A DNA stretch of 59,114 bases, taken from the IMG/VR virus record IMGVR_UViG_3300042863_001365, positions 1 through 59,114 of that record. The stretch is one strand, 5' to 3'. The notes under the pieces are model-generated. The model ran no database searches. It saw only the letters and a list, made by a program, of their open reading frames with translations, and was not told the DNA's origin. Of this stretch, positions 1-59,114 are shown piece by piece (within the stretch, counting starts at the first letter, position 1; every line of letters begins with the position of its first letter). The translations under genes and the position numbers were made by a program. This DNA is from a virus. Taxonomy: Duplodnaviria > Caudoviricetes.

Positions 1-397
1 TTATGTTCTTGAAGATTTAACATGGTATACAAATAATTCAACAGGTATTATTCCACCAGCAGTAAAACAATACTTCAAAATGAAAACAATAAAGTATTAT
101 GAAGAAAAAACAAAACCACTTAAAACAAAAAATAAATTAAATCAATACATAGAAAAATACAAACAAGAATATAGTGAAATCTTACAAAACTTTTTAGATG
201 CAAATCAACGTCGCATTGCAGATATTAATACATACGGTGCAGCAAGTGGCATAGTCAATAAGTTAATGGATAATAATCCAGACTTCTTTTATACTAAAAA
301 TAAAGCAATGTATGAAATCTCTCATGAAATTAACAAACATTATTACAAACAAACCGTAGACTATATCAAGTGGTTAAAGGAAATACAAACAAAATGA
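1..397 (+). CDS. Hypothetical protein, 5'-truncated by window edge
   Basis: Frame is open from position 2 (YVLEDLTWY...) through the 80..397 ORF; its stop overlaps the next ATG (ATGA). Confidence 0.7.
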   Translation, partial: YVLEDLTWYTNNSTGIIPPAVKQYFKMKTIKYYEEKTKPLKTKNKLNQYIEKYKQEYSEILQNFLDANQRRIADINTYGAASGIVNKLMDNNPDFFYTKNKAMYEISHEINKHYYKQTVDYIKWLKEIQTK

Positions 398-894
398 GAT
401 ACTATGAAATTATAAAAGAAAACGATAGCGAACATGGCGAAGCACTACGCGACACTGGATTTTGGGGTCGGGCTGGTGCAGGATGTATTTTTATCTCACG
501 TGATACCGGAAAAATATTACTTAATCATAGATCAAACTATGTAGAACAACCAAATACTTGGGGAGTATGGGGTGGTGCTATTGATGGCAGAGAAAGTCCA
601 CTACAAGCAGTTAAACGAGAAGCATATGAAGAAAGTGGACAACGTATCAGTGATAATCAAATCATTCCGATATATGTATTCCATGATGCTAGAAGTGGTT
701 TCAAATATTATAATTTTATCGTAGTGGTTGAAAGTGAATTTAATCCTAAAATACCAGCCGAATCACAATGGGAAACACGTGGATGGCGTTGGGTAGAGTT
801 TGGTGATTGGCCTACACCACTACATTTTGGCGTCACTGCAATACTAAATGATGCAAATAGTGTTAAAATAATAAAAAATTTAATAGAAAATTAA
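394..894 (+). CDS. Nudix hydrolase with N-terminal MRYYEIIKE tag
   Basis: Nudix box GGAIDGRESPLQAVKREAYEESG; start moved to ATG 394, coupled to the upstream stop. Confidence 0.9.
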   Translation: MRYYEIIKENDSEHGEALRDTGFWGRAGAGCIFISRDTGKILLNHRSNYVEQPNTWGVWGGAIDGRESPLQAVKREAYEESGQRISDNQIIPIYVFHDARSGFKYYNFIVVVESEFNPKIPAESQWETRGWRWVEFGDWPTPLHFGVTAILNDANSVKIIKNLIEN

Positions 895-2435
895 ATTTTT
901 CCTATATCGTCAACTGAAATATTAAATTCATTTGCATAACTGTCTAATATCCAACTACCACGTTGTGGATCAATCTTAGCTAATACACGCTCACCTTCAG
1001 GCCAACGATTGCGTAATACCTTTTCACTATAATAAGGAATACTACTTGGTTGCTTTAATATAATAAATTCAGCTTCGGGCCAAGGCTTTTTACGAACACG
1101 ATAACAATATTCTATTATCAATATTGCATTATTATCGTTATAAGATTTGTTCAATATAGCACGTTCACCAGCAGGCCAATTTGCACCAGCATGAAATCTA
1201 TTAAAATAATTTAATATTAATATAAAATTTCTATTTTCCATTTCGCTAGTGGGAATATTATGAATCTTTTTAATCATATAATTATCCATGATCGGAATAG
1301 TATCACGATTTATAGTCTTAAAATAATCTTCAAAGTTTGCATCATTTAATAATAATTGTGCTTGCAACTTACTACTGTTAACAACAACATGTCCCATAAA
1401 CTTAATAGGAATTTGACTAGAAATATTATATACTTTGTTCTTTAATAGTTTCCTAAACATAGTTTCAATTACACTTGGTTCAATACGCTCAACTTCCTCT
1501 GGTGTTTTACTATGAGAAAATATATTACTAATATTTACATCAGTATCGCTATTTGGATTGTCAATCTTTGAAACTACGTTAATAACACTACTGTTAAAAA
1601 ATACTGCTTGTGCAGGCTCATTCGCATGTATTAATCCAGTTCCGCTACTATCGTCAACATAATCATAACCCAATACACTATACAACAAATATGTCCAAAA
1701 AACCGCATCACGATAAGCACGTTTGCTACCACTTTGATATTCTAATACAACACTTTCATTATTAACTGGTTCAACTTCATCAAACTTAACAATAAAGGTG
1801 TCGCCATCAGGATACTCAATTTCATATTCTTTACTATCAGAAAATACATCAATAATCTTTACAACCGTAGTTTTATTAAGTTCAGTAACATTATCACCAA
1901 TATTCAATACTGTACCAACATAACTAGAAAGACTTTCACTACCAGTTAATAAATTAGCCAATACTCGCGTAAAGTTCCATATATTTCCAGCAGGAGATTG
2001 TTTTCTAGATTCGTTTTCAGCCCTATTTTGAACCTCGTCAAACGCACTAGCTATACGCACATTCTTTGTTCTAATATACTTGAATAACTTCGATACATCA
2101 TCGCTATAATCGCTATCGGTATACTCACTAATTATCAATCCACGATCACGATTCTTTGGTTCAAATATCCAAACATACGGAGTTTCACCCATATAAGGAA
2201 CACGACTCATATCTTTACTAGTAATAATTCCACTAATAATACGGTCAATAATAGGATAAGAATAAATTCCAATAGGAGTATGGTAGCCACTACGAGGATT
2301 AATACCTAACTTGTCAATAGCAGTGTAACTCATATAATAACCACTGTTGTTATATTTCTCTACTGCAGCAACAGGATCAAGCTTTGGATTTTGATCTGGA
2401 TTTTTTCTGGCTTCATTGATTTCATGATAACGCAT
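891..2435 (-). CDS. Putative virion-internal protein (ART-like N-terminal domain, C-terminal WPEAE-type repeats); paralog of 3239..4648
   Basis: Starts MRYHEINE; ATAAATA and AAGGA upstream; shares K-GINP-S-Y-TP-GIY-YP and IH-NEP-QAVF with 3239..4648. Confidence 0.6.
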   Translation of the reverse strand: MRYHEINEARKNPDQNPKLDPVAAVEKYNNSGYYMSYTAIDKLGINPRSGYHTPIGIYSYPIIDRIISGIITSKDMSRVPYMGETPYVWIFEPKNRDRGLIISEYTDSDYSDDVSKLFKYIRTKNVRIASAFDEVQNRAENESRKQSPAGNIWNFTRVLANLLTGSESLSSYVGTVLNIGDNVTELNKTTVVKIIDVFSDSKEYEIEYPDGDTFIVKFDEVEPVNNESVVLEYQSGSKRAYRDAVFWTYLLYSVLGYDYVDDSSGTGLIHANEPAQAVFFNSSVINVVSKIDNPNSDTDVNISNIFSHSKTPEEVERIEPSVIETMFRKLLKNKVYNISSQIPIKFMGHVVVNSSKLQAQLLLNDANFEDYFKTINRDTIPIMDNYMIKKIHNIPTSEMENRNFILILNYFNRFHAGANWPAGERAILNKSYNDNNAILIIEYCYRVRKKPWPEAEFIILKQPSSIPYYSEKVLRNRWPEGERVLAKIDPQRGSWILDSYANEFNISVDDIGKI

Positions 2436-2462
2436 TATAACAATTCCTTAGTAATATAAAGC

Positions 2463-2645
2463 TTATTTATCGCCATAAATCAAAGATAACCTATCCCGCT
2501 CACTATCCGAAATATTAGCTGCACGACACCAACCTTCAAATGAATAAAGTTTTCCACAATACCACCACTCATTCGTAGTAGCATAAACTATAGCAGGACC
2601 ATTACTACAATGATAGCCAATAACCCCAACATCACGATTGTTCAT
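2463..2645 (-). CDS. Small hypothetical protein with H-x-x-x-GPA...WW-x-x-G phage repeat motif
   Basis: HCSNGPAIVYATTNEWWYCGK; overlaps the end of the upstream ORF. Confidence 0.55.
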   Translation of the reverse strand: MNNRDVGVIGYHCSNGPAIVYATTNEWWYCGKLYSFEGWCRAANISDSERDRLSLIYGDK

Positions 2646-3099
2646 TATCTTTATCTTTCTTTATTAACACAAATCTATCAAAGTGACCCTGATCTTGAAA
2701 ATCATATGAATATCCTGAATTATCAGCAAATCTAATAATCATACGCTTATATAAGTTTGAACGAGTAGTATATTCATCATCATTAGCAGCAGTATTACCA
2801 ACCTTAATAGCAGTAAACGCAACAAAATTAGGATTTACTTTACTAATAAATTGTTTCATATTATTAATAACTGCACCAAATATTCGCATAGCACTGCCAG
2901 TACCAGTTACGTCCCATTCGCCATCTACCGTAAATGAAACAGATACCTTGCTAAAATTATCGTCGATAGAATGATATTCTATCTCTACATCTTTGCCATC
3001 AATGGTGCTAACAAATATCATGTTGCGTTTGTCTTGTTTCGATATATTCCATTTAACATTAGTGTCAAATAACTCAGTAATAATTTCACGATATCTCAT
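2632..3099 (-). CDS. Hypothetical protein with MRYREIITE tag (possibly GNAT-like fold)
   Basis: ATAAATA upstream; TGTGSAMRIF...F-A-K...R-NLY-R pattern; fold is a guess. Confidence 0.6.
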   Translation of the reverse strand: MRYREIITELFDTNVKWNISKQDKRNMIFVSTIDGKDVEIEYHSIDDNFSKVSVSFTVDGEWDVTGTGSAMRIFGAVINNMKQFISKVNPNFVAFTAIKVGNTAANDDEYTTRSNLYKRMIIRFADNSGYSYDFQDQGHFDRFVLIKKDKDNEQS

Positions 3100-3238
3100 A
3101 GTAAACCCCTATTATAAATATTTATCACAGTGTAAAGAAAATTTTTCTATAGGTAATTCCCAGAGAAAAAAAATTCCCCAAAAATTTTTTGACATACCGT
3201 TTGCTTATGTGTTTAAGATTTCATTATCCGTAAAAAAA

Positions 3239-4648
3239 CTAACCAACTAACTTATCATAAGATATTGTTCCACGACGACCATCATCTGTCCTAATTACAA
3301 TTCTATCTAAATTAGTGTTTTTAACAACAGTTACTACTATACCGTTCTGCAATGTAAACACAGAACCAACTGACACTTTTCTTTGCTTTGCAGCTATATT
3401 ATTAAGTTCATCAGGACGATAAGTAGATAAGTATCTATTATAAATGTCTCTGTCACTCTTTAATTTATTTTCCGCTTCGGGCCAAGCATTTTTCAGAATC
3501 CTATTGATATACTGATATATCAAATTAGGTTTTCCATCTGATAGTAACATATCTTCATAATGTTTAATTCTTTTATTTTTTAGTTTTTCAATAAAATAAA
3601 ACATTGAAATATACTTTATATTCGCGTTGTGATCATCACCCCAATCATAAGTTTTAATATCTGTACCTATATCAGATAACAAATAATTTTCTATTTCATC
3701 TAACTTTCCATCCGTTACAGATTTTATATTAGTAAGCCAAAATGGATCAGATTTAATAAGATTTAAAATTATGTCAGATGGAAATTCAAAATAACCAGTA
3801 GGGAAATACAAACTAGTAGTATTTTTATAATTATCTAATACATATTGATGAACTGCCTTTTTATCAAGTTTAGAAACTTCATATTTATCTTTCTTTATTC
3901 TGGCAAGTAATCCAGCATTAGATTCCTTATTATCTATAACCTCAACAAGATTAAATGAATCTTTTTTCAAAAATACCGCCTGATTAGGCTCATTCTCATG
4001 AATAATACTTTTACCACTATCATATACTAAATCGTATCGTAATACCACTCGTAAAAGATAATTCCATAATACACTTGATGGGTGTGCTTTATTATTTGTA
4101 GACGTTCTATTTCGTCTTTTTGTATTAGCAGCAATATCTTTACTTAATTTTCTGGTTACATTCCATATGTTCTTACCCCAATCAGTTCCATGTTCAGCAG
4201 CATCCGCAACAATAAGTTCAAACATTCGCTCATCATTATATACTTTAATATAATAATCTCGTAATGCAGCAATGTCGTCACTATAATCCGTTTCATCATA
4301 AGAATCAAAGTTTAATACTCGCTGGCCTTTTTTCATTATTAAAACATTTATATAAGGGGCATCCCCAACAAACGGAACAAGAATTTTATTAAGTTTTTCA
4401 AAACTAGCAGAATAATCACTAAGAGGATAACAATAAATTCCTACAGGAGTATAGTAAATACTACTAGGATTAATTCCTATTTTAGATATACTTGTAAAAC
4501 TAATATAAACATTTTCTGGATAAGAACCATACTTAGATTTTAACCAAGACGCATCCCAATACTTTTTTAACTTATCTATATTACTAGAACGTTGTTGTGA
4601 CGGATGCTCGCTATTTCTACGTGCCTCATGTAATTCATAATATCTCAT
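3239..4648 (-). CDS. Putative virion-internal protein, paralog of 891..2435
   Basis: Starts MRYYELHE; ATAAATA and AGGA upstream; same conserved blocks and WPEAE motif. Confidence 0.6.
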   Translation of the reverse strand: MRYYELHEARRNSEHPSQQRSSNIDKLKKYWDASWLKSKYGSYPENVYISFTSISKIGINPSSIYYTPVGIYCYPLSDYSASFEKLNKILVPFVGDAPYINVLIMKKGQRVLNFDSYDETDYSDDIAALRDYYIKVYNDERMFELIVADAAEHGTDWGKNIWNVTRKLSKDIAANTKRRNRTSTNNKAHPSSVLWNYLLRVVLRYDLVYDSGKSIIHENEPNQAVFLKKDSFNLVEVIDNKESNAGLLARIKKDKYEVSKLDKKAVHQYVLDNYKNTTSLYFPTGYFEFPSDIILNLIKSDPFWLTNIKSVTDGKLDEIENYLLSDIGTDIKTYDWGDDHNANIKYISMFYFIEKLKNKRIKHYEDMLLSDGKPNLIYQYINRILKNAWPEAENKLKSDRDIYNRYLSTYRPDELNNIAAKQRKVSVGSVFTLQNGIVVTVVKNTNLDRIVIRTDDGRRGTISYDKLVG

Positions 4649-4680
4649 AGTTAATCCTACTGTAATTTTAATTATTTATT

Positions 4681-4802
4681 CTATCGTGGAAACTATCGTA
4701 GAAACTATCGTGGAAACTATCGTGGAAACTATCGTAGAAACTATCGTAGAAACTATCGTAGAATAATATAATGTAAACTATCGTAGAATAATATAATGTA
4801 AA
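4681..4802. repeat. Tandem 12-bp repeat CTATCGTRGAAW (7 copies) ending in a duplicated 25-bp unit
   Basis: Units start at 4681, 4693, 4705, 4717, 4729, 4741, 4753 and 4778; CTATCGTAGAATAATATAATGTAAA occurs twice. Confidence 0.95.
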
Positions 4803-5194
4803 ATATTTTAAGAAAAAATCCAGGAGGGTTTTGGGGCGAAAAATTTGGGAAAATTTGTTACCCCGGAATCAAAAAATAAAAAATTTTTTTGTGTGCCTAC
4901 GGACCCTGGACAACATTTGGAGTCAATGATTCTTTTTAATTATTTTTTAATTATTTTTTTATTTTTTTTTATTTTATTTTTTATCTTGACAAACATTTTT
5001 ACCACACATCGTAACTACCATCGGTGATTCGCTATCATGTGACATATACACCACACCATCATAGACCTCATAGGCGGGGCGTGGCATGGGGTCCACGGTG
5101 TTTAGCTACCCTACCCTACCTTAGCATCACAATGCCCTTCTACGGTCAGCCTATGGCTTGCCAGCATCATGTTACTATCGTATGGTATACAGTC

Positions 5195-5224
5195 AAAATA
5201 AAAGGCAGGGTATTATCCCTGCCT
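5195..5224 (-). terminator. Intrinsic terminator
   Basis: AGGCAGGG/CCCTGCCT stem followed by a U-rich run on the minus strand, downstream of 5249..6403. Confidence 0.7.
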
Positions 5225-5248
5225 CAATTCAATTCATATTATTGGGGC

Positions 5249-6403
5249 TTATTTGATCTTAGCCCGCGTCACGATTGTTTGCTTAATACCATTATACTCT
5301 TTCAATTCTTTGATAGTGGCCGACATGGTATAAGCATTGCCGATCACATAATCACGCTTATCAGTGAACCAATTCACCGAATTGCCATTGTGCTGGAAGC
5401 AATACAGATACTTGTCACCGAATTGAGTGGTGCCGATAAAGATTTCTTTTTCAAAGATAACGGCAATATCTTTCAGCTTATCGCCTTCATTGCCGATATA
5501 ATCCGACACGATTGCTTTAGCTTTATTGGCAACAATCTGCCCCATTTCGCGGATAATATGCTGGACACCGCTTGCCACCAATGCGAGGTGACGATAAGCA
5601 ACAATATCGCTTTTCAGAATGACGCGGATATTGTCGAGATAATTGTTGTCGAATTGATTGCCAGCACGGAAATAATCCATTGTGGATTGAGCCAATGCTT
5701 TATCAGCATCACAAATTTCAACAGCAACCCACTGCCCTTTAATCTTGATCAAATCATTGATAACATATTGAGCCGTTGGCATGGTTTCCAATTCCATCGC
5801 TTTAGCTTTGCTGATCCAGCCATATTGACGGATATTTGCAGCAGCAGATTCCAGAATTGCCATTGCCGAAAAAATATATTCGCCAGCACCGCCCCAATAT
5901 TCTTTTTCTTCTTCTTCACAAATTGCAGCCAAATCGCCAATGATCGTTGCACGATTAACGATTTCTTCAGGATTATCGCACCCGGTAAAATCACGCAGGC
6001 AGGTTTGACCGACAGCCATTTGTTTGCCATTGGCATCGACAAAAACATAAACATTATTGCGATTACGGTGATGGCCGCAATGATCACATTCATTTTTCAT
6101 GGTGCGGAAACGTGCATCCAATTCGATATTGGCGACATTGTGAACAATGTTTTCTTCACCAATCAATTCCACCTTGGCGGCAAACGTATAGTCGCCAAAC
6201 TTGGGTGCATCGCCAGCGACAGTGACAGTCACCAATTCAATCGCAAAAGTTTTGCCACCTTGCACAATATCTTGCATGAACGGTTTGGTGATCGTGAATT
6301 GAATATCGGCATTGCCATAACGCTTGGCTTTTTTTGCAAGTTTGGCGATACGAGCGGTCAGAGTTTCAGCACGGTGAGCGGGAACGTTGAAGGTGGCGAA
6401 CAT
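5249..6403 (-). CDS. Early protein with Zn-ribbon (CDHC...C) and C-terminal OB-fold-like domain
   Basis: CDHCGHHRNR...VGQTCL; C-terminal YIG..GD....KQTIVTR; GGAGA RBS before ATG 6403; GC-richer than flanks. Confidence 0.7.
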   Translation of the reverse strand: MFATFNVPAHRAETLTARIAKLAKKAKRYGNADIQFTITKPFMQDIVQGGKTFAIELVTVTVAGDAPKFGDYTFAAKVELIGEENIVHNVANIELDARFRTMKNECDHCGHHRNRNNVYVFVDANGKQMAVGQTCLRDFTGCDNPEEIVNRATIIGDLAAICEEEEKEYWGGAGEYIFSAMAILESAAANIRQYGWISKAKAMELETMPTAQYVINDLIKIKGQWVAVEICDADKALAQSTMDYFRAGNQFDNNYLDNIRVILKSDIVAYRHLALVASGVQHIIREMGQIVANKAKAIVSDYIGNEGDKLKDIAVIFEKEIFIGTTQFGDKYLYCFQHNGNSVNWFTDKRDYVIGNAYTMSATIKELKEYNGIKQTIVTRAKIK

Positions 6404-6580
6404 GATGGTCTCCGAATCGGTTAAGGGCCAATGCCCGTTGGACATGACCCTATGTAGTGTTATTTTGTAAGTATCGCAACACCTATTTTTTGCCCGCTAA
6501 CGTGGGTCTAAGGTGGTTAGCTACCCTGCCCCACAATATGCGGGGAAGGGCATTCTATGGCGTTTTTACGAGGTGTCAGG

Positions 6581-6745
6581 CTATGCCAGCACTTTGTCCA
6601 GCATTGTGAAAGCATCGCAATATGCTTTCAACCGTGTTTCATAGAATGACCGTGACCGTTTGCCGATCAGCGTATCATATTTTTCCATTGTATCGCGTTT
6701 GGCTTTTTCTTTTGCCAATTTGATTTGATCATCAGACAGTTTCAT
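6581..6745 (-). CDS. Small hypothetical protein (54 aa, MKLSDDQIKL...)
   Basis: Translated by hand; GGAGA RBS; not in the ORF track. Confidence 0.55.
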   Translation of the reverse strand: MKLSDDQIKLAKEKAKRDTMEKYDTLIGKRSRSFYETRLKAYCDAFTMLDKVLA

Positions 6746-6756
6746 TGCAGATTCTC

Positions 6757-6939
6757 CTAGTTTGCAATTTTGACATCGCCAATGGCGATAACGCAGAAAC
6801 CATATTTGTCACTCAAATAGTCGGCGGTTTCCATAAACACATCGCTTTCAAGATCAATATCAATCGTGGTTTCATGTGGAAGTTTAACCGATTCATCACC
6901 ATCGGTATCCCACAAGATATTAGAAACATGGACTTTCAT
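6757..6939 (-). CDS. Small acidic hypothetical protein
   Basis: AGGGA RBS; co-oriented with neighbours. Confidence 0.65.
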   Translation of the reverse strand: MKVHVSNILWDTDGDESVKLPHETTIDIDLESDVFMETADYLSDKYGFCVIAIGDVKIAN

Positions 6940-6950
6940 TTTATTTCCCT

Positions 6951-7454
6951 TTACAGAGTGCTACGATATTTGCGAAGAGTTTTGTTCATTTCGGCAATGC
7001 AGAAATATTTCATCTGCAAATATGCCAGCAGGTTTTTGCGTTCTTTTTTCATAGTGCGACCAGTGATATTGAAAAGAATTTCATCAATAATCGGATCAAG
7101 TTCAAATTCAATATAAGCATTCAGTTTGGCCCGAGCATGATAAGACATTTTAATTTCTTTGCTCAGACCACGGGTATTTCCAGTATATTTTTCAGTACGA
7201 TGCTTATACGCATCATGCGGAATATAATATTCTGCCGAGATAGGATTACCATGATATTTTTTATTGTTGCCAGACACCATGATAACCATACGCCAGATAT
7301 ATGCGGCAATACCGTTTTCAGGTTTGACCGTGCGGATATACGTTCCGCTTTTATTCTTTGAAACAATTTGCGAAACGATTTCGCTTTGTTTGGTAGTCAA
7401 TGCCATTGCGTCGATATTGACAGTTGGCATTTTATTGAAGATATTCGGATTCAT
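6951..7454 (-). CDS. Hypothetical protein, paralog of 20784..21242
   Basis: Shared KP-x-G-AAY-WRMV, Y-HRT-K and ELDPI-D-I motifs. Confidence 0.7.
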   Translation of the reverse strand: MNPNIFNKMPTVNIDAMALTTKQSEIVSQIVSKNKSGTYIRTVKPENGIAAYIWRMVIMVSGNNKKYHGNPISAEYYIPHDAYKHRTEKYTGNTRGLSKEIKMSYHARAKLNAYIEFELDPIIDEILFNITGRTMKKERKNLLAYLQMKYFCIAEMNKTLRKYRSTL

Positions 7455-7495
7455 TCTTGTTTTCCTGTTTTGCGGATTGCTGCACGACAAAGTAA

Positions 7496-7547
7496 CAAAC
7501 AAATAAATTTTATAGTATTATGGGGGGATTTAATTATTCCCCCCATA
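7496..7547. repeat. 52-bp direct repeat, copy 1 (hairpin-containing cassette boundary)
   Basis: CAAACAAATAAATTTTATAGTATTATGGGGGGATTTAATTATTCCCCCCATA, identical to 7903..7954. Confidence 0.95.
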
Positions 7548-7551
7548 ATTA

Positions 7552-7863
7552 TTACATATCTTCGTCTTCGTCTTCGTCGTCCCAATCAATACATTCTTCG
7601 GCAATATCAGCAAGACGCCGAAGCATTTCGGGATTCATGATCAGATATTGATAATCATCTTCATCTGGCATGGTAATATTTCCATCAAGGTCAATTTTGA
7701 CAGCAATAGGATCATATTCCACATCCATAAAGAAAACAACGTAGCTTTCCACTTCGTTTTCATCATCATATTGCGGATGGGCTACCCATTGTTCTTTTCC
7801 ATCGAAAAGAAAATTTTCGAAACCAGCCAGTGTTTTTTCATCGGTGTCATCGGTCGCGTTCAT
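7552..7863 (-). CDS. Very acidic hypothetical protein
   Basis: Start moved to MNATDD; D/E-rich; lies between the two 52-bp repeats. Confidence 0.7.
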   Translation of the reverse strand: MNATDDTDEKTLAGFENFLFDGKEQWVAHPQYDDENEVESYVVFFMDVEYDPIAVKIDLDGNITMPDEDDYQYLIMNPEMLRRLADIAEECIDWDDEDEDEDM

Positions 7864-7902
7864 CGTGTTTGTTCCACTTTGTGATAGGATAGGCAAAATT
7901 GC

Positions 7903-7954
7903 CAAACAAATAAATTTTATAGTATTATGGGGGGATTTAATTATTCCCCCCATA
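7903..7954. repeat. 52-bp direct repeat, copy 2
   Basis: Identical to 7496..7547; TATGGGGGGA/TCCCCCCATA stem. Confidence 0.95.
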
Positions 7955-7964
7955 TTGTTTTGCA

Positions 7965-8411
7965 TTATTGCGGCTGTTTTTTCCACAAGTTCGAATTACG
8001 GCGATATTCCTTGCCCTTAACAGTCAGGCGATAGAACATCTTTGCCCGCCCCGGACCTGCCGTCACCTTGGTTTTGTGCGTTTCCACCAGACCGCGTTCC
8101 ACCAGTTGCAGAGTCAGAACACGCGAAACAGCCGCCCCGACATCATCATAATGATAAAAACCATCTTTTGCAGCGATGAGTTTCAGCCCTTCCGCAATGC
8201 CCCATTTGTCATCGAAAGTGCCAGTGTTTTCGGGGCGACCCACGGCTTTCAATTCGCCACGTTCTGCCATTTCGGCACGTTCAGCAGCATGGACAGCCTT
8301 GCGTTCTGCAGCCCGCTTGAGGCCGATCATTTCGGCAATCTGTTCTTTCAGATCGACAAGAGCCGCAATCGACATCTCTTCAAAGTTCATGATCTCTGCA
8401 ACGTCCGACAT
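7965..8411 (-). CDS. Putative DNA-binding protein (coiled N-terminus, winged-helix-like C-terminus)
   Basis: GGAG RBS; C-terminal LVERGLV...GRAKMFYRLTVKG resembles a wHTH wing; similar to 28930..29343. Confidence 0.55.
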   Translation of the reverse strand: MSDVAEIMNFEEMSIAALVDLKEQIAEMIGLKRAAERKAVHAAERAEMAERGELKAVGRPENTGTFDDKWGIAEGLKLIAAKDGFYHYDDVGAAVSRVLTLQLVERGLVETHKTKVTAGPGRAKMFYRLTVKGKEYRRNSNLWKKQPQ

Positions 8412-8454
8412 TTTTTTCTCCATCCTTGGGCAACATTGCCCGTTTCCATAAACA

Positions 8455-8486
8455 AACATTTAAGGCATGATTCGCGAGTCGTCAAG
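8455..8486 (-). promoter_or_regulatory. Sigma70-type early promoter with GANTC sites in the spacer
   Basis: Minus strand TTGACGACTCGCGAATCATGCCTTA. Confidence 0.6.
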
Positions 8487-8583
8487 TAAAAAATAATGAC
8501 AAGTCGAAGATTCTTGCACATCATTAGACCCACAAAATAGCCTCGCACAGTGCATCTAGTGTGTTTGGCTAGGGTATCCAACA

Positions 8584-8612
8584 AAATGAGTGAAAGCCCC
8601 CGTAGGGGCTTC
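8584..8612 (-). repeat. Hairpin element repeated at 12057..12087
   Basis: AAAATGAGTG(A/G)AAGCCCCCGTAGGGG(G)CTT, just downstream of minus-strand genes at both sites; terminator-like. Confidence 0.75.
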
Positions 8613-8644
8613 ACATCGCTTGTGTGACGATGATCAAGTGATGA

Positions 8645-8983
8645 TCAGAGATATTCGGGGCCAGTCCAGCGAACCCATGAAAAATCTTGATCAATGATAT
8701 TGCCACGGGCTTTATTTTTCGCAGGTGCGGCGAACGATGCAGCCTTGAGGATGTCGCCACGTTTGAATTTATCATCGGTATCTTTGACGATGAATCCCCA
8801 GACAGAGTTTTCCCGAATAATTTTGATATATTTTTTGCCATCGGTGTATGACAATGAATTATTAAATTCACTGATCATCTTGCGATTAACTTCGCTCAAA
8901 TCGGATTCATTCCGACCCAGCAGAGTCATTGCATAATAATCAGCACGGATTTTGTCCAACAGTGTATTGAGTTCGGTTTCCAT
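8645..8983 (-). CDS. Conserved phage hypothetical protein; paralog of 21288..21686
   Basis: KKYIKII...WGFIV...FKRGDILKAA...ARGNI; GGAG-CGAATC-ATG leader. Confidence 0.75.
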   Translation of the reverse strand: METELNTLLDKIRADYYAMTLLGRNESDLSEVNRKMISEFNNSLSYTDGKKYIKIIRENSVWGFIVKDTDDKFKRGDILKAASFAAPAKNKARGNIIDQDFSWVRWTGPEYL

Positions 8984-9056
8984 GATTCGCTCCATTGTGT
9001 TTCAACTTGACCGACATTTATGCAGTATAATGGGGGCTGTCAACCCCCCATCTTGA

Positions 9057-9299
9057 TCAGATATGATAATCGTCAATATAAATTTTAGCATCGTCGTCGT
9101 GAAATTCATTCGACTCGTTCGAAAGTTTATCATAAAATTCTTCCACGATTTCTGACAAATATTCCGCGATTTTTGTTTCAATGTCTTCGCATTGCTTATC
9201 TTTAATTGCATCAGCAATCGTTTGTGTAAAATTAATATCCTTGATCGGGATCATCTTGCCGTCAATAATTGCGACCATTTGCAGGGAAACATTTTTCAT
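9057..9299 (-). CDS. Acidic hypothetical protein
   Basis: AGGTG RBS; co-oriented with neighbours. Confidence 0.65.
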   Translation of the reverse strand: MKNVSLQMVAIIDGKMIPIKDINFTQTIADAIKDKQCEDIETKIAEYLSEIVEEFYDKLSNESNEFHDDDAKIYIDDYHI

Positions 9300-9313
9300 T
9301 TTATTTTCACCTT

Positions 9314-9580
9314 TCAGAGATTGTAAGCGATTGCAGATTGTTCCGAGTAGTCTTCCTCATAGCTTGCCGAACCATCTGCACCAAGTGTCAGTACAGGTTC
9401 AACCCAATTAGTGCGGCGATCAAGATAAGAAACCTTGATCGTATCGTATCCGCCAAAGCCGCAGCGAACATATTGCATTGCCCAACGAATAGCCTCATTC
9501 TGCGATTCGCTAGAAAACAATGCAATATCATCGCCAAGTGATTTAGTATTAGTCACACCCCACACAGTAAACATTGTCAT
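9314..9580 (-). CDS. Hypothetical protein
   Basis: GGAG-CGAATC-ATG leader. Confidence 0.65.
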   Translation of the reverse strand: MTMFTVWGVTNTKSLGDDIALFSSESQNEAIRWAMQYVRCGFGGYDTIKVSYLDRRTNWVEPVLTLGADGSASYEEDYSEQSAIAYNL

Positions 9581-9635
9581 GATTCGCTCCATTGTGATCC
9601 GTTGCACTAATCATTAAAGTTTTCACAACACACTG

Positions 9636-9887
9636 TCAACCCCCTGTCAACAAAAATTCTTTTATTGATACCTCATAACTAGCAGAATCATATGACAATG
9701 TTAACTTAAACTCTATCAGATTAGTATCATTACCTAATACCATACATTCTCCCAGATGAATAAAACCACAGCGAGTTAGAGTAGGTGCTATATTATTACG
9801 CCATAATGACATTGACATTATATAATAAACTGGAAGATATGGTGCCGTTGCACCCTTTAGCATTACACCTATAACATAATGGGTCAT
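9636..9887 (-). CDS. Mini-protein family A member
   Basis: C-terminal GNDTNLIEFKLT. Confidence 0.6.
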   Translation of the reverse strand: MTHYVIGVMLKGATAPYLPVYYIMSMSLWRNNIAPTLTRCGFIHLGECMVLGNDTNLIEFKLTLSYDSASYEVSIKEFLLTGG

Positions 9888-10105
9888 TTTATCTCAACAA
9901 ATCTAACATTCAGGTGTTGCGTATAAGTTAATAGAAATTCTGCTAATATATCATCGCTACCATAATAGTAATCAAAATATGGGTGATCATTATATCCACC
10001 ACAATTAATCCAATGTTGTGATATATGATCTAAAAATAATGGACCCATATCTAATCGAATAAAACTATATTTTTTACTATATTGTTGTCTGATATGGCGT
10101 TTCAT
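9884..10105 (-). CDS. Mini-protein family A member
   Basis: HWINCGG...GSDDILAEFLLTY. Confidence 0.65.
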   Translation of the reverse strand: MKRHIRQQYSKKYSFIRLDMGPLFLDHISQHWINCGGYNDHPYFDYYYGSDDILAEFLLTYTQHLNVRFVEIK

Positions 10106-10108
10106 AAT

Positions 10109-10396
10109 TCATCCAACATATCCATCAATATAGGGAACCAATCCATCACAAAACACCATTGGCAATTCGTAATCAATAATCCATTCACCCTTACGAATCC
10201 GAGCAAATTGAATATTATAAAGATCAAGTCCCATATCATATTGAATATAAACATAACATTTACGTTTAACCAATCCGCTAGATTTGAATTTCAATCCATC
10301 ACTCATATAAACAATATCTTTCGCACCCCATGCCGCCATAGCACGACGATCAAGTGTATTAATCTGCCCTAAGATAGTCGCACCGATAGTGTTCAT
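10109..10396 (-). CDS. Phage hypothetical protein
   Basis: GGAG RBS before MNTIGATILGQI; AWGAK...YD-GLDLY-I-F pattern. Confidence 0.7.
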   Translation of the reverse strand: MNTIGATILGQINTLDRRAMAAWGAKDIVYMSDGLKFKSSGLVKRKCYVYIQYDMGLDLYNIQFARIRKGEWIIDYELPMVFCDGLVPYIDGYVG

Positions 10397-10451
10397 GATA
10401 TTCTCCATATGATGAATAGCCACAATCATTATAATTGTGGCTATAATAAGA

Positions 10452-10658
10452 TCAGATTGTCAAATAAGGATGACCAATATCCAGAACATCGGTTTCATCC
10501 GCTTCACACATCGGATAAAGCATATCATTGGCATCAGGATCAACCAACGAATAAAATTCTGCAACACCCGACACATAAATTGTTACATCGCAATTCTTTT
10601 GCCTGTCAGACATAGTTGCAATGAACTTTTCCAAGTCACGATACGTTACGTTAGCCAT
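10452..10658 (-). CDS. Small hypothetical protein
   Basis: GGAG-CGAATC-ATG leader. Confidence 0.65.
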   Translation of the reverse strand: MANVTYRDLEKFIATMSDRQKNCDVTIYVSGVAEFYSLVDPDANDMLYPMCEADETDVLDIGHPYLTI

Positions 10659-10904
10659 GATTCGCTCCTATGATCATCACTAAGTGGAATCTATCATATC
10701 ATGTGTTACTGTCAAGATGTCTTGTCAAAAATTCTCTATCCATATGATGAACATTATGATACTAGAATCATGATGATACTTGATTTCGTGTTACTCAATC
10801 AAGTATTGATATTAGATAATATACTTCGGAATAAATCCTCAGTATATTATCAATATCTATTTTTTAAGATTCTAATACTCTATCTTCTTTTAACATCATT
10901 ACAG

Positions 10905-11300
10905 AGGAAGACATACTTAGCCCGCTAAGGCCAAGTATATCCCCCAACTATAATAATAAATTATTACGTCGTGTGACACCTAATACAGATCAACCTTGTA
11001 ATGTCAGGTTAGGGCGGTCATGCTGTACCCCTTTATGATCTACTTTTTGACGCAAGCGTAATATACCGTATTAGGAAGCATATAACACTTTGTTGGTTGC
11101 AACTTGTGAACAGAGCCAACTCATTTTGTAGGTTAGTCAATCCCACTACTAAACTAACTTTTAATAAATTAAAAGCGTAGCACAACAACTTCCATCCACC
11201 ATAGCAATTCAATGTATCTGTAGATTCGTCGCGGATATATTCCTATATCATATCGCTACTATGCAGTAAACTTATGACAGCCCAATGATTCGAAATCATT
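10905..11300. ncRNA. Candidate large structured non-coding RNA
   Basis: ORF-free and GC-richer than flanks, with about 8 visible stems including nested CCTAATAC/GTATTAGG and AGATCA/TGATCT; strand not established. Confidence 0.5.
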
Positions 11301-11378
11301 CTCCTGACTCAATCAGTATGACATAAAATATACCCAAAATCAAGTGAAAAAATAATCAAAAATAATCCAATCTTTTTG

Positions 11379-11448
11379 TAACCCATTGATTTCATTATAT
11401 AATTTATTTTAGAAATAATAAAAATTATTGTTTAGAATCAATGAGTTA
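11379..11448. promoter_or_regulatory. Inverted pair of IHF-consensus sites around an AT-rich spacer (candidate origin element)
   Basis: AATCAATGGGTTA (minus, 11379-11391) and AATCAATGAGTTA (plus, 11436-11448) both match WATCAANNNNTTR. Confidence 0.55.
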
Positions 11449-11554
11449 CAAGGTTTTTATTAAAATGTATGAATCTTACTGTGTATATACCCATCAAAAT
11501 GAGCAAAAATGTTAAAAAATGAAAATTCGCAATATTTTGGCATAATTTATCCAC

Positions 11555-11582
11555 TTGACAGCATAATGCGAATCAGTATAGA
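11555..11582 (+). promoter_or_regulatory. Sigma70-type promoter with CGAATCA in the spacer; no sizeable downstream ORF
   Basis: TTGACAGCATAATGCGAATCAGTATAGA. Confidence 0.55.
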
Positions 11583-11740
11583 GTTATGATAGAAACCGCA
11601 CAGATGATCATCGACGCGATAGGAGCATGGCTTCGGGGGAATCTGTCCAAAAAATAAAATAAAGAATAGAATTCCCCATCACCTCAATACACTATCGAAT
11701 CATAGTGTGTCAAGCAGAATAATAAAAATAGTATGCTGCC

Positions 11741-11992
11741 CTATTGGGCAACACACTCACCCGACATTTTTGTATCACTATACAATTCATTCACTTTATC
11801 ATCAGTCAGATCAATCCATGCCACCTTGTTTTTGAAATATGTTTTCGTATATGTTTTATCATTTTCCAAATCAACTACAATCGCCATATAATAATCATTG
11901 TAAATGTAAAGACCCATTGACTTAGATGCATCGCCATCATGATAAAACATATAAACCATATTCGGAAAAATTGTCACTGACTTGATCTGCAT
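11741..11992 (-). CDS. Hypothetical protein
   Basis: Start moved to MQIKSV after the GGAG-CGAATC leader. Confidence 0.65.
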   Translation of the reverse strand: MQIKSVTIFPNMVYMFYHDGDASKSMGLYIYNDYYMAIVVDLENDKTYTKTYFKNKVAWIDLTDDKVNELYSDTKMSGECVAQ

Positions 11993-12098
11993 GATTCGCT
12001 CCATTGTGTCTAGCCTGTTACCCTTATAGTCAAAAGATTCTACCATGTAAACCCCCAAAATGAGTGGAAGCCCCCGTAGGGGCTTCCATAGTGTGATA

Positions 12099-12824
12099 TC
12101 AGTATGCGGCAATCTGCCTTGCACCTTGCGAAGTTTCTGCACGGGAAAGTGAAACCTTGCTGCCTGCATTTTGACCAGCACGATATGCCGAACCATCGTT
12201 GATCACAATTTTCGTCGCCGTTCCCTTTTTAAGATGAATATTCACTTGACGCTGATATTCTTCCGTAACCATCTGATTCTTCAAGATAATCAGCGATGTG
12301 CCGCCACTTGCACGAGTCTCGCTTTTAAGATCACGCAAACGCTGATTGATACGATTTGCCATGCCAACCATAAAAGATTTGCGAATAGTCCGCTTATGGC
12401 CCACATCAGTCAACGAATTGGAATAAACAGCCCATTCCCATTCCATCGCACGAAACAAAACTTCACGAATAAACTTTGCCGTTTCAACATCGGCGGCATA
12501 TCCAAAGAAATTGATATTCACGCCCGTCTTGATCGAACCAGCATACTCTTTATTCTGCCACACTTTGACGCCGCAAAATTCTGCAACAGTGGCGATGCAA
12601 TACAAATCAGCTTCATGCAGATTCTTGCGACCATCACGCACAACTTCACGCAAGAAATCTTTGGCTGCAGCGGTGTTTGCCAGAATGTCGGCTTCAGTAA
12701 CACCATGTTCATCCATCAGCTTTTGAGCAATACGCAATGCTGCCATTGCTTCCGCTTCAGTAGCACCGTTGGAAGTCTTTTTGTTCAACAATGCTGCAAT
12801 CTTGGCCTTGATAGCTTCCGACAT
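12099..12824 (-). CDS. DUF2786-like protein
   Basis: N-terminal KIAALL...ATEAEAMAALRIAQKLMDEHG; RKSFMVG and AYRAG..AG downstream; GGAG RBS. Confidence 0.75.
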   Translation of the reverse strand: MSEAIKAKIAALLNKKTSNGATEAEAMAALRIAQKLMDEHGVTEADILANTAAAKDFLREVVRDGRKNLHEADLYCIATVAEFCGVKVWQNKEYAGSIKTGVNINFFGYAADVETAKFIREVLFRAMEWEWAVYSNSLTDVGHKRTIRKSFMVGMANRINQRLRDLKSETRASGGTSLIILKNQMVTEEYQRQVNIHLKKGTATKIVINDGSAYRAGQNAGSKVSLSRAETSQGARQIAAY

Positions 12825-12909
12825 TTTGCGATCTCCATGTTTCGCGTTTCCTTAGACATAGAACTACAGCATGATTCGCATAGTGTCAAGCGTTGTTTTG
12901 CTTTTTCAC

Positions 12910-13080
12910 CTATGCACTCGCACGGCCCATAACATACACTTTATACATATCTTGCCGTTCCATCGTATTAGACAAAAACAAATCATAATGAGGATGATTG
13001 CGAAAGTTTGAACGAATCATAGCATCAAAATCAGCCAATACAATGGCAGAATAAAACAAATCACGATAACGCTGGTTCAT
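12910..13080 (-). CDS. Small hypothetical protein
   Basis: GGAGG RBS before MNQRYR. Confidence 0.55.
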   Translation of the reverse strand: MNQRYRDLFYSAIVLADFDAMIRSNFRNHPHYDLFLSNTMERQDMYKVYVMGRASA

Positions 13081-13117
13081 AGTTGCCTCCAATATCGAAT
13101 CATTGTCAGTCTATCAA

Positions 13118-13187
13118 TATAAATAAGGGTTGTCAATCGCGGACCCGCATCCCATTGACTCTATATTTGTAAGGAAATACAGCAATG
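13118..13187 (+). promoter_or_regulatory. Late promoter TATAAATA plus structured leader of the GIY-YIG gene
   Basis: TATAAATA 13118-13125; GTCAAT-CGC-GGA-loop-TCC-C-ATTGAC-TCTAT...AAGGA...ACAGCA-ATG; same architecture at 55763..55836. Confidence 0.7.
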
Positions 13188-13673
13188 AATATTTATTATG
13201 ATACTACTCCATATTTTTATGTCATAGAAGATGTAAGAAATGGTAAAAAGTATGCAGGAAGTAGATGGAGAAAAGGATGCCATCCTTCTGAATTATTAAG
13301 AGAGAAAAATGGATACTATACATCATCTAAAGAAGTTAATAAAATTATCAAAGAACACGGATTACTCGTCTTTAGAATAGTTAAAATAAAAGAATGCAAA
13401 AACAAAGATGCGGTTTATGCATATGAAACTGATTATCTTACAGAAAAAGATGCCGCTACTAATAATCTCTATTACAACAAACATAATAACGATTACTCAA
13501 CGTTGCAATATAAGGGGAACCGTAAAGTTGTAAACGATATAAACAAGTATAAAGACCACTTTAACCTAAAACTTAATAAGTTCGGATTAAAAGGCGGATG
13601 GTGGCAAAAGACTGATGAAGATTTATTATATGTATTAGAACGTATTATACTTGCATTCGGTGAAATCAAATGA
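13185..13673 (+). CDS. GIY-YIG-like free-standing (homing) endonuclease
   Basis: YFYVI...KKYAGSR...YYTSS...YE-DYL...YYNK pattern of Seg-like nucleases; oriented opposite to its neighbours. Confidence 0.7.
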   Translation: MNIYYDTTPYFYVIEDVRNGKKYAGSRWRKGCHPSELLREKNGYYTSSKEVNKIIKEHGLLVFRIVKIKECKNKDAVYAYETDYLTEKDAATNNLYYNKHNNDYSTLQYKGNRKVVNDINKYKDHFNLKLNKFGLKGGWWQKTDEDLLYVLERIILAFGEIK

Positions 13674-14049
13674 TAATTCCATAAAAATCATTGTCGTCAT
13701 ATATGGTTTCGACTTCTTCAACAATTTCTGCGACCCTAAATTTGGTTCTAAGGTATTCTTTTAACTTAACTTCAGCTTCTTCTAATACATATATTTTATC
13801 ATCATGTATTCCACCGAATGTATTATTTGTTTCTTTATACTTTTTAAGGTGTTTTCTAACAAAAATTAAAAAATTTACCGATGCATCTATACTTAAATCT
13901 AAATTTTGACGTTTTTGCTGCCCATAATAACTTTTAGATTTCCCTAAATAAATTTGAGAAAAATCGTTTGTGCTAGTTACTAAACCTACATCTAAAAAAT
14001 TTTGGGCTAAATAATACATTAAACGCTGCTTAAATTCTTCCGCTGCCAT
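13666..14049 (-). CDS. Hypothetical protein
   Basis: GAGG RBS; FSQIYLGKSKSYY motif, possibly HTH-like. Confidence 0.65.
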   Translation of the reverse strand: MAAEEFKQRLMYYLAQNFLDVGLVTSTNDFSQIYLGKSKSYYGQQKRQNLDLSIDASVNFLIFVRKHLKKYKETNNTFGGIHDDKIYVLEEAEVKLKEYLRTKFRVAEIVEEVETIYDDNDFYGIII

Positions 14050-14178
14050 AGTGCCTCACATCCTGAAAAATACCGTTTTTTGAACGGGGTAAATCATACG
14101 ATTCAATATATTTTAATCATATGACCATAATATTTATCATAATTCCTACACGTTTATTATTATTGTGTAGGAATTACA

Positions 14179-14424
14179 TTAACGAGGTATTTGTTCACTG
14201 AATTCTATTATATTATAATTGGGTTGTGTAAGTTTGAATTGTGTTAATATGTAATCATTTCCCTGCCATATAAATGGATACGGTTGATTCATAAATGAAA
14301 GACTTATATCTCCACCACAATTAATCCAGTGTTTTGCCATAGTATCATACATATCTCTATAGTGGTGTCTTGATAGTTGATATGTATGAAAACTTACATA
14401 ATATGTTTTTAATTTATTATTCAT
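14179..14424 (-). CDS. Mini-protein family A member
   Basis: HWINCGG...GNDYILTQFKLT. Confidence 0.7.
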   Translation of the reverse strand: MNNKLKTYYVSFHTYQLSRHHYRDMYDTMAKHWINCGGDISLSFMNQPYPFIWQGNDYILTQFKLTQPNYNIIEFSEQIPR

Positions 14425-14660
14425 TGTATTATTTCTTTAATGGTTAAGCAATATGAGTATTGATAAGTTAATATAAACTCTGTCATGATTTCATTTGATC
14501 CGGCAAGATACAGTCCATGTGTTTCTGGTATTATTCCGCCTAGTTCTTTCCAATAGTCTATTATATGATCTTCTTGTGCCCATGATTTAATATATGTAAA
14601 ATTATTTTTTATATCTGGTAAGAAGTCTTGTATTATTGTTACATAATATATTTTGTTCAT
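14421..14660 (-). CDS. Mini-protein family A member
   Basis: YWKELGG...GSNEIMTEFILTY. Confidence 0.7.
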   Translation of the reverse strand: MNKIYYVTIIQDFLPDIKNNFTYIKSWAQEDHIIDYWKELGGIIPETHGLYLAGSNEIMTEFILTYQYSYCLTIKEIIQ

Positions 14661-14884
14661 TATGTGATTTCTTTAATATTAACATATTGTGCGTAAGTGT
14701 ATGTTAGCATAAACTCTATTAGGATTTCATCACTTCCGTATATATAATGGAATGCGTTATCATATATTCCACCCAATGATTCCCAATGTTCGACTGCATG
14801 ATAGTATGGTTTATATTGATTACGATAATTTATCTGCATTGGCAGGAAGAATTTTGTTGTTATGAGTTCATATGTTTTATTCAT
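14660..14884 (-). CDS. Mini-protein family A member
   Basis: HWESLGG...GSDEILIEFMLTY. Confidence 0.7.
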   Translation of the reverse strand: MNKTYELITTKFFLPMQINYRNQYKPYYHAVEHWESLGGIYDNAFHYIYGSDEILIEFMLTYTYAQYVNIKEIT

Positions 14885-15098
14885 TTACTTCACTTATTGA
14901 CAGATGTGGTGATATTGGGTATATTAATAAAAATTCCATTAGTATATCATCGGTTCCATATAAGTGTGAGCAATCGTTGTTTTCTCTAATACCTCCTAAG
15001 TGTTCCCAACATATTTGTATTGTGATCATATCTGATACTAGTTCGAGGTAATCTATTATTGGTAAATATTTATTTCGATAAATTTTATATTTTTTCAT
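14877..15098 (-). CDS. Mini-protein family A member
   Basis: CWEHLGG...GTDDILMEFLLIY; start MKKY overlaps the upstream stop (TAATG). Confidence 0.7.
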   Translation of the reverse strand: MKKYKIYRNKYLPIIDYLELVSDMITIQICWEHLGGIRENNDCSHLYGTDDILMEFLLIYPISPHLSISEVNE

Positions 15099-15265
15099 TA
15101 TTCCCACACGGTTTTATTAACATTGGGCCATTTGTTTTTGATACGGGTCATATTATCATCATACCAAGTAGTATCACGATTAAGTTTTTGGATGAGTTCT
15201 TTCATTTTTTTAGTATTATGGTAGCTTTGGATATCATATTTCCAAGCGGTCATTTTCATATCCAT
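15098..15265 (-). CDS. Small hypothetical protein (55 aa)
   Basis: Translated by hand (MDMKMTAWKY...VWE); stop coupled to the next start. Confidence 0.45.
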   Translation of the reverse strand: MDMKMTAWKYDIQSYHNTKKMKELIQKLNRDTTWYDDNMTRIKNKWPNVNKTVWE

Positions 15266-15374
15266 TTTGTATTATCCAATTAATGATGTGTTGTTACTAC
15301 TGGTGTATCAGGTTTCTTTCTGATTGGCAAGGGTTTTGTTTAGTAGTATGGTATAATTTTATGGAGTTTGATTC

Positions 15375-15596
15375 ATGTATTATTTGGTTTCTTATGATTC
15401 AGATCGGTGGAAGCATATGCTTGGAATGCGATATTATCACAACAGACTATTAATTGAAGCAGTTATAAAATATGAAATTTATTATGAATATGATAATGAT
15501 GAATTAACGCTTATTGGTTCTGTTAGTGAGATTGCTGAATTTTTGTTATTAGTAGTGATGCCGTTTGAATTTAGATTATGTTGTGTTATTGATTAA
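15375..15596 (+). CDS. Mini-protein family A member (divergent)
   Basis: GGAG RBS; GSVSEIAEFLL. Confidence 0.55.
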   Translation: MYYLVSYDSDRWKHMLGMRYYHNRLLIEAVIKYEIYYEYDNDELTLIGSVSEIAEFLLLVVMPFEFRLCCVID

Positions 15597-15599
15597 GAT

Positions 15600-17576
15600 T
15601 TATTTTATTCCACTAAGTGTTTTTAATCTAGATATGTTGAGCGATTCTGTTTTTTTAACATTATTATCTTCCAAATAACCATCAAATATATCTTTTTGAT
15701 ATTGATCGGATTTTATACTATCTAGTATTATTTTTGGAACAATTGTTAAATCAAAATTATTATTTGACATAATATATTGAGCATACAATCTGGAATATTT
15801 TTCGCTCGTTGAAATTCCATTAGTTATTTCTTCTGGAACTATTGACGGATCATATTTGTTATTATCTAATATATCATTTATTGCATAATCGTATGCATCA
15901 TAATAATTCTGTCCTATCATTTCATGTAAAATATTTGGAACAGTTGATGGATTATATTTGGTATTTTTTAATATATATCTGGCATAGTCTGATGCTTCCA
16001 GAGAATTGGGTAATAGTGCTTTTGGTACATAAGAAGCATCGTAATTATATTTTTTTAATATACGAATAAAAAGTTTAGTAGCACTATCAGTATTAAAATT
16101 ACTTTTAGATTTTATTCTGTTAATTATATCTATTGGAATATCATTTGGATTAGTATCAGATTCGTCTATAATGATATATGCATATTTGTTTGAACTATCA
16201 AAATTCGTTGCTATGCTTTTAATAATAATGTCTGGAATAATATTTTGATCATAATTATTACGGAGTAAAAGATATTCTGCAAAATCCAATGACGTATCAT
16301 GATCTTGTGCTATTCCGTTTAATATAACATCTGGGACAGATTTAATATTATGAGATTGTACTATGTTTCTTGCATAATTGTGTGAACGTGTATAACTTTG
16401 TGTAATAATATTATGAACTTTGTCTACTATTTCTTTTGGTAAATTTAATAAATGCCAAGGGGATTTTAATACCTTTGCAGAAAAATAAGCTACATCTAAA
16501 TTATTACTTTCATCGACTACATCACCAATGATTTTTCTTTTGTCTCCGCTTTTTAATCTGTTCCAAGTATCATTGTTTATTTCAGTTGGCATAAATTTAG
16601 CATAAACACCAATTAAATCATCTGGTGTTAAATCTTGTTGTTTATCACTTAACTTATTTCCAAATTTGAAATACTTATATTTTTCTTCTAAACTATAATT
16701 CTCATATGTCGCATCAGATGCACTTTTTCTATATTTTAGATAATCTGCTCTTTCTTCTGGAGTCAATGGTTTATGCTTGAATATACCTTCCAATCCCGTT
16801 AGCTTTGGTTGCTTTTCAATTATTTCATCCCAATCCATTTGTTCATCACCTAGATTATTGGCATTAGCCACATGAAATATATTTTGGTTATCTACATATA
16901 TAACTATTGCATGATAGGTGTCATTTTTTGTACGATCTTTATCAAATACGAAATAAAACATAGGTTCATTTTTACGCATACGATATGAGAAAAACATATT
17001 TTGTGCATCTTTTCTACTAATGCACCAAGAATATCCGCTTCCGTATGCAATGCATTTTTCTTGCAAATCTCCTTTCATAATAACAAGATTATTACTATTA
17101 TAAAGTGTATCTAGTTCTGCATTTGGTCCTTCATCTGTGAAAAATTTATTTGATTTTCCACTAATATATTTTTTGAAATCGGCATCTCGCGTAAGACGAA
17201 TTATTTGATTCAATGATAATTTTGTTATATCTTTGAATTGTGTTGGAAATCCTTGACTATATTCATCCCATAAATTAATATACATGATGATTTTTTCATC
17301 TGGGACTATATTCATTTTTTCTTTTTCTATTTCGTTTCTTATGCGATCCATTTCTTGATACACTGGATCGTCGAAATCTATGAAATCAAAATCATCATCT
17401 TCGTCAGATTTTTTTGGTTGTATTGTATTATACATTGTATTATACTGTAGAATTAATTGATCAAGTTTTGCATTATTTTCTTTTTTTAACCGCACAAATT
17501 GCTGTTGCTTAACTTTATCAGTTAATTCGGTCAGAATAATATTTTCAAATAAATTTGTTATTTCGGATATCTGCAT
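15600..17576 (-). CDS. Large putative virion-internal protein (PcfJ-like WCIS domain, helical repeats)
   Basis: MQISEITNLFE start after ATAAATA/GGAG; YGSGYSWCISR...FYFVFDK; repeated YA..I...(V/I)P..I...I units; ends LKTLSGIK. Confidence 0.6.
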   Translation of the reverse strand: MQISEITNLFENIILTELTDKVKQQQFVRLKKENNAKLDQLILQYNTMYNTIQPKKSDEDDDFDFIDFDDPVYQEMDRIRNEIEKEKMNIVPDEKIIMYINLWDEYSQGFPTQFKDITKLSLNQIIRLTRDADFKKYISGKSNKFFTDEGPNAELDTLYNSNNLVIMKGDLQEKCIAYGSGYSWCISRKDAQNMFFSYRMRKNEPMFYFVFDKDRTKNDTYHAIVIYVDNQNIFHVANANNLGDEQMDWDEIIEKQPKLTGLEGIFKHKPLTPEERADYLKYRKSASDATYENYSLEEKYKYFKFGNKLSDKQQDLTPDDLIGVYAKFMPTEINNDTWNRLKSGDKRKIIGDVVDESNNLDVAYFSAKVLKSPWHLLNLPKEIVDKVHNIITQSYTRSHNYARNIVQSHNIKSVPDVILNGIAQDHDTSLDFAEYLLLRNNYDQNIIPDIIIKSIATNFDSSNKYAYIIIDESDTNPNDIPIDIINRIKSKSNFNTDSATKLFIRILKKYNYDASYVPKALLPNSLEASDYARYILKNTKYNPSTVPNILHEMIGQNYYDAYDYAINDILDNNKYDPSIVPEEITNGISTSEKYSRLYAQYIMSNNNFDLTIVPKIILDSIKSDQYQKDIFDGYLEDNNVKKTESLNISRLKTLSGIK

Positions 17577-17632
17577 AATAGTATACTCCACTTATATATT
17601 TGCTATATTTATCCAGAAATCAGAAGTGGATG

Positions 17633-18082
17633 CTACACAGTAATATATCTTTCACGATTTGTATCACTTGAATGTTTTGTTTTTACGAATTGTTCATATC
17701 CAGTGAAGTCTATAATTTCACCATTATACGTATTCCAATAATGTGGGATATGTTTCAGTTCATCAATTAGATTATTTTTTTCTGCGAATGATTTTCTATC
17801 ATCTTTATTGCGTGGGTCAAAGCCTTGTTTTTTCATTTTATCAATTTCATCTTTAGTGAAATCTTTAATAGAAAGTTGTGGTATATCAACCTTAAAAAAT
17901 CCATATACTCTGGGAATATCAAATCCGTATTTTTTACCATACATCTGCAATTCTCCTGCTGGCACTCCGCAGTTATCTCTTTTACATCCATATTTGATAA
18001 TTGCAGAATATTCACGTTTGAAATTATCAAGCAGATTATCAATCGTAGTTATATTTTCTGATATTAGGTCAGTGTATTTCAT
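17633..18082 (-). CDS. Putative papain/transglutaminase-fold enzyme with MKYTDLISE tag
   Basis: Candidate Cys-His-Asp triad: DNCG ... HYWN ... IIDFTG-EQF. Confidence 0.55.
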   Translation of the reverse strand: MKYTDLISENITTIDNLLDNFKREYSAIIKYGCKRDNCGVPAGELQMYGKKYGFDIPRVYGFFKVDIPQLSIKDFTKDEIDKMKKQGFDPRNKDDRKSFAEKNNLIDELKHIPHYWNTYNGEIIDFTGYEQFVKTKHSSDTNRERYITV

Positions 18083-18205
18083 TGCATTTTTCTATTATTC
18101 CAAGGATGATGTGTTCTTATTACTGGTATATCAGATTTATTTATGATTGACAAGATTTTTGTTGTGTTATTGATTAAATAGTATTATTGATTTGGAGATT
18201 TGTTT

Positions 18206-19069
18206 ATGCGTATTAGTAGTATTATTTGCGAGGGATTAAGTAGTGTATTATATCATTCAACTGGGATATACACTGTATTGAATATATTGAGTAGCGATAG
18301 ATTTCGTTTAACTCCTGATCTTGGTTCTAGTGTTGAAGCTGGATTGCGTAGTTCTAATAAGAAAAAGATTTATTATATGAGTTTTGCTCGTAGTAAAATG
18401 GGCGAGTATCATAGTTCTATAAATGCATTATTAGTCCTAGATGGTTCAAAGTTATCTAATTTGTATAGTGGTGGTCCGGTTGATTATTGGGGCAGATCAT
18501 TTGACAAAGATGAAATGGAAGATCGGTTATATTCGACTAAGCCTTATATTAGTGATGCTACTCAATATATTCGTGCTGTTCATGTATATTATAATGCATC
18601 TAGTGATGATTATACCAATGCTAAAAAAGTTCGTGTATTGCGTAAGTGTTGGATATTATGCAAGCGTAATAACATTCCGATGTATGTTTACACTGATCCT
18701 GCTGCATATCGTTTATTAGATGTTCGCAAATCTGTTCCTGTATCATCATTAGTATATGATCGTAGTATTGTGTTAGACAAGCCTTATAGTGGCAGTATGC
18801 GAAATTATTATAGCGGATACAGTGAATTATTATCGGTTAATGATATTAGTAAATTAAGTCCTGATGCGGCAAAATTATTAGATAAAATTAAATATGATAA
18901 TTATTATGGTGACGTTAAACGTAGTTTATCTGCTGACATACATAATGATAAATCTAATGATCGCAATCGGGCTAATTTGGATAAATTTTTAGCGAAAGTA
19001 TTATCACTTAATTTGCATAGTGTTAGTGATATTTTGAAACATATTCGTGAAAAGTTTAAGTTAGATTAA
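18206..19069 (+). CDS. Putative ADP-ribosyltransferase-fold protein with MRISSIICE tag
   Basis: LYHST ... MSFARS ... LVLDG-KL ... EMEDR; TAAATA 18175-18180 and GGAG upstream. Confidence 0.55.
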   Translation: MRISSIICEGLSSVLYHSTGIYTVLNILSSDRFRLTPDLGSSVEAGLRSSNKKKIYYMSFARSKMGEYHSSINALLVLDGSKLSNLYSGGPVDYWGRSFDKDEMEDRLYSTKPYISDATQYIRAVHVYYNASSDDYTNAKKVRVLRKCWILCKRNNIPMYVYTDPAAYRLLDVRKSVPVSSLVYDRSIVLDKPYSGSMRNYYSGYSELLSVNDISKLSPDAAKLLDKIKYDNYYGDVKRSLSADIHNDKSNDRNRANLDKFLAKVLSLNLHSVSDILKHIREKFKLD

Positions 19070-19462
19070 TTTATCAATGTTTTGGATAATATCTGTATTA
19101 ATGATTACATATTCTGTATATCCGCGTGGGTCGTTTCCGCTGATAATATCGTATCCGCTGCTTAGATATTGATTAATTGTATCACTTGATAATCTTGTAA
19201 TATCGCCATCTTTTTTTATAATTTTTGCATTTGGATTTATGAATATTTTATACACTGATCCAGTAGGTGTTGCGTATTTTTTTGCTTGATTTATATCGTT
19301 TGGATGTGTTGTATAGAAGCCGCCGTATATTCTGCCTTTTTTATTTTGTTTTGCATTTGGATTGAATACTTGTATTTGATTTTGTGTTAGATTATTATTC
19401 GGGTCTCCGTGCAGCAAATATTGTAAATTATTATTTTCTGTGATGATTTGATTTATTTTCAT
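19061..19462 (-). CDS. Putative ADP-ribosyltransferase-fold protein with MKINQIITE tag
   Basis: LLHG ... GGFYTT ... AKKYA..GSVY ... GYD ... EYVI, the pattern of small phage ART-like domains. Confidence 0.6.
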   Translation of the reverse strand: MKINQIITENNNLQYLLHGDPNNNLTQNQIQVFNPNAKQNKKGRIYGGFYTTHPNDINQAKKYATPTGSVYKIFINPNAKIIKKDGDITRLSSDTINQYLSSGYDIISGNDPRGYTEYVIINTDIIQNIDKLI

Positions 19463-19713
19463 TGTGTAATTATCCATGTATCAGGAATTTGGTTATATTT
19501 GGCAACCCACATATTGTGCATTTGTTTTGGTGTTAAACTATGAGATTTAGCAACAGTAGTCATCATGGTATCAATTAATTTATATAATTTATCACTATTG
19601 TTTTTATTTTTTTGTAATTCTGATTTGTTTGATAACAATGCTGCCTTAAGTTCTTCTACGGCTTGGGCATCTTTATTATGATCCATATTTTCAATTAATT
19701 GACTGTAACGCAT
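19459..19713 (-). CDS. Small protein with MRYSQLIE tag
   Basis: ATAAATA and AAGGA upstream. Confidence 0.7.
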   Translation of the reverse strand: MRYSQLIENMDHNKDAQAVEELKAALLSNKSELQKNKNNSDKLYKLIDTMMTTVAKSHSLTPKQMHNMWVAKYNQIPDTWIITQ

Positions 19714-19857
19714 GTGTATAATCCTTTTAGCATATTTATTATGGTTATGGAATTTTTGCGATTAAATGTTATCAGAGATAATGCTGTTGACACTTGAATA
19801 GCGTTATGCTAATGTGTTATTGTATAGCCTTGTAATGATCTGTGGGGAGAGTATAAC

Positions 19858-20193
19858 ATGTATAATATACGACAGGCAGCAAAGTATAGTGGACATTGTA
19901 TTGAATTTTTAAGTAAGAGAAAGTTCAATCATATTCATCGTTGTAATATTAAATCACATTATATTGAAGTTTTTATTAGTGATGATATAAAGTATTTGAT
20001 TCGAATCAGTAATCATGCAAATTTAACGGTATTATCGGATAAGCTTGTTCCGAATTTTAATATTGTGAACAGTGCTGATTTCTATAGTATGAAAAAGTAT
20101 TTTAAGCGTGTTTATGGTTATGGTGATAATAATATAATTTATAGGAAAGATAGGCAAAGTAATGATAGTACCAGAGAAACGATCAACATTTAG
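19858..20193 (+). CDS. Hypothetical protein
   Basis: TTGACA upstream; GGAG RBS; SHY...IRISNH motif. Confidence 0.65.
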   Translation: MYNIRQAAKYSGHCIEFLSKRKFNHIHRCNIKSHYIEVFISDDIKYLIRISNHANLTVLSDKLVPNFNIVNSADFYSMKKYFKRVYGYGDNNIIYRKDRQSNDSTRETINI

Positions 20194-20449
20194 TCATGCA
20201 TGGCGTGGATTGTTTAATCTGCCGCATGTAGGACCACATCCGGGTATATTTTGGGTTATATTTATTATATTTTTGACAGGATTAGCTGGTATTATTCGTG
20301 GTGGTATTATTGGTTTTATTGGTGCAATTATGCTTGGGTGTTTAATTTATATTCCAATGTTGATAATTGGAAGTATTGATCGCAGTAAAACAAGTGATCG
20401 CATTGAGCGTAGGCGTTATGAGCGATTTGAAGGGGCATTGTTTGAATGA
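20162..20449 (+). CDS. Small membrane protein
   Basis: Two Gly/Ile-rich hydrophobic segments. Confidence 0.65.
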   Translation: MIVPEKRSTFSHAWRGLFNLPHVGPHPGIFWVIFIIFLTGLAGIIRGGIIGFIGAIMLGCLIYIPMLIIGSIDRSKTSDRIERRRYERFEGALFE

Positions 20450-20754
20450 TGAGTAGTAAATTTATTATCAAAGAATATAGTATTGTTCTTTATCCTAAGA
20501 CTAATAACTTTAATAATATAAAAAATGCAGTTGATTATAGTAAATTTTTGTTAGAGCGTGAACTGTATATTATTGATTTGCGTAGTGTATTGTGTGAATG
20601 CGGATTTGAGCATATATCAACTACGCTGAGTGATTTATATTATCGTGGCACCGATAGTGCGGTTGCACTATTTTGGTTAACTTATAGTAGTCCGTTATTA
20701 GATCACATGGAAATACAGTTTGAATCATTCTTGCGTAGCTATAATGTAAAATAA
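20446..20754 (+). CDS. Mini-protein family A member (divergent)
   Basis: CGF...GTDSAVALFWLTY. Confidence 0.55.
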   Translation: MMSSKFIIKEYSIVLYPKTNNFNNIKNAVDYSKFLLERELYIIDLRSVLCECGFEHISTTLSDLYYRGTDSAVALFWLTYSSPLLDHMEIQFESFLRSYNVK

Positions 20755-20784
20755 AAAAGGGGGAAATTAATCCCCCTTTCTTTT
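20753..20784. terminator. Bidirectional intrinsic terminator between convergent genes
   Basis: AAAAAAGGGGGA-AATTAA-TCCCCCTTTCTTTT. Confidence 0.75.
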
Positions 20785-21242
20785 TATCCATAGATTGCTT
20801 GTTTCCAACGTTGGGCACCACGCCATTGTTCTTTTGGAATGGTGTCGATGATTTTATCAACGATTGGATCAAGTTCTTGTTTCATGTATTGGCGGCGGCA
20901 TTCGCTGTTATTCATCATGGCAATACGATCAGGAGTCAGATTTGCCACATAATCTTTATCATTTTGTGTTTCACAACTCCACACAAATTTGTCGGTGCGA
21001 TGAGCATAGTCGGTTTTGTTGACATAAAAATCTGCCCCAACAGGCATACAATGATGCTGCGAATGTGGGCTAACAATAAATGCAACCATCCGCCACACAT
21101 ATGCAGCAGGACCATCAGCAGGCTTGCTAGCACGAAGTCGGTTCACGCCGCCACGTTTTGCGACGACTTTTGAAACAATGTCCATATCGTTGACCGACAA
21201 GACTGTTTTCAAGATTTCAAGGTTGACAGCAGGCATTTCCAT
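20784..21242 (-). CDS. Hypothetical protein, paralog of 6951..7454
   Basis: KPADGPAAYVWRMV...YAHRTDK...ELDPIVDKI; GANTC-containing promoter upstream. Confidence 0.75.
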   Translation of the reverse strand: MEMPAVNLEILKTVLSVNDMDIVSKVVAKRGGVNRLRASKPADGPAAYVWRMVAFIVSPHSQHHCMPVGADFYVNKTDYAHRTDKFVWSCETQNDKDYVANLTPDRIAMMNNSECRRQYMKQELDPIVDKIIDTIPKEQWRGAQRWKQAIYG

Positions 21243-21287
21243 CGCACGATATTCCTTTGTGACGTGTGATCCTATATATGCTTCATA

Positions 21288-21686
21288 TCAGTGATTCGCT
21301 GGCAGGTCAAGTGGCCTATGCCAGTTTGCCACATAATTTTTCAATATGACATTTCCGTATGTTTTGTCGTAATATGGTTGTCTATGAAATTCTGGTAAAA
21401 GTATATCACCTTCTTTGAAATCTTTTCCAAACCGATCACAATCATAATTTAATATAAAACTATGAACAATAGGTATTCGGAATAGTTTATTCAGTGTAAT
21501 AATTTTTGTATATTTTTTGGATGATGTTCTGTCTATTTTTAATGATTTTTCAAACCGCTGTTTCATTCTTTCCAGATTGGCAGTAGGTAAGTGATCAACC
21601 GGAGTATTTTCAATATAATTATAAAAATCTTTTTTAATGTATTCTACATAATCTTTAATATAATATGATATATGTTTGTCGTTCAT
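21288..21686 (-). CDS. Hypothetical protein, paralog of 8645..8983
   Basis: KKYTKII...HSFI...FKEGDILLP...GNV. Confidence 0.65.
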   Translation of the reverse strand: MNDKHISYYIKDYVEYIKKDFYNYIENTPVDHLPTANLERMKQRFEKSLKIDRTSSKKYTKIITLNKLFRIPIVHSFILNYDCDRFGKDFKEGDILLPEFHRQPYYDKTYGNVILKNYVANWHRPLDLPANH

Positions 21687-21688
21687 TA

Positions 21689-22090
21689 TTATTCCCAAAA
21701 TTGAATACTTGCAAAGAAGTCTGCTTCACTATATAGCTGATTCAATTCTTTGTCACCTTCATTTATACTTTCTCTTATGACATTTACTGTTACACGGTTG
21801 TTTGTATCTGCATGTATCCTGACATACCCATAACGAGCAATAAGAACACCACCAACCACATTTTTGTTGGGATATTCTATATCAATGTGAGCCATTTGTG
21901 GTTTTTTCAAATTAATGACTCGTAGTAACTTGTCAGCATCTTTTATTGGTTTTTTAGTATATGGTTTGCCTACGCTGTTGTTTATTATTCGCGTAACTGT
22001 ATATCCTTTATCAAATATCAATTTGAAAAAAGCTATTGTTTTTGGATCAATAGCGTATGAGTTCTTTGAATATTTATTTTTATATGCCAT
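21689..22090 (-). CDS. Family B hypothetical protein
   Basis: GGAG RBS; C-terminal LYSEADFFASI. Confidence 0.65.
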   Translation of the reverse strand: MAYKNKYSKNSYAIDPKTIAFFKLIFDKGYTVTRIINNSVGKPYTKKPIKDADKLLRVINLKKPQMAHIDIEYPNKNVVGGVLIARYGYVRIHADTNNRVTVNVIRESINEGDKELNQLYSEADFFASIQFWE

Positions 22091-22150
22091 TATATTCTCC
22101 ATTATTATTTTAATAGATTAAAGCGGGGATTGCTCCCCGCTTTGTGTGGA

Positions 22151-22720
22151 TCATTCTGTATACACAGAAACATCTTCATTTTCAAAGAAACTGAAAATGC
22201 TAATGTCTGCCATATCCCAGACATAATGACGTTTATAGTAGTCATCTTTAATTTTGTTGATGAAGTTATGAGTTACCGCAGGAAAAATAACATCACTAAA
22301 GAAATAGCGGCGAGAACCATGCCCGCTAGTGATCCAATCATATTCGCGGGCCAGTTCGCCACGATATGCAATGTCTTTCCCAAAGGTGGGAAAAGCACGA
22401 TCATTCACCAGAAACCAGATATGCCCGCCACGGTCATACCAAATATGAAAGTAAAATTCATCTTCACGATTTTCTTCATAGGTGAGCGGATTGCCATCAT
22501 CATCCATGTCTTCGACCATAACAAATTCGTTATAGGTAAGACTGATCCGAACCTGATGGTGAAGAATTTTGTGGACGGAAGCGTTTTCTGTTGCAAAATT
22601 GAAGTGATGCCGAGAATTATAAAAATCCTCAATTACTTTCAAGACTTGCTTGAGATCATGTAGTGCAAGATTTTGCTCTGGTGTTGCATTATCCAGATGA
22701 GTAACATGAAGACGACCCAT
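22151..22720 (-). CDS. Hypothetical protein
   Basis: GGAG RBS; followed by the AAGCGGGGA/TCCCCGCTT hairpin at about 22121-22143. Confidence 0.7.
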   Translation of the reverse strand: MGRLHVTHLDNATPEQNLALHDLKQVLKVIEDFYNSRHHFNFATENASVHKILHHQVRISLTYNEFVMVEDMDDDGNPLTYEENREDEFYFHIWYDRGGHIWFLVNDRAFPTFGKDIAYRGELAREYDWITSGHGSRRYFFSDVIFPAVTHNFINKIKDDYYKRHYVWDMADISIFSFFENEDVSVYTE

Positions 22721-22769
22721 AGTGATTCTCCAACTGTTGCGAGTATAATCATAAATTACACCAACTAGA

Positions 22770-23147
22770 TCACTGTGTCAATCCATTATTTTCAACATCA
22801 TATAGTTCAATATTAAGTAAGAACTCTGCCTCGCAAAATAATTCTAATGCATCTGTTCGTGCATCGGCTGGAATCTGGTGTGGCGTATATGCAACACAAT
22901 CGGGTTCAAATGAATAGATAAATTCAAATTTTCTATAATGAACTCCACAACAAAATTTAATTATACCAGATTTGAATTTATTAGTTGAACCAATAAATGT
23001 ATTAAAATTATCTAGTGTTACTTTATGGTTTATTGTGGTAGACTTATATATTGTATTAATAATAACAGCATTTTTTACTGATTTATTCAAGAATAATTTA
23101 ACCATCGCCCACATTTGTCGTTGTATTGGTTCAACTTGATTATTCAT
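22770..23147 (-). CDS. Family B hypothetical protein
   Basis: C-terminal LFCEAEFLLNI. Confidence 0.65.
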   Translation of the reverse strand: MNNQVEPIQRQMWAMVKLFLNKSVKNAVIINTIYKSTTINHKVTLDNFNTFIGSTNKFKSGIIKFCCGVHYRKFEFIYSFEPDCVAYTPHQIPADARTDALELFCEAEFLLNIELYDVENNGLTQ

Positions 23148-23149
23148 AT

Positions 23150-23452
23150 TTAATATCCAATATCTGTAAGAAATTGTGCTTCTGTAAGTAATTCCGCACC
23201 TTTGTAAGGTTTAATAGTATTTTTAGAAATATCATATTCATAATATCCAACACGGGTTTTTTTATCAGGCTCAATTAAAAAAACAATTGAATGGGAATAT
23301 GATTTGTAATTTTCACGAATATATTGATAGTCGGTTGTTTCTTCGATTTGCATACGATAATTTCTTCCTGATCTGAACTCAATAGCGTATTGTTTATCTA
23401 CTGCGAGCCGCAATAGATTTTTCAATACTTTTTGTGTATTATTTTGTGCCAT
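23150..23452 (-). CDS. Family B hypothetical protein
   Basis: C-terminal LLTEAQFLTDIGY. Confidence 0.65.
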   Translation of the reverse strand: MAQNNTQKVLKNLLRLAVDKQYAIEFRSGRNYRMQIEETTDYQYIRENYKSYSHSIVFLIEPDKKTRVGYYEYDISKNTIKPYKGAELLTEAQFLTDIGY

Positions 23453-23798
23453 TTTCAAAAAATCCTATATTTTTGAAAAATAAAACTTCTTTATGTAATA
23501 ATTCCATTTTATCTTTTAAGTATGGATATGCGGTATTTGTGACCGGACGTACAGTAAATTCAGTACGCGACACACGATAATCAAATGCGACTGATCCTAT
23601 ACAATCTACTCTATTATAATAAATGCAAAATGATCCTGCCACACAATCGTTGATCATCTTTTTCATTAATTTAATATTTTCGGTGTATCGTTCTTTATTG
23701 GTAATGCTATTGACTACACTAACCCCATAGCGTTCACGTTTACACAATTCTGCATAGACATACAGCATTTTACGCACATCATTGAGTTGCATCAGCAA
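23439..23798 (-). CDS. Family B hypothetical protein
   Basis: C-terminal LHKEVLFFKNIGF. Confidence 0.65.
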   Translation of the reverse strand: MLMQLNDVRKMLYVYAELCKRERYGVSVVNSITNKERYTENIKLMKKMINDCVAGSFCIYYNRVDCIGSVAFDYRVSRTEFTVRPVTNTAYPYLKDKMELLHKEVLFFKNIGFFENGTK

Positions 23799-24141
23799 GC
23801 ATCCCCATATTATCCAAGTTTTCTATTTCTTCAAAAACTAAAAGTAATTCTTGATTAAATTCAATGATTGTATAATTTCCATCAATATGTTCGCCATAAT
23901 TAATTTCAGAACTTACATATTCTAGAATACCAATTTTATTAAATGGTATTCTTGGATTATAGATATTAATTGTGCAATATTCAATTGTATTCAAAATTTC
24001 AAATAAATCTTGATACGATATATCATACGAGAATAAAATTTGTTTATTATGGTTATTATTTTCTATTACTTCGATTATATATTTCTTTTGAATCAAAATA
24101 TAAACATACTTTTCAAAATGTTGATTATTATTCGTTGGCAT
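23779..24141 (-). CDS. Family B hypothetical protein (divergent)
   Basis: C-terminal VFEEIENLDNMGM; tandem with the other members. Confidence 0.55.
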   Translation of the reverse strand: MPTNNNQHFEKYVYILIQKKYIIEVIENNNHNKQILFSYDISYQDLFEILNTIEYCTINIYNPRIPFNKIGILEYVSSEINYGEHIDGNYTIIEFNQELLLVFEEIENLDNMGMLADATQ

Positions 24142-24331
24142 AATTCCACCCAGTATCTAAACCACTAAACCACCAGCCTGTTTCGCCTTCTAATAGTTTT
24201 TTTGCAGCAATACTATCAGTTAAAATACTTTCGGTATAAATGAGCATATCCCGCTCGAATTGATCGGCGGGAATATAATATACCATTTTATCAGCAGTTA
24301 TGAACCGCTTGTATAAATCTTTATCCATCAT
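24128..24331 (-). CDS. Small hypothetical protein
   Basis: Co-oriented and overlaps the next gene. Confidence 0.55.
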   Translation of the reverse strand: MMDKDLYKRFITADKMVYYIPADQFERDMLIYTESILTDSIAAKKLLEGETGWWFSGLDTGWNYANE

Positions 24332-24423
24332 TTAATCCATTCCAACTTGTAACGATAGCAATATAGTCGGTTGCCTTGCATGATATTACATCACACAAGG
24401 CATTATGTCAACACATCAAATGA

Positions 24424-24714
24424 TCAGACTGGATCACCTTTTGCTTCATTTTGAATTTCTTCAATTTCTGTTGGAAGTTCAACACAGGTATAAAATACCT
24501 TTACCGAATCTTGTCCAGTAGATTGCAGAATGTCAACCAATAATTGACCGCCGTTATGACAATTTTTTTCCATTTCTGCAAGAGTATTGCCTTTTCCATT
24601 AGCCATAACACCAGACTGAATCACATCACCGGGAATATACTTTTCCCCTTCCCAGTCTGGTGGCGAATATGCAAGAGCAATAATTGTAATATAAACAAAC
24701 CAGCCAGTTTCCAT
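24424..24714 (-). CDS. Small secreted or membrane-anchored protein
   Basis: Hydrophobic N-terminus, two Cys, AAGGA RBS. Confidence 0.6.
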   Translation of the reverse strand: METGWFVYITIIALAYSPPDWEGEKYIPGDVIQSGVMANGKGNTLAEMEKNCHNGGQLLVDILQSTGQDSVKVFYTCVELPTEIEEIQNEAKGDPV

Positions 24715-24766
24715 TTTTGTTTTCCTTTTGTTGTGTTAAGTTAATACAGAACTACATCTGTATTAA

Positions 24767-25783
24767 CTATCTTGCCTTTATCAAAATATTGATGAACTGC
24801 TCGTAGCAATTCTCCCACGTCCATTTTCTTGATTTGTCATATATCACTTCTCGATCTAAGTAAAGACATTTGTTGACAGCCTCTGTCAAATCTTCCGACA
24901 TATAACCAGTGATTCCGTTTTCAATAATGTCTTTTGGTCCTGTTACTGGATATGCAGCAACAGGTGTTCCACAAGCAAGTGCTTCTATATTGACTACGCC
25001 GAAAGTGTCAGCCTTTGATGGAAAAACAAATACAGTTGCTTTCCTGTAGTAATCACCAAGCTCTTTTCCAGTTTTCTTACCGACAAATAAAACATCTGGA
25101 TATCTCTTTTTGAGTGTTTCAAGATACGGTCCATCACCCACAAGTACTTTTTTAGCATTAGGAATATAAATTGAGCAAAAATCATCAAGACCCTTTTCCT
25201 GACTTACTCTGCTTACGCATAGAAGCGTAATATTCTGATCAATATTTGTGCTGGTATTTGATGGATAGAAAATATCTCGGTCAACGCCACGAGTCCATGA
25301 TCTGATGTCTTGTGTAAAACCCTTATCTTTTAATTCCTGAACCATGCTATCAGTAGTTGTAAGAATAACAGAAGACCCCTGATATAATTTTCGTATTAAC
25401 TTCCATCCAAGATCAACAGGAATAAATGACCACTTAGCATTGATAAATTCGGGAAACTTTGTATGACACGATGTTGAAAACGGAATTCCTAATCTTATAC
25501 AAGTTCTAATAAAAGATATTCCAAGTGTGCCTTCTGGTGTTGCAATATGTATATGATCCCACTTTTGTTTTTTGAGAAGTTTTCGTATATGAAACGGATT
25601 TGGTAAACCAATTTCAATTTCTGGATAGAACCAAAGCGAAAATCTTATCTTGCAACGGCGAGGATGATAGACATGAATTGTATCACCATTTTTCCTTGCT
25701 TGATAAACTAAGTTGGAAAGGGTAGTTACAACTCCGTTTACTTGTGGATGCCAAGCATCAGTAATCAGTAGTATCTTGCTCAT
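24767..25783 (-). CDS. GT4-family glycosyltransferase (Agt-like glycolipid synthase)
   Basis: TDAWHPQVNGVV; HIATPEG; VSRVSQEKG; FVFPSKADTFGVVNIEALACGTPVAAYPV (EX7E motif). Confidence 0.9.
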   Translation of the reverse strand: MSKILLITDAWHPQVNGVVTTLSNLVYQARKNGDTIHVYHPRRCKIRFSLWFYPEIEIGLPNPFHIRKLLKKQKWDHIHIATPEGTLGISFIRTCIRLGIPFSTSCHTKFPEFINAKWSFIPVDLGWKLIRKLYQGSSVILTTTDSMVQELKDKGFTQDIRSWTRGVDRDIFYPSNTSTNIDQNITLLCVSRVSQEKGLDDFCSIYIPNAKKVLVGDGPYLETLKKRYPDVLFVGKKTGKELGDYYRKATVFVFPSKADTFGVVNIEALACGTPVAAYPVTGPKDIIENGITGYMSEDLTEAVNKCLYLDREVIYDKSRKWTWENCYEQFINILIKAR

Positions 25784-26522
25784 ATTTTTCCATTCTATAT
25801 TCTAGTACTTCAAAGCTTCCATCTATATGTTCAAGTAGTGCTGTTCCAGATTCAACCCAATCTCCACAATTCATATATTCTATTCCATTGATGTCTTTTA
25901 TAGCTGCGACATGAATATGACCACATATAATTCCATCGTATTTTTCTTCAATGCAGTATTCGGAAAGTTTAACTTCAAAGTTATTGATGAAGTTCAACGC
26001 TTCTTTGGTATTCTGTTTAAGCCACTTACTAAGGCTCCAATATTCCATACCTAACATATTACGAACTTTATTAAAGTGAATGTTAACCCAAATCATAAAG
26101 TTGTATGCAACATCTCCTATGTGCATCAACCATTTATTATCAAGCATCAGCGAATCGAAGAAGTCTCCGTGTATGATTAGATATCTTTTTTCGTTTATTG
26201 CTTTATAGTCAATTCGATCAAGAAGTTGTATGTTTCCTATTTCAATGTCAAATTGAAGAAATTTACGAAATGCTTCGTCGTGGTTGCCAAGTATATAATA
26301 TACCTTCGTACCTCTTTTTGCAGCAGTCAATATACGTCTTATAACATTTGCATGACTTTGTGGGAAAAACCATCTTTTTCTTAGTTGCCATCCGTCTATA
26401 ACGTCACCAACAAGGAAAAGATTTTCGCATGTATTTGTCTTTAAAAAGGAACAGAGGGAATCTGCTTGACACCCTCTGGACCCTAAGTGTATATCGGAAA
26501 TGAAAATACTATTATAATGCAA
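25758..26522 (-). CDS. Metallophosphoesterase of the LpxH/PlcP family (PlcP-like phospholipase C)
   Basis: FISDIHLG, GDVIDGW, GNHD, HGD, CGHIH, NCGDWVES-TAL; TTG start after GAGG; overlaps the GT4 gene. Confidence 0.85.
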   Translation of the reverse strand: MHYNSIFISDIHLGSRGCQADSLCSFLKTNTCENLFLVGDVIDGWQLRKRWFFPQSHANVIRRILTAAKRGTKVYYILGNHDEAFRKFLQFDIEIGNIQLLDRIDYKAINEKRYLIIHGDFFDSLMLDNKWLMHIGDVAYNFMIWVNIHFNKVRNMLGMEYWSLSKWLKQNTKEALNFINNFEVKLSEYCIEEKYDGIICGHIHVAAIKDINGIEYMNCGDWVESGTALLEHIDGSFEVLEYRMEKYEQDTTDY

Positions 26523-26685
26523 GATATTACCTCTTGTTTTTACTCACTTGATATTTATATAGTTACACGACAGAATCCAATAGACAATGGAATCATAGAC
26601 CAATATTAAGAAGAACGCAACACATTGCGTTTCGTGCATAGATAATTAATCCATGCACGATACAGGTCGCCATTTTTTCATTTTA

Positions 26686-27249
26686 TCAACACGGTTCAAG
26701 TTCCTTACCATATTTTTCAGTCAATTCCGCACGACATTCAGCAGAAATTGATCGGGTCAATGTATGCATCCATTGTGAAAAACTGTATTGATTTCCTTTT
26801 GAATCTTTCCATCCATTCTTTTCAAATTCTTCTGCACGTTTGCGATAACGCCGCTCTCTTGCCAACCGCTGCGATTCTCGCACACTCAGCTTTGTTCCTT
26901 CTGGATTTCCCTTGCCAGACATAAACACATCAATATCGGTGACGCCACGCCGTGTATTGCACCGCTCACAGGCCATTGCAAGGTTTTCCATATCATCGCT
27001 ACCGCCTTTTGAACGGGGAATAATATGTTCAACTGTTGCACTATTTGATTTGCCGCGAAGATGTGTAGCATCACAGCCACACCAACAACAATGCCAATTT
27101 TGTGCTTCTGCAAGTCGCGTCCGCACATAAATGCGAACAGACAATTCATATTTCAATTCACTATATTTTGGATTACGATACTTTTTCCAAAATGGATCAT
27201 CCAATGCTGGCGGCATTTCGTGGATGATAAGAGGAAGATTGATTTGCAT
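26686..27249 (-). CDS. HNH endonuclease
   Basis: CCWC...[28 protein letters not shown]; GGAG RBS before MQINLP. Confidence 0.9.
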
Positions 27250-27250
27250 T

Positions 27251-27529
27251 TTACATGCTCCAATATGTTTCAGAAGCAGGCGACATATAGATGGGAGTAT
27301 TGACAGGTTCTTGATAGTCAAGCCCACTCATCAGATTTTTGCGAGTAACTTTCTTTTCCACATTGGCATAGAAATTGGTCGCATCAGTGATGGAATAGTC
27401 ATCCACATTGATAGCAATTTTTTTGCTATACCGTGTGAGTGCCGCCTTTGCTGCACCTTTGGTAGCATAGGTCTGGCTGTTACGTTCCAGCAAGATCGTG
27501 GTATCGGTGTTGTAAACTACAAAAGCCAT
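27251..27529 (-). CDS. Phage hypothetical protein
   Basis: [13 protein letters not shown]...RKNLMSG...[14 protein letters not shown]; AAGGA RBS. Confidence 0.7.
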
Positions 27530-27818
27530 TTTGCGTTCCTTCGTTTCCATACACATGCATAGCATGATTCGATATGACGTGTCAAACGAAAAAGGCGAGG
27601 TTTCCCCCGCCTTTTCTTCTTATTTCAACCACGAAAGATGCAATGCAGTCAGCATAGAACCAAGGGTAAAAATAACCCCATACAATACTGTTTGTGCATT
27701 TACACCGCCAAAGACATGCTGCCGATGATAAATCCAACAGATATGACGGCAGAATGAATAATAAATTTCTTTTTCATTTCCATTTTCCTTTTTGTTGTGG
27801 TTGATATAACGTTATTAT

Positions 27819-27895
27819 TGGTAGACCCTTTCGGACTCGAACCGAAATATTCAATCTTATGAGGATTGTTCATTCACCAGTTATGATAAAGGTCC
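27819..27895 (-). tRNA. tRNA with CAT anticodon (probably Ile2/lysidine type, otherwise Met)
   Basis: GGACCTT acceptor strand; CAATC-CTCATAA-GATTG anticodon arm; GGTTCGAGTCC T-arm; encoded CCA; C4-G69 and C5-G68 as in TilS substrates. Confidence 0.9.
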
Positions 27896-27921
27896 ACTAA
27901 TAATAACGGTATTAAGAGAAT

Positions 27922-28015
27922 TGGTAGGGATGGTGGGATTCGAACCCACAATGTGATCATTAATCAGTGAGGCATTTTAAGTGCCTTGCGTTTCAACCAG
28001 TTTCGCCACATCCCC
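27922..28015 (-). tRNA. tRNA-Leu(TAA)
   Basis: GGGGATG acceptor strand; AGGCA-CTTAAAA-TGCCT arm; long variable arm; GGTTCGAATCC; encoded CCA. Confidence 0.93.
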
Positions 28016-28164
28016 GCACGATTTGAGTCTTTTTTATGGTCATACTCAGGACCGTCTACTCTATACTTAATTACATTCTATCTAAGGTGCTTACTTACTA
28101 CTATCGCGTTTCATCATGTCGTCACTATGGCACAGCATTTTGATTCGGTCAAGCTAGTTTTCAG

Positions 28165-28500
28165 GCATTGCAGGCTCACCCTGCTTAGATTAATCGCCAC
28201 GTCATGATTAGCATTCCTCTGGTTTATTTTCTAAGGATTGACCGATTGACGACTTCGGTATGTTTTCGTCTTTCTATGTGTTGCTATACTAATAATAAAA
28301 TTAGCGTTTTACGGTTGATCGCGAGATTTATACATGAACTTCATGGTAGTCTCCATAGCGTTGCGGTTGACTGATAGAAAACACTGTTATTTTGTTCGGG
28401 TGAGCCACGTCCCTACACTATAGGCTCTATTATGAGACAAATTATTAAAGATTACACTAGGGCGAGTCTCGAATTTTAATCATATTTAGTACACCTTGTT
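28165..28500 (-). ncRNA. Candidate structured ncRNA upstream of the tRNAs
   Basis: Minus-strand promoter at about 28518-28546, no minus-strand ORF in the track; GGCTCACCC/GGGTGAGCC closes about 230 nt containing internal stems. Confidence 0.45.
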
Positions 28501-28566
28501 TTGCTTTCCGTAAGACAGTTTTAGTCGATTCGGCGGATAGTGTCAACAAGTATTTTCGTTATCGTG

Positions 28567-28782
28567 TCAGCCCCACAGATAAATCCCAGATGCAACCCAG
28601 ACCACAATAAGAAAAAGCATACGCCCATTCATATATGCAGTACCGCGAGGATAACCAGATACACGATAAAGATCAGACATTCTTTTATTGTGTTTCCTAT
28701 TGACAATTGCATCAGCAATCAACAGCAGAAAAACAATAGAAGTAATAGTAAACCCAGAATACGCTACAACAGTTGAAAACAT
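28567..28782 (-). CDS. Small two-TM membrane protein
   Basis: Two hydrophobic segments; AAGGA RBS. Confidence 0.6.
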   Translation of the reverse strand: MFSTVVAYSGFTITSIVFLLLIADAIVNRKHNKRMSDLYRVSGYPRGTAYMNGRMLFLIVVWVASGIYLWG

Positions 28783-28929
28783 TTTATTTCCTTTCAGATG
28801 TTAGAATCGCATGACTACATACAATATATCATGACAGCGAGTGTGCCGCAACAGATTTTTTAGCATTGTCTTACAAAAAGAATATAAAAAAGGGGGCATA
28901 AGCCCCCTTGTGTTCTTGTGATTGTTAAC

Positions 28930-29343
28930 TTATTCGGTAACAAGTTCCCGATTTTCGATTTGTTCAGCTTCGGCTTGTTCAGCTTCCATTTCTTCCGCTT
29001 CCGCTTCTGCAATTTCTTCGGCTTCGGTCGGTTCACCGATCATCTTGCGACCCGCATCAGTCAGCATATAGCCTTTGGCTGGCCGTCCACGAGTTTCTGC
29101 CTTGATATCAAAGGTTTTCAGATAACCAAGTTGAACAAGTTGGTTCATCAACGGGCGAGAAGGAATTTCTTCCTTGTCATCAATAAAGATTGCAGTCAAA
29201 GCACGCACGATGTTCTTTTTTTCTGCAAAGAGTGCTTTTGGACCCCGCTTTGTGCCAGTTGCGGCAACTTTTGCATTCTTTTCGATTTCGGCAATCACAT
29301 TTTCGGTGACAGCATCAACCACGGATTCATCAACAGTGTTCAT
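28930..29343 (-). CDS. Putative winged-helix DNA-binding protein with acidic tail
   Basis: QLVQLGYL...RGRPAKGYMLTDAGR; GAGGA RBS; terminator hairpin at about 28886-28909. Confidence 0.6.
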   Translation of the reverse strand: MNTVDESVVDAVTENVIAEIEKNAKVAATGTKRGPKALFAEKKNIVRALTAIFIDDKEEIPSRPLMNQLVQLGYLKTFDIKAETRGRPAKGYMLTDAGRKMIGEPTEAEEIAEAEAEEMEAEQAEAEQIENRELVTE

Positions 29344-29532
29344 GTCTATTTCCTCTATATGGGGCATCATCGCCCTTCGGTAACACTCTTTTAGCTCTCG
29401 AATCACCCCATGTCAATATGTATTTTCATTGTTAATGCAGATAGTGATACATAATGCAGAACCTAGTTTCGTCGGTATTGTATGAATAACCAACAAAATA
29501 TAATAAATCTAGTCTAAAAAACGCAAAAAAAA

Positions 29533-29540
29533 TATAAATA
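29533..29540 (+). promoter_or_regulatory. T4-type late promoter
   Basis: TATAAATA before the structural operon; TAAATA also near 31865, 34810, 45341, 48571, 50907, 51524, 52685 and 55876. Confidence 0.75.
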
Positions 29541-29569
29541 AAGTAAAGCGAATTCCAAAGGAGAGACAG

Positions 29570-30220
29570 ATGGCTATTCAAAACTTAATTAATATGAGTG
29601 TTCCCACTGATGCAAGAACAGGTGCTTTATTAATGCCTAAATTACAAAATCGTTTTAGAGTTTCATTTGACTTTGATTCGGGTAGATATATTACTGGAAA
29701 CGCAGTTAGCGTTACTAGACCAACATTAGCATTTGATCCCATCACACTAGAAGTTTATAATTCAAGAGTATATATTCCCGGTAAACATACATGGAATACA
29801 GTTGATGTTGTTATACGCGATACAGTATCAAATAATACAATTAAACAAATTGAAGGTCAATTAACTCGTCAAATTGACATGGCTACACAAAGCGTTCAAC
29901 GTTCTGCATCTGCATTCAAATTTCAAACAACAATTGAAACATTAGATGGTTCTAATCCAATCGGCGGAAGTATTCCTACTACTAGTATTTTAGACACTTG
30001 GTCATTACTTGGATGTTATATTGAAAATGTTGCATACGGCAATAATGATTATGCATCGTCTGATCCAATTACAATTACGATAACTCTAAAATATGATAAT
30101 GCAATTCATGCTCATGCTGGCGTTCCTGATGGTCTTTCTGCGACTAACTTTACCCCAGATTTTGGAATTTTATCAACTGGTCAGGGTAATATACCGCAAG
30201 CTGGTAGAGCTGGTTTCTAA
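29570..30220 (+). CDS. Tail tube protein (T4 gp19-like)
   Basis: PKLQNRFRV...V-RP...Y-PGK-TW...W-L-GC...YG-NDY...ITITLKYD. Confidence 0.75.
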   Translation: MAIQNLINMSVPTDARTGALLMPKLQNRFRVSFDFDSGRYITGNAVSVTRPTLAFDPITLEVYNSRVYIPGKHTWNTVDVVIRDTVSNNTIKQIEGQLTRQIDMATQSVQRSASAFKFQTTIETLDGSNPIGGSIPTTSILDTWSLLGCYIENVAYGNNDYASSDPITITITLKYDNAIHAHAGVPDGLSATNFTPDFGILSTGQGNIPQAGRAGF

Positions 30221-30241
30221 TATATTAGAAACTATTTAAAT

Positions 30242-30883
30242 ATGGGAATTAGCCTTTCAGAAATTTATGGAAATCTAGGAATTACGACAACTGATCCAGT
30301 TATGTCGAAAATTCCTAGATTTAAATTCAACTTTTTACTTGAAATACAATTAGGCAATAATTCAAGTGGCGTTATTAAATTTGAACGTGTTCGCACAGCA
30401 ACCTTACCTGAAGTTTCATTTGATACTAAAATTATGAATCAATATAATGTAAAGCGAGTAGTGCAATCAAAAATGAATTATGGAACATGCACCGTTGCAT
30501 TTTATGATACATATGATAATGATTTTTTAACAAAAATAGCAATTCCTTATTCTAAAAATTATTACAATAATGGCGACGGACTTAATAAAATTAGTGATAC
30601 ATTCGCGACTACTGATTCTATAACATCTAATGACAATGCAATTATTGGAAATTTCGGATTAACTACCACCACACCAGCAAATAGATATTTTATTCCTGAA
30701 ATTAGAATTAAAAAAGTAGGTCCAGATGCTAATATTTTTGATCATATCATGAAAAATTGTATGATAACCAGTATAGCAGGAGATACAATGGATTATGGTG
30801 ATAGTCAGCCTGTGCAATTTACCGTAACCTTTCAACCGGAAAGAATGGAATTAACTAGTAATCCAAATTCAACAACTAGATAA
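30242..30883 (+). CDS. Tail tube-like / baseplate tube initiator protein
   Basis: LPEVSFDT..MNQYN...Y...V-FYD...DYGDS-PV-FTVTF-PE, a gp19/gp54-like pattern. Confidence 0.6.
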   Translation: MGISLSEIYGNLGITTTDPVMSKIPRFKFNFLLEIQLGNNSSGVIKFERVRTATLPEVSFDTKIMNQYNVKRVVQSKMNYGTCTVAFYDTYDNDFLTKIAIPYSKNYYNNGDGLNKISDTFATTDSITSNDNAIIGNFGLTTTTPANRYFIPEIRIKKVGPDANIFDHIMKNCMITSIAGDTMDYGDSQPVQFTVTFQPERMELTSNPNSTTR

Positions 30884-30887
30884 TAGC

Positions 30888-31322
30888 ATGGCTCGATTCC
30901 ATCAAGGCCAATACGAAATAAAAAATCCAAGCAAATATTTGGGAAAAAAAATACCATATGCAAGATCATCTTGGGAATTCAAAATGATGGATTTTTTTGA
31001 TAATAATCCGAGTATTATTGGTTGGGCAAGTGAATCACATCGTATCCCGTATGTTCATCCATTTACTAAAAAGATAACTACATATGTTCCTGACTTCTTT
31101 GTAGTATATAAAAATGCACAAGGAATCACCGTAGCTGAAATGCTAGAAGTAAAACCAAGTTCACAAATTTTAGAAAATGCAAAAAAGAAAAGTGATGTTA
31201 TTGCTGGAGTCATTAATCAAGAAAAATGGAAAATGGCAAAACAATGGTGTGATCAGCAAGGAATTGGATTTAGAGTTGTTACGGAACATGAAATTTACAG
31301 AAAGTCTGGAAAGAACAAATGA
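30888..31322 (+). CDS. Head completion nuclease (T4 gp4-like)
   Basis: G-Y-IKNP-KY-G...RSSWE...W-SE...IPY...Y-PDF...EVKP...N-EKW..A...F-V-TE. Confidence 0.85.
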   Translation: MARFHQGQYEIKNPSKYLGKKIPYARSSWEFKMMDFFDNNPSIIGWASESHRIPYVHPFTKKITTYVPDFFVVYKNAQGITVAEMLEVKPSSQILENAKKKSDVIAGVINQEKWKMAKQWCDQQGIGFRVVTEHEIYRKSGKNK

Positions 31323-31867
31323 CAAAAAAATTAGAAGATTTCTTTAATTTAAGTAACGAAGAAGATGATATACATATATCAGATACGTTAGATATTGAAG
31401 TAGTGAATGAAAAAGAAAAAGAATTAATAACATACGATTTCACAGAATTATCTGGTGTATTGAGCGAAGTAGATAAAATTGATCAAGCATTGGGTCCAGT
31501 AAAAGGATTAGAAATATTAGATAGTGAAATGGATGCATTATCTAAACGAGCTATGGAAGTATTTGAATTATTGATTGATATAGGTCAAAATGTCGAAGAT
31601 AAAAATATTGCTCCTGTATTTGACGCTGCATCAAAAATGTTAAGTGGTGCAATTTCTGCAAGCCAAAGCAAGATGGATAGAAAATTAAAAGCAATTCAAT
31701 TGCAGTTACAGAAAGCAAAATTAGATCAAGATCAAGAAAAATTTGAATGGAAAGTAAAAGAACGTAAGAATAATGGCGATGATGCAGTTCCGATTGATGG
31801 CACATCAGAAAGAATTTCAATATCTCGTTCTGACCTAATTCGTGAAATTCTTGATAAAAAACAATAA
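31319..31867 (+). CDS. Helical protein, possible terminase small subunit
   Basis: Size, coiled character and position upstream of the terminase. Confidence 0.4.
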   Translation: MTKKLEDFFNLSNEEDDIHISDTLDIEVVNEKEKELITYDFTELSGVLSEVDKIDQALGPVKGLEILDSEMDALSKRAMEVFELLIDIGQNVEDKNIAPVFDAASKMLSGAISASQSKMDRKLKAIQLQLQKAKLDQDQEKFEWKVKERKNNGDDAVPIDGTSERISISRSDLIREILDKKQ

Positions 31868-31892
31868 ATAAAAGAAAAGAGGATTTTACGCC

Positions 31893-32426
31893 ATGAAAAG
31901 ACTACAACAATATCTTATGGAATCGCAAAAAACATACGAATTTCGTATGAAAACTATTGTAGAACTTACAGATGATCAACTAGATAAACTTGAAAATCAT
32001 TTAAGAAAGTATGAAGCGTATGACATAGAAACACCTAAAAGAACTATTATGCAAAGTGCCCCACTAGATTTTTATAATAGTGGTGCATGTGAAGTTTATA
32101 TTATTGATTTCAAAACAAAACTACCAGTCAGTCCACAAATTTTACTTAATGAAATAGTTTCAAAATTGGGAATTGGCGAGGGAAATGTTCGCATTCGTAA
32201 TAGAGCAGAACCACTTGATGAAATAGATACAAAATATCTTGAAGATAATGGAAAAGATACTAGTAAAGAAAAAAAGAAAAAAGCCCTATTGACTGATCCA
32301 GACTATAAAGAAGTTAAAAATCCAAAAGCCGATGATTATCATGGTGAAAAACATAAAACAAAGTTTATGCGTGAACTAGAAAAAGCTAGAAAACCATTAA
32401 CAACTGAATACAAGATAAAGAAATAA
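31893..32426 (+). CDS. Putative virion (head) protein
   Basis: ATAAATA upstream; starts MKRLQQYLME. Confidence 0.55.
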   Translation: MKRLQQYLMESQKTYEFRMKTIVELTDDQLDKLENHLRKYEAYDIETPKRTIMQSAPLDFYNSGACEVYIIDFKTKLPVSPQILLNEIVSKLGIGEGNVRIRNRAEPLDEIDTKYLEDNGKDTSKEKKKKALLTDPDYKEVKNPKADDYHGEKHKTKFMRELEKARKPLTTEYKIKK

Positions 32427-32438
32427 TAGGAGATTATC

Positions 32439-33230
32439 ATGTCAATAGATATTGAATTAATAAAAAAATTAGCAGGACTATTGAATATGAATTCTGTTGT
32501 TGCTAATAATACACCTGCAGTAATTGAGCCAGAACAGTCTGCCCCATGCGGTTGTGATGCAGAAACAAGTGGTAGTAATATGCGTAAATTCATAGATGCT
32601 ACTACATTTGAAGAAATTGATGAAGAAGATGAAGATGGTGAATGGGCAAATAGCACTGATCATTTTGATGGTAAACGTCGCGATCATGGACAACCAACTG
32701 GTGCAGTAGTAGATACTAGCCTTCGTAGGCATTTAGGGGCAAAAGCAATGCCTGTAAGAATTGAAGAATCGGATGAAAATTCAGAAGAAGATGAAGAAAA
32801 ATCTGCGGAAGAAGAATTAGATGAAGCCTTTGTTAATGAAGATATCAAAGATAAATTAAAAATAATGACATTGCACGGTATGCATACTACTGAGAGCATG
32901 ATAGAATCATACAAAAGACACAAAGACAGAACCAAAGAGCGTCAGAAACAACGTATTAAAAATAAAGCAAAAGATAAAGTAATAGCAACTGTTGGTGGTG
33001 GAAACCTTAAAGGAATGGCATCGGTTGAAGAAGCTTCTGTTCCCGTTCAAAAAGTTGCAAAACTTCCATCATTGCCAAATAAAAAAGCATATGATATTGA
33101 AAAAGCAAGCGAAACCAAGAAAAAAGTATCGTTGAAACCAGAACCTTGGAAAAATAAAAAAGAAACTAAAGAAATGGTAAAAGAAAGTGTCGATCTTATC
33201 AAGTTGAAAAAGAATGCTGGACTCCTTTAA
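32439..33230 (+). CDS. Acidic putative scaffold/core protein
   Basis: E/D-rich; IKKLAGL near the N-terminus and LKKNAGLL at the C-terminus. Confidence 0.5.
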   Translation: MSIDIELIKKLAGLLNMNSVVANNTPAVIEPEQSAPCGCDAETSGSNMRKFIDATTFEEIDEEDEDGEWANSTDHFDGKRRDHGQPTGAVVDTSLRRHLGAKAMPVRIEESDENSEEDEEKSAEEELDEAFVNEDIKDKLKIMTLHGMHTTESMIESYKRHKDRTKERQKQRIKNKAKDKVIATVGGGNLKGMASVEEASVPVQKVAKLPSLPNKKAYDIEKASETKKKVSLKPEPWKNKKETKEMVKESVDLIKLKKNAGLL

Positions 33231-33255
33231 GGGGTTCAGTTTCTAAAGGAACAAC

Positions 33256-34812
33256 ATGCCATTAGTCAATGATATAGTAAAACAGCCAAATCGTGAGGAA
33301 TTATTAAGTGCAGCAGAAATAAGAGAAATCGCATTATGCACAATGGACCCAAAATATTTCATAAAAAATTACTGTTATTTACAACACCCTACTAAGGGCA
33401 AAATGAGATTCTTATTATTTGAATATCAAGAAAGATTAATTGATGTGTATCATGGATATAGAAACAATATATCCATGCTTCCACGTCAAAGTGGCAAATC
33501 ACAATGTGCGGCTGCATATCTATTATGGTATGCTATGTTTAATCCTGATAGCACAGTATTAATTGCAGCACACGTTTTCCGTGGTGCCCAAGAGATTATG
33601 AGCAGAATAAGATTTATGTATGAAAATATACCAAATTTTATTCGTGCAGGTGTCAAAGCATATAATCGTGGTAGTATTGAATTTGATAACGATAGCAGAA
33701 TAGTTGCACAAGCCACGACTGAAAATACTGGCCGTGGTATGTCAATTTCATTAGTTTATCTAGATGAATTTGCATTCGTTCCGCCTAACATTGCAAGTGA
33801 ATTTTGGACTTCTCTTTCTCCAACACTATCAACTGGTGGTAAATGTATCATTACTAGCACCCCAAACCAAGATAATGATCAATTTGCACAAATTTGGAAA
33901 CAAGCAAATAAAACATTAGATCAATATGGAAATGATAGCGGAATTGGTGTAAATGGATTTAAACATTATATTGCTCATTGGAATGAACATCCAGATCGTG
34001 ATGAAAAATGGGCAGAAGTTGAACGTGGAAAAATTGGCGATGAAAGATTTATGCGTGAGTTTGAATTAAAGTTCGTTGCATATGATGAAACATTAATCAA
34101 TAGTATATATTTAAGTAATATGAATACACAACGTGATCCTTACATGAAATTAGGCGAAGTTCGATTTTATGAACCAATAATAGATGGTCATATGTATTTG
34201 GTAGCATTGGACCCAAGTTTGGGAACAGGCGGGGATAATGCAGCAATACAAGTATTATCGTTGCCAGATTTGAAACAGGTAGCAGAGTGGCAACATAATT
34301 TGACACCAATAAAAGGTCAAATTATTGCATTGAAAACAATATGTGATTACATTTATAATAAAGCACCAAAAAGTGAATTATATTATAGTGTAGAAAATAA
34401 TACAATTGGTGAAGCAGCTTTGGTTACTATATCTGAAATGGGTGAAGAAAATATACCCGGCGTATTTTTAAGTGAACCTAAGAAAAAGCAGAGTGTTCGC
34501 AAATATAGAAAAGGTTTTACAACAACTCATAGTTCAAAAATATCAGCATGTGCTAAATTAAAACAATGGATTGAAACAGACAAAATGAATGTATCTAGTA
34601 AAAATTTAATAAATGAATTAAAAACATTTGTGGCTAGTGGAACATCATATAAAGCAAAACAAGGCGAAACTGATGATCTTGTAATGTCACTAGTATTAGC
34701 TATTCGTATGGTATTAATTGTTAGCAAATATGAAGAAGATACTTTTGAACAAGTGAGAGAAACATTTGATGATGAAGATTATGATACACCAATGCCTATG
34801 GCATTTCTATAA
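33256..34812 (+). CDS. terL: Terminase large subunit (T4 gp17-like)
   Basis: Walker A PRQSGKS; Walker B VYLDEFAF; ITSTPN; nuclease LDPSLG-GGD and DDLVMS. Confidence 0.95.
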   Translation: MPLVNDIVKQPNREELLSAAEIREIALCTMDPKYFIKNYCYLQHPTKGKMRFLLFEYQERLIDVYHGYRNNISMLPRQSGKSQCAAAYLLWYAMFNPDSTVLIAAHVFRGAQEIMSRIRFMYENIPNFIRAGVKAYNRGSIEFDNDSRIVAQATTENTGRGMSISLVYLDEFAFVPPNIASEFWTSLSPTLSTGGKCIITSTPNQDNDQFAQIWKQANKTLDQYGNDSGIGVNGFKHYIAHWNEHPDRDEKWAEVERGKIGDERFMREFELKFVAYDETLINSIYLSNMNTQRDPYMKLGEVRFYEPIIDGHMYLVALDPSLGTGGDNAAIQVLSLPDLKQVAEWQHNLTPIKGQIIALKTICDYIYNKAPKSELYYSVENNTIGEAALVTISEMGEENIPGVFLSEPKKKQSVRKYRKGFTTTHSSKISACAKLKQWIETDKMNVSSKNLINELKTFVASGTSYKAKQGETDDLVMSLVLAIRMVLIVSKYEEDTFEQVRETFDDEDYDTPMPMAFL

Positions 34813-34836
34813 ATAATACCAAATAAGGATAAAATT

Positions 34837-36129
34837 ATGGCTATAGATGTTGCAAAAATTTCTGAAAAGATTTTCAAAATAATGAAAGCATACGGACATC
34901 AATTATCTCTTTTCACAGATGATGGAAAAGATACACTTGATCCAACTGAGGCAAGAAGATTTTATTCAAAAGATAAAAATATTATGATAAATTTTGAAAC
35001 TAGTGCTGAAAAACATATTATTAAAGTTAATGTAGGTGGTAATATTGATTTACAAGATTTAAAGCCGTTACTGGGTAGTGTCCGTAATTTAGCCAATCAA
35101 CAGGCATTGACATATTCTTTAAGAAAATTTGGTCACAATATTAAACCAAAAGATTTTGTCTATCAAGCTGAACAAGAAAAACAAATTTCTGAATCATTTT
35201 CTAAGCCATATGGAACAATAAAAACTTCAAGACAAAAATTTGAAAATGCAACATTATATATTAGACACAGTAAAAAAGTTGATGAAGAAATAAGAGGAAG
35301 TCGTTCCCGTAATATACATGCAATATTTGTAGAAAATTCAAGTGGAGAACGCTTTAAGTTTCCATTCAATAATATTAATGCAGCAAGAGCAATGACAGTT
35401 CATGTTAGCGAAGGTGGTACACCGTATGATAATATTGGTAAAGGAATTATCCATCTGTCAGAAGAAATTGAAACACTAAAAAAATTCAAAAAGAAAAATA
35501 AAACTTTACAAGAAACATCAGATGAATTTATTCAATATGTTTCTGAAAGAATAAACACAATTGGACGCCAATTTACTCAAATGAATAATCATAAAGGATA
35601 TAGTAGAAATATCGAAACATTTATGACAGAAAATAATATTGATGAAGTTGATGATTCTATATTTGAAGAATTTGGTATAACTTTTAACGAAGATGAAAAT
35701 AAATCATTTGTATTTAATATAGCAAAAAAACTTAAAGAAGATAAAAAAACAAGTTCGCGAATAGAAGAATTTGTAAGAGATATATTAAATGGAAAAAAGA
35801 TAGAATTCGCCCGATCATCATTTGATTCTGATCCAAGAAATCCAGATAATTTTGAATATAAAACAGAAGAGGCAAGACTTTCTGCATGGTTTGGATATTT
35901 TTCAAAAAATGCAAAAGATGAACAAATAGCTGATATTATGGCACAACTTAGTGATGACGTATATCAGTTAAATAAAAAACATCTAGACCTTGCAAAAAAA
36001 CTATTGACATCACTGATGAATGGTGCTATAGTTACATCACAATCAAACAAACAAGATGGTTTGTTAGAAAGCATTTCCCAAGAACTCGATGATAAGTTAT
36101 CCACTATTTGTGGAATTTATTTAGACTAA
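34837..36129 (+). CDS. Late hypothetical (virion-associated) protein
   Basis: TATAAATA at 34808; long intact ORF. Confidence 0.7.
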   Translation: MAIDVAKISEKIFKIMKAYGHQLSLFTDDGKDTLDPTEARRFYSKDKNIMINFETSAEKHIIKVNVGGNIDLQDLKPLLGSVRNLANQQALTYSLRKFGHNIKPKDFVYQAEQEKQISESFSKPYGTIKTSRQKFENATLYIRHSKKVDEEIRGSRSRNIHAIFVENSSGERFKFPFNNINAARAMTVHVSEGGTPYDNIGKGIIHLSEEIETLKKFKKKNKTLQETSDEFIQYVSERINTIGRQFTQMNNHKGYSRNIETFMTENNIDEVDDSIFEEFGITFNEDENKSFVFNIAKKLKEDKKTSSRIEEFVRDILNGKKIEFARSSFDSDPRNPDNFEYKTEEARLSAWFGYFSKNAKDEQIADIMAQLSDDVYQLNKKHLDLAKKLLTSLMNGAIVTSQSNKQDGLLESISQELDDKLSTICGIYLD

Positions 36130-36211
36130 TCTTGGTAAACCGATTTTATTAGTTGTTCGGAGAATACAACTATTTTTATCTAACACTTGACTAACACTTA
36201 GGAGAATAATT

Positions 36212-37183
36212 ATGTCAACATTAGCAGAAATCAGAAAAAAATTACTAGAACAAGAGAACCGTTCAAAAGGAAATAATAGTGGATATGCAGATACTACACT
36301 ATATCCATTTTGGAATACAGATGTAGGAACAACAACTACAACTAGATTCCTACCAGATGGAGACGATTCAAACGTATACTTCTGGAAAGAACGTCAAATG
36401 ATCAAGATTCCTTTCAGTGGAATTAAAGGTGGAGACGAACACAAGCAAGTAAAAATTACTGTTCCTTGTGTTGAAATGTGGGGAGATCGTTGCCCAATTC
36501 ATGACGAAATCCGTCCTTGGTTTAAAGACTCGGCTATGGAAGAAATGGCAAAAACTTATTGGAAAAAGCGTAGCTTTGTGTTCCAAGGTTTTGTAGTAGA
36601 TTCTTCTTTAAAAGAAGAAAATATTCCAGAGAATCCTATTCGCCGCTTCTTGTTTACTTCTGAAATATTTAATATTGTCAAAGCAGCACTGATGGACCCA
36701 GATTTTCCTGAAATTCCAACAGATTATGAAGCTGGAACCGATTTCAAACTAGCCAAAACTACAAAAGGCCAATATGCAAATTGGACAACATCTTCATGGG
36801 CGAGACGTGAACGTAGCTTAACTGATGTAGAACGTGATGCAATTCAAACTCACGGTCTATTCAATCTTTCCGAATTCTTGCCAAAGAAACCCGGTGAAAA
36901 AGAACTTCAAGCAATCTTTGATATGTTTGAAGCAAGCGTTGATGGTCAACTTTATGATCCTGAACGTTTTGGTGAATTTTATCGCCCCGCTGGCATGGCA
37001 GGAATGACAGACAATCCAAATAATAGTGAGGAAGCTGGAGATGAGCAATTGTCAAAAGTAAAACCATCACAAAAACCTGCTGCAAAAGTTGTAGAAAAGC
37101 CAGTTGAACAACCAGTTGACAATTCTACAAAGCAAAGTGCCCAAGATATTCTTGCAGCAATTCGTAACCGTAAATCTTCATAA
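36212..37183 (+). CDS. Single-stranded DNA-binding protein (gp32-like)
   Basis: RFLPDGD...CPI...YWKKRS...G-DF-L-K; sits next to UvsX. Confidence 0.85.
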   Translation: MSTLAEIRKKLLEQENRSKGNNSGYADTTLYPFWNTDVGTTTTTRFLPDGDDSNVYFWKERQMIKIPFSGIKGGDEHKQVKITVPCVEMWGDRCPIHDEIRPWFKDSAMEEMAKTYWKKRSFVFQGFVVDSSLKEENIPENPIRRFLFTSEIFNIVKAALMDPDFPEIPTDYEAGTDFKLAKTTKGQYANWTTSSWARRERSLTDVERDAIQTHGLFNLSEFLPKKPGEKELQAIFDMFEASVDGQLYDPERFGEFYRPAGMAGMTDNPNNSEEAGDEQLSKVKPSQKPAAKVVEKPVEQPVDNSTKQSAQDILAAIRNRKSS

Positions 37184-37197
37184 ATTGTAGATTTCTT

Positions 37198-37225
37198 ATA
37201 GTCAAGGGGTAATTCCCTTGACTAT
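37198..37225 (+). terminator. Hairpin between the SSB and UvsX genes
   Basis: ATAGTCAAGGG-GTAATT-CCCTTGACTAT. Confidence 0.55.
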
Positions 37226-37249
37226 CTTAATTATTAAATAGGAGAAAAT

Positions 37250-38353
37250 ATGGTAAAACCATTTGATATTTCGCGGTTGCGAAAAAGTTTAACTAAAAGT
37301 GTTCCGGGAATGAGTGTTGGGTTTCGTGATCCAGATACATGGATTTCAACAGGTAACTACACACTAAACAAACTTATTAGCGGAGACTGGCATAAAGGTG
37401 TTCCTCTTGGTAAAGTTACAGTTTTTGCAGGCGAAAGTGGTAGCGGTAAATCATTTCTTGCAAGTGGTAATATTGTAAAAAATGCACAAGAACAAGGTAT
37501 TTTTGTTATATTAATTGACAGTGAAAATGCACTAGATAAAACTTGGTTAAATGCGTTAGACGTTGATACATCAGAAGATAAATTGCTAAAATTGAATGTA
37601 GCAATGATTGATGATGTTGCAAAGATAATCTACGATTTCATAAAAGAATATAAAGCAGACTACGCAGATAAACCTGATGCAGAACGACCAAAAGTATTAT
37701 TTGTTATAGATAGTCTTGGTATGTTGCTAACTCCAACCGATATAGATCAGTTCTCAAAAGGTGATCTAAAAGGTGATATGGGTAGAAAACCAAAAGCATT
37801 AAAGGCATTGGTGACAAATTGTGTCAATATGTTTGGCGATTATAATATTGGATTGGTTGCGACTAATCACGTTTACGCATCACAAAATATGTTTGATCCT
37901 GACCCAGTAGTATCTGGTGGTAGTGGATTTATTTTTGCATCTAGTATTCTAGTTGCTATTAATAAATTAAAACTTAAAACTGACGAAAATGGGGCTAAAA
38001 CTACAGACGTTCAAGGTATTCGTGCAGTATGTAAAGTAATGAAAACTAGATATGCTAAACCATTTGAAAAAGTTGAATTAGAAATTCCATATAGTACAGG
38101 ACTTGATCCATATAGCGGAATGTTTGACTTTTTTCAAAAAGCTGAATTACTTAAAAAAAGCGGAAACAGATGGGAATACATCAGTGAAAGCACTGGAGAA
38201 GTAATAAAGTTATATGAAAAAGAATGGAATAGAAATACTAATTCTTGTTTAGATACAGTTATGTCAGAATTTGACCAACTTATTACTCTTTCATTGGGCA
38301 ACAATGTCGAAACAGTTTCAGAAGAAATTGATGTAGAAAATCAATCTGAATAA
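37250..38353 (+). CDS. uvsX: RecA-like recombinase
   Basis: GESGSGKS; IDSENA; VIDSLGML; GDMGR; SGG-G. Confidence 0.93.
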   Translation: MVKPFDISRLRKSLTKSVPGMSVGFRDPDTWISTGNYTLNKLISGDWHKGVPLGKVTVFAGESGSGKSFLASGNIVKNAQEQGIFVILIDSENALDKTWLNALDVDTSEDKLLKLNVAMIDDVAKIIYDFIKEYKADYADKPDAERPKVLFVIDSLGMLLTPTDIDQFSKGDLKGDMGRKPKALKALVTNCVNMFGDYNIGLVATNHVYASQNMFDPDPVVSGGSGFIFASSILVAINKLKLKTDENGAKTTDVQGIRAVCKVMKTRYAKPFEKVELEIPYSTGLDPYSGMFDFFQKAELLKKSGNRWEYISESTGEVIKLYEKEWNRNTNSCLDTVMSEFDQLITLSLGNNVETVSEEIDVENQSE

Positions 38354-38425
38354 AAAAACAACAAAAACATATATAGATGAACGGGATTTATTCCCGTTCA
38401 TTTGTATTATAAAGGAATAAATATT

Positions 38426-38656
38426 ATGATTGATAAAGAAATTAGTCTGTTCTTGGAAATATGGGATACTGTAAAAGTTTATATTCCAATTAAAGAAAAA
38501 CAAGAAGCAGCACAACATGTTTTGCAAATGTTAGATGAATATGGAATAGATATAGAAGAACATAAAATTGAAATGTCAGATCACTGTTCTATTTTGGAGA
38601 GTGCAATTAAAGATATTTTAGCTGGATATGATGATATAGAAGACGATATGGAATAA
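38426..38656 (+). CDS. Small acidic hypothetical protein
   Basis: AAGGA RBS; lies between uvsX and uvsY. Confidence 0.7.
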   Translation: MIDKEISLFLEIWDTVKVYIPIKEKQEAAQHVLQMLDEYGIDIEEHKIEMSDHCSILESAIKDILAGYDDIEDDME

Positions 38657-38659
38657 AAA

Positions 38660-39118
38660 ATGAGTGGATGGCTACAAAAAGTTAGAAATAATATGAATAC
38701 CATCGTAGATGCAATTTCATATTATGAAAAAGAAATCTCAGAAGCAAGAAAAGATATTAGTTTAGCAGGAAATGTTGAAAGAAATGCCAGAGACATGCCC
38801 GGAATAGTTGAATATAGATTTTATCAATTACAAGAGATAGAATCTATACTAGAATATCTAAATATTGAATTGAGAAAAATGCGTAGTCATTCATTTAAAA
38901 AATTCTTGGAACATTATAATAAACAATTATCAAGCCGTGATGCTGAAAAATATATTGATGGTGAACCAAATATTGTAGACATGACACACCTAATAAATGA
39001 ATTTGCATTAGTGCGTAATAGTATGCAGGGAATTATAAAAGCACTTGAACAGAAATCATTTTCTATTAATAACATTATAAAATTACGAGCAGCAGGTCTC
39101 GAAAACATAGAACTATAA
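38660..39118 (+). CDS. uvsY: Recombination mediator (UvsY-like)
   Basis: Helical; LSSRDAEKYIDGE...KALEQK-F-INNI-KLR-AG; context. Confidence 0.75.
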   Translation: MSGWLQKVRNNMNTIVDAISYYEKEISEARKDISLAGNVERNARDMPGIVEYRFYQLQEIESILEYLNIELRKMRSHSFKKFLEHYNKQLSSRDAEKYIDGEPNIVDMTHLINEFALVRNSMQGIIKALEQKSFSINNIIKLRAAGLENIEL

Positions 39119-39180
39119 ACTAGTTGACAACATACTCAGAATCGGTTTACAATGTGTTAAGCCTGATTCTGGAGTATACT

Positions 39181-39957
39181 ATGACCTGCAAGACACCAAA
39201 CATCCCACATACGTTAAAAATGCCAATGCCGAATAACCCATTTCGGGTTATGGATCATGTTGGCGTTTTGGGACTGGATTATGTTCTTGGTATTTCTGAT
39301 GCAATTTATACGGTGCATGGATACAAACAGTTTGTAGATAATGCATCAGAAGTTATATCAGTAATATCTTCCCTTGTTAATAACAGAGGTACTTCTTATT
39401 GTGTCACTGATCCTGCTATCATGAAAGAACGTAGAGAATTCTTATCAAACGAATATGTGATGAAAACAATGGAAGGAAAACTATCACAGTTTGACTTATC
39501 ATTCATCAACATTTTGTCTGATGAAAAGTTTGACGAAATGATGCGAGCAAATCCGAATAAAATAACTTTGTCTAATAATAGTTTCAAATCATTGGCCGCA
39601 GCATTTCCAAAAGTATATAAAGAAACAAAAGAACGCACATATTTCAATGATGTGATCAGTGAGGTTGCATCAAAAAGTTCATATGTAGGCGACTTGAAAA
39701 GTCGTTATAATTTTAAACTTAAACTTTTATCAAAACGATTTGTGTCTGATAAGGGATTTTGGGTTGTCAATGCTCTTAACGAAGAAAAAGATATTGTTAC
39801 ATTTTTTGATGCAAAGGCAACATCTGATCCAACATGCGATTTATACAAAATTAAAGTAGGTGACATGTTTAAACTTAGAGGAACTGTAGTTAAGCACAAT
39901 TTCTCAACTTACACCAAATGTAAAGAAACACGGCTGTCTAGGATTGTTTATTCTTGA
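39181..39957 (+). CDS. Hypothetical protein with C-terminal OB-fold-like domain
   Basis: GGAG RBS; YVG...GTVVKH...ETRLSR resembles the C-terminus of 5249..6403. Confidence 0.6.
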   Translation: MTCKTPNIPHTLKMPMPNNPFRVMDHVGVLGLDYVLGISDAIYTVHGYKQFVDNASEVISVISSLVNNRGTSYCVTDPAIMKERREFLSNEYVMKTMEGKLSQFDLSFINILSDEKFDEMMRANPNKITLSNNSFKSLAAAFPKVYKETKERTYFNDVISEVASKSSYVGDLKSRYNFKLKLLSKRFVSDKGFWVVNALNEEKDIVTFFDAKATSDPTCDLYKIKVGDMFKLRGTVVKHNFSTYTKCKETRLSRIVYS

Positions 39958-40015
39958 CATCCCACGATGATTCGCGTAATGTCACTTCATGACCAAATGA
40001 AAGGGACACTACACT

Positions 40016-41050
40016 ATGACTAACAAAGTTCGAATCCATGATGGCCGTGTTCGTAACATCACCATCAAAAACATGACGTTTGGCCTGATCCAAGGTCTTA
40101 AGACTGGCAATTCTGGTTCGTGGATCACGGTTGACCCGCGTTCTGCTGAAGGAACTGGTTCTGATGCGATCAAGGCTCTTGGTGCAACGGTAATTCGTGT
40201 CAAGGTTGATACCAATACTTGTTTTGAAATCTTCGATACTGGTTCTACGCCTTCCGCAGAATCTGCGTTTGTCGAAGAAATCGAAGAAACTGATGATGAA
40301 ATCATGGAACGTCTTCGTGAACGGTTTGCAATCCTTGAAGAAATGACTGGTGCATGTGTTGATGGTACGATTCGCGGCATGGTTGTTGCAGGTCCGCCCG
40401 GTGTTGGCAAATCCTATGGCATTGAAAAAGTCATTGATATGGCCCATGTGTGCAGCACTATCGGAAACGGTGAAGCAAAGTTTGGCATGGAAAAGGGTGC
40501 GGCAACTCCGATTGGCCTTTACAAGATGATGTTTGAATATTCTTCTCCCGGTTCTGTCTTGGTTCTGGATGATTCGGATACCATCCTGTTCGATGATACG
40601 TCGTTGAACTTGCTGAAGGCTGCACTGGATAGTGGCAAGCGTCGTCGAATTTCGTGGCGGTCTGAAAGCCGTGCATTGGAAAATGCTGGTGTTCCCGATA
40701 GTTATGATTTTGAAGGATCGGTGATTTTTGTTACCAACCTCAAACTTGAAGCTGCACGGGGCAAGATTGGTGATCACATGCAAGCCCTTTTGTCTCGCTG
40801 CCATTATCTTGATCTGACTATCAATACTACCCGTGAAAAATTCCTTCGTTGTAAGCAAATCATTCAAGATGGTATGCTTGCTCGCTACGGGTTCAATGAA
40901 GAACAAAAAGATGAAATCTTGAATTATGTTTATGATAATCAGGATCGTCTGCGGGAATTGTCGCTTCGCATGGTTTCCAAGATTGCCGACCTGTATAAGA
41001 TGTCTCCTAAGCGGTGGAAGCAATTGGCGGAAAATACCTGCATCCGCTAA
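40016..41050 (+). CDS. AAA+ family ATPase
   Basis: GPPGVGKS; VLVLDDSD; LLKAALD; IFVTN; ALLSR; has its own promoter and terminator. Confidence 0.85.
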   Translation: MTNKVRIHDGRVRNITIKNMTFGLIQGLKTGNSGSWITVDPRSAEGTGSDAIKALGATVIRVKVDTNTCFEIFDTGSTPSAESAFVEEIEETDDEIMERLRERFAILEEMTGACVDGTIRGMVVAGPPGVGKSYGIEKVIDMAHVCSTIGNGEAKFGMEKGAATPIGLYKMMFEYSSPGSVLVLDDSDTILFDDTSLNLLKAALDSGKRRRISWRSESRALENAGVPDSYDFEGSVIFVTNLKLEAARGKIGDHMQALLSRCHYLDLTINTTREKFLRCKQIIQDGMLARYGFNEEQKDEILNYVYDNQDRLRELSLRMVSKIADLYKMSPKRWKQLAENTCIR

Positions 41051-41085
41051 TACCGCTTGACTTCTGGCAAAACTAATGCTAATAT

Positions 41086-41119
41086 GTGGGGTAGCAAATA
41101 ACTGCTACCCCATTTTTTA
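41086..41119 (+). terminator. Intrinsic terminator
   Basis: TGGGGTAGCA/TGCTACCCCA stem followed by a T-run. Confidence 0.8.
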
Positions 41120-41160
41120 TTTACAAATATGTGGCAAGGACAGGAATAACGAAAGTAATA

Positions 41161-42615
41161 ATGACAATAGCAAAAATAATATTAAAAAATGAAGTTGCTT
41201 GTAGTATAAATGGTTTAGACTTGGACACTAGAAAAAAATTATCAGAGAAATATAGTTTTTTTGTTCCTCATGCCAGATATTCCCCAAGTTTCAAATTAGG
41301 ACGTTGGGACGGTAAGATAAATTTCTTTTCTATAGGTGGAAGCACATATAATAATTTATTAGAAGAAATAGTTCCTGATCTGATCCAGAGCGGATACGAG
41401 GTAGACATAGAAGACAATCGGGTTGCCGCCAATATAGGCACACTAGAACCAGTTGAACGAAACACATTTGCCCATATAATTTGGCCCGAGGGACATCCCT
41501 TTGAAGGCAAACCAGTAGAACTACATGATCATCAGATAAATGCGATCAATCAATATCTAGAAAATCCACAATGTATTCAAGAATTAAGTACTAGTGCGGG
41601 AAAAACTATTATTACTGCTGCATTAAGTCAACGTATTGAGAAATATGGCAGAAGCATTGTAATTGTTCCCAACAAAAGTTTAGTTGAACAAACGTTGGCA
41701 GATTATGAAAACTTTGAATTAGATGTTGGTGTTTATTATGGCGACAGAAAAGATTTAGACAAAACTCATACGATATGCACTTGGCAAAGTCTAGAATCAC
41801 TTGAACGGCAGAAGCGGGATGAAAAGCGATCAGATGCAGTTGAAGAATTTGTTTCTGGTGTATGTTGCGTGATTGTGGATGAGGTTCACGGTGCTGATGC
41901 AGCGGCATTGAAGCGGTTATTATCTGGTCCTATGGCTAACATTCCGCTGCGATGGGGTTTAACTGGTACTATACCTAAAGACCAAGGATCACAAATGTCA
42001 ATCAAGGTAAATCTTGGTCCGATAGTAAACAAAGTAAAAGCATCTGATTTGCAAGAATTAGGAATTCTTTCTAGTTGTAATATAAATGTATTACAGACAC
42101 AAGAAAATATTATTTACAGTAATTACCAAAGTGAATTAAGCTTTTTGGTTACTGATCCTGTTCGACTAGATTGGATGGCAGAAAAGATCAAAGAAATATC
42201 ATGTAGTGGTAACACATTAGTTTTAGTTGATCGTATAAAAACTGGTGAAGAACTGGTTGCTAGAATAGAAGATAGTGTTTTCGTCAGTGGCGAGGTAAAG
42301 CAGAAGAAAAGAAAAGAAGAATATAAAGACATTAATTTAGGTGAAGGCAAAATATTAGTTGCAACATTCGGCGTAGCCGCAGTTGGCATTTCTATAACAA
42401 GATTACACAATGTAGTTTTGATAGAACCGGGAAAAAGTTTTGTAAGAGTAATTCAAAGTATTGGCAGAGGATTACGAAAAGGATTTGACAAAGATCATGT
42501 TAATATATGGGATGTTTGTGCAAATGCGAAATACAGTAAAAAACACCTTACTGAACGTAAAAGATTCTATTCAGACGCAGAATATCCTTTTACTATAAAG
42601 AAAATTTACAGATAA
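41161..42615 (+). CDS. uvsW: SF2 DNA helicase (UvsW-like)
   Basis: TSAGKT; VDEVH; GLTGT; QSIGRGLR. Confidence 0.9.
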   Translation: MTIAKIILKNEVACSINGLDLDTRKKLSEKYSFFVPHARYSPSFKLGRWDGKINFFSIGGSTYNNLLEEIVPDLIQSGYEVDIEDNRVAANIGTLEPVERNTFAHIIWPEGHPFEGKPVELHDHQINAINQYLENPQCIQELSTSAGKTIITAALSQRIEKYGRSIVIVPNKSLVEQTLADYENFELDVGVYYGDRKDLDKTHTICTWQSLESLERQKRDEKRSDAVEEFVSGVCCVIVDEVHGADAAALKRLLSGPMANIPLRWGLTGTIPKDQGSQMSIKVNLGPIVNKVKASDLQELGILSSCNINVLQTQENIIYSNYQSELSFLVTDPVRLDWMAEKIKEISCSGNTLVLVDRIKTGEELVARIEDSVFVSGEVKQKKRKEEYKDINLGEGKILVATFGVAAVGISITRLHNVVLIEPGKSFVRVIQSIGRGLRKGFDKDHVNIWDVCANAKYSKKHLTERKRFYSDAEYPFTIKKIYR

Positions 42616-42630
42616 CAAAGGAGAAATAAA

Positions 42631-43131
42631 ATTAAAGTATTAACTTTAGAAAACACCACATTAGAAATAGATTATGTTCCTGAGCAAATAGATGATATAA
42701 GATATAGTGTGCTAGATTATAGCGATAAAAAGAATGCTGATTACATTTTTCAACCATTAGTATTCTTAGAAATATTTACATCACCAGCCGCAGTAATAAG
42801 TATTGGTCCACATGTAATAAAAGTTCCACTTGACTGGAGCATAATTATATGCGAAAGTGATGCAGGCGATCCAGAAGTAGTTCCTATTACTTCATTAAAT
42901 GATCGTGGTTTTAGTGCATTTTGCTTTAATCCGTTAACCGGATTTTTGCCAGACTTCATGGAAATCAAAATTCTAAACATATATAACGAAGTAAAATGGT
43001 ATATGCCGAAACTAAAACAAGGACATTTTTTATCAGTTCCGCTACAAGATAAAAATAATCCAATATGTGCATTTTTTATAAAAGAAACAGCAAAAGTTCC
43101 AGACGTATTGGACATAAGGGATTTATGGTGA
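42631..43131 (+). CDS. Hypothetical protein, probably with an ATT start
   Basis: AAGGAG 7 nt before ATT at 42631; frame open for 26 codons ahead of the GTG at 42709. Confidence 0.65.
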   Translation: MKVLTLENTTLEIDYVPEQIDDIRYSVLDYSDKKNADYIFQPLVFLEIFTSPAAVISIGPHVIKVPLDWSIIICESDAGDPEVVPITSLNDRGFSAFCFNPLTGFLPDFMEIKILNIYNEVKWYMPKLKQGHFLSVPLQDKNNPICAFFIKETAKVPDVLDIRDLW

Positions 43132-43598
43132 CAATAGATAAATTAGATATTAAACAAGTATTGGGTGCAGTAGACAATAGAGATTTTGAATGGATCAATA
43201 CATTGTCTGATGAAGATAAAAAGAAATTATCAGTATGGCAAATAATGAGATTTGTTAGCAGTTGCGACTCTTCTAATAAAGAAATAACTCGCCATTATCT
43301 TCAAATGACTAATGATATTGTTAATACTCATTTCAATTCGTTGAGACTACATCCAGAGTTGCAATTTAGATTATTGCAAGTGTGTGGTATTGGATCAAAA
43401 CAATACCACGCATGGATTGCACCAACTAAAAAAGAAAAAAGTAACAAAGTAAAAAATTGGCTAGAAAGTCAGTTTCCAGAATATAACGATGATGAGATTG
43501 ATTTGTTGTTTAGAAATAATACAACAAATGAACTCAAATCATTTGCTATGGAAAAAGGACTACAAGATAAAGAAATATTAGATATATTTGGAAAGTAA
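43125..43598 (+). CDS. Clamp loader small subunit (gp62-like)
   Basis: IMRFVS...ND-VN...HPELQF-LL...W-; size and context. Confidence 0.55.
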   Translation: MVTIDKLDIKQVLGAVDNRDFEWINTLSDEDKKKLSVWQIMRFVSSCDSSNKEITRHYLQMTNDIVNTHFNSLRLHPELQFRLLQVCGIGSKQYHAWIAPTKKEKSNKVKNWLESQFPEYNDDEIDLLFRNNTTNELKSFAMEKGLQDKEILDIFGK

Positions 43599-43599
43599 T

Positions 43600-44370
43600 A
43601 TGTATACCTGTGATAAATGTAGTAAATCTTTTACAAGAGAAGGATGGTTTAAGAAACATGTATGTGGTGATACCATTAAAGTCTCTAAAAAAATATCAGT
43701 TGAAACAGAAACGTTTGTGTGTGAATATTGTGATAAATCATTCACTCGTGAAGGATGGCTAGAACGCCATATGTGTGACAAGAAAAAAAGATTTTTTGAA
43801 AAAAATGATAAAAGTGTAATAGCTGGATTTGCTGCATTTAATTATTGGTATAAAATAGCAATGAATGCAAAAAAAGATAAAACATTTGAACAGTTCAACA
43901 GTAGCAGATACTACAAATCTTTTGTTAAGTTTGGAGAATACATAGTCACGTCTAAGATAACTGATTGGGAATCATATGTTAGATGGTTATCGCAAAATAA
44001 TACAAAATTGGAAGATTGGGCTAAAGATTCTATAGTAAACCAATTTTATATTATGCTAAACAAAATAGAATCTCCTGATCGTGCAGTTGAAAAATTTATA
44101 TTAGTTGCAGAAGATTGGGGAGATAAGACTGGATATCATTGGAGTGATTTCTGGGAGAAAGCAAATCCATATCTTATACTTGACTATATAAAAGAAGGAA
44201 AGATAAGTCCATGGATATTATTCTCATCAATTACTGCACAAGAATTCGTAGATAATTTACCAGACGAAATGGTTCATATTATTATAGAAAATGTAGACGT
44301 TGATTTTTGGAAAAAGAAAACTAAAAATAACAAGGAAGATGTAGAATGGATAAACCAATTACTGCCATAA
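43600..44370 (+). CDS. Protein with two C2H2/C2HC-like zinc fingers
   Basis: YTCDKCSKSFTREGWFKKHVC and FVCEYCDKSFTREGWLERHMC. Confidence 0.75.
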   Translation: MYTCDKCSKSFTREGWFKKHVCGDTIKVSKKISVETETFVCEYCDKSFTREGWLERHMCDKKKRFFEKNDKSVIAGFAAFNYWYKIAMNAKKDKTFEQFNSSRYYKSFVKFGEYIVTSKITDWESYVRWLSQNNTKLEDWAKDSIVNQFYIMLNKIESPDRAVEKFILVAEDWGDKTGYHWSDFWEKANPYLILDYIKEGKISPWILFSSITAQEFVDNLPDEMVHIIIENVDVDFWKKKTKNNKEDVEWINQLLP

Positions 44371-44939
44371 TATCAACTGATATTGATATTGATACACCAG
44401 ATAGAAATAGTTTACTAAATCTGTTTCCTCATACTCCTGCTATGATTATTCGTAACAATAGAAAGGTTAAACACAACACTGGTGTTTACTTTCATAAAGT
44501 TCCGGTTGATCCATATACCGGATATTGCAATGTGGACTATGAAACTGCAGAAGATTTAGGATTTTTTAAGTTAGATATTTTGAATTTGAATATTTATAAA
44601 TCAGTAAAAAATGAAGAACATCTATTAAAATTAATGAATACAGAACCAGTATGGGAACTATTATCTAGTGAAGAATTTTGTGATATGTTATTTCAATTAA
44701 AAGGACATCATGGCGTATGTGCAACAATGAAACCAAACTCCATAGAGCAGTTAGCTGCAGTTTTAGCCATGATACGACCATCAAAAAATTATTTAATTGG
44801 CAAAGATTGGGATACCATATTTGCAGAAGTATGGGTTCCACCAGAAGATGGAAGCTATTATTTTAAAGCATCCCATTCTATAAGTTATGCAATGACAGTG
44901 GTTGTTCATATGAATTTAATTTGCGAAGAAGTTATGTAG
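44346..44939 (+). CDS. Miniature DNA polymerase III alpha (DnaE)-like protein
   Basis: DIDID-PDR; HNTGV; GFFKLDILNL; LAAVLAMIRP; YFKASHSISYA. Confidence 0.8.
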   Translation: MDKPITAIISTDIDIDTPDRNSLLNLFPHTPAMIIRNNRKVKHNTGVYFHKVPVDPYTGYCNVDYETAEDLGFFKLDILNLNIYKSVKNEEHLLKLMNTEPVWELLSSEEFCDMLFQLKGHHGVCATMKPNSIEQLAAVLAMIRPSKNYLIGKDWDTIFAEVWVPPEDGSYYFKASHSISYAMTVVVHMNLICEEVM

Positions 44940-45318
44940 TAGGTAATCTTCGTATAAGTTGTATGTTTCTTTTTTTACTTCTTTTAATCAATAAATTTCT
45001 TAAAGAAACTGAAGGACCATATAATATTTCAAAGTCCTTATTAGAAAAACTCATCAATGAATATTTAAATAATTCAAATCTTTTGCCCATTATAATATTA
45101 ATTGGTAAAAGTCGGTTGGTTTCCCACCACCATTCGCTTCCCAATTCTATGAACTTTAGTTTTTCTTCTTCTGTTTTAATTAAATGATAAACGTATATAC
45201 TTGTTACAGTTATATCAGTATTTTGTATAATACCGATATATTCATTTTTTCCACATTGGGCTACGCTTAGAAACGGAAATTTATCCGACAAAATTTTATA
45301 TTGTTCAATGTTAGACAT
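44932..45318 (-). CDS. Hypothetical protein
   Basis: AAGGA RBS; EYIGIIQN...LG-EWWWETNR-LPI. Confidence 0.7.
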   Translation of the reverse strand: MSNIEQYKILSDKFPFLSVAQCGKNEYIGIIQNTDITVTSIYVYHLIKTEEEKLKFIELGSEWWWETNRLLPINIIMGKRFELFKYSLMSFSNKDFEILYGPSVSLRNLLIKRSKKRNIQLIRRLPTT

Positions 45319-45366
45319 TATTGTTTTAAATTCCTTTTAATAAATATATCTTATAGGAGTATGCAC

Positions 45367-46140
45367 ATGGCACAACGAGAGATCGCATCTGGATTTATTT
45401 ATCCACAAACCGCAACTGTCTTAACTGGGACTACTAGATTTGGAAAAGATGCACATACACCTTTCCGCATATTGAAAGGTGTCGATACTAGTATTCAATT
45501 TTTTATAAAAAGCCAAAACGGTAAAAGTGTAAAGTTAAGAAATAAAACTTTTTTTGCAACTATAATCAAGGCAACCGATAAAGATATATTAGTTTCAAAA
45601 GAAATGAAAGTTGTCGATACAGAAAATGGAATAGCAAAATTAGTAATAACTGCAAATGATACTATACTATTTAACGTAGGATATTACGATCTTGTAATTC
45701 AGGTCAGAGAAGATTCTGGTGAAATAACACCTCTATATAATAATAGTACTTATCAACAAAAATATTCATTAGAATTGATGGATAATTATATAGATATTTC
45801 GCCAAATGTATATGAAGTAACTAATTTTTCATTGGATAATACATTCTATTATAGTGATAAAATCGCAGGAACTGCACAAAATCAAAGTACGTTTGGTGTT
45901 TCGACTATCGCAATATATGGAAATAATTATGTTGGTAAAGTTGGAGTAGAAGCTACACTTGAAAGCACTCCAACATATCGAAGCTGGTTCCCAATTGACT
46001 TGGACAGAGTTAAAGGAAAAGTAGAATATAACGGATTAACTGGCATTGAACCATATGTATTTGAAGGTAAGTTTTTTTGGATAAGATTTGTACTAAGCAA
46101 GACATCAGGAAGCATTGACAAAATTCTCTATTCATGCTAA
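45367..46140 (+). CDS. Putative virion structural protein (beta-rich)
   Basis: TAAATA and GGAG upstream; beta-strand-rich pattern. Confidence 0.55.
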   Translation: MAQREIASGFIYPQTATVLTGTTRFGKDAHTPFRILKGVDTSIQFFIKSQNGKSVKLRNKTFFATIIKATDKDILVSKEMKVVDTENGIAKLVITANDTILFNVGYYDLVIQVREDSGEITPLYNNSTYQQKYSLELMDNYIDISPNVYEVTNFSLDNTFYYSDKIAGTAQNQSTFGVSTIAIYGNNYVGKVGVEATLESTPTYRSWFPIDLDRVKGKVEYNGLTGIEPYVFEGKFFWIRFVLSKTSGSIDKILYSC

Positions 46141-46149
46141 TATCAGCCT

Positions 46150-47169
46150 ATGAATCATCCTTTTACTCAATTTATAATCAAAACGATTCCATATGGATGG
46201 AAACCGACTTCTGGCGGATGGGTAAGTGGCAACTGTCCTGTATGTGTATTCAATGGTGAACCACGTCCTGATACAAAAAGACGTGGTGGATTCCATATTG
46301 AAAATGATATAGTTGCATATCATTGCTTTAATTGTAATTATCATTGTGGATGGAATCCAACAACTGCTATTCATAAAAAACTAGAAAACTTATTAGTATA
46401 TCTTGGTGCAGATAGAAATGAAATTAAAAAATATGCACTTATGATATTTGCCAACAAAGGCGAAGCTACTGTTGAAAAATATGTAAAGCCAGAGTGGCAA
46501 AAAATAATAAAAACATGGACTCCAATAGAATTACCCAATAATTCGAAAAAGCTATTTGAGATTGAAGATATAGAAATTGACTCTCAACCATACAATTCTA
46601 TATTATATCTAAATGATAGAGAGTTATGTTTTCATCAAGACTGGTATTATAGTGATTACAAAAGTATAGGAAAAGATTTTTCCAAACGAGTTATCTTGCC
46701 ATTGAGATATAAGAAACAAATAGTTGGATATGCGGCGAGAGTAGTAGGAAATAAAAAACCATCTGAACCAAAATATTTGATAAATGTTCCCAAAGATTAT
46801 GTGTTTAATTTGGATAATCAAACATATAATAAAAAGTATGTGTTTGTAACCGAAGGATATTTTGATGCATTGATGGTAGATGGTGTTGCGATAGGAAGTA
46901 ATGCATTAAGTGATATACAAGCAGATATCATTGAATCTTTGGGTAAAAATATAATAGTAATACCAGATAAGAACGAAGCTGGAAAAAAATTAGTAAATGC
47001 TGCGATTGAACGAGGATGGGGAATATCTTTCCCACCATGGGAAAACGACATAATAGATGTAAACGATTCAGTTAACAGATATGGTAGACTTTTCACTGTT
47101 CGTACAGCCTTGCAATTCGCAGTAGAAAATAGATTAGAATCAAAAATAAAAGCACAACTATGGTGCTAA
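46150..47169 (+). CDS. DNA primase (gp61-like)
   Basis: Zn finger CPVC...HCFNC; TOPRIM VTEGYFDA and PDKNEAG. Confidence 0.9.
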   Translation: MNHPFTQFIIKTIPYGWKPTSGGWVSGNCPVCVFNGEPRPDTKRRGGFHIENDIVAYHCFNCNYHCGWNPTTAIHKKLENLLVYLGADRNEIKKYALMIFANKGEATVEKYVKPEWQKIIKTWTPIELPNNSKKLFEIEDIEIDSQPYNSILYLNDRELCFHQDWYYSDYKSIGKDFSKRVILPLRYKKQIVGYAARVVGNKKPSEPKYLINVPKDYVFNLDNQTYNKKYVFVTEGYFDALMVDGVAIGSNALSDIQADIIESLGKNIIVIPDKNEAGKKLVNAAIERGWGISFPPWENDIIDVNDSVNRYGRLFTVRTALQFAVENRLESKIKAQLWC

Positions 47170-47178
47170 AGGAAAAAA

Positions 47179-48558
47179 ATGTCAGAAGAATACTCACTAG
47201 ATTTACAAAAGCTTTTTATAGAGTTTATGCAAAATGACCATGATCTTTTTGTAAGATGTAATAATATTACACGTCCTAGCTTTTTTGATAGACAACTAAG
47301 ATCAGCAGTTCGGTTTATTCAAGAACATTCGCAAGAATATAGTAGTATGCCTTCTTCACAACAAATAAAGGCAAAAACAGGATTGGAGTTGTCAGGTATT
47401 ACTGATGATATTGAATCACATAAAAAATGGTTTCTTGATGAATATGAAAAATTTTGCAGACATAAAGCTCTCGAAGAAGCAATCATTGAAAGTATGGAAA
47501 AACTTAAAAAGCACGAATATGGTGCAGTTGAACACCTTATAAAAGAAGCGGTGTCAATCGGTTTGGCGAAACAAATCGGGATGGATTATTGGAGCAACCC
47601 ATTGGAAAGACTTAAAGATATACAAAATAATAAGCCTGCTATCTCAACAGGATGGAAATCTATCGACGCAATTTTATATGGTGGCTTTGAACGTGGAACA
47701 TTGAATATTTTTGCAGCACCATCTGGACATGGTAAAAGCCTTTTCTTGCAAAACATATCACTAAACTGGGCATTAGATGGATATAATGTAATATATGTTA
47801 GCTTAGAACTTAGTGAAAAGTTGTGTTCAATGCGTTTCGATAGTATGCTAACAGGATACGGAACCAGAGAATTATTCAAAAACATTGATGACGTTACATT
47901 GAAATTAGGAATGATTTCAAAAAAGGCAGGAAGTTTGCAAATTGTGCAATTGCCTAATGGCATTACTGTTAACGACATTAGAGCATATGTAAAAGAATAT
48001 ACTATTCAAACTGGCAAAAAAGTAGATGCATTGGTGATAGATTATCTTGATCTTATGATGCCAGCTAAACAAAAAGTTTCATTAAGTGATGTATCACTAA
48101 AAGATAAATTAGTTAGTGAAGAATTAAGAAACTTGTTTATTGAAGGTGATTATCTTAGTGCTACTGCATCACAAATTAATCGTCAAGGTTTAGATGAGCC
48201 AGAATATGGAATGGGAACTATTGCTGGTGGTTTGACTAAAATTTATACCAGTGACAATGCTATTGGTATTCATGCTAATAGAGCGATGAAAGAGCGTGGT
48301 CGTATTCAAATTGAATTCATGAAAACTCGTAGTAGTGGCGGCGAAGGTAAAAAAGTTGATTTGGCATATGATATTCAATGTATGCGTATTTTAGATTTAC
48401 CTGATGATCAAGCCGATGTTGATATTAGTAATAACAGTGGAATTTATCAAAAGATAAAAGAAAAGCAAAGCGGATCATTGTCTGACCAAGCTGCTGCAAA
48501 AATTCCTCAACGAATTGATGCAGATAGACTCCGTAATATATTGAAAAGAGCAGAATAA
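47179..48558 (+). CDS. Replicative DnaB-like helicase (gp41-like)
   Basis: APSGHGKS; SLELSE; VIDYLDLM; TASQINR; KTR. Confidence 0.92.
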   Translation: MSEEYSLDLQKLFIEFMQNDHDLFVRCNNITRPSFFDRQLRSAVRFIQEHSQEYSSMPSSQQIKAKTGLELSGITDDIESHKKWFLDEYEKFCRHKALEEAIIESMEKLKKHEYGAVEHLIKEAVSIGLAKQIGMDYWSNPLERLKDIQNNKPAISTGWKSIDAILYGGFERGTLNIFAAPSGHGKSLFLQNISLNWALDGYNVIYVSLELSEKLCSMRFDSMLTGYGTRELFKNIDDVTLKLGMISKKAGSLQIVQLPNGITVNDIRAYVKEYTIQTGKKVDALVIDYLDLMMPAKQKVSLSDVSLKDKLVSEELRNLFIEGDYLSATASQINRQGLDEPEYGMGTIAGGLTKIYTSDNAIGIHANRAMKERGRIQIEFMKTRSSGGEGKKVDLAYDIQCMRILDLPDDQADVDISNNSGIYQKIKEKQSGSLSDQAAAKIPQRIDADRLRNILKRAE

Positions 48559-48601
48559 TCTTGACACGGATAAATAGATATGCTATATATGGGGTAATGT
48601 T

Positions 48602-48880
48602 ATGAGAAAAAAGACTCGATCAATATTAGAAGAGTTAGACAGTATTGGAAAATACTATGACAAAAAACAAATAATTGAAAATACTGCAAAAAATCTTATA
48701 GCAAGTGCTACGAATTTAATATCTTTGATAAAAGAAACTTATGGAGAAGAAACTTCTTCTGATCTTGAAAAACGTTTTTTTAGTAGTATAAGAACTGGCG
48801 ATGAAAAGAAATTTATTAGAGGCATAAGAAAAGTAGATGAAGACCCAGACGATAGCAAAACAACCAACGTGGAAACTTGA
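48602..48880 (+). CDS. Small late hypothetical protein
   Basis: ATAAATA upstream. Confidence 0.65.
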   Translation: MRKKTRSILEELDSIGKYYDKKQIIENTAKNLIASATNLISLIKETYGEETSSDLEKRFFSSIRTGDEKKFIRGIRKVDEDPDDSKTTNVET

Positions 48881-49724
48881 AAATGGGTCTATGCCCAATG
48901 CTGGCGTAATACACATAAGCGACATAAATTCAACTCTACAAATGCTTGAGACATATTTAAAAATTGACTTAATTAATAATACAATTGGTAGTGTGGGAAA
49001 AAGAATATATTCTGGTGACATAGATATTGCGTTAGAAAATACCGATCCTAACTTTATTGACGACATGATAGCCAAACTAAAAACAATCCCTGAAGTAATT
49101 AATGTTAAAAAAACATCTGTCATTATGACAACTATAAAAATACCTAATTGGAATTCAAAAAAATATATAGGTGTTAATGGGACAGGATTTGTTCAAGTAG
49201 ATTTTATGTTTGGACATGATGTAGATTTATTAAAGCTATTTTATCATAGCCCATTAGAAAGCGAAAGCAAGTATAAAGGCGTTTATAGAAATATCCTTTT
49301 AGGTGCTATTGCTCATTTCTATAATAGAAAATTTAGTGAAGAACTTATAATTAAAGATATACCAACATACGAAGAAAGATACTTTTGGTCTGCACAACTT
49401 GGATTATATAGAGGAAGATCATACGCAATATTATCAAGTGATAAAAATAATGTATTAAAGAAAAAGATCAATTCATCAATGCAAAATTATCTCGATTGTA
49501 GTAATACAGCAATAAAAGTGGCAAAAGAATTAAAACTTTCTGGTCCAGATAGTCTTTATAGCTTTGAAACTTTGTATAATGATATAAATACAAGATATAA
49601 TAGTGAACTATTATTTCTAATATATGATGAATTTATTAATAATAGATATGTCAAGGAAATGGGAATACCAGTTGAACTACAAGATTTTATAAGGACCAAA
49701 CATCATGGATTTGTCATTCGTTAA
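48837..49724 (+). CDS. Pol-beta-superfamily nucleotidyltransferase-like protein
   Basis: GSVGK..SGDIDIA (GS-x-DxD) and a third Asp in VQVDFM. Confidence 0.7.
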   Translation: MKTQTIAKQPTWKLENGSMPNAGVIHISDINSTLQMLETYLKIDLINNTIGSVGKRIYSGDIDIALENTDPNFIDDMIAKLKTIPEVINVKKTSVIMTTIKIPNWNSKKYIGVNGTGFVQVDFMFGHDVDLLKLFYHSPLESESKYKGVYRNILLGAIAHFYNRKFSEELIIKDIPTYEERYFWSAQLGLYRGRSYAILSSDKNNVLKKKINSSMQNYLDCSNTAIKVAKELKLSGPDSLYSFETLYNDINTRYNSELLFLIYDEFINNRYVKEMGIPVELQDFIRTKHHGFVIR

Positions 49725-50394
49725 AGACTTAAATGAAAGCAGCCAATACAGAACTAGATTTTCTCTTGCAAATGTAACCCCACGGGTAATTGCAGACCAT
49801 GCATTTATTGATATGATAACCTTATGGATATTATATAATGAATATGATTATGCACCAACCTCAGTTGAATACGCAAGAAAAACACTAATGTTTGGAAACT
49901 TTGATATGTATCGTCAGAGTTCTACTGATTTATACATGACCCTTCATATATTAATTTCAAAAAATTTATCTCTTGTTAAGCATGATGAATCAGCTAAACT
50001 GTTTTTTCAAAGAATATATTTAAATCCTACTATAATTAATGTATTTTTGAAGAAAATAACAAATAACTCATTGGTTTCATTATCCGCTAGACAAGTATTA
50101 CAAAAATTAGAACGTGAATTAAAAATTGAAGATAGTAATTATAGAAGCATAAGACGACTTGCACAAAATTGGGGATTTTTAACAAATATTCAAAAATCAT
50201 TGGTAATTACAAAAATACTTCAATTTTACAATGCTCATGCAAGCAGAAGCGAACTTATGTCAGTTTTAAGTGACTTGGCAGAAGTAAAAGGATTTATAAT
50301 TGATGATGCAGATATACAAATGAATCAAAATAATGATATAACTTCTGTATCCAAATTAGCTACATTAGGTGTAACAAAATACAATAAGGAATAA
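49705..50394 (+). CDS. Hypothetical (late/virion) protein
   Basis: Intact ORF overlapping the upstream gene in a late operon. Confidence 0.7.
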   Translation: MDLSFVKDLNESSQYRTRFSLANVTPRVIADHAFIDMITLWILYNEYDYAPTSVEYARKTLMFGNFDMYRQSSTDLYMTLHILISKNLSLVKHDESAKLFFQRIYLNPTIINVFLKKITNNSLVSLSARQVLQKLERELKIEDSNYRSIRRLAQNWGFLTNIQKSLVITKILQFYNAHASRSELMSVLSDLAEVKGFIIDDADIQMNQNNDITSVSKLATLGVTKYNKE

Positions 50395-50398
50395 CTTT

Positions 50399-50875
50399 AT
50401 GCCATTGCCTACCTCTAGAGGTGAATGGACTACCGATATTACATCTACAGAAGAACTAGACAACTTTACTGTATATACATTGGTAGACATAACCAATACT
50501 GAAATCACAGACCCAGACTTATTCGATACATTAGAATACAACCAATATCAAAATTTAAATACTATATTACAAGTTGTTGGAATGAGAACGCAGCCAATAG
50601 TTATTAGCGTAATTGCTAAAAAATCTGCAAATCTAAAAAACTTTAAATTTGGCTCACAATATTCTGGAAAACATAGTGTATGGATTATAAAATTTTCAAG
50701 CGAATATAAAGATGCATGGCTAAAAGAAAATGATCCAAGCTTCTTTTTAAAAAAAGACATTGATGGAATTGCATATATTTCTTCATTAGAAGAAACTGTA
50801 AAATTCGATGTTGATATATTTAATACTAGTTCAGTTAAATATAAAAATATATACTTTGAAAACAACAACATATAA
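50399..50875 (+). CDS. Hypothetical (virion) protein
   Basis: YTLVDITNT...QNLNTILQVVGMRTQP; AAGGA RBS. Confidence 0.7.
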   Translation: MPLPTSRGEWTTDITSTEELDNFTVYTLVDITNTEITDPDLFDTLEYNQYQNLNTILQVVGMRTQPIVISVIAKKSANLKNFKFGSQYSGKHSVWIIKFSSEYKDAWLKENDPSFFLKKDIDGIAYISSLEETVKFDVDIFNTSSVKYKNIYFENNNI

Positions 50876-50963
50876 TATATAAAGTTTATTTTTGTATTAA
50901 TACAAGTAAATAATGGTGGATAGATTTATTCACCATAAAATAACCGTTACTTGGAGAGGCATT

Positions 50964-51215
50964 ATGGAATTTGATTATAAGGAATTGTCTGAGTTAAAAA
51001 CAGAAATCGCTGTTATAAAAGAAAGACAAAAAACAATTGATGAACGTCTTATTGAATTACTGACTCAAAATAAAACGATGACAGATGAATTAAAAGCATA
51101 TAGAGAAGAAGCGACTAGACCCAGTAAGGAATTAACGACAACATTAATTCGATCATCTGCTATGGTTATTGCTTCATTGTTTGCAGCATTGATGTCAATT
51201 ATTTTTATGCAATAA
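50964..51215 (+). CDS. Coiled coil plus C-terminal TM protein (holin/XhlA-like candidate)
   Basis: GGAG RBS; heptad region followed by a hydrophobic tail. Confidence 0.55.
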   Translation: MEFDYKELSELKTEIAVIKERQKTIDERLIELLTQNKTMTDELKAYREEATRPSKELTTTLIRSSAMVIASLFAALMSIIFMQ

Positions 51216-51229
51216 CTTGGAGAAATAAA

Positions 51230-51523
51230 ATGGGAAATTTGGAAGATATCGTAGAGCTAAAAGATCAGGCTAGTGAATTTCAAAAAAATATTCATGACAT
51301 AAAAGTAGATGTAGCAATAATAAAAGAAAAATACAATCATATGAATGACCGAGTTTTAAAGATTGATGAAAATTTTTCCGAATTAGTATCTACTGTATAT
51401 ACTATGCGGAATGAAAATACAGAACAGCATAAGTCTATGATTAAGGCTTTAATTGCAGCATCTGCAACTATTAGTGCAAGTTTTATCGGAGCAATTGGAT
51501 TAATAATTTCTGTATTGTTGTGA
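51230..51523 (+). CDS. Coiled coil plus C-terminal TM protein, paralog of 50964..51215
   Basis: K(T/V)(E/D)(I/V)A(V/I)IKE shared; hydrophobic tail. Confidence 0.55.
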   Translation: MGNLEDIVELKDQASEFQKNIHDIKVDVAIIKEKYNHMNDRVLKIDENFSELVSTVYTMRNENTEQHKSMIKALIAASATISASFIGAIGLIISVLL

Positions 51524-51561
51524 TAAATAAACTTATATAAGCATAGGAACGGTAATAGAAG

Positions 51562-52002
51562 ATGAAAAAACCAACGAAAAAAAATAAACCAAGTGCTTCT
51601 TCGAAATTTTCTTACATTTTGAAGAAGCACTTTAATCTTGACTATACCGATAATGATTTAAAAAATGCATTAGAAAATATGGGTATTTCTGATATAGTTT
51701 CACTAGACATTGCTATCGAAAATAAAGATATAAATTCTATAAAAGAAATATTCAATAAGACTATTCAGCTAGAATATACTATACCTAATAGAGCAAATTT
51801 ACCATCGGCTGCACAGAATAGACCATCTGTTTCAACTTCAAAAACTACAACTAAACCAATCGGTAGTTTGAATTCTACAGAATTCAATGCACAACAAAAA
51901 TTAGATACCGAAAAAGAAAAAAAAGATCAAGAATTACAAAATGAAATAAAATCTAAAGAAGAAGAATTAGAAACTATTAAAAGATTAGCAGGAATAAAAT
52001 GA
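51562..52002 (+). CDS. Late hypothetical protein ending IKRLAGIK
   Basis: ATAAATA upstream. Confidence 0.65.
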   Translation: MKKPTKKNKPSASSKFSYILKKHFNLDYTDNDLKNALENMGISDIVSLDIAIENKDINSIKEIFNKTIQLEYTIPNRANLPSAAQNRPSVSTSKTTTKPIGSLNSTEFNAQQKLDTEKEKKDQELQNEIKSKEEELETIKRLAGIK

Positions 52003-52202
52003 GAACAATAACTGGAATCGGTGGTATTTCTTTATTTTTAAACAATAAAGAATGGGATTTGATACAAGATAAATCAGAAGTATTCTTGCGTTCATCTTTG
52101 AAAGATGATCAAAAATATCTGGCTAGTCAAATGCATAGACGAGGAATATTAACTGCGTCTAGAGTAGATGGCGATATTAAATACAAATTGAATAAAAATT
52201 AA
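51999..52202 (+). CDS. Small hypothetical protein
   Basis: ATGA-coupled to the upstream gene. Confidence 0.6.
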   Translation: MRTITGIGGISLFLNNKEWDLIQDKSEVFLRSSLKDDQKYLASQMHRRGILTASRVDGDIKYKLNKN

Positions 52203-52203
52203 T

Positions 52204-52686
52204 ATGATTAACATAACATATAATATATTTGAAGAATTGGTAGAAAATGCCATAAATGATATAGTTTCAGAAAGTAACTATAACAATAATTTAAAATTAG
52301 CTTCATTAACCAAAATTGAAAATGGAAATATTACAGTTGGTGACTATACTATTAATAAAAAAATTATTAGTTTATGGGGAGTAAAAAAATCATTTTATGA
52401 TGTCTCCTGCGATAATAGATTAGAAGTAGAAAATATTGGTTCTAGTCTATTATTATTTAAAATATTATTAAAATTATTAGACAATCGAACAATAACTGAA
52501 AATGATCCATTGCCAATACTTAATGCAAGATATGTAGGAATTATATCAGATGCCTTATATTATAAATCAAGATTATTAAGTAATGGTTACAAAAGTGATA
52601 CTACTAAAAATGTGTATCAAGCAAAATATGAAGGTTGTATAGATGCACTTCATCGAGTCAACGAACAAATTAATAAAATTTCATAA
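52204..52686 (+). CDS. Hypothetical protein
   Basis: Intact ORF within the operon. Confidence 0.65.
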   Translation: MINITYNIFEELVENAINDIVSESNYNNNLKLASLTKIENGNITVGDYTINKKIISLWGVKKSFYDVSCDNRLEVENIGSSLLLFKILLKLLDNRTITENDPLPILNARYVGIISDALYYKSRLLSNGYKSDTTKNVYQAKYEGCIDALHRVNEQINKIS

Positions 52687-52717
52687 ATAATAGAAATAAA
52701 CATATTGGAGAACAGAA

Positions 52718-53512
52718 ATGTTTTTAGAAGATTTTGACACCCCCGCACAACGTTTTGGAAAAATCCAAAACTATTTGAGAGAAAATTATAATTGTGAAAT
52801 TGCACCCGACACTTTGACATATTCTCGCGTAAATCATTTACTAAAAGAAACGAAAGAAAAACTTTCGAAGTTAGATGAAAAGAAAAATGCAAAAGAATAT
52901 GCAAAATTACAAATAATCTCAGAAGGTTTAAAGCTTTGGAAACTTGCCCCAGTGCAAACTGAATTGACTAGTCCTGCTATTAGAGAAGCATTAGATGATA
53001 GCAATATGGAAGAAGCAAAAGTTATTATTGCTGCTGAAGAAATGACAGATAAACTACAAAAAATGATTGAAGACTTGGCAGAAATGCAAGTTCAGCAATT
53101 AATTCCAATTATAGATGCAATGAAAGCAGAAATTGGAAATGCAGAAGCCAGCCAATTTAATGACGTTGTTGATGGTTCATTGGGTGAATTGTTAGATTTG
53201 GCTAAGTCAACAAAAGACAAGCTAACAACTGCTATACAAGTAGCAAGCGGTCAGCAATCAGGCAACGACATGGGTGCAGACATTAACCCAGAAGATGAAT
53301 TTGGAATGCCAAGTGATATCGAATTAGGTGGCGAACCAGATCAATTCGCAGGTGACGATGCTGCAGCGGGCGATATGGGTCCAGAAGGCAGAACAATGAA
53401 AGGCGAAAGCATTAATTACATGAGTGCATTGTCTGAAGTAAAATCTGCAATGAAAAATGGAAAAATTTCTAAAGTTGCATTAGAAAATGTAATAAGCAGA
53501 ATTAAAAAGTAA
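52718..53512 (+). CDS. Acidic helical putative head scaffold/core protein
   Basis: ATAAATA and GGAG upstream; acidic Gly/Pro linker. Confidence 0.55.
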   Translation: MFLEDFDTPAQRFGKIQNYLRENYNCEIAPDTLTYSRVNHLLKETKEKLSKLDEKKNAKEYAKLQIISEGLKLWKLAPVQTELTSPAIREALDDSNMEEAKVIIAAEEMTDKLQKMIEDLAEMQVQQLIPIIDAMKAEIGNAEASQFNDVVDGSLGELLDLAKSTKDKLTTAIQVASGQQSGNDMGADINPEDEFGMPSDIELGGEPDQFAGDDAAAGDMGPEGRTMKGESINYMSALSEVKSAMKNGKISKVALENVISRIKK

Positions 53513-53521
53513 GAGAAATAT

Positions 53522-53896
53522 ATGCGTTATCAACAGTTAGTTATCGAATCAGACTATATAGAAAATCTAAAAAGTGAAATAATTAATTTATTAACTATTG
53601 CATCTTCTAGAGATATTAAAAGTTTGCGAACCAGCTTTTTGGTTAAAGATTTGCAAAATATGGGATTTGATGTTAATATAAATACTATACTTTCTATAAT
53701 GAATGATTTAGATATAGTATCTACTGCTGACAACAAAAAAATAGAAATAGCAACAAAAGATAAAGAGAATGATCAAGAAGAAATTGATGTTCCTGATTTC
53801 GGAGAAAATAAACCATTTGGCGGGTTTGAAGATAATACAACTGACCCAATAGATGCTGCAGCTAAACGCCAAGCAACAAAGGATATAAAATTATGA
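53522..53896 (+). CDS. Hypothetical protein with MRYQQLVIE tag
   Basis: N-terminal tag; late operon. Confidence 0.65.
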   Translation: MRYQQLVIESDYIENLKSEIINLLTIASSRDIKSLRTSFLVKDLQNMGFDVNINTILSIMNDLDIVSTADNKKIEIATKDKENDQEEIDVPDFGENKPFGGFEDNTTDPIDAAAKRQATKDIKL

Positions 53897-54210
53897 TTCC
53901 TTTATTCACCGCAGAAAATGCAAGAGTAAACTCGAAAAATGATTTAATAATATTTGATGAAATCGTATATATTTCTAGAGTTATAATAAATCAAAGTTTA
54001 GATGGAACTTATCAAGCCACTGTATCTAGTGGAACTACTATGACAACCACATCAGTATATTACCAATCATGGATTGGGACATCTCCTGATCGTCAAATAT
54101 ATGAACAAATGGCATCAGTTATACAATATTTTGAAAAACTAGGATATACTATTACTCGTAAAACAAATGCGATAACAGGTAATACTATATCTTGGTTTGT
54201 TCAATGGTAA
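53893..54210 (+). CDS. Hypothetical (virion) protein
   Basis: ATGA-coupled; ends F-KLGY-I-R...W-V-W. Confidence 0.65.
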   Translation: MIPLFTAENARVNSKNDLIIFDEIVYISRVIINQSLDGTYQATVSSGTTMTTTSVYYQSWIGTSPDRQIYEQMASVIQYFEKLGYTITRKTNAITGNTISWFVQW

Positions 54211-54252
54211 AAAGTTCTTGACAATCTAATCAAAATCTAGTAGTATACTAAT

Positions 54253-54936
54253 ATGATAACATATAATCCACAATATAATTACACACCATTGAATCGTATA
54301 GATTCTGATAACGGCAGGAAGTATAATACTCCTACTGGAAACTTACCAAGTGTTACCACTATTCTTAGTGCAACAAAATCTCAAGAAAGTAAACAAAAAC
54401 TCCAACAATGGAGAAATAGAGTAGGTGATGCCGAAGCTACGAAAATTACTAATGAAGCAGCTAATGTTGGAACAATAATGCATGGAATTCTAGAACATTG
54501 GGTTCTAGGCAAAGAACACGATCCGGGAAATAATGTAATTCATCGCCAAGCCAAAATGATGGCAGAAAAAGTAAAAGAAAATATATCACCATATATTTCT
54601 GAAATATGGGGCAGTGAAGTAAATTTATATTATCCAGATTTATATGCAGGAACCGCAGACTTAGTAGGAATGTGGAAAGGAAAACCAGCTATATTGGATT
54701 TCAAACAAACAAACAAACCGAAAAAGATAGAATATGTCACTGACTATTATCTGCAGCTTACTGCATATGCGTTGGCTCACAATGAATTATATGGGACTAA
54801 TATTAAAGAAGGACATATATTAATGTGTAGTAGAGATTTAGATTATCAACAATTTGATTTATTGCCAGATGATTTTAGTTATTGGGAAGATCAATTTCTT
54901 TCAAAACTTGAAGAATATTACAATTTAACAAAATAA
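54253..54936 (+). CDS. PD-(D/E)XK exonuclease (Cas4-like fold)
   Basis: PSVTTIL; GT-MH; AGTADL; ILDFKQ; YYLQLTAYA. Confidence 0.85.
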   Translation: MITYNPQYNYTPLNRIDSDNGRKYNTPTGNLPSVTTILSATKSQESKQKLQQWRNRVGDAEATKITNEAANVGTIMHGILEHWVLGKEHDPGNNVIHRQAKMMAEKVKENISPYISEIWGSEVNLYYPDLYAGTADLVGMWKGKPAILDFKQTNKPKKIEYVTDYYLQLTAYALAHNELYGTNIKEGHILMCSRDLDYQQFDLLPDDFSYWEDQFLSKLEEYYNLTK

Positions 54937-54940
54937 GATA

Positions 54941-55765
54941 TCATAATTTTTGTGGTTTATTGCATTGTGATAGATGATATCGAGTAAACACCCTCTTATT
55001 AATTTCATTTCCGCAATGTAAACAACATAACATCGGCAAATTAGTTTGCATTTGTGATAATTTAATTTTATGATCTTCTGATTTGGGTTTACCTTCATGT
55101 AATAACTTTAATTTATGTTTTGTTTCTAAAGAAACTGGAGGACGATTTAATGCACTGTCTGATTGTTTTTTTCTGGTTTCTGAAGATGCAGATTTTCCGA
55201 GTTTTGAAGCTCTTAGCTTATTTCTGGTTTCTTCTGTTATTTCTCTGCCCTTCATATTTTCTTTATGGCTATCTGATTTTGGTTTTCTCATATTTTGTTT
55301 ATGTATTTCACTAAAAGGTTTTCCGAGTTTTGCGGCACTAATTTTCTTTCTAGTGGATTCGGACATTTCTTTTGTAGTTTTAACTCCTTTTTGTATCAGA
55401 CTAATAGCTTCTGAATGCATAGTTTTTATGTTGGCGTATGATCTTGCCGTTATAAATTTATTATATTTTTTTGAATAAACAAATCTTATTAATGCACAAA
55501 CCATCTTTGCTTTTGGGATTCCAGTTAACATTTTTGGAAGCAATAAGTGACATATGAAATGTTCTTTTGCCGTTAGTTTCACTATATTTTTTGCATCATT
55601 GGGGTTGCCCTCTAACCAACCAATTGGTCCTTTTCTAAATCTAGAAATATAAAAACATTCTGGAATTATATGGTGTTTTTCTGTATACCCGATATTAACT
55701 CTATCAGATGCTTTTTTTATTATGGAATAATACCATTTAGTATATTTGTTATCTATAAATACCAT
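54941..55765 (-). CDS. HNH homing endonuclease with NUMOD3-like repeats
   Basis: EKHHIIP...N...LTAKEHFICHLLL; repeated SEETR-K-S / SE-HK-K units; antisense insertion in the core operon. Confidence 0.85.
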   Translation of the reverse strand: MVFIDNKYTKWYYSIIKKASDRVNIGYTEKHHIIPECFYISRFRKGPIGWLEGNPNDAKNIVKLTAKEHFICHLLLPKMLTGIPKAKMVCALIRFVYSKKYNKFITARSYANIKTMHSEAISLIQKGVKTTKEMSESTRKKISAAKLGKPFSEIHKQNMRKPKSDSHKENMKGREITEETRNKLRASKLGKSASSETRKKQSDSALNRPPVSLETKHKLKLLHEGKPKSEDHKIKLSQMQTNLPMLCCLHCGNEINKRVFTRYHLSQCNKPQKL

Positions 55766-55836
55766 TGCTGTTGTTCCTTATGACAATAGAATAGTTGGGA
55801 TGACTGCCAAGAAAATCCGCGAACTATATTATTTAT
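55763..55836 (-). promoter_or_regulatory. Late promoter plus structured leader of the HNH gene
   Basis: ATAAATA...ATAGTT-CGC-GGAT-loop-ATCC-C-AACTAT-TCTAT...AAGGA...ACAGCA-ATG. Confidence 0.7.
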
Positions 55837-55906
55837 CTTTCGCTTGACATTTATTATTGGGCGTGCTATAATTGGTAAATAATAAAAAGATATAAAGGAA
55901 ACTCAT

Positions 55907-56590
55907 ATGGCGACAACTAGAATTTCAAAAATAAAAGTAAGAAGTGGTCAATTAAGCGATTTGCCTGTTCTTGATCCTAGTGAATTTGGCTATTCGACTG
56001 ACGAACATCGTCTTTTTATTGGTAATACAGAACTAACAGTAGGAACAGGCAATGGAACTAATAGAATATTTAATATTCCAATATCAAGCAATTTTCCACT
56101 ACCAACCAATAATTTAGAAAATCCAAAGTTTTTTGTGAATGGTAGTCAACGTAGTGATATTGTTATTGGTGGAACAACTGTAACTTTTGCCACCGCACCT
56201 GTACTAAATGCAATAGTAACTATAAAATTCAATAGCGAAATAGCATTAGTAAATTCTACTGAAACCCCAAGTTCATTAGTATTTAATGCTGCTACTCCAT
56301 TATTTTTAGACACTAATTTTACATTTAATTATACTATATATGATACATGTTATATAGATTATACTATTAGGTTAACAAATAATACTGGATTTAGAATGGG
56401 TAGAATTAGGTTGATGGTAGATAAAAACAATGCTGAATTTAAAATAGATGATGAATACAATTCATTAACAAATACAACAGAGATAGATTTTGATGCTAGA
56501 TTATCTGGAAATTATTGTTATCTTACTTATAAAAATAATACAGTATCTCCCGCAGTTTTTAAATATACGTTTAAACTATGGAAGATGTAA
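55907..56590 (+). CDS. Virion structural / tail-associated protein
   Basis: N-terminal KIKVRSG..DLPVL..EFGY-TD-RLFIGN, typical of tail-fibre-type N-termini. Confidence 0.65.
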   Translation: MATTRISKIKVRSGQLSDLPVLDPSEFGYSTDEHRLFIGNTELTVGTGNGTNRIFNIPISSNFPLPTNNLENPKFFVNGSQRSDIVIGGTTVTFATAPVLNAIVTIKFNSEIALVNSTETPSSLVFNAATPLFLDTNFTFNYTIYDTCYIDYTIRLTNNTGFRMGRIRLMVDKNNAEFKIDDEYNSLTNTTEIDFDARLSGNYCYLTYKNNTVSPAVFKYTFKLWKM

Positions 56591-57048
56591 AAATAAAAAA
56601 AATATATTGGCAAAGATCACCAGAACAAAGAATAGAACTATGGAGAAGATTTAGAAGAAGTTTTTCTTCTACTGATACAGCAGAAATTTGTAATGAAAGT
56701 TGGTCATGGTGGATAATGTCACCAGATGTAAATCGAACAATTGATCCATATAATCCAAATACATGGCTAACGTTTTGGGAAATGATTCAATTGGGAGAAA
56801 CATGCAAATATAGCAAAGCCGTGGGTGCGGCTTTTATGATACACTATCTAAATTCTAATCTAGATATTGTTATATCTAGGGTTTATGATAAAAATAAAAA
56901 CGATATATACATTACCACATTAGTAGAAAACAAATTTCTACTGCATCCTGAATATACCGAGGTAATGGAAATGAATAATGATTATGTAATTCAGGAAACG
57001 TGGTCAATTAAAAAAATATTAGAAATTATAAAATATAGGTCTGCGTAA
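56578..57048 (+). CDS. Hypothetical protein
   Basis: Trp-rich; R-ELWR-FR...DPY-P-TW-T-WE. Confidence 0.65.
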   Translation: MEDVKIKKIYWQRSPEQRIELWRRFRRSFSSTDTAEICNESWSWWIMSPDVNRTIDPYNPNTWLTFWEMIQLGETCKYSKAVGAAFMIHYLNSNLDIVISRVYDKNKNDIYITTLVENKFLLHPEYTEVMEMNNDYVIQETWSIKKILEIIKYRSA

Positions 57049-57173
57049 TAATATGGAAGTTTCTATTTTAATATTAGAAATATTCATCAATTACCTATAA
57101 TAATTAAACATACTCCTGCACATAATAATGATGTGGGCTATAACTTTTTGGTTTACGAATATAAGGATTAATA

Positions 57174-59114
57174 ATGTCAAATGTAATAGAATTTTCTCGC
57201 GATAAAGATACAAGGGATATCATGTCAGATGCCAAATTCTACGAGGGATACTCTCGGTGGAATGATGATAAAGGCAGATACGAAACATGGAATGAAGCTG
57301 TCGAACGTGTTATGAACACACACAGAGAATTTTACAAAAATAAGATGACTCCTGAATTGGAATCACTTATTAACGAAGCTGAAGAATTATACAAGCAAAA
57401 GTATTTCTTGGGTGCCCAAAGAGCGTTACAATTTGGTGGCGATCAGTTGTTAAAGAATCATATGAAACTATATAACTGCACAAGTTCATATGCAGACCGT
57501 ACAGAATTTTTTGGAGAATATTTTTGGATTCTATTAAGTGGTTGCGGTGCTGGTTTCTCTGTGCAACAGCATCATATTGCAAAACTTTCTAACATTCAAA
57601 ATAGAACTAAATCTTCAAAAATTCATGTAATCGAAGATTCTATAGAAGGATGGGCAGAAGCAGTTGATGTATTACTTTCGTCATATTTTGTTGGTGGTGG
57701 TAAGCATCCAGAATTTGAAGGACGTAGAGTATACTTTGATACATCTTCGATCCGTCCAAAAGGCTCAAAAATTAGTGGGGGATTTAAAGCACCGGGTCCA
57801 GAACCGCTACGCCGTGCATTAGATAAAATTGAATATTTGCTTCAAGGTCTAGTTCTAAAAGGTGAAACTAAATTAGCATCTATCAATGTATACGATATTT
57901 GTATGCATATCGCAGATGCAGTTATCAGTGGTGGTGTTCGTCGTGCAGCAACCATCTGTTTATTTTCAATTAACGATGAAGAAATGATGAGTGCGAAAAC
58001 CGGAAATTGGTTTGCAGAAAATCCACAACGTGCAAGATCAAATAACAGTGCAGTTATTGTTAAAAATACTGCAACATACGAACAGTTTGACTATATTATG
58101 CAAAAAGTTAAACAATTCGGTGAGCCAGGATTCGTTTTTGTCGAATCAACTGAACATGCAACCAATCCATGTGTTGAAATTGGTATGTTTCCACAATATA
58201 TTGATGAAAACAAAGTAAGTCATAGTGGATGGCAAGGTTGTAATCTTGCAGAAATAAATGGTGCAAAAGCTAATTCAAAGGAAGAATTCTATAAATCAAT
58301 TCGTGGTGCTGCCATTGTTGCAACTCTACAAGCTGGTTATACTAATTTTAAATTTGTCAGTGAAGTAACTAAAAAAATCTTTGAACGTGAAGCACTTCTT
58401 GGTGTTTCTATCACTGGATGGATGAATAATCCACATGTATTACTTAATGAAGTAGTGCTAAAAGAAGGTGCTGAACTTGTAAAAACTATAAACAAGCAAG
58501 TTGCAAAACTAATTGGCATTAATCCAGCAGCAAGAACTACTTGTGTTAAGCCAGCAGGAAACGCATCTGTTATTCTTAAAACTGCAAGCGGTGTTCATGG
58601 TGAACATTCACCCCGTTATATCCGTAACGTGCAAATGAATAAAGATACAGAAGTTGCACAGCTTATTCGCAAAACAAACCCCTACATGGTTGAAGAAAGT
58701 GTATGGAGTGCAGGAAGAACTGATTATGTTATTTCATTTCCAGTTATTGCACCAATGAGTTCTGTTTTCCGTAAAGATTTGTATGGTCTTAATCTACTTG
58801 AAAAAGTAAAACTAATTCAAAACTCTTGGGTAGAATTTGGAACAGACGAAGCATTATGTGTTGATCCAACGGTTCGTCATAATGTATCAAATACTATTTC
58901 AGTATTGCCAGATCAATGGGAAGAAGTTGGAAAATATATATTTGACAACCGTAAAAGTTTTGCTGGTGTTAGTCTAATGAGTGCATCTGGTGATCGTGAT
59001 TATAATCAAGCACCAAATACAGAAATTCTTACTGAGCAAGAAATTGTTAAAAAATATGGACGTGGTGCTATGTTTGCTTCTGGTTTGATTGTTGACACTT
59101 TTAAAGGTTTCAAT
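57174..59114 (+). CDS. nrdJ: Class II (adenosylcobalamin-dependent) ribonucleotide reductase, 3'-truncated by window edge
   Basis: Translated by hand: RYETW-EAV-RV, YNC, GCGAGFSVQ, SGGVRRAA, GEPGF, TNPCVEI, GCNLAEI, TTCVKPAGNAS; absent from the ORF track because no stop falls in the window. Confidence 0.88.
   Translation, partial: MSNVIEFSRDKDTRDIMSDAKFYEGYSRWNDDKGRYETWNEAVERVMNTHREFYKNKMTPELESLINEAEELYKQKYFLGAQRALQFGGDQLLKNHMKLYNCTSSYADRTEFFGEYFWILLSGCGAGFSVQQHHIAKLSNIQNRTKSSKIHVIEDSIEGWAEAVDVLLSSYFVGGGKHPEFEGRRVYFDTSSIRPKGSKISGGFKAPGPEPLRRALDKIEYLLQGLVLKGETKLASINVYDICMHIADAVISGGVRRAATICLFSINDEEMMSAKTGNWFAENPQRARSNNSAVIVKNTATYEQFDYIMQKVKQFGEPGFVFVESTEHATNPCVEIGMFPQYIDENKVSHSGWQGCNLAEINGAKANSKEEFYKSIRGAAIVATLQAGYTNFKFVSEVTKKIFEREALLGVSITGWMNNPHVLLNEVVLKEGAELVKTINKQVAKLIGINPAARTTCVKPAGNASVILKTASGVHGEHSPRYIRNVQMNKDTEVAQLIRKTNPYMVEESVWSAGRTDYVISFPVIAPMSSVFRKDLYGLNLLEKVKLIQNSWVEFGTDEALCVDPTVRHNVSNTISVLPDQWEEVGKYIFDNRKSFAGVSLMSASGDRDYNQAPNTEILTEQEIVKKYGRGAMFASGLIVDTFKGFN

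What the first reader, a model, noticed from the sequence alone, without database searches (positions are those of the whole stretch)
10905..11300. Candidate large ornate ncRNA
Seen: about 400 nt with no ORF and dense pairing: ATACTT/AAGTAT around CTTAG/CTAAG; TAATAAT/ATTATTA; CCTAATAC (10979)/GTATTAGG (11068) enclosing AGATCA/TGATCT and AACCT/AGGTT; GTTGG/CCAAC; CTTTTAAT/ATTAAAAG; GATATA/TATATC; AATGATT/AATCATT. A GC-rich core reads GGGGTACAGCATGACCGCCCT on the minus strand. Known: large phages encode big structured RNAs such as GOLLD and ROOL. I cannot assign this one to a family.
Basis: partly seen in the sequence, partly recalled or inferred. Interest (0 to 1): 0.7.

Follow-up and report, generated by a model that had tools for sequence, protein, structure and literature searches.

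The report
New large pseudoknotted jumbo-phage RNA
This stretch encodes a roughly 400-base, elaborately folded non-coding RNA on the minus strand that belongs to a so far undescribed family found in related giant phages, up to four copies per genome, and its function is unknown.

Summary
Window 10900-11308, minus strand, is a structured non-coding RNA gene.

- **Homologues.** A 150-nt core (10976-11125) recurs in 12 distinct sequences from uncultured T4-like jumbo phages. One 318-kb relative carries four diverged copies.
- **Covariation.** Of 30 modelled base pairs, 25 show compensatory changes. 90.4% of cells pair, against 67% in shuffles (0 of 500 reach it) and 37-45% when partners are slid.
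- **Pseudoknots.** Two pseudoknots that were not in the model are also supported. PK2 pairs in 54 of 60 cells, and 0 of 10,000 permutations reach the observed value. A hairpin spans the long-range helix arm in 12 of 12 sequences.
- **Strand.** There are 39 G·U cells against 2 A·C cells, which fixes the minus strand.
- **Context.** Flanking genes differ between copies. Sigma-70-like promoters lie upstream in 4 of 5 homologues scanned. This points to a stand-alone RNA rather than a leader.
- **Known families.** No Rfam family matches the window or the four homologue loci scanned. Nothing was found in GenBank phages or in 4 cultured jumbo phages.

Function is unknown. Expression was not shown, because no RNA run holds the sequence.

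The parts
11315..11343 (-). Putative promoter: TTGATT (11343-11338), 17-nt spacer, TG-n-CATACT (-10 at 11320-11315). The inferred start is near 11308.
   Evidence: Read by eye. It scores only 8 of 12 to consensus, so the scan did not list it. It aligns with TTGACT-N17-TATATT (10 of 12, TG) of the close homologue L098. Inferred, not shown.
11126..11308 (-). Variable 5' domain with four hairpins: 11284-11300; 11234-11249 (GGAA tetraloop); 11158-11175 (AU-rich); 11128-11149 (loop holding UGAC).
   Evidence: About 80% identical to L098. The GGAA hairpin is shared by 3 of 4 sequences and the UGAC-loop hairpin by 4 of 4, with compensatory changes. This domain is much shorter in G001 copy 1 and L096 (about 75 nt from promoter to core).
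10976..11125 (-). Conserved 150-nt core, which is the covariance-model match. It begins with AAUGAG.
- H1: 11116-11120 with 11092-11096, plus an inner 2-bp helix.
- H2 hairpin: 11077-11090 with 11054-11067.
- H3: 11068-11075 with 10979-10986. Its 5' arm lies in the H2 loop, which makes pseudoknot 1.
- Invariant UGC: 11054-11052.
- H4: 11036-11041 with 10987-10992.
- H5: 11027-11031 with 11011-11015.
- H6: 11006-11009 with 10993-10996.
   Evidence: cmsearch gives 149.3 bits (R1) and 135.7 bits (R2).
11017..11051 (-). Pseudoknot 2: the 5 nt after UGC (11051-11047, GUCAA) pair with positions 6-10 of the 11-nt H5 loop (11021-11017, AUGAC).
   Evidence: 54 of 60 cells pair at fixed offsets from invariant anchors. 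At the variable positions 3-5, 32 of 36 cells pair, and 0 of 10,000 partner permutations reach that. With the partner slid, 18-27 of 60 pair. This pairing was not part of the model that made the alignment.
10951..10966 (-). Variable hairpin between the core and the 3' hairpin (UAAUAAU/AUUAUUA). Other copies carry different hairpins here, often around ACGGAAA.
   Evidence: read by eye.
10906..10945 (-). 3' hairpin of 17 bp including 4 G·U pairs. These would be A·C mismatches on the plus strand. The conserved 3' arm is AAGU(A/G)UG.
   Evidence: An equivalent 17-18-bp hairpin is seen in all 8 homologues printed before the script stopped, and in the folds of all 12.
10776..10851 (-). Two further hairpins (10815-10851 and 10776-10806) downstream of the RNA, conserved in position in L098 and G001. 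They may be terminators. Their T-runs are better on the plus strand.
   Evidence: the repeat finder I7 and I22; comparison. Role not shown. The terminator scan lists none in RNA sense.

Best explanation
Window about 11308 to 10900, minus strand, is a gene for a stand-alone non-coding RNA of roughly 400 nt. It belongs to an undescribed family carried by uncultured T4-like jumbo phages of lakes and other waters.

**Shown: the conserved fold.** The RNA has a 150-nt core. After an AAUGAG box comes hairpin H1. Hairpin H2 holds in its loop the 5' arm of a long-range helix H3 (pseudoknot 1). H3 stacks on H4, which closes a three-way junction with hairpins H5 and H6. The H5 loop pairs with the bases that follow an invariant UGC (pseudoknot 2). 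The core is preceded by a variable 5' domain that includes a GNRA-type hairpin. It is followed by a long G·U-rich 3' hairpin.

**Inferred: transcription.** The RNA is transcribed by host RNA polymerase from its own sigma-70-like promoter.

**Inferred, weaker: mode of action.** It acts in trans, as a folded RNA that binds a protein or small ligand, or that catalyses a reaction. It is not a leader of a neighbouring gene. My odds within this reading are:
- protein- or ligand-binding scaffold: about 50%
- ribozyme: about 20%
- RNA-only assembly of the GOLLD/ROOL kind: about 10%
- other: about 20%

The confidence given is for the claim that this is a conserved, structured, stand-alone RNA gene on the minus strand, not for any particular mode of action.
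For: **Homologues.** There are 12 distinct sequences: the window; metagenome contigs L098 and L096; four copies in the 318-kb relative G001; and one each in G013, G021, G022, G027 and G034. The core length from the GAG box to the 3' hairpin is 213-222 nt in the first five.

**Covariation.** 90.4% of 355 cells pair, against 67.0% in shuffles (0 of 500 reach it). 25 of 30 pairs have changes on both sides. Slid partners give 37-45%.

**Pairings not in the model.** PK2 pairs in 54 of 60 cells, and 0 of 10,000 permutations reach the observed value at positions 3-5. An 8-13-bp hairpin spans the H3 arm in 12 of 12 sequences, with z between -1.6 and -8.7.

**Strand.** There are 39 G·U cells against 2 A·C cells. 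MFE z-scores in RNA sense are -1.5 to -4.5, and are more negative than the antisense in 11 of 12.

**Non-coding.** No frame stays open across the homologues. Alternative genetic codes open nothing.

**Independent unit.** Neighbouring genes differ between copies. In the L094 (G034) contig the next genes downstream are convergent.

**Promoters.** Promoter-like sites scoring 9-11 of 12 lie in RNA sense 72-230 nt upstream of the core in 4 of 5 homologues scanned (none listed).
Against: - No transcript evidence: none of the 20 runs that hold the stretch is on record as RNA, so expression, ends and strand are all inferred.
- The window's own promoter is weak (8 of 12) and was not listed by the scan. 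In each region the number of promoter-like sites does not exceed the number in shuffles.
- No intrinsic terminator was found in RNA sense. The T-runs after the downstream hairpins are better on the plus strand.
- The alignment behind one search was fitted to the structure by the model, which favours pairing.
- The 12 sequences fall into few clades, so cells are not independent events.
- A cross-pairing control with free search was uninformative for H2 (own 7.0, cross 6.9 of 7).
- Only 6 of 50 related records hold a copy, although most of those records are small fragments.
- Nothing here indicates what the RNA does.
Confidence: 0.8

Rival explanations
1. The RNA belongs to a mobile cassette linked to free-standing homing endonucleases. 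It would be either an intron-like or ribozyme remnant that travels with them, or simply the conserved target next to which they home. This would explain the several copies per genome.
For: - In the orthologous locus the gene just upstream, on the same strand, is a SegE-like GIY-YIG endonuclease in 3 copies (L154, L155, L156) and a PDDEXK_15 endonuclease in 3 others (L152, L157, L158).
- The window has a SegE-like gene at 13185-13673.
- G001 holds 4 dispersed copies.
Against: - The copies are strongly diverged, as old paralogues are (57-151 bits with R1), unlike recent insertions.
- The window copy, L098 and three G001 copies have no endonuclease directly beside them.
- No group I or group II intron model matches, and the RNA interrupts no gene.
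- Endonucleases next to a conserved gene are equally expected if the RNA is merely their homing target.
Confidence: 0.1
2. It is a cis-acting leader, either a riboswitch-like element or an attenuator, that controls the gene downstream on the minus strand (the 68-aa ORF at 10452-10658).
For: - It has a pseudoknotted core with invariant unpaired bases, as aptamers have.
- It is followed by hairpins, and then by a gene on the same strand in the window.
- L154, L155 and L157 also have a gene on the same strand downstream.
Against: - The downstream gene differs between copies, and in L152, L156 and L158 the next genes are convergent.
- The window's 68-aa gene has its own promoter-like site (TTGACA-16-TAGATT, 10 of 12, at 10715-10688) between it and the RNA.
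- No terminator with a U-run follows the 3' hairpin.
Confidence: 0.06
3. The conserved hairpins act in DNA, for example as a single-stranded replication, recombination or packaging signal, and not in RNA.
For: - The region is AT-rich and intergenic, and it lies beside other conserved non-coding blocks (11374-11668).
- G·T wobble pairs can also form in single-stranded DNA.
Against: - A 39:2 excess of G·U over A·C, two pseudoknots, a GNRA-type loop and a three-way junction are typical of folded RNA.
- Promoter-like sites sit upstream in the right sense.
- Four diverged copies per genome are not expected of an origin or a packaging site.
Confidence: 0.03
4. It is a chance set of inverted repeats in AT-rich spacer DNA, with no function.
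For: - The plus strand folds no better than shuffles (z -1.0).
- Short inverted repeats abound in the whole gap (29 pairs).
Against: The fold is conserved across 12 sequences with compensatory changes, and it is kept while the primary sequence diverges.
Confidence: 0.01

Closest known systems
GOLLD and ROOL RNAs (large ornate RNAs, often phage- or prophage-borne; GOLLD was first seen in lake metagenomes). Background recalled. For PMC12286853 I saw only the search listing and the start of the abstract.
   Same: A several-hundred-nucleotide, multi-helix, pseudoknotted RNA of unknown function carried by phages of freshwater. It is a stand-alone gene. Its periphery varies around a conserved core.
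   Different: - No match to either Rfam model, even at E<=10.
- It is smaller (about 300-410 nt).
- It is not next to tRNA genes (the window's tRNAs are about 17 kb away).
- It occurs in several diverged copies per genome.
- Oligomer formation was not tested.
Group I introns of T4-like phages and the related lariat-capping ribozymes
   Same: A pseudoknotted core, a GNRA-type loop, a phage setting, and GIY-YIG endonuclease genes beside some copies.
   Different: - No Rfam intron model matches.
- The order of helix strands does not fit P3-P9: nothing lies between the 5' arms of H2 and H3, where P4-P6 would sit.
- It interrupts no gene and has its own promoter-like site.
Nuclease-associated guide-scaffold RNAs (the omega RNAs of TnpB/IscB, HEARO)
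   Same: A structured RNA of a few hundred nucleotides lying directly downstream of a small nuclease gene in 3 of 12 copies (PDDEXK_15).
   Different: - The nuclease is of another fold.
- It is replaced by a GIY-YIG gene in 3 other copies and is absent beside 6.
- There are no transposon ends.
- No HEARO match in Rfam.
Candidate structured RNAs of IMG/VR (Fremin et al. 2023, PMC10690425; I read passages only)
   Same: The same data source, and the same kind of comparative evidence.
   Different: Those candidates are 29-151 nt long (passage read).

Membership tests
Any Rfam 15 family (4227 models, including GOLLD, ROOL, group I and II introns, RNase P, tmRNA, HEARO, riboswitches) | A match to the family's covariance model at or near its gathering score. 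| tested here: not met
   The whole window at gathering score gave only 2 tRNAs. Region 10600-11750 at E<=10 gave only 6 chance-level miRNA and snoRNA matches far below gathering. Four homologue loci at E<=10 gave 3 matches, none at the RNA.
Group I intron | Inserted in a host gene with P1/P10 exon pairing, and with the P3-P7 pseudoknot enclosing the P4-P6 domain. | tested here: not met
   The element is intergenic in all 12 copies. The 5' arms of H2 and H3 are at most a few nucleotides apart, so no P4-P6 equivalent exists. The helix scheme of group I introns is recalled.
GOLLD / ROOL | Homo-oligomeric cage assembly, and frequent adjacency to tRNA genes. | not testable with these tools
   Oligomerisation needs experiment. 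As to tRNA adjacency, the tRNAs in the window are at 27819-28015, 17 kb away.
Cis-regulatory leader / riboswitch | A constant position upstream of the same class of gene, with an expression platform. | tested here: not met
   The downstream genes differ or are convergent. No terminator was found in RNA sense.
The new family defined here (models R1, R2) | A full-length match to the 152-154-position core model with H1, H3-H6, plus PK2 and the H2 hairpin. | tested here: met
   The window scores 149.3 bits with R1 and 135.7 bits with R2, matching model positions 1-152. It is one of the seed sequences, so it matches by construction. Independent members score 57-93 bits with R1. In the window, PK2 pairs in 4 of 5 cells and H2 has 12 spanning pairs.

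The most novel reading that the evidence does not exclude
This is a new class of large catalytic or self-assembling RNA of jumbo phages. Its double-pseudoknot core, with 23 invariant and mostly unpaired nucleotides, would form an active site or ligand pocket. The phage would keep several diverged paralogues, each made early from its own promoter, to act on host or phage nucleic acids, for instance in processing, repair or counter-defence.
Probability: 0.2. Interest if true: 0.9.

Novelty: new variant of a known kind. Interest (0 to 1): 0.72.

Why it matters
Few classes of large structured RNA of unknown function are known, and those that are have repeatedly led to new biochemistry. This one has an unusually well-supported fold for so few sequences. 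It shows two pseudoknots, a three-way junction and invariant unpaired bases. It also has an odd genomic habit: up to four old paralogues in one phage genome, with homing endonuclease genes beside some copies. It gives a defined object for probing, cryo-EM and activity assays, and a covariance model with which to survey freshwater and marine viromes.

Tried and rejected
No earlier findings were seen.

**Genetic codes**
- Codes 4, TAG=Q and TAA=Q give no long frame in the gap.

**Searches by sequence or protein**
- GenBank phages by blastn: no match with 1201 nt. With the 236-nt core at E<=10 there were only 23 chance matches of about 25 nt.
- Flanking proteins as bait in viral contigs: the 241-aa protein gave 1 distant locus, and the 106-aa and 87-aa proteins gave none.

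**Pattern scans**
- The exact 21-mer of the core gave 0 hits in viral contigs.
- The degenerate core pattern gave 2 hits in viral contigs, both true.
- The same pattern gave 8 hits in metagenome contigs, 4 true and 4 chance.
- It gave 8 hits in genome contigs, 0 true.
- Two looser viral patterns gave only the 2 known loci, and 40 loci of which 38 were an unrelated coding sequence.
- The pattern with up to 3 mismatches in 32 related records found only the 2 known places.

**Model searches**
- R2 found nothing in 4 cultured jumbo phages, PA5oct, Phosso, Atu_ph07 and Vibrio phage 2.275.O: 0 of 4.
- R2 over the 50 related records found the same 9 places as R1.
- The window has one further weak match, at 20656-20810 plus strand (15-17 bits, E 0.2-0.4). 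This is a GC-stem terminator between convergent ORFs, and I reject it.

**Sequencing runs**
- No RNA holder is listed. Two runs labelled RNA-Seq, which may in fact be DNA, hold short contigs of a roughly 97% relative.
- Contigs cannot show transcripts.

**Alignment and controls**
- MAFFT alignments put the 5' arms of H1 and H3 one column out of register in some rows (A2-A4), so the model-based alignment was used.
- The cross-pairing control with free search was uninformative for H2.

**Other ideas dropped**
- A 23-aa micro-ORF in the neighbouring block 11588-11659 was rejected, because its ATG is absent in 2 of 3 copies.
- Resemblances recalled from memory to hammerhead, twister, HDV-like, glmS and RNase P motifs did not survive inspection, and Rfam gives no match.

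Full report
**Setting.** The window is a 59-kb fragment of an uncultured virus record, which CheckV estimates at 16% complete. Its large terminase is 54% identical to that of Pseudomonas phage PA5oct and about 50% identical to those of other jumbo phages. The window also encodes T4-type replication and packaging genes. Runs that hold the stretch are almost all lake-water metagenomes. The finding lies in a 1.08-kb gap (10659-11740) between minus-strand genes.

**The observation.** The gap has no convincing gene. Small ORFs of 59 aa (minus strand) and 75 aa (plus strand) touch the region. No frame stays open across the homologues, and three alternative codes open nothing. The region 10905-11300 folds no better than dinucleotide shuffles on the plus strand (z -1.00). 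On the minus strand it does (z -2.49, 1 of 100).

**Homologues.** Blast against a 318-kb relative, G001 (terminase 74% identical), showed a 62-nt match to the GC-rich core in another ORF-free gap. Pattern scans built on that core added:
- a viral contig, L094, which is identical in the RNA to two metagenome contigs;
- a contig about 80% identical to the window over 10820-11370, L098;
- a contig 84% identical to the G001 copy, L096.

The other hits of those scans were chance matches: 4 of 8 in metagenome contigs, 8 of 8 in genome contigs, and 38 of 40 for a looser viral pattern. From the GAG box to the end of the 3' hairpin the five sequences measure 213, 213, 214, 213 and 222 nt.

A covariance model of the 150-nt core (R1, 154 positions, 30 pairs) then found more copies. 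Three are further copies in G001, at 120356, 251844 and 315041. Four other related records each hold one copy. In all, 6 of the 50 records searched carry the RNA, and most of those 50 records are small fragments. A second model built from all 12 sequences (R2) found the same 9 places and no more. It found nothing in four cultured jumbo phages (0 of 4).

**The fold, in RNA sense (window minus strand).**
- An AAUGAG box is followed by H1, a 5-bp helix with a 2-bp inner helix.
- An A-rich linker leads to hairpin H2. Its loop carries the 5' arm of the 8-bp long-range helix H3, which makes pseudoknot 1.
- An invariant UGC is followed by 4-5 bases that pair with the 3' part of the H5 loop, which makes pseudoknot 2.
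- H4 is contiguous with H3 on its 3' side. It closes a three-way junction with hairpin H5 (11-nt loop, A..GC...ACC) and hairpin H6.
- A variable hairpin and a 17-bp hairpin rich in G·U follow.
- Of 152 consensus positions, 23 are identical in all 12 sequences.
- The 5' domain is variable. The window, L098 and one G001 copy share a hairpin with a GGAA loop. All four sequences compared share a hairpin whose loop holds UGAC. The G001 copy at 12287 and L096 have only about 75 nt between promoter and core.

**Tests of the fold.**
- *Modelled helices.* On the 12-sequence alignment, 90.4% of 355 cells form standard pairs, against 67.0 ± 1.7% when 3' letters are shuffled (0 of 500 reach it). 25 of 30 pairs have changes on both sides (shuffles 16.2 ± 1.8, 0 of 500). 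Sliding the partners by 1-3 columns gives 37-45%. This alignment was fitted to the model's structure, which favours pairing.
- *Pseudoknot 2, not in the model.* It was read at fixed offsets from invariant anchors. It pairs in 54 of 60 cells. At its three variable positions it pairs in 32 of 36 cells, and 0 of 10,000 permutations of partners among sequences reach that. Shifted windows give 18-27 of 60.
- *H2, not in the model.* With the H3 arm held unpaired, a hairpin of 8-13 pairs spans that arm in 12 of 12 sequences, with z from -1.6 to -8.7 against shuffled flanks.
- *Uninformative control.* An earlier cross-pairing control with free search gave own 8 of 8 against a cross mean of 6.5 for H3, and 5.6 against 3.8 of 6 for H4. 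It was uninformative for H2.

**Strand.** In the modelled helices there are 282 Watson-Crick cells, 39 G·U cells, 2 A·C cells and 32 other mismatches. The opposite strand would therefore lose 39 pairs and gain 2. MFE z-scores of the core plus 3' hairpin are -1.5 to -4.5 in RNA sense. They are more negative than the antisense in 11 of 12 sequences.

**Genomic context.** The neighbours differ between copies.
- Six copies (L152, L154-L158) sit in one orthologous locus. Downstream and convergent lies a baseplate-hub gene. Upstream lie a Rad50/SbcC-like gene and small ORFs.
- Directly upstream of these six copies, on the same strand, is either a PDDEXK_15 endonuclease (3 copies) or a SegE-like GIY-YIG endonuclease (3 copies).
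- The window copy, L098 and the other G001 copies lie elsewhere. In L098 the RNA follows a DUF2786/DUF7168 gene directly. In the window that gene is 0.8 kb away. A SegE-like gene lies at 13185-13673.

Because the downstream gene is not constant, and is sometimes convergent, a leader function is unlikely. Alternating endonuclease genes beside a conserved RNA gene recall homing next to conserved targets. That comparison is an inference from recalled knowledge of T4 seg genes.

**Transcription signals.** Promoter-like sites in RNA sense lie upstream of the core in 4 of 5 homologues scanned:

| Locus | Site | Score | TG |
|---|---|---|---|
| L153 | TTGACG-17-TAGATT | 9 of 12 | yes |
| L158 | TTGACA-17-TATATT | 11 of 12 | no |
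| L160 | TTGACA-17-TATGTT (just after a terminator-like hairpin) | 10 of 12 | yes |
| L098 | TTGACT-17-TATATT | 10 of 12 | yes |
| L159 | none listed | – | – |

The window has TTGATT-17-CATACT with TG at the position homologous to the L098 site. It scores only 8 of 12 and was not listed. The counts of such sites do not exceed the counts in shuffles in any region, so the argument rests on position and sense only. No intrinsic terminator was found in RNA sense, and the 3' end is undefined. No sequencing run on record as RNA holds the stretch. The contigs that were laid cannot show transcripts. One freshwater run holds a 995-nt contig that matches only 10983-11042, with 9 differences. This is a hint of still more distant relatives that could not be fetched.

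**Comparison with known RNAs.** No Rfam 15 family matches the window at gathering score apart from two tRNAs. None matches the region at E<=10 apart from chance miRNA and snoRNA hits. None matches at the RNA in four homologue loci.
- The fold does not fit the strand order of group I introns.
- The RNA is not beside tRNAs, as GOLLD and ROOL often are.
- It is not tied to one nuclease, as omega RNAs are.

Two literature searches turned up no description of it. A third search led to a survey of IMG/VR, which reports candidates of 29-151 nt (passages read).

**Verdict.** This is a real, conserved, elaborately folded RNA of a new family, on the minus strand, and most likely a stand-alone early transcript. 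What it does is open. The invariant unpaired bases around two pseudoknots suggest a binding pocket or an active site. Keeping several old paralogues in one genome suggests a dosage need or a diversified role.

Noticed in passing
window 11541-11668 (+): A conserved non-coding block, 84% identical to G001 316341-316452 and to L098 4405-4508, which are different places relative to the RNA. A TTGACA-18-TAGAGT promoter-like site on the plus strand (11555-11584) is followed by a roughly 65-nt stretch that is nearly invariant in 3 of 3 copies. A 23-aa ORF in the window lacks its ATG in the other two copies. This is possibly a small RNA gene.
   Followed up: partly
window 11374-11550: A second conserved non-coding block, 74% identical to G001 316784-316964. 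It contains a 36-nt imperfect palindrome (11376-11451) and one copy of a 36-nt direct repeat (11328-11363 and 11485-11520). In G001 the order of this block and the previous one is swapped.
   Followed up: no
window 13185-13673 (+): A 162-aa ORF matching SegE-like GIY-YIG homing endonucleases (Pfam PF19835, E 2e-6), 1.9 kb from the RNA. The same kind of gene sits directly upstream of the RNA in three other phages.
   Followed up: partly
window 9884-10105 and 14179-15107 (-): A run of small paralogous ORFs of 73-81 aa that, by eye, share a W..(C/L)GG ... (I/Y)L.EF.LTY pattern. Four are in tandem at 14179-15107 and one is at 9884-10105. No function is known.
   Followed up: no
window 8645-8995, 9314-9607, 10452-10658, 11741-12004 (-): Several minus-strand ORFs begin with, or are preceded in frame by, the same ME-R-I-M peptide. 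This suggests a shared translation-start region, with the true start at the second ATG.
   Followed up: no
G001 (record of L006): 12287-12452, 120356-120522, 251844-252035, 315041-315208: Four diverged copies of the RNA in one 318-kb phage record. The copy at 315041 lies in the place syntenic with the window's copy, yet it is the most diverged (57 bits with R1).
   Followed up: partly
window 20656-20810 (+): A weak match to the RNA model (15-17 bits). It is a GC-stem, T-run terminator between convergent ORFs and not a copy of the RNA.
   Followed up: yes
window 27819-28015 (-): Two tRNA genes, Met (CAT) and Leu (TAA).
   Followed up: no

What the first reader, a model, noticed from the sequence alone, without database searches (positions are those of the whole stretch)
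13118..13187. Covarying structured leader shared by two unrelated homing endonuclease genes 42 kb apart
Seen: the GIY-YIG-like gene (13185) and the HNH gene (55765, minus) both have TAAATA, then a 6-bp stem, CGC, GGA, a variable loop, TCC, C, the complementary stem, TCTAT, AAGGA and ACAGCA-ATG. The outer stem differs in sequence yet pairs in both (GTCAAT/ATTGAC versus ATAGTT/AACTAT), while the internal-loop bases are fixed. Known: T4 endonuclease genes are controlled by late promoters and RBS-proximal hairpins. Inference: a conserved cis-regulatory RNA, or a mobility or end signal, that travels with endonucleases of different families. It may mark an undescribed class of mobile cassette.
Basis: partly seen in the sequence, partly recalled or inferred. 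Interest (0 to 1): 0.8.

Follow-up and report, generated by a model that had tools for sequence, protein, structure and literature searches.

The report
Portable control leader of phage homing-endonuclease genes
Both endonuclease genes in this lake-phage fragment start with the same small folded control element, which recurs in front of many selfish nuclease genes of uncultured T4-like phages and may be read from both DNA strands.

Summary
Both window copies (13120-13196 +, 55835-55755 -) score 72.7 and 66.2 bits with a covariance model; the next best window hit scores 13.7. Pattern scans and the model recovered 92 copies (91 distinct) in IMG/VR contigs.

The module reads: TAAATA, about 5 nt, hairpin H1 (free outer stem, fixed CGCG/CC core), TCTA, hairpin H2 with the Shine-Dalgarno in its loop, CAGC, ATG, TATTTA. 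H1 is 98.5% paired and 9 of its 10 pairs covary.

Every copy with a readable gene precedes a homing endonuclease: GIY-YIG, HNH or other types. Relatives without the endonuclease lack the leader.

It matches no Rfam family and was not found in 10 cultured phages. The closest print record is Dassa 2009, which may describe the same element.

New here: the reverse strand folds better (82 of 88; invariant G·U), and TATTTA mirrors the promoter core. This suggests a face-to-face promoter pair and an antisense or outward RNA. That part is inference. I rate it a new variant of a known kind, interest about 0.6.

The parts
13118..13125 (+). Copy A: T4-type late-promoter-like box TATAAATA (core TAAATA 13120-13125)
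   Evidence: TAAATA starts 20-38 nt before the ATG of 15 of 85 window ORFs. About 1 is expected from 67 sites (the expectation is my arithmetic).
13132..13159 (+). Copy A hairpin H1: GTCAAT / CGCGGA-loop-TCCC / ATTGAC
13160..13183 (+). Copy A: TCTA linker, hairpin H2 (T-ATTT ... AAAT-A) with AAGGA (13171-13175) in its loop, then CAGC
13185..13673 (+). GIY-YIG (SegE-like) homing-endonuclease ORF, 162 aa. TATTTA at 13190-13195 (codons 2-4) is the reverse complement of the promoter core.
55830..55835 (-). Copy B: late-promoter-like core TAAATA
55791..55827 (-). Copy B hairpin H1: ATAGTT / CGCGGA-15 nt-TCCC / AACTAT
55767..55790 (-). Copy B: TCTA linker, hairpin H2 (T-TGT ... ACA-A) with AAGGA (55779-55775) in its loop, then CAGC
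54941..55765 (-). HNH-type homing-endonuclease ORF, 274 aa, with NUMOD3-like repeats and a C-terminal CxxC..H..C motif
55754..55761 (+). TATAAATA on the + strand, inside codons 2-4 of the HNH gene. It faces the leader and gene 55907. Candidate antisense or outward late promoter.
   Evidence: Promoter activity is inferred, not shown.
13189..13196 (-). AATAAATA on the - strand, inside codons 2-4 of the GIY-YIG gene. It faces the leader and the divergent small ORF that starts near 13080. Candidate antisense or outward late promoter.
   Evidence: Inferred.
54937..55875 (.). Segment present in the window but absent from 8 endonuclease-free relatives, lying between the exonuclease gene (stop at 54936) and the TAAATA promoter of gene 55907
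   Evidence: The same site holds an orthologous HNH cassette with leader in L180. The right-hand limit is approximate.

Best explanation
The finding is one of two window copies of an approximately 85-bp control module. It forms the 5' edge of free-standing homing-endonuclease cassettes in uncultured T4-like and jumbo phages; the window's own phage was found in lake water.

Anatomy:
- (A)TAAATA, a T4-type late-promoter core
- about 5 nt of spacer
- hairpin H1: a 6-bp outer stem of free sequence, a fixed C-G-C / C internal loop, a 3-4-bp inner stem and a G+C-rich loop
- UCUA
- hairpin H2, which shows the Shine-Dalgarno AAGGA in its loop
- CAGC, then ATG
- TATTTA, the promoter core in reverse complement, in codons 2-4

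Shown: it is a selected, structured cis element. It belongs to the inserted endonuclease unit and travels with nucleases of different catalytic families.

Inferred mechanism, sense direction: late transcription starts at the foot of H1. The endonuclease mRNA therefore begins with a protective or regulatory hairpin and presents its ribosome site in a loop. Expression is confined to late infection and does not depend on the neighbours, which matters because the cassette often sits antisense to them.

Inferred mechanism, reverse direction: the mirrored promoter core fires a second late transcript in the opposite direction. It starts at the foot of H2' and folds into two stronger hairpins of 8 and 10 bp, with G·U where the sense strand has A·C. 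It then runs into a U-rich stretch. This reverse RNA is complementary to the whole initiation region of the endonuclease mRNA. It could damp endonuclease translation, or it could serve as the leader of a divergent neighbour whose own promoter the insertion displaced.

My odds:
- about 0.9 that this is a functional cis-regulatory part of the cassette
- about 0.5 that the reverse-strand transcript exists and is under selection
For: Family and structure:
- Scans gave 98 IMG/VR stretches, 71 unique leaders and 92 model hits, 91 of them distinct.
- H1 is 98.5% paired and 9 of its 10 pairs change on both sides. All 4 H2 pairs covary.
- The covariation score is 0.598 against 0.170 in shuffles (0 of 500 reach it) and at most 0.079 when the partners are slid.

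Control for chance: the same pattern found 11 hits in 596 billion bases of prokaryote genomes. Only 1 is real by the model, a 1.7-kb contig of a metagenome-assembled genome (MAG).

Link to endonucleases:
- 59 of 71 unique leaders have an ORF. Their products match homing-endonuclease PHROGs (30 and 16 of 59 for the two commonest) and NUMOD3 (18 of 59).
- 17 of 17 hits in five whole contigs precede such ORFs.
- In the window, 2 of 2 detected endonuclease genes carry the leader and no other place does.

Inside the inserted unit:
- 8 relatives have the exonuclease gene and the 55907 homologue adjacent, with no endonuclease and no leader.
- L180 has an orthologous HNH cassette with a leader at the same site.
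- Paralogous cassettes align from the TAAATA onward.

Promoter:
- TAAATA lies 20-38 nt before 15 of 85 window ORFs.
- The spacing from TAAATA to the stem is 5 nt in 57 of 87 copies.

TATTTA is conserved at the nucleotide level:
- It is present in 71 of 87 copies.
- It occurs in all three reading frames (57, 9 and 3).
- In the commonest frame it follows 11 different second codons.
- Its spacing from CAGC is 5 nt in 40 of 71 copies.
- It is absent from three leaderless HNH homologues of cultured phages.

Strand asymmetry:
- Non-Watson-Crick cells are A·C or C·A in 42 cases and G·U in 7.
- The reverse strand folds better in 82 of 88 copies (-16.35 against -12.66 kcal/mol).
- It also has lower z-scores against its own shuffles (-1.91 against -1.13; 67 of 88; p = 2e-8).
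- RNAalifold gives -19.04 against -13.08 on mirrored alignments.
- An 18-pair reverse-strand structure is 97.6% paired and holds a G·U in 52 of 52 sequences. Three copies outside that set have A-U there instead (TAGC rows).

Other support:
- The 12 nt after H1' hold 6.8 T on average.
- 21 of 34 divergent neighbours have no TAAATA of their own. Five of them start within 20 nt of the cassette.
Against: - There is no expression data. No RNA run holds this phage, so both promoters, both start sites and the reverse transcript are inferred from sequence.
- TATAAATA as an 8-mer is not enriched in the window (9 found, 14.5 expected).
- TATTTA lies in the Ile-Tyr frame in 57 of 69 cases, and Ile-Tyr is the start of the GIY motif. 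Part of its conservation is therefore protein-level.
- The A·C excess is dominated by one recurrent H2 variant. Cells are not independent events.
- The invariant G·U cannot covary, so it does not prove pairing.
- The simple terminator scan finds nothing at either window copy. A real terminator would also conflict with reading into the neighbour.
- Gene 55907 next to copy B keeps its own TAAATA and a perfect sigma-70-type promoter, so it does not need an outward promoter.
- In copy B the 2-nt spacer would put a late start inside H1.
- The fixed CGCG/CC core remains unexplained.
- Only about half of the endonuclease-like genes in four carrier contigs have the leader (13 of 26).
Confidence: 0.5

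Rival explanations
1. Sense-only leader. The element acts only as the 5' UTR of the late endonuclease mRNA. H1 is a 5'-terminal stabiliser or the binding site of a phage or host regulator, which would explain the fixed CGCG/CC loop. H2 presents the Shine-Dalgarno. TATTTA is just the Ile-Tyr codons and an A/U-rich start, and the reverse-strand features are by-products.
For: - The promoter, hairpin, Shine-Dalgarno and ATG lie in the order and spacing of an expression leader.
- The fixed internal loop between free stems looks like a protein site.
- TATTTA is in the Ile-Tyr frame in 57 of 69 cases.
- T4 endonuclease genes are known to be held to late times by promoters and RNA structure (review passages).
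Against: - TATTTA also occurs in two other frames, and when the ATG is shifted upstream.
- It is missing in leaderless homologues.
- G·U is almost absent on the sense strand (7 cells) while A·C is 42.
- The reverse strand is more stable, also relative to its own shuffles.
Confidence: 0.27
2. Insulator for host-direction transcripts. Many cassettes sit antisense to their neighbours, so host-operon RNA crosses them backwards. H1' plus the U-rich stretch would end or stabilise that RNA just before the next gene's own promoter. This would be a terminator-promoter joint like a PeSL.
For: - In 21 of 48 cases the cassette is antisense to both neighbours (crude ORF calls).
- The tail after H1' is U-rich in most copies: 84 of 92 have at least 5 T in an 8-nt window.
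- At copy B, the reverse hairpin is followed by a perfect TTGACA-17-TATAAT and a TAAATA before gene 55907.
- The reverse strand folds better.
Against: - The terminator scan finds no site at either window copy.
- The stem next to the U stretch is A+T-rich.
- Outward sigma-70-like promoters are rare in the family: 11 of 70 with up to 2 mismatches, and only copy B is perfect.
- 10 of 48 cassettes are co-directional with both neighbours.
- This does not explain the conserved TATTTA or its fixed spacing to CAGC.
Confidence: 0.08
3. T4 gene e / I-TevI-type masking. In read-through RNA from upstream genes, the promoter sequence UAAAUA pairs with UAUUUA just after the AUG. This closes a three-way junction and blocks translation. 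Late transcripts lack the 5' arm and are translated.
For: - A perfect 6-7-nt complement flanks the leader in 71 of 87 copies.
- This logic is established for I-TevI, I-TevII, I-TevIII, segB, Aeh1 mobE and T4 late genes (review passages).
Against: - The predicted probability of that helix in read-through RNA averages 0.19 and exceeds 0.5 in only 10 of 57 copies.
- It is an all-A·U helix across about 65 nt.
- Flanking positions show no consistent extension (my reading of the rows).
- About two thirds of upstream neighbours are divergent, so there is no read-through to mask.
Confidence: 0.06
4. DNA-level signal. This could be a hairpin or cruciform used in recombination or homing, an end of the mobile unit, or an operator where the endonuclease represses its own promoter, as I-TevI does.
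For: - Pairing in H1 is near-exclusive Watson-Crick, 893 of 910 cells, as expected for a DNA hairpin.
- The element touches the promoter.
- I-TevI autorepression at its late promoter is known (review passages).
Against: - Stems of free sequence cannot be read by a sequence-specific dimer.
- The carriers have different DNA-binding parts, and copy A's protein lacks NUMOD3 and the zinc motif.
- The A·C against G·U asymmetry and the strand difference in stability point to RNA.
- The cassette's other end shows no matching repeat. I did not search for one systematically.
Confidence: 0.05
5. No function. The similarity is only shared descent or a recent duplication of a 5' gene end.
For: The two window copies alone could be read this way (4 of 100 shuffles reach 2 matches of the short pattern).
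Against: More than 20 different outer-stem sequences all pair. Fixed boxes are kept while the proteins have diverged to 7-40% identity or to different folds.
Confidence: 0.01

Closest known systems
Late-promoter plus RNA-hairpin control of T-even homing endonucleases (I-TevI, I-TevII, I-TevIII, segB, Aeh1 mobE). Passages of Edgell, Gibb and Belfort 2010 read (PMC2988022).
   Same: A T4-type late promoter directly before the endonuclease ORF, RNA structure in the leader, and expression presumably held to late infection.
   Different: In the T4 cases the hairpin sequesters the ribosome site and the promoter lies so that late RNA cannot form it. Each gene has its own sequence. Here the promoter lies outside the hairpins and the ribosome site sits in a loop. 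One conserved module is shared by about 90 genes of several nuclease families. The model finds nothing in T4 or Aeh1.
Hairpins with TATAAATA and two complementary conserved motifs in 5' UTRs of GIY-YIG and Vsr-like endonuclease genes of metagenomic 'fractured genes' (Dassa et al. 2009, PMC2677866). Section 14 and passages read.
   Same: Metagenomic phage-like loci, free-standing endonucleases of more than one family, a hairpin before the start codon in 15 of 16, a late-promoter box in 10, and conserved motifs that pair in the stem. It may be the same element.
   Different: [quoted passage not shown] They place the promoter box within the hairpin and read it as ribosome-site attenuation. They report no covariation analysis, second hairpin, mirrored TATTTA or strand asymmetry in the text I read.
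seg43(25) hairpin of Aeromonas phage 25, as described in the review
   Same: A stable hairpin just upstream of the ribosome site that does not sequester it.
   Different: Not a member. The model gives only an 18.5-bit chance hit, inside uvsW.
PeSL mobile regulatory cassettes of T4-type phages (Arbiol 2010: listing only. Comeau 2014, PMC4122927: passages).
   Same: A short conserved promoter-plus-stem-loop unit found at many places in T4-like genomes and tied to modular gene shuffling.
   Different: PeSLs carry sigma-70-type early (or Mot middle) promoters and flank ORFans in hyperplastic regions. This module carries the late-promoter core and is tied to endonuclease genes. Sigma-70-like boxes are not a family feature.
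Cis-antisense control of mobile-element or phage genes: IS10 RNA-OUT/RNA-IN, P22 sar, SymR/SymE (all recalled, no call), and S-PM2 CfrI, an antisense RNA linked to the endonuclease gene F-CphI (title and citing passages only).
   Same: If the reverse transcript exists: face-to-face promoters, a small stable stem-loop RNA complementary to the ribosome site and start codon of a nuclease or transposase gene, with the outward promoter inside the first codons.
   Different: Nothing is shown here beyond sequence and predicted folding. The module is shared across many genes. No model hit in S-PM2.
Promoters for neighbouring genes embedded in T4 endonuclease ORFs (segG for gene 32; also segA, segE, mobB, mobC). 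Review passages.
   Same: The insertion displaces a host promoter and the cassette carries a replacement, which favours its retention.
   Different: In T4 these promoters serve downstream genes and are locus-specific. Here the candidate promoter is a fixed part of a portable module and points upstream, through the leader.

Membership tests
T4-type RBS-sequestering hairpin with internal late promoter (I-TevI / mobE type) | Late promoter immediately upstream of the endonuclease ORF | tested here: met
   TAAATA lies 65 and 70 nt before the two ATGs. ATAAATA is present in 75 of 87 family members. Promoter activity itself was not tested.
T4-type RBS-sequestering hairpin with internal late promoter (I-TevI / mobE type) | The hairpin pairs with and hides the Shine-Dalgarno | tested here: not met
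   AAGGA lies in the loop of H2, and H1 ends 11 nt upstream of it.
T4-type RBS-sequestering hairpin with internal late promoter (I-TevI / mobE type) | The promoter lies inside the inhibitory structure, so that late RNA lacks its 5' arm | tested here: not met
   The promoter core lies 2-7 nt (mode 5) upstream of H1. The only candidate long-range helix, TAAATA with TATTTA, has a mean predicted probability of 0.19.
Endonuclease 5'-UTR hairpin motifs of Dassa et al. 2009 | Hairpin before the start codon of free-standing endonuclease genes of more than one family, often with TATAAATA | tested here: met
   compared with the paper's section 14.
Endonuclease 5'-UTR hairpin motifs of Dassa et al. 2009 | The same two conserved sequence motifs (their MEME motifs 1 and 2) | not testable with these tools
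   The motifs are shown only in Figure 4A and Supplementary Figure S4.
PeSL regulatory cassette | Near-consensus sigma-70 early promoter joined to a stem-loop | tested here: not met
   11 of 70 leaders have an outward sigma-70-like site with up to 2 mismatches, and 5 of 70 an inward one. Only copy B is perfect.
Any Rfam 15 family | Covariance-model match on either strand | tested here: not met
   Nothing overlaps copy A or the L179 copy at E up to 10. Over copy B there are only two far-sub-threshold matches: 13.8 bits against a gathering score of 54, and 10.7 against 224.5.
Cis-antisense RNA control (IS10 RNA-OUT / P22 sar type) | Outward promoter within the first codons, facing the gene's own promoter | tested here: inconclusive
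   The promoter core is present in reverse complement in 71 of 87 copies, with spacing to CAGC of 5 nt in 40 of 71. There is no transcript data.
Cis-antisense RNA control (IS10 RNA-OUT / P22 sar type) | Stable, selected stem-loop structure in the antisense RNA | tested here: met
   Computational only: 18 pairs, 97.6% paired, G·U in place of A·C, and lower energy and z-score than the sense strand.
Cis-antisense RNA control (IS10 RNA-OUT / P22 sar type) | A discrete antisense transcript, and an effect on the target's translation | not testable with these tools
   No RNA holder was listed. The phage is uncultured.
Intrinsic terminator (reverse strand) | G+C-rich stem followed at once by a T run | tested here: inconclusive
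   The consensus scan finds none at either window copy. Family-wide, 84 of 92 copies have at least 5 T in an 8-nt window within 3 nt of H1', but the basal stem is A+T-rich and bulged.

The most novel reading that the evidence does not exclude
The module is a portable face-to-face pair of late promoters around a 70-nt two-hairpin core. The promoter hidden in codons 2-4 of the endonuclease gene makes a reverse RNA of about 75 nt or longer. That RNA is perfectly complementary to the endonuclease mRNA's ribosome site and start codon. It throttles the selfish nuclease, as RNA-OUT does for IS10 transposase. Where the cassette has landed on a neighbour's promoter, the same transcript restores late expression of that neighbour. 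This would be a self-contained 'do no harm' kit. It would let endonucleases of any catalytic family invade T4-like genomes in either orientation.
Probability: 0.35. Interest if true: 0.78.

Novelty: new variant of a known kind. Interest (0 to 1): 0.62.

Why it matters
Homing endonucleases are the commonest selfish genes of large phages, and how they are kept harmless is known only for a few T4 and Aeh1 genes, each with its own solution.

Here one conserved, covarying module does the job for about 90 genes of several nuclease families across distantly related uncultured phages (terminase identity 34-66% to the window's). This has three consequences:
- It gives a nuclease-independent tag for finding endonuclease cassettes and their borders in metagenomes.
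- It is a compact natural late-expression unit that could be tested in phage engineering.
- If the reverse-strand reading holds, it would be the first family-wide RNA-level brake on phage homing endonucleases. It would also explain how cassettes can sit antisense in operons without polar damage.

It should also be entered as an RNA family, since Rfam has none for it.

Tried and rejected
- Rfam scans of both window copies and of the L179 copy, at E up to 10: only unrelated sub-threshold noise.
- megablast of 12500-14500 against GenBank phages: no match.
- blastn of a canonical leader (L179) against 50,697 phage records at E up to 1: only a 26-nt chance match in an Enterococcus phage.
- Model R1 on T4, PA5oct, Atu_ph07, Phosso and Vibrio 2.275.O, and on Aeromonas 25, Aeh1, HTVC008M, P-SSM2 and S-PM2. 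There were two chance hits of 18-20 bits, one of them inside uvsW.
- Endonuclease-free alleles for copy A: the DUF2786 neighbour has no usable relative. The 55907 protein alone found none.
- G003 does not hold the flanks of the fifth G002 cassette, so that pair gave no presence/absence comparison.
- Expression: no RNA holder was listed.
- Laying contigs of four lake-water runs on 52000-58000 gave fragmented low-depth cover and no joint across the cassette, so no presence/absence polymorphism could be read.
- Long-range TAAATA:TATTTA helix: low predicted probability.
- Terminator scan: none at the window copies.
- Outward sigma-70 promoters as a family feature: no.
- An RNA-guide reading (like HEARO/omega RNA) was considered and dropped. 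The proteins carry their own DNA-binding modules and there was no Rfam match. It was not tested further.
- Figure 4A and Supplementary Figure S4 of Dassa 2009 could not be seen. They may show that this element is already in print.
Full report
**What the window is.** The window is a 59-kb fragment of an IMG/VR virus record, estimated 16% complete.
- Its large terminase is 54% identical to that of the Pseudomonas jumbo phage PA5oct and about 50% identical to those of Atu_ph07 and Phosso.
- Its ORFs match UvsX-like recombinase, DnaB-like helicase, primase, tail tube and other phage families.
- Runs that hold the stretch are labelled lake-water or freshwater metagenomes.
- TAAATA starts 20-38 nt before the ATG of 15 of 85 ORFs. 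About one is expected from the 67 sites on both strands (the expectation is my arithmetic). The phage therefore most likely uses T4-type late promoters, although the full 8-mer TATAAATA is not over-represented.

**The observation.**
- Copy A precedes a 162-aa ORF with a SegE-type GIY-YIG domain.
- Copy B precedes a 274-aa ORF of a homing-endonuclease PHROG with an HNH-type HHIIP motif.
- Both genes run against their neighbours.
- A covariance model built later scores the two copies at 72.7 and 66.2 bits. Nothing else in the window exceeds 13.7 bits.
- Among 85 window ORFs, endonuclease PHROGs are matched by two members only, within the 25 of 87 families listed.

**A large family.**
- A strict pattern found 21 matches in IMG/VR, of which 14 were leaders and 7 were chance.
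- A pattern for the 3' half found 18 loci.
- A pattern spanning TAAATA to TCTAT found 98 stretches.
- In all loci held there were 102 matches and 71 unique leaders. The 6-bp outer stem was fully paired in 67 of the 71, with more than 20 different stem sequences.
- Control: the same pattern in 596 billion bases of prokaryote genomes gave 11 matches. The model accepts only one, a 1.7-kb MAG contig.
- Model R1 then found 92 copies, 91 distinct, in 78 sources. These include copies that the patterns had missed.
- It also found 17 copies in five whole contigs of 109-349 kb, 2 to 5 per contig.

**Anatomy and covariation.** On 91 distinct sequences:
- H1 is 98.5% paired and 9 of its 10 pairs change on both sides.
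- The four core pairs of H2 all covary.
- The covariation score is 0.598, against 0.170 in shuffles (0 of 500 reach it) and at most 0.079 with slid partners.
- This alignment was fitted to the model. The independent MAFFT alignment of 40 sequences gives the same picture.

Variants add more compensation:
- The inner stem varies as GGA/TCC, GGT/ACC, GGG/CCC, GAT/ATC, GAA/TTC and GAG/CTC.
- The pair that closes H2 varies as T:A, A:T, G:C and C:G.

The fixed parts are the T-CGCG ... CC-A core of H1, TCTA, CAGC, and the AAGG of the ribosome site. H1 loops are 62% G+C in leaders of 30-47% G+C.

**What lies downstream.**
- Of 71 unique leaders, 59 have an ATG-started ORF 17-34 nt after TCTAT. The other 12 sit at contig ends or have a decayed start.
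- By my own motif rules, 39 ORFs are GIY-YIG, 11 are HNH and 9 are unclassed. By eye, three of the unclassed look HNH-like, one GIY-like, two begin with a C2H2 finger, and two have NUMOD3 and zinc motifs only.
- PHROG 'homing endonuclease' families 314 and 655 are matched by 30 and 16 of the 59. Pfam NUMOD3 is matched by 18.
- All 17 whole-contig hits precede such ORFs.
- Conversely, in four carrier contigs about 13 of 26 endonuclease-like genes have the leader (my union of places).
- So the leader predicts an endonuclease, but not every endonuclease has it.
- Neighbouring genes are typical T4-like ones: gp20 portal, gp23, gp32, gp59, DnaB/gp41, RNA ligase, thymidylate synthase, DHFR and RNR.
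- The carriers' terminases are 34-66% identical to the window's.

**Inside the mobile unit.**
- Eight IMG/VR relatives, whose exonuclease is about 50% identical, have the exonuclease gene followed after 25-39 nt by the homologue of gene 55907. That spacer holds a TAAATA. They have no leader.
- The window has about 935 extra bases there: the HNH gene, the leader, and about 40 nt that hold a perfect sigma-70-type promoter.
- L180 has an HNH cassette with a leader in the same site and orientation, 36% identical in protein.
- Paralogous cassettes within one contig align from the TAAATA onward.
- For copy A no relatives were found.

**The part beyond the ATG.** TATTTA, the reverse complement of the promoter core, follows CAGC in 71 of 87 copies.
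- The spacing is 5 nt in 40 copies and 6-7 nt in 22.
- It lies in three reading frames (57, 9 and 3).
- In the commonest frame it follows 11 different second codons.
- It keeps its distance from CAGC when the ATG moves upstream (L170 and L081).
- Three HNH homologues in cultured T4-like phages have neither the leader nor TATTTA at codons 2-4.
- Part of this conservation is surely the Ile-Tyr of the GIY motif, but not all of it.

**Strand asymmetry.**
- Non-Watson-Crick cells in the sense alignment are A·C or C·A in 42 cases and G·U in 7. On the other strand these numbers swap.
- The reverse strand folds better in 82 of 88 copies.
- It also folds better relative to dinucleotide shuffles of itself and in RNAalifold on mirrored alignments.
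- On the reverse strand, CAGC and TCTA become GCUG and UAGA and extend H2' to 8 bp, with a G·U in 52 of 52 sequences. The 18-pair structure is 97.6% paired.
- Three copies outside that set have TAGC, which makes A-U at that place.
- After H1', the reverse strand runs into A-[C/T]-T-T-T-T-A-T-T-T-A-T.
- By crude ORF calls, the upstream neighbour is divergent in 34 of 53 cases (21+10+3). A second run, which called ATG starts only and looked within 400 nt, also found 34 divergent neighbours. Of these, 21 have no TAAATA of their own and five start within 20 nt of the cassette.

**Reading.**
- Shown: a selected two-hairpin element that is part of endonuclease cassettes.
- Inferred (sense): a late promoter starts the endonuclease mRNA at the foot of H1.
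- Inferred, with about even odds (reverse): the mirrored core is a second late promoter. Its RNA folds into H2' and H1', and either masks the endonuclease initiation region or leads into the divergent neighbour.
- Against this: there is no RNA evidence; the A·C counts are partly one inherited variant; no terminator is called at the window copies; and gene 55907 keeps its own promoters.
- The T4-style masking helix between TAAATA and TATTTA is weakly predicted.

**Comparison with what is known.**
- T4 and Aeh1 endonuclease genes combine late promoters with hairpins that hide the ribosome site. Some T4 endonuclease ORFs hold promoters for neighbouring genes (review passages).
- This module shares that logic but fails the two defining structural features, and the model finds no copy in T4, Aeh1 or eight other cultured phages.
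- Dassa et al. 2009 reported hairpins, TATAAATA and two complementary conserved motifs before GIY-YIG and Vsr-like endonuclease genes in ocean-survey 'fractured genes'. That may be this element. Their sequences are in a figure and a supplement that I could not see.
- PeSL cassettes are the nearest portable promoter/stem-loop units, but they carry early promoters.
- An antisense RNA tied to a phage endonuclease gene is known in S-PM2 (CfrI; citation and passages only).
- IS10 RNA-OUT, P22 sar and SymR are recalled analogies.
- My three full-text searches turned up no paper that describes this two-hairpin module, its covariation or a reverse-strand RNA. That is a statement about those searches only.

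**Verdict.**
It is wrong about RBS-proximal masking and overstated about a new class of cassette.
- This is a new, well-supported variant of endonuclease expression control, with an open and testable bidirectional twist.

Noticed in passing
window 55844-55872 (+): A perfect sigma-70 consensus promoter, TTGACA-17 nt-TATAAT with TG. It lies between the leader of copy B and the TAAATA of gene 55907. It is absent from the short spacer of endonuclease-free relatives. With the reverse hairpin before it, it resembles a PeSL-type terminator-promoter joint.
   Followed up: partly
window 14179-15107 (-): Four tandem small ORFs of 74-81 aa that look like paralogues, sharing a W..LGG motif near residue 45. 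They lie just downstream of the GIY-YIG cassette. No family was assigned.
   Followed up: no
window ORF set: Three PHROGs are each matched by two separate ORFs: UvsX-like recombinase, DNA primase/helicase and tail tube. These could be split or duplicated genes.
   Followed up: no
G002:C1:26030-29465: The large-terminase homologue of this 242-kb carrier contig is matched in three separate pieces (residues 2-82, 84-269 and 270-514), with gaps of about 1.4 kb and 0.5 kb. This suggests introns, inteins or inserted genes. There is no leader hit in that stretch.
   Followed up: no
L235 4602-5579: At the same exonuclease/55907 junction where the window holds the HNH cassette, this relative holds a 325-aa ORF with a CxxxCxxC motif that looks radical-SAM-like (by eye only). 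The junction seems to be a hot spot for insertions.
   Followed up: no
L185 5662-8249: Three leaders lie within 2.6 kb: 8174-8249 on the + strand, and 6995-7070 and 5662-5736 on the - strand. Two of them drive divergent cassettes on either side of one gene.
   Followed up: no
C-termini of many leader-associated ORFs, e.g. window 54941-55030 (-): A CxxC..(W/Y)H..C zinc-finger-like motif ends both GIY-YIG and HNH proteins (about 20 of 59). This shows module sharing at the 3' end of the cassettes as well as the 5' end.
   Followed up: partly
L261 227-274 (Yersinia phage phiR1-RT, between g149 and g148): A 48-nt divergent intergenic region holds TATAAATA and TATTTAT face to face, each about 30 nt from its own gene (a baseplate wedge gene and an HNH endonuclease gene). 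This is a cultured-phage example of overlapping opposed late-promoter boxes.
   Followed up: partly
window 13108-13136 (-): A sigma-70-like site, TTGACA-17-TAGACT (10 of 12, with TG), overlaps the 5' arm of H1 of copy A and points to the divergent small ORF.
   Followed up: no
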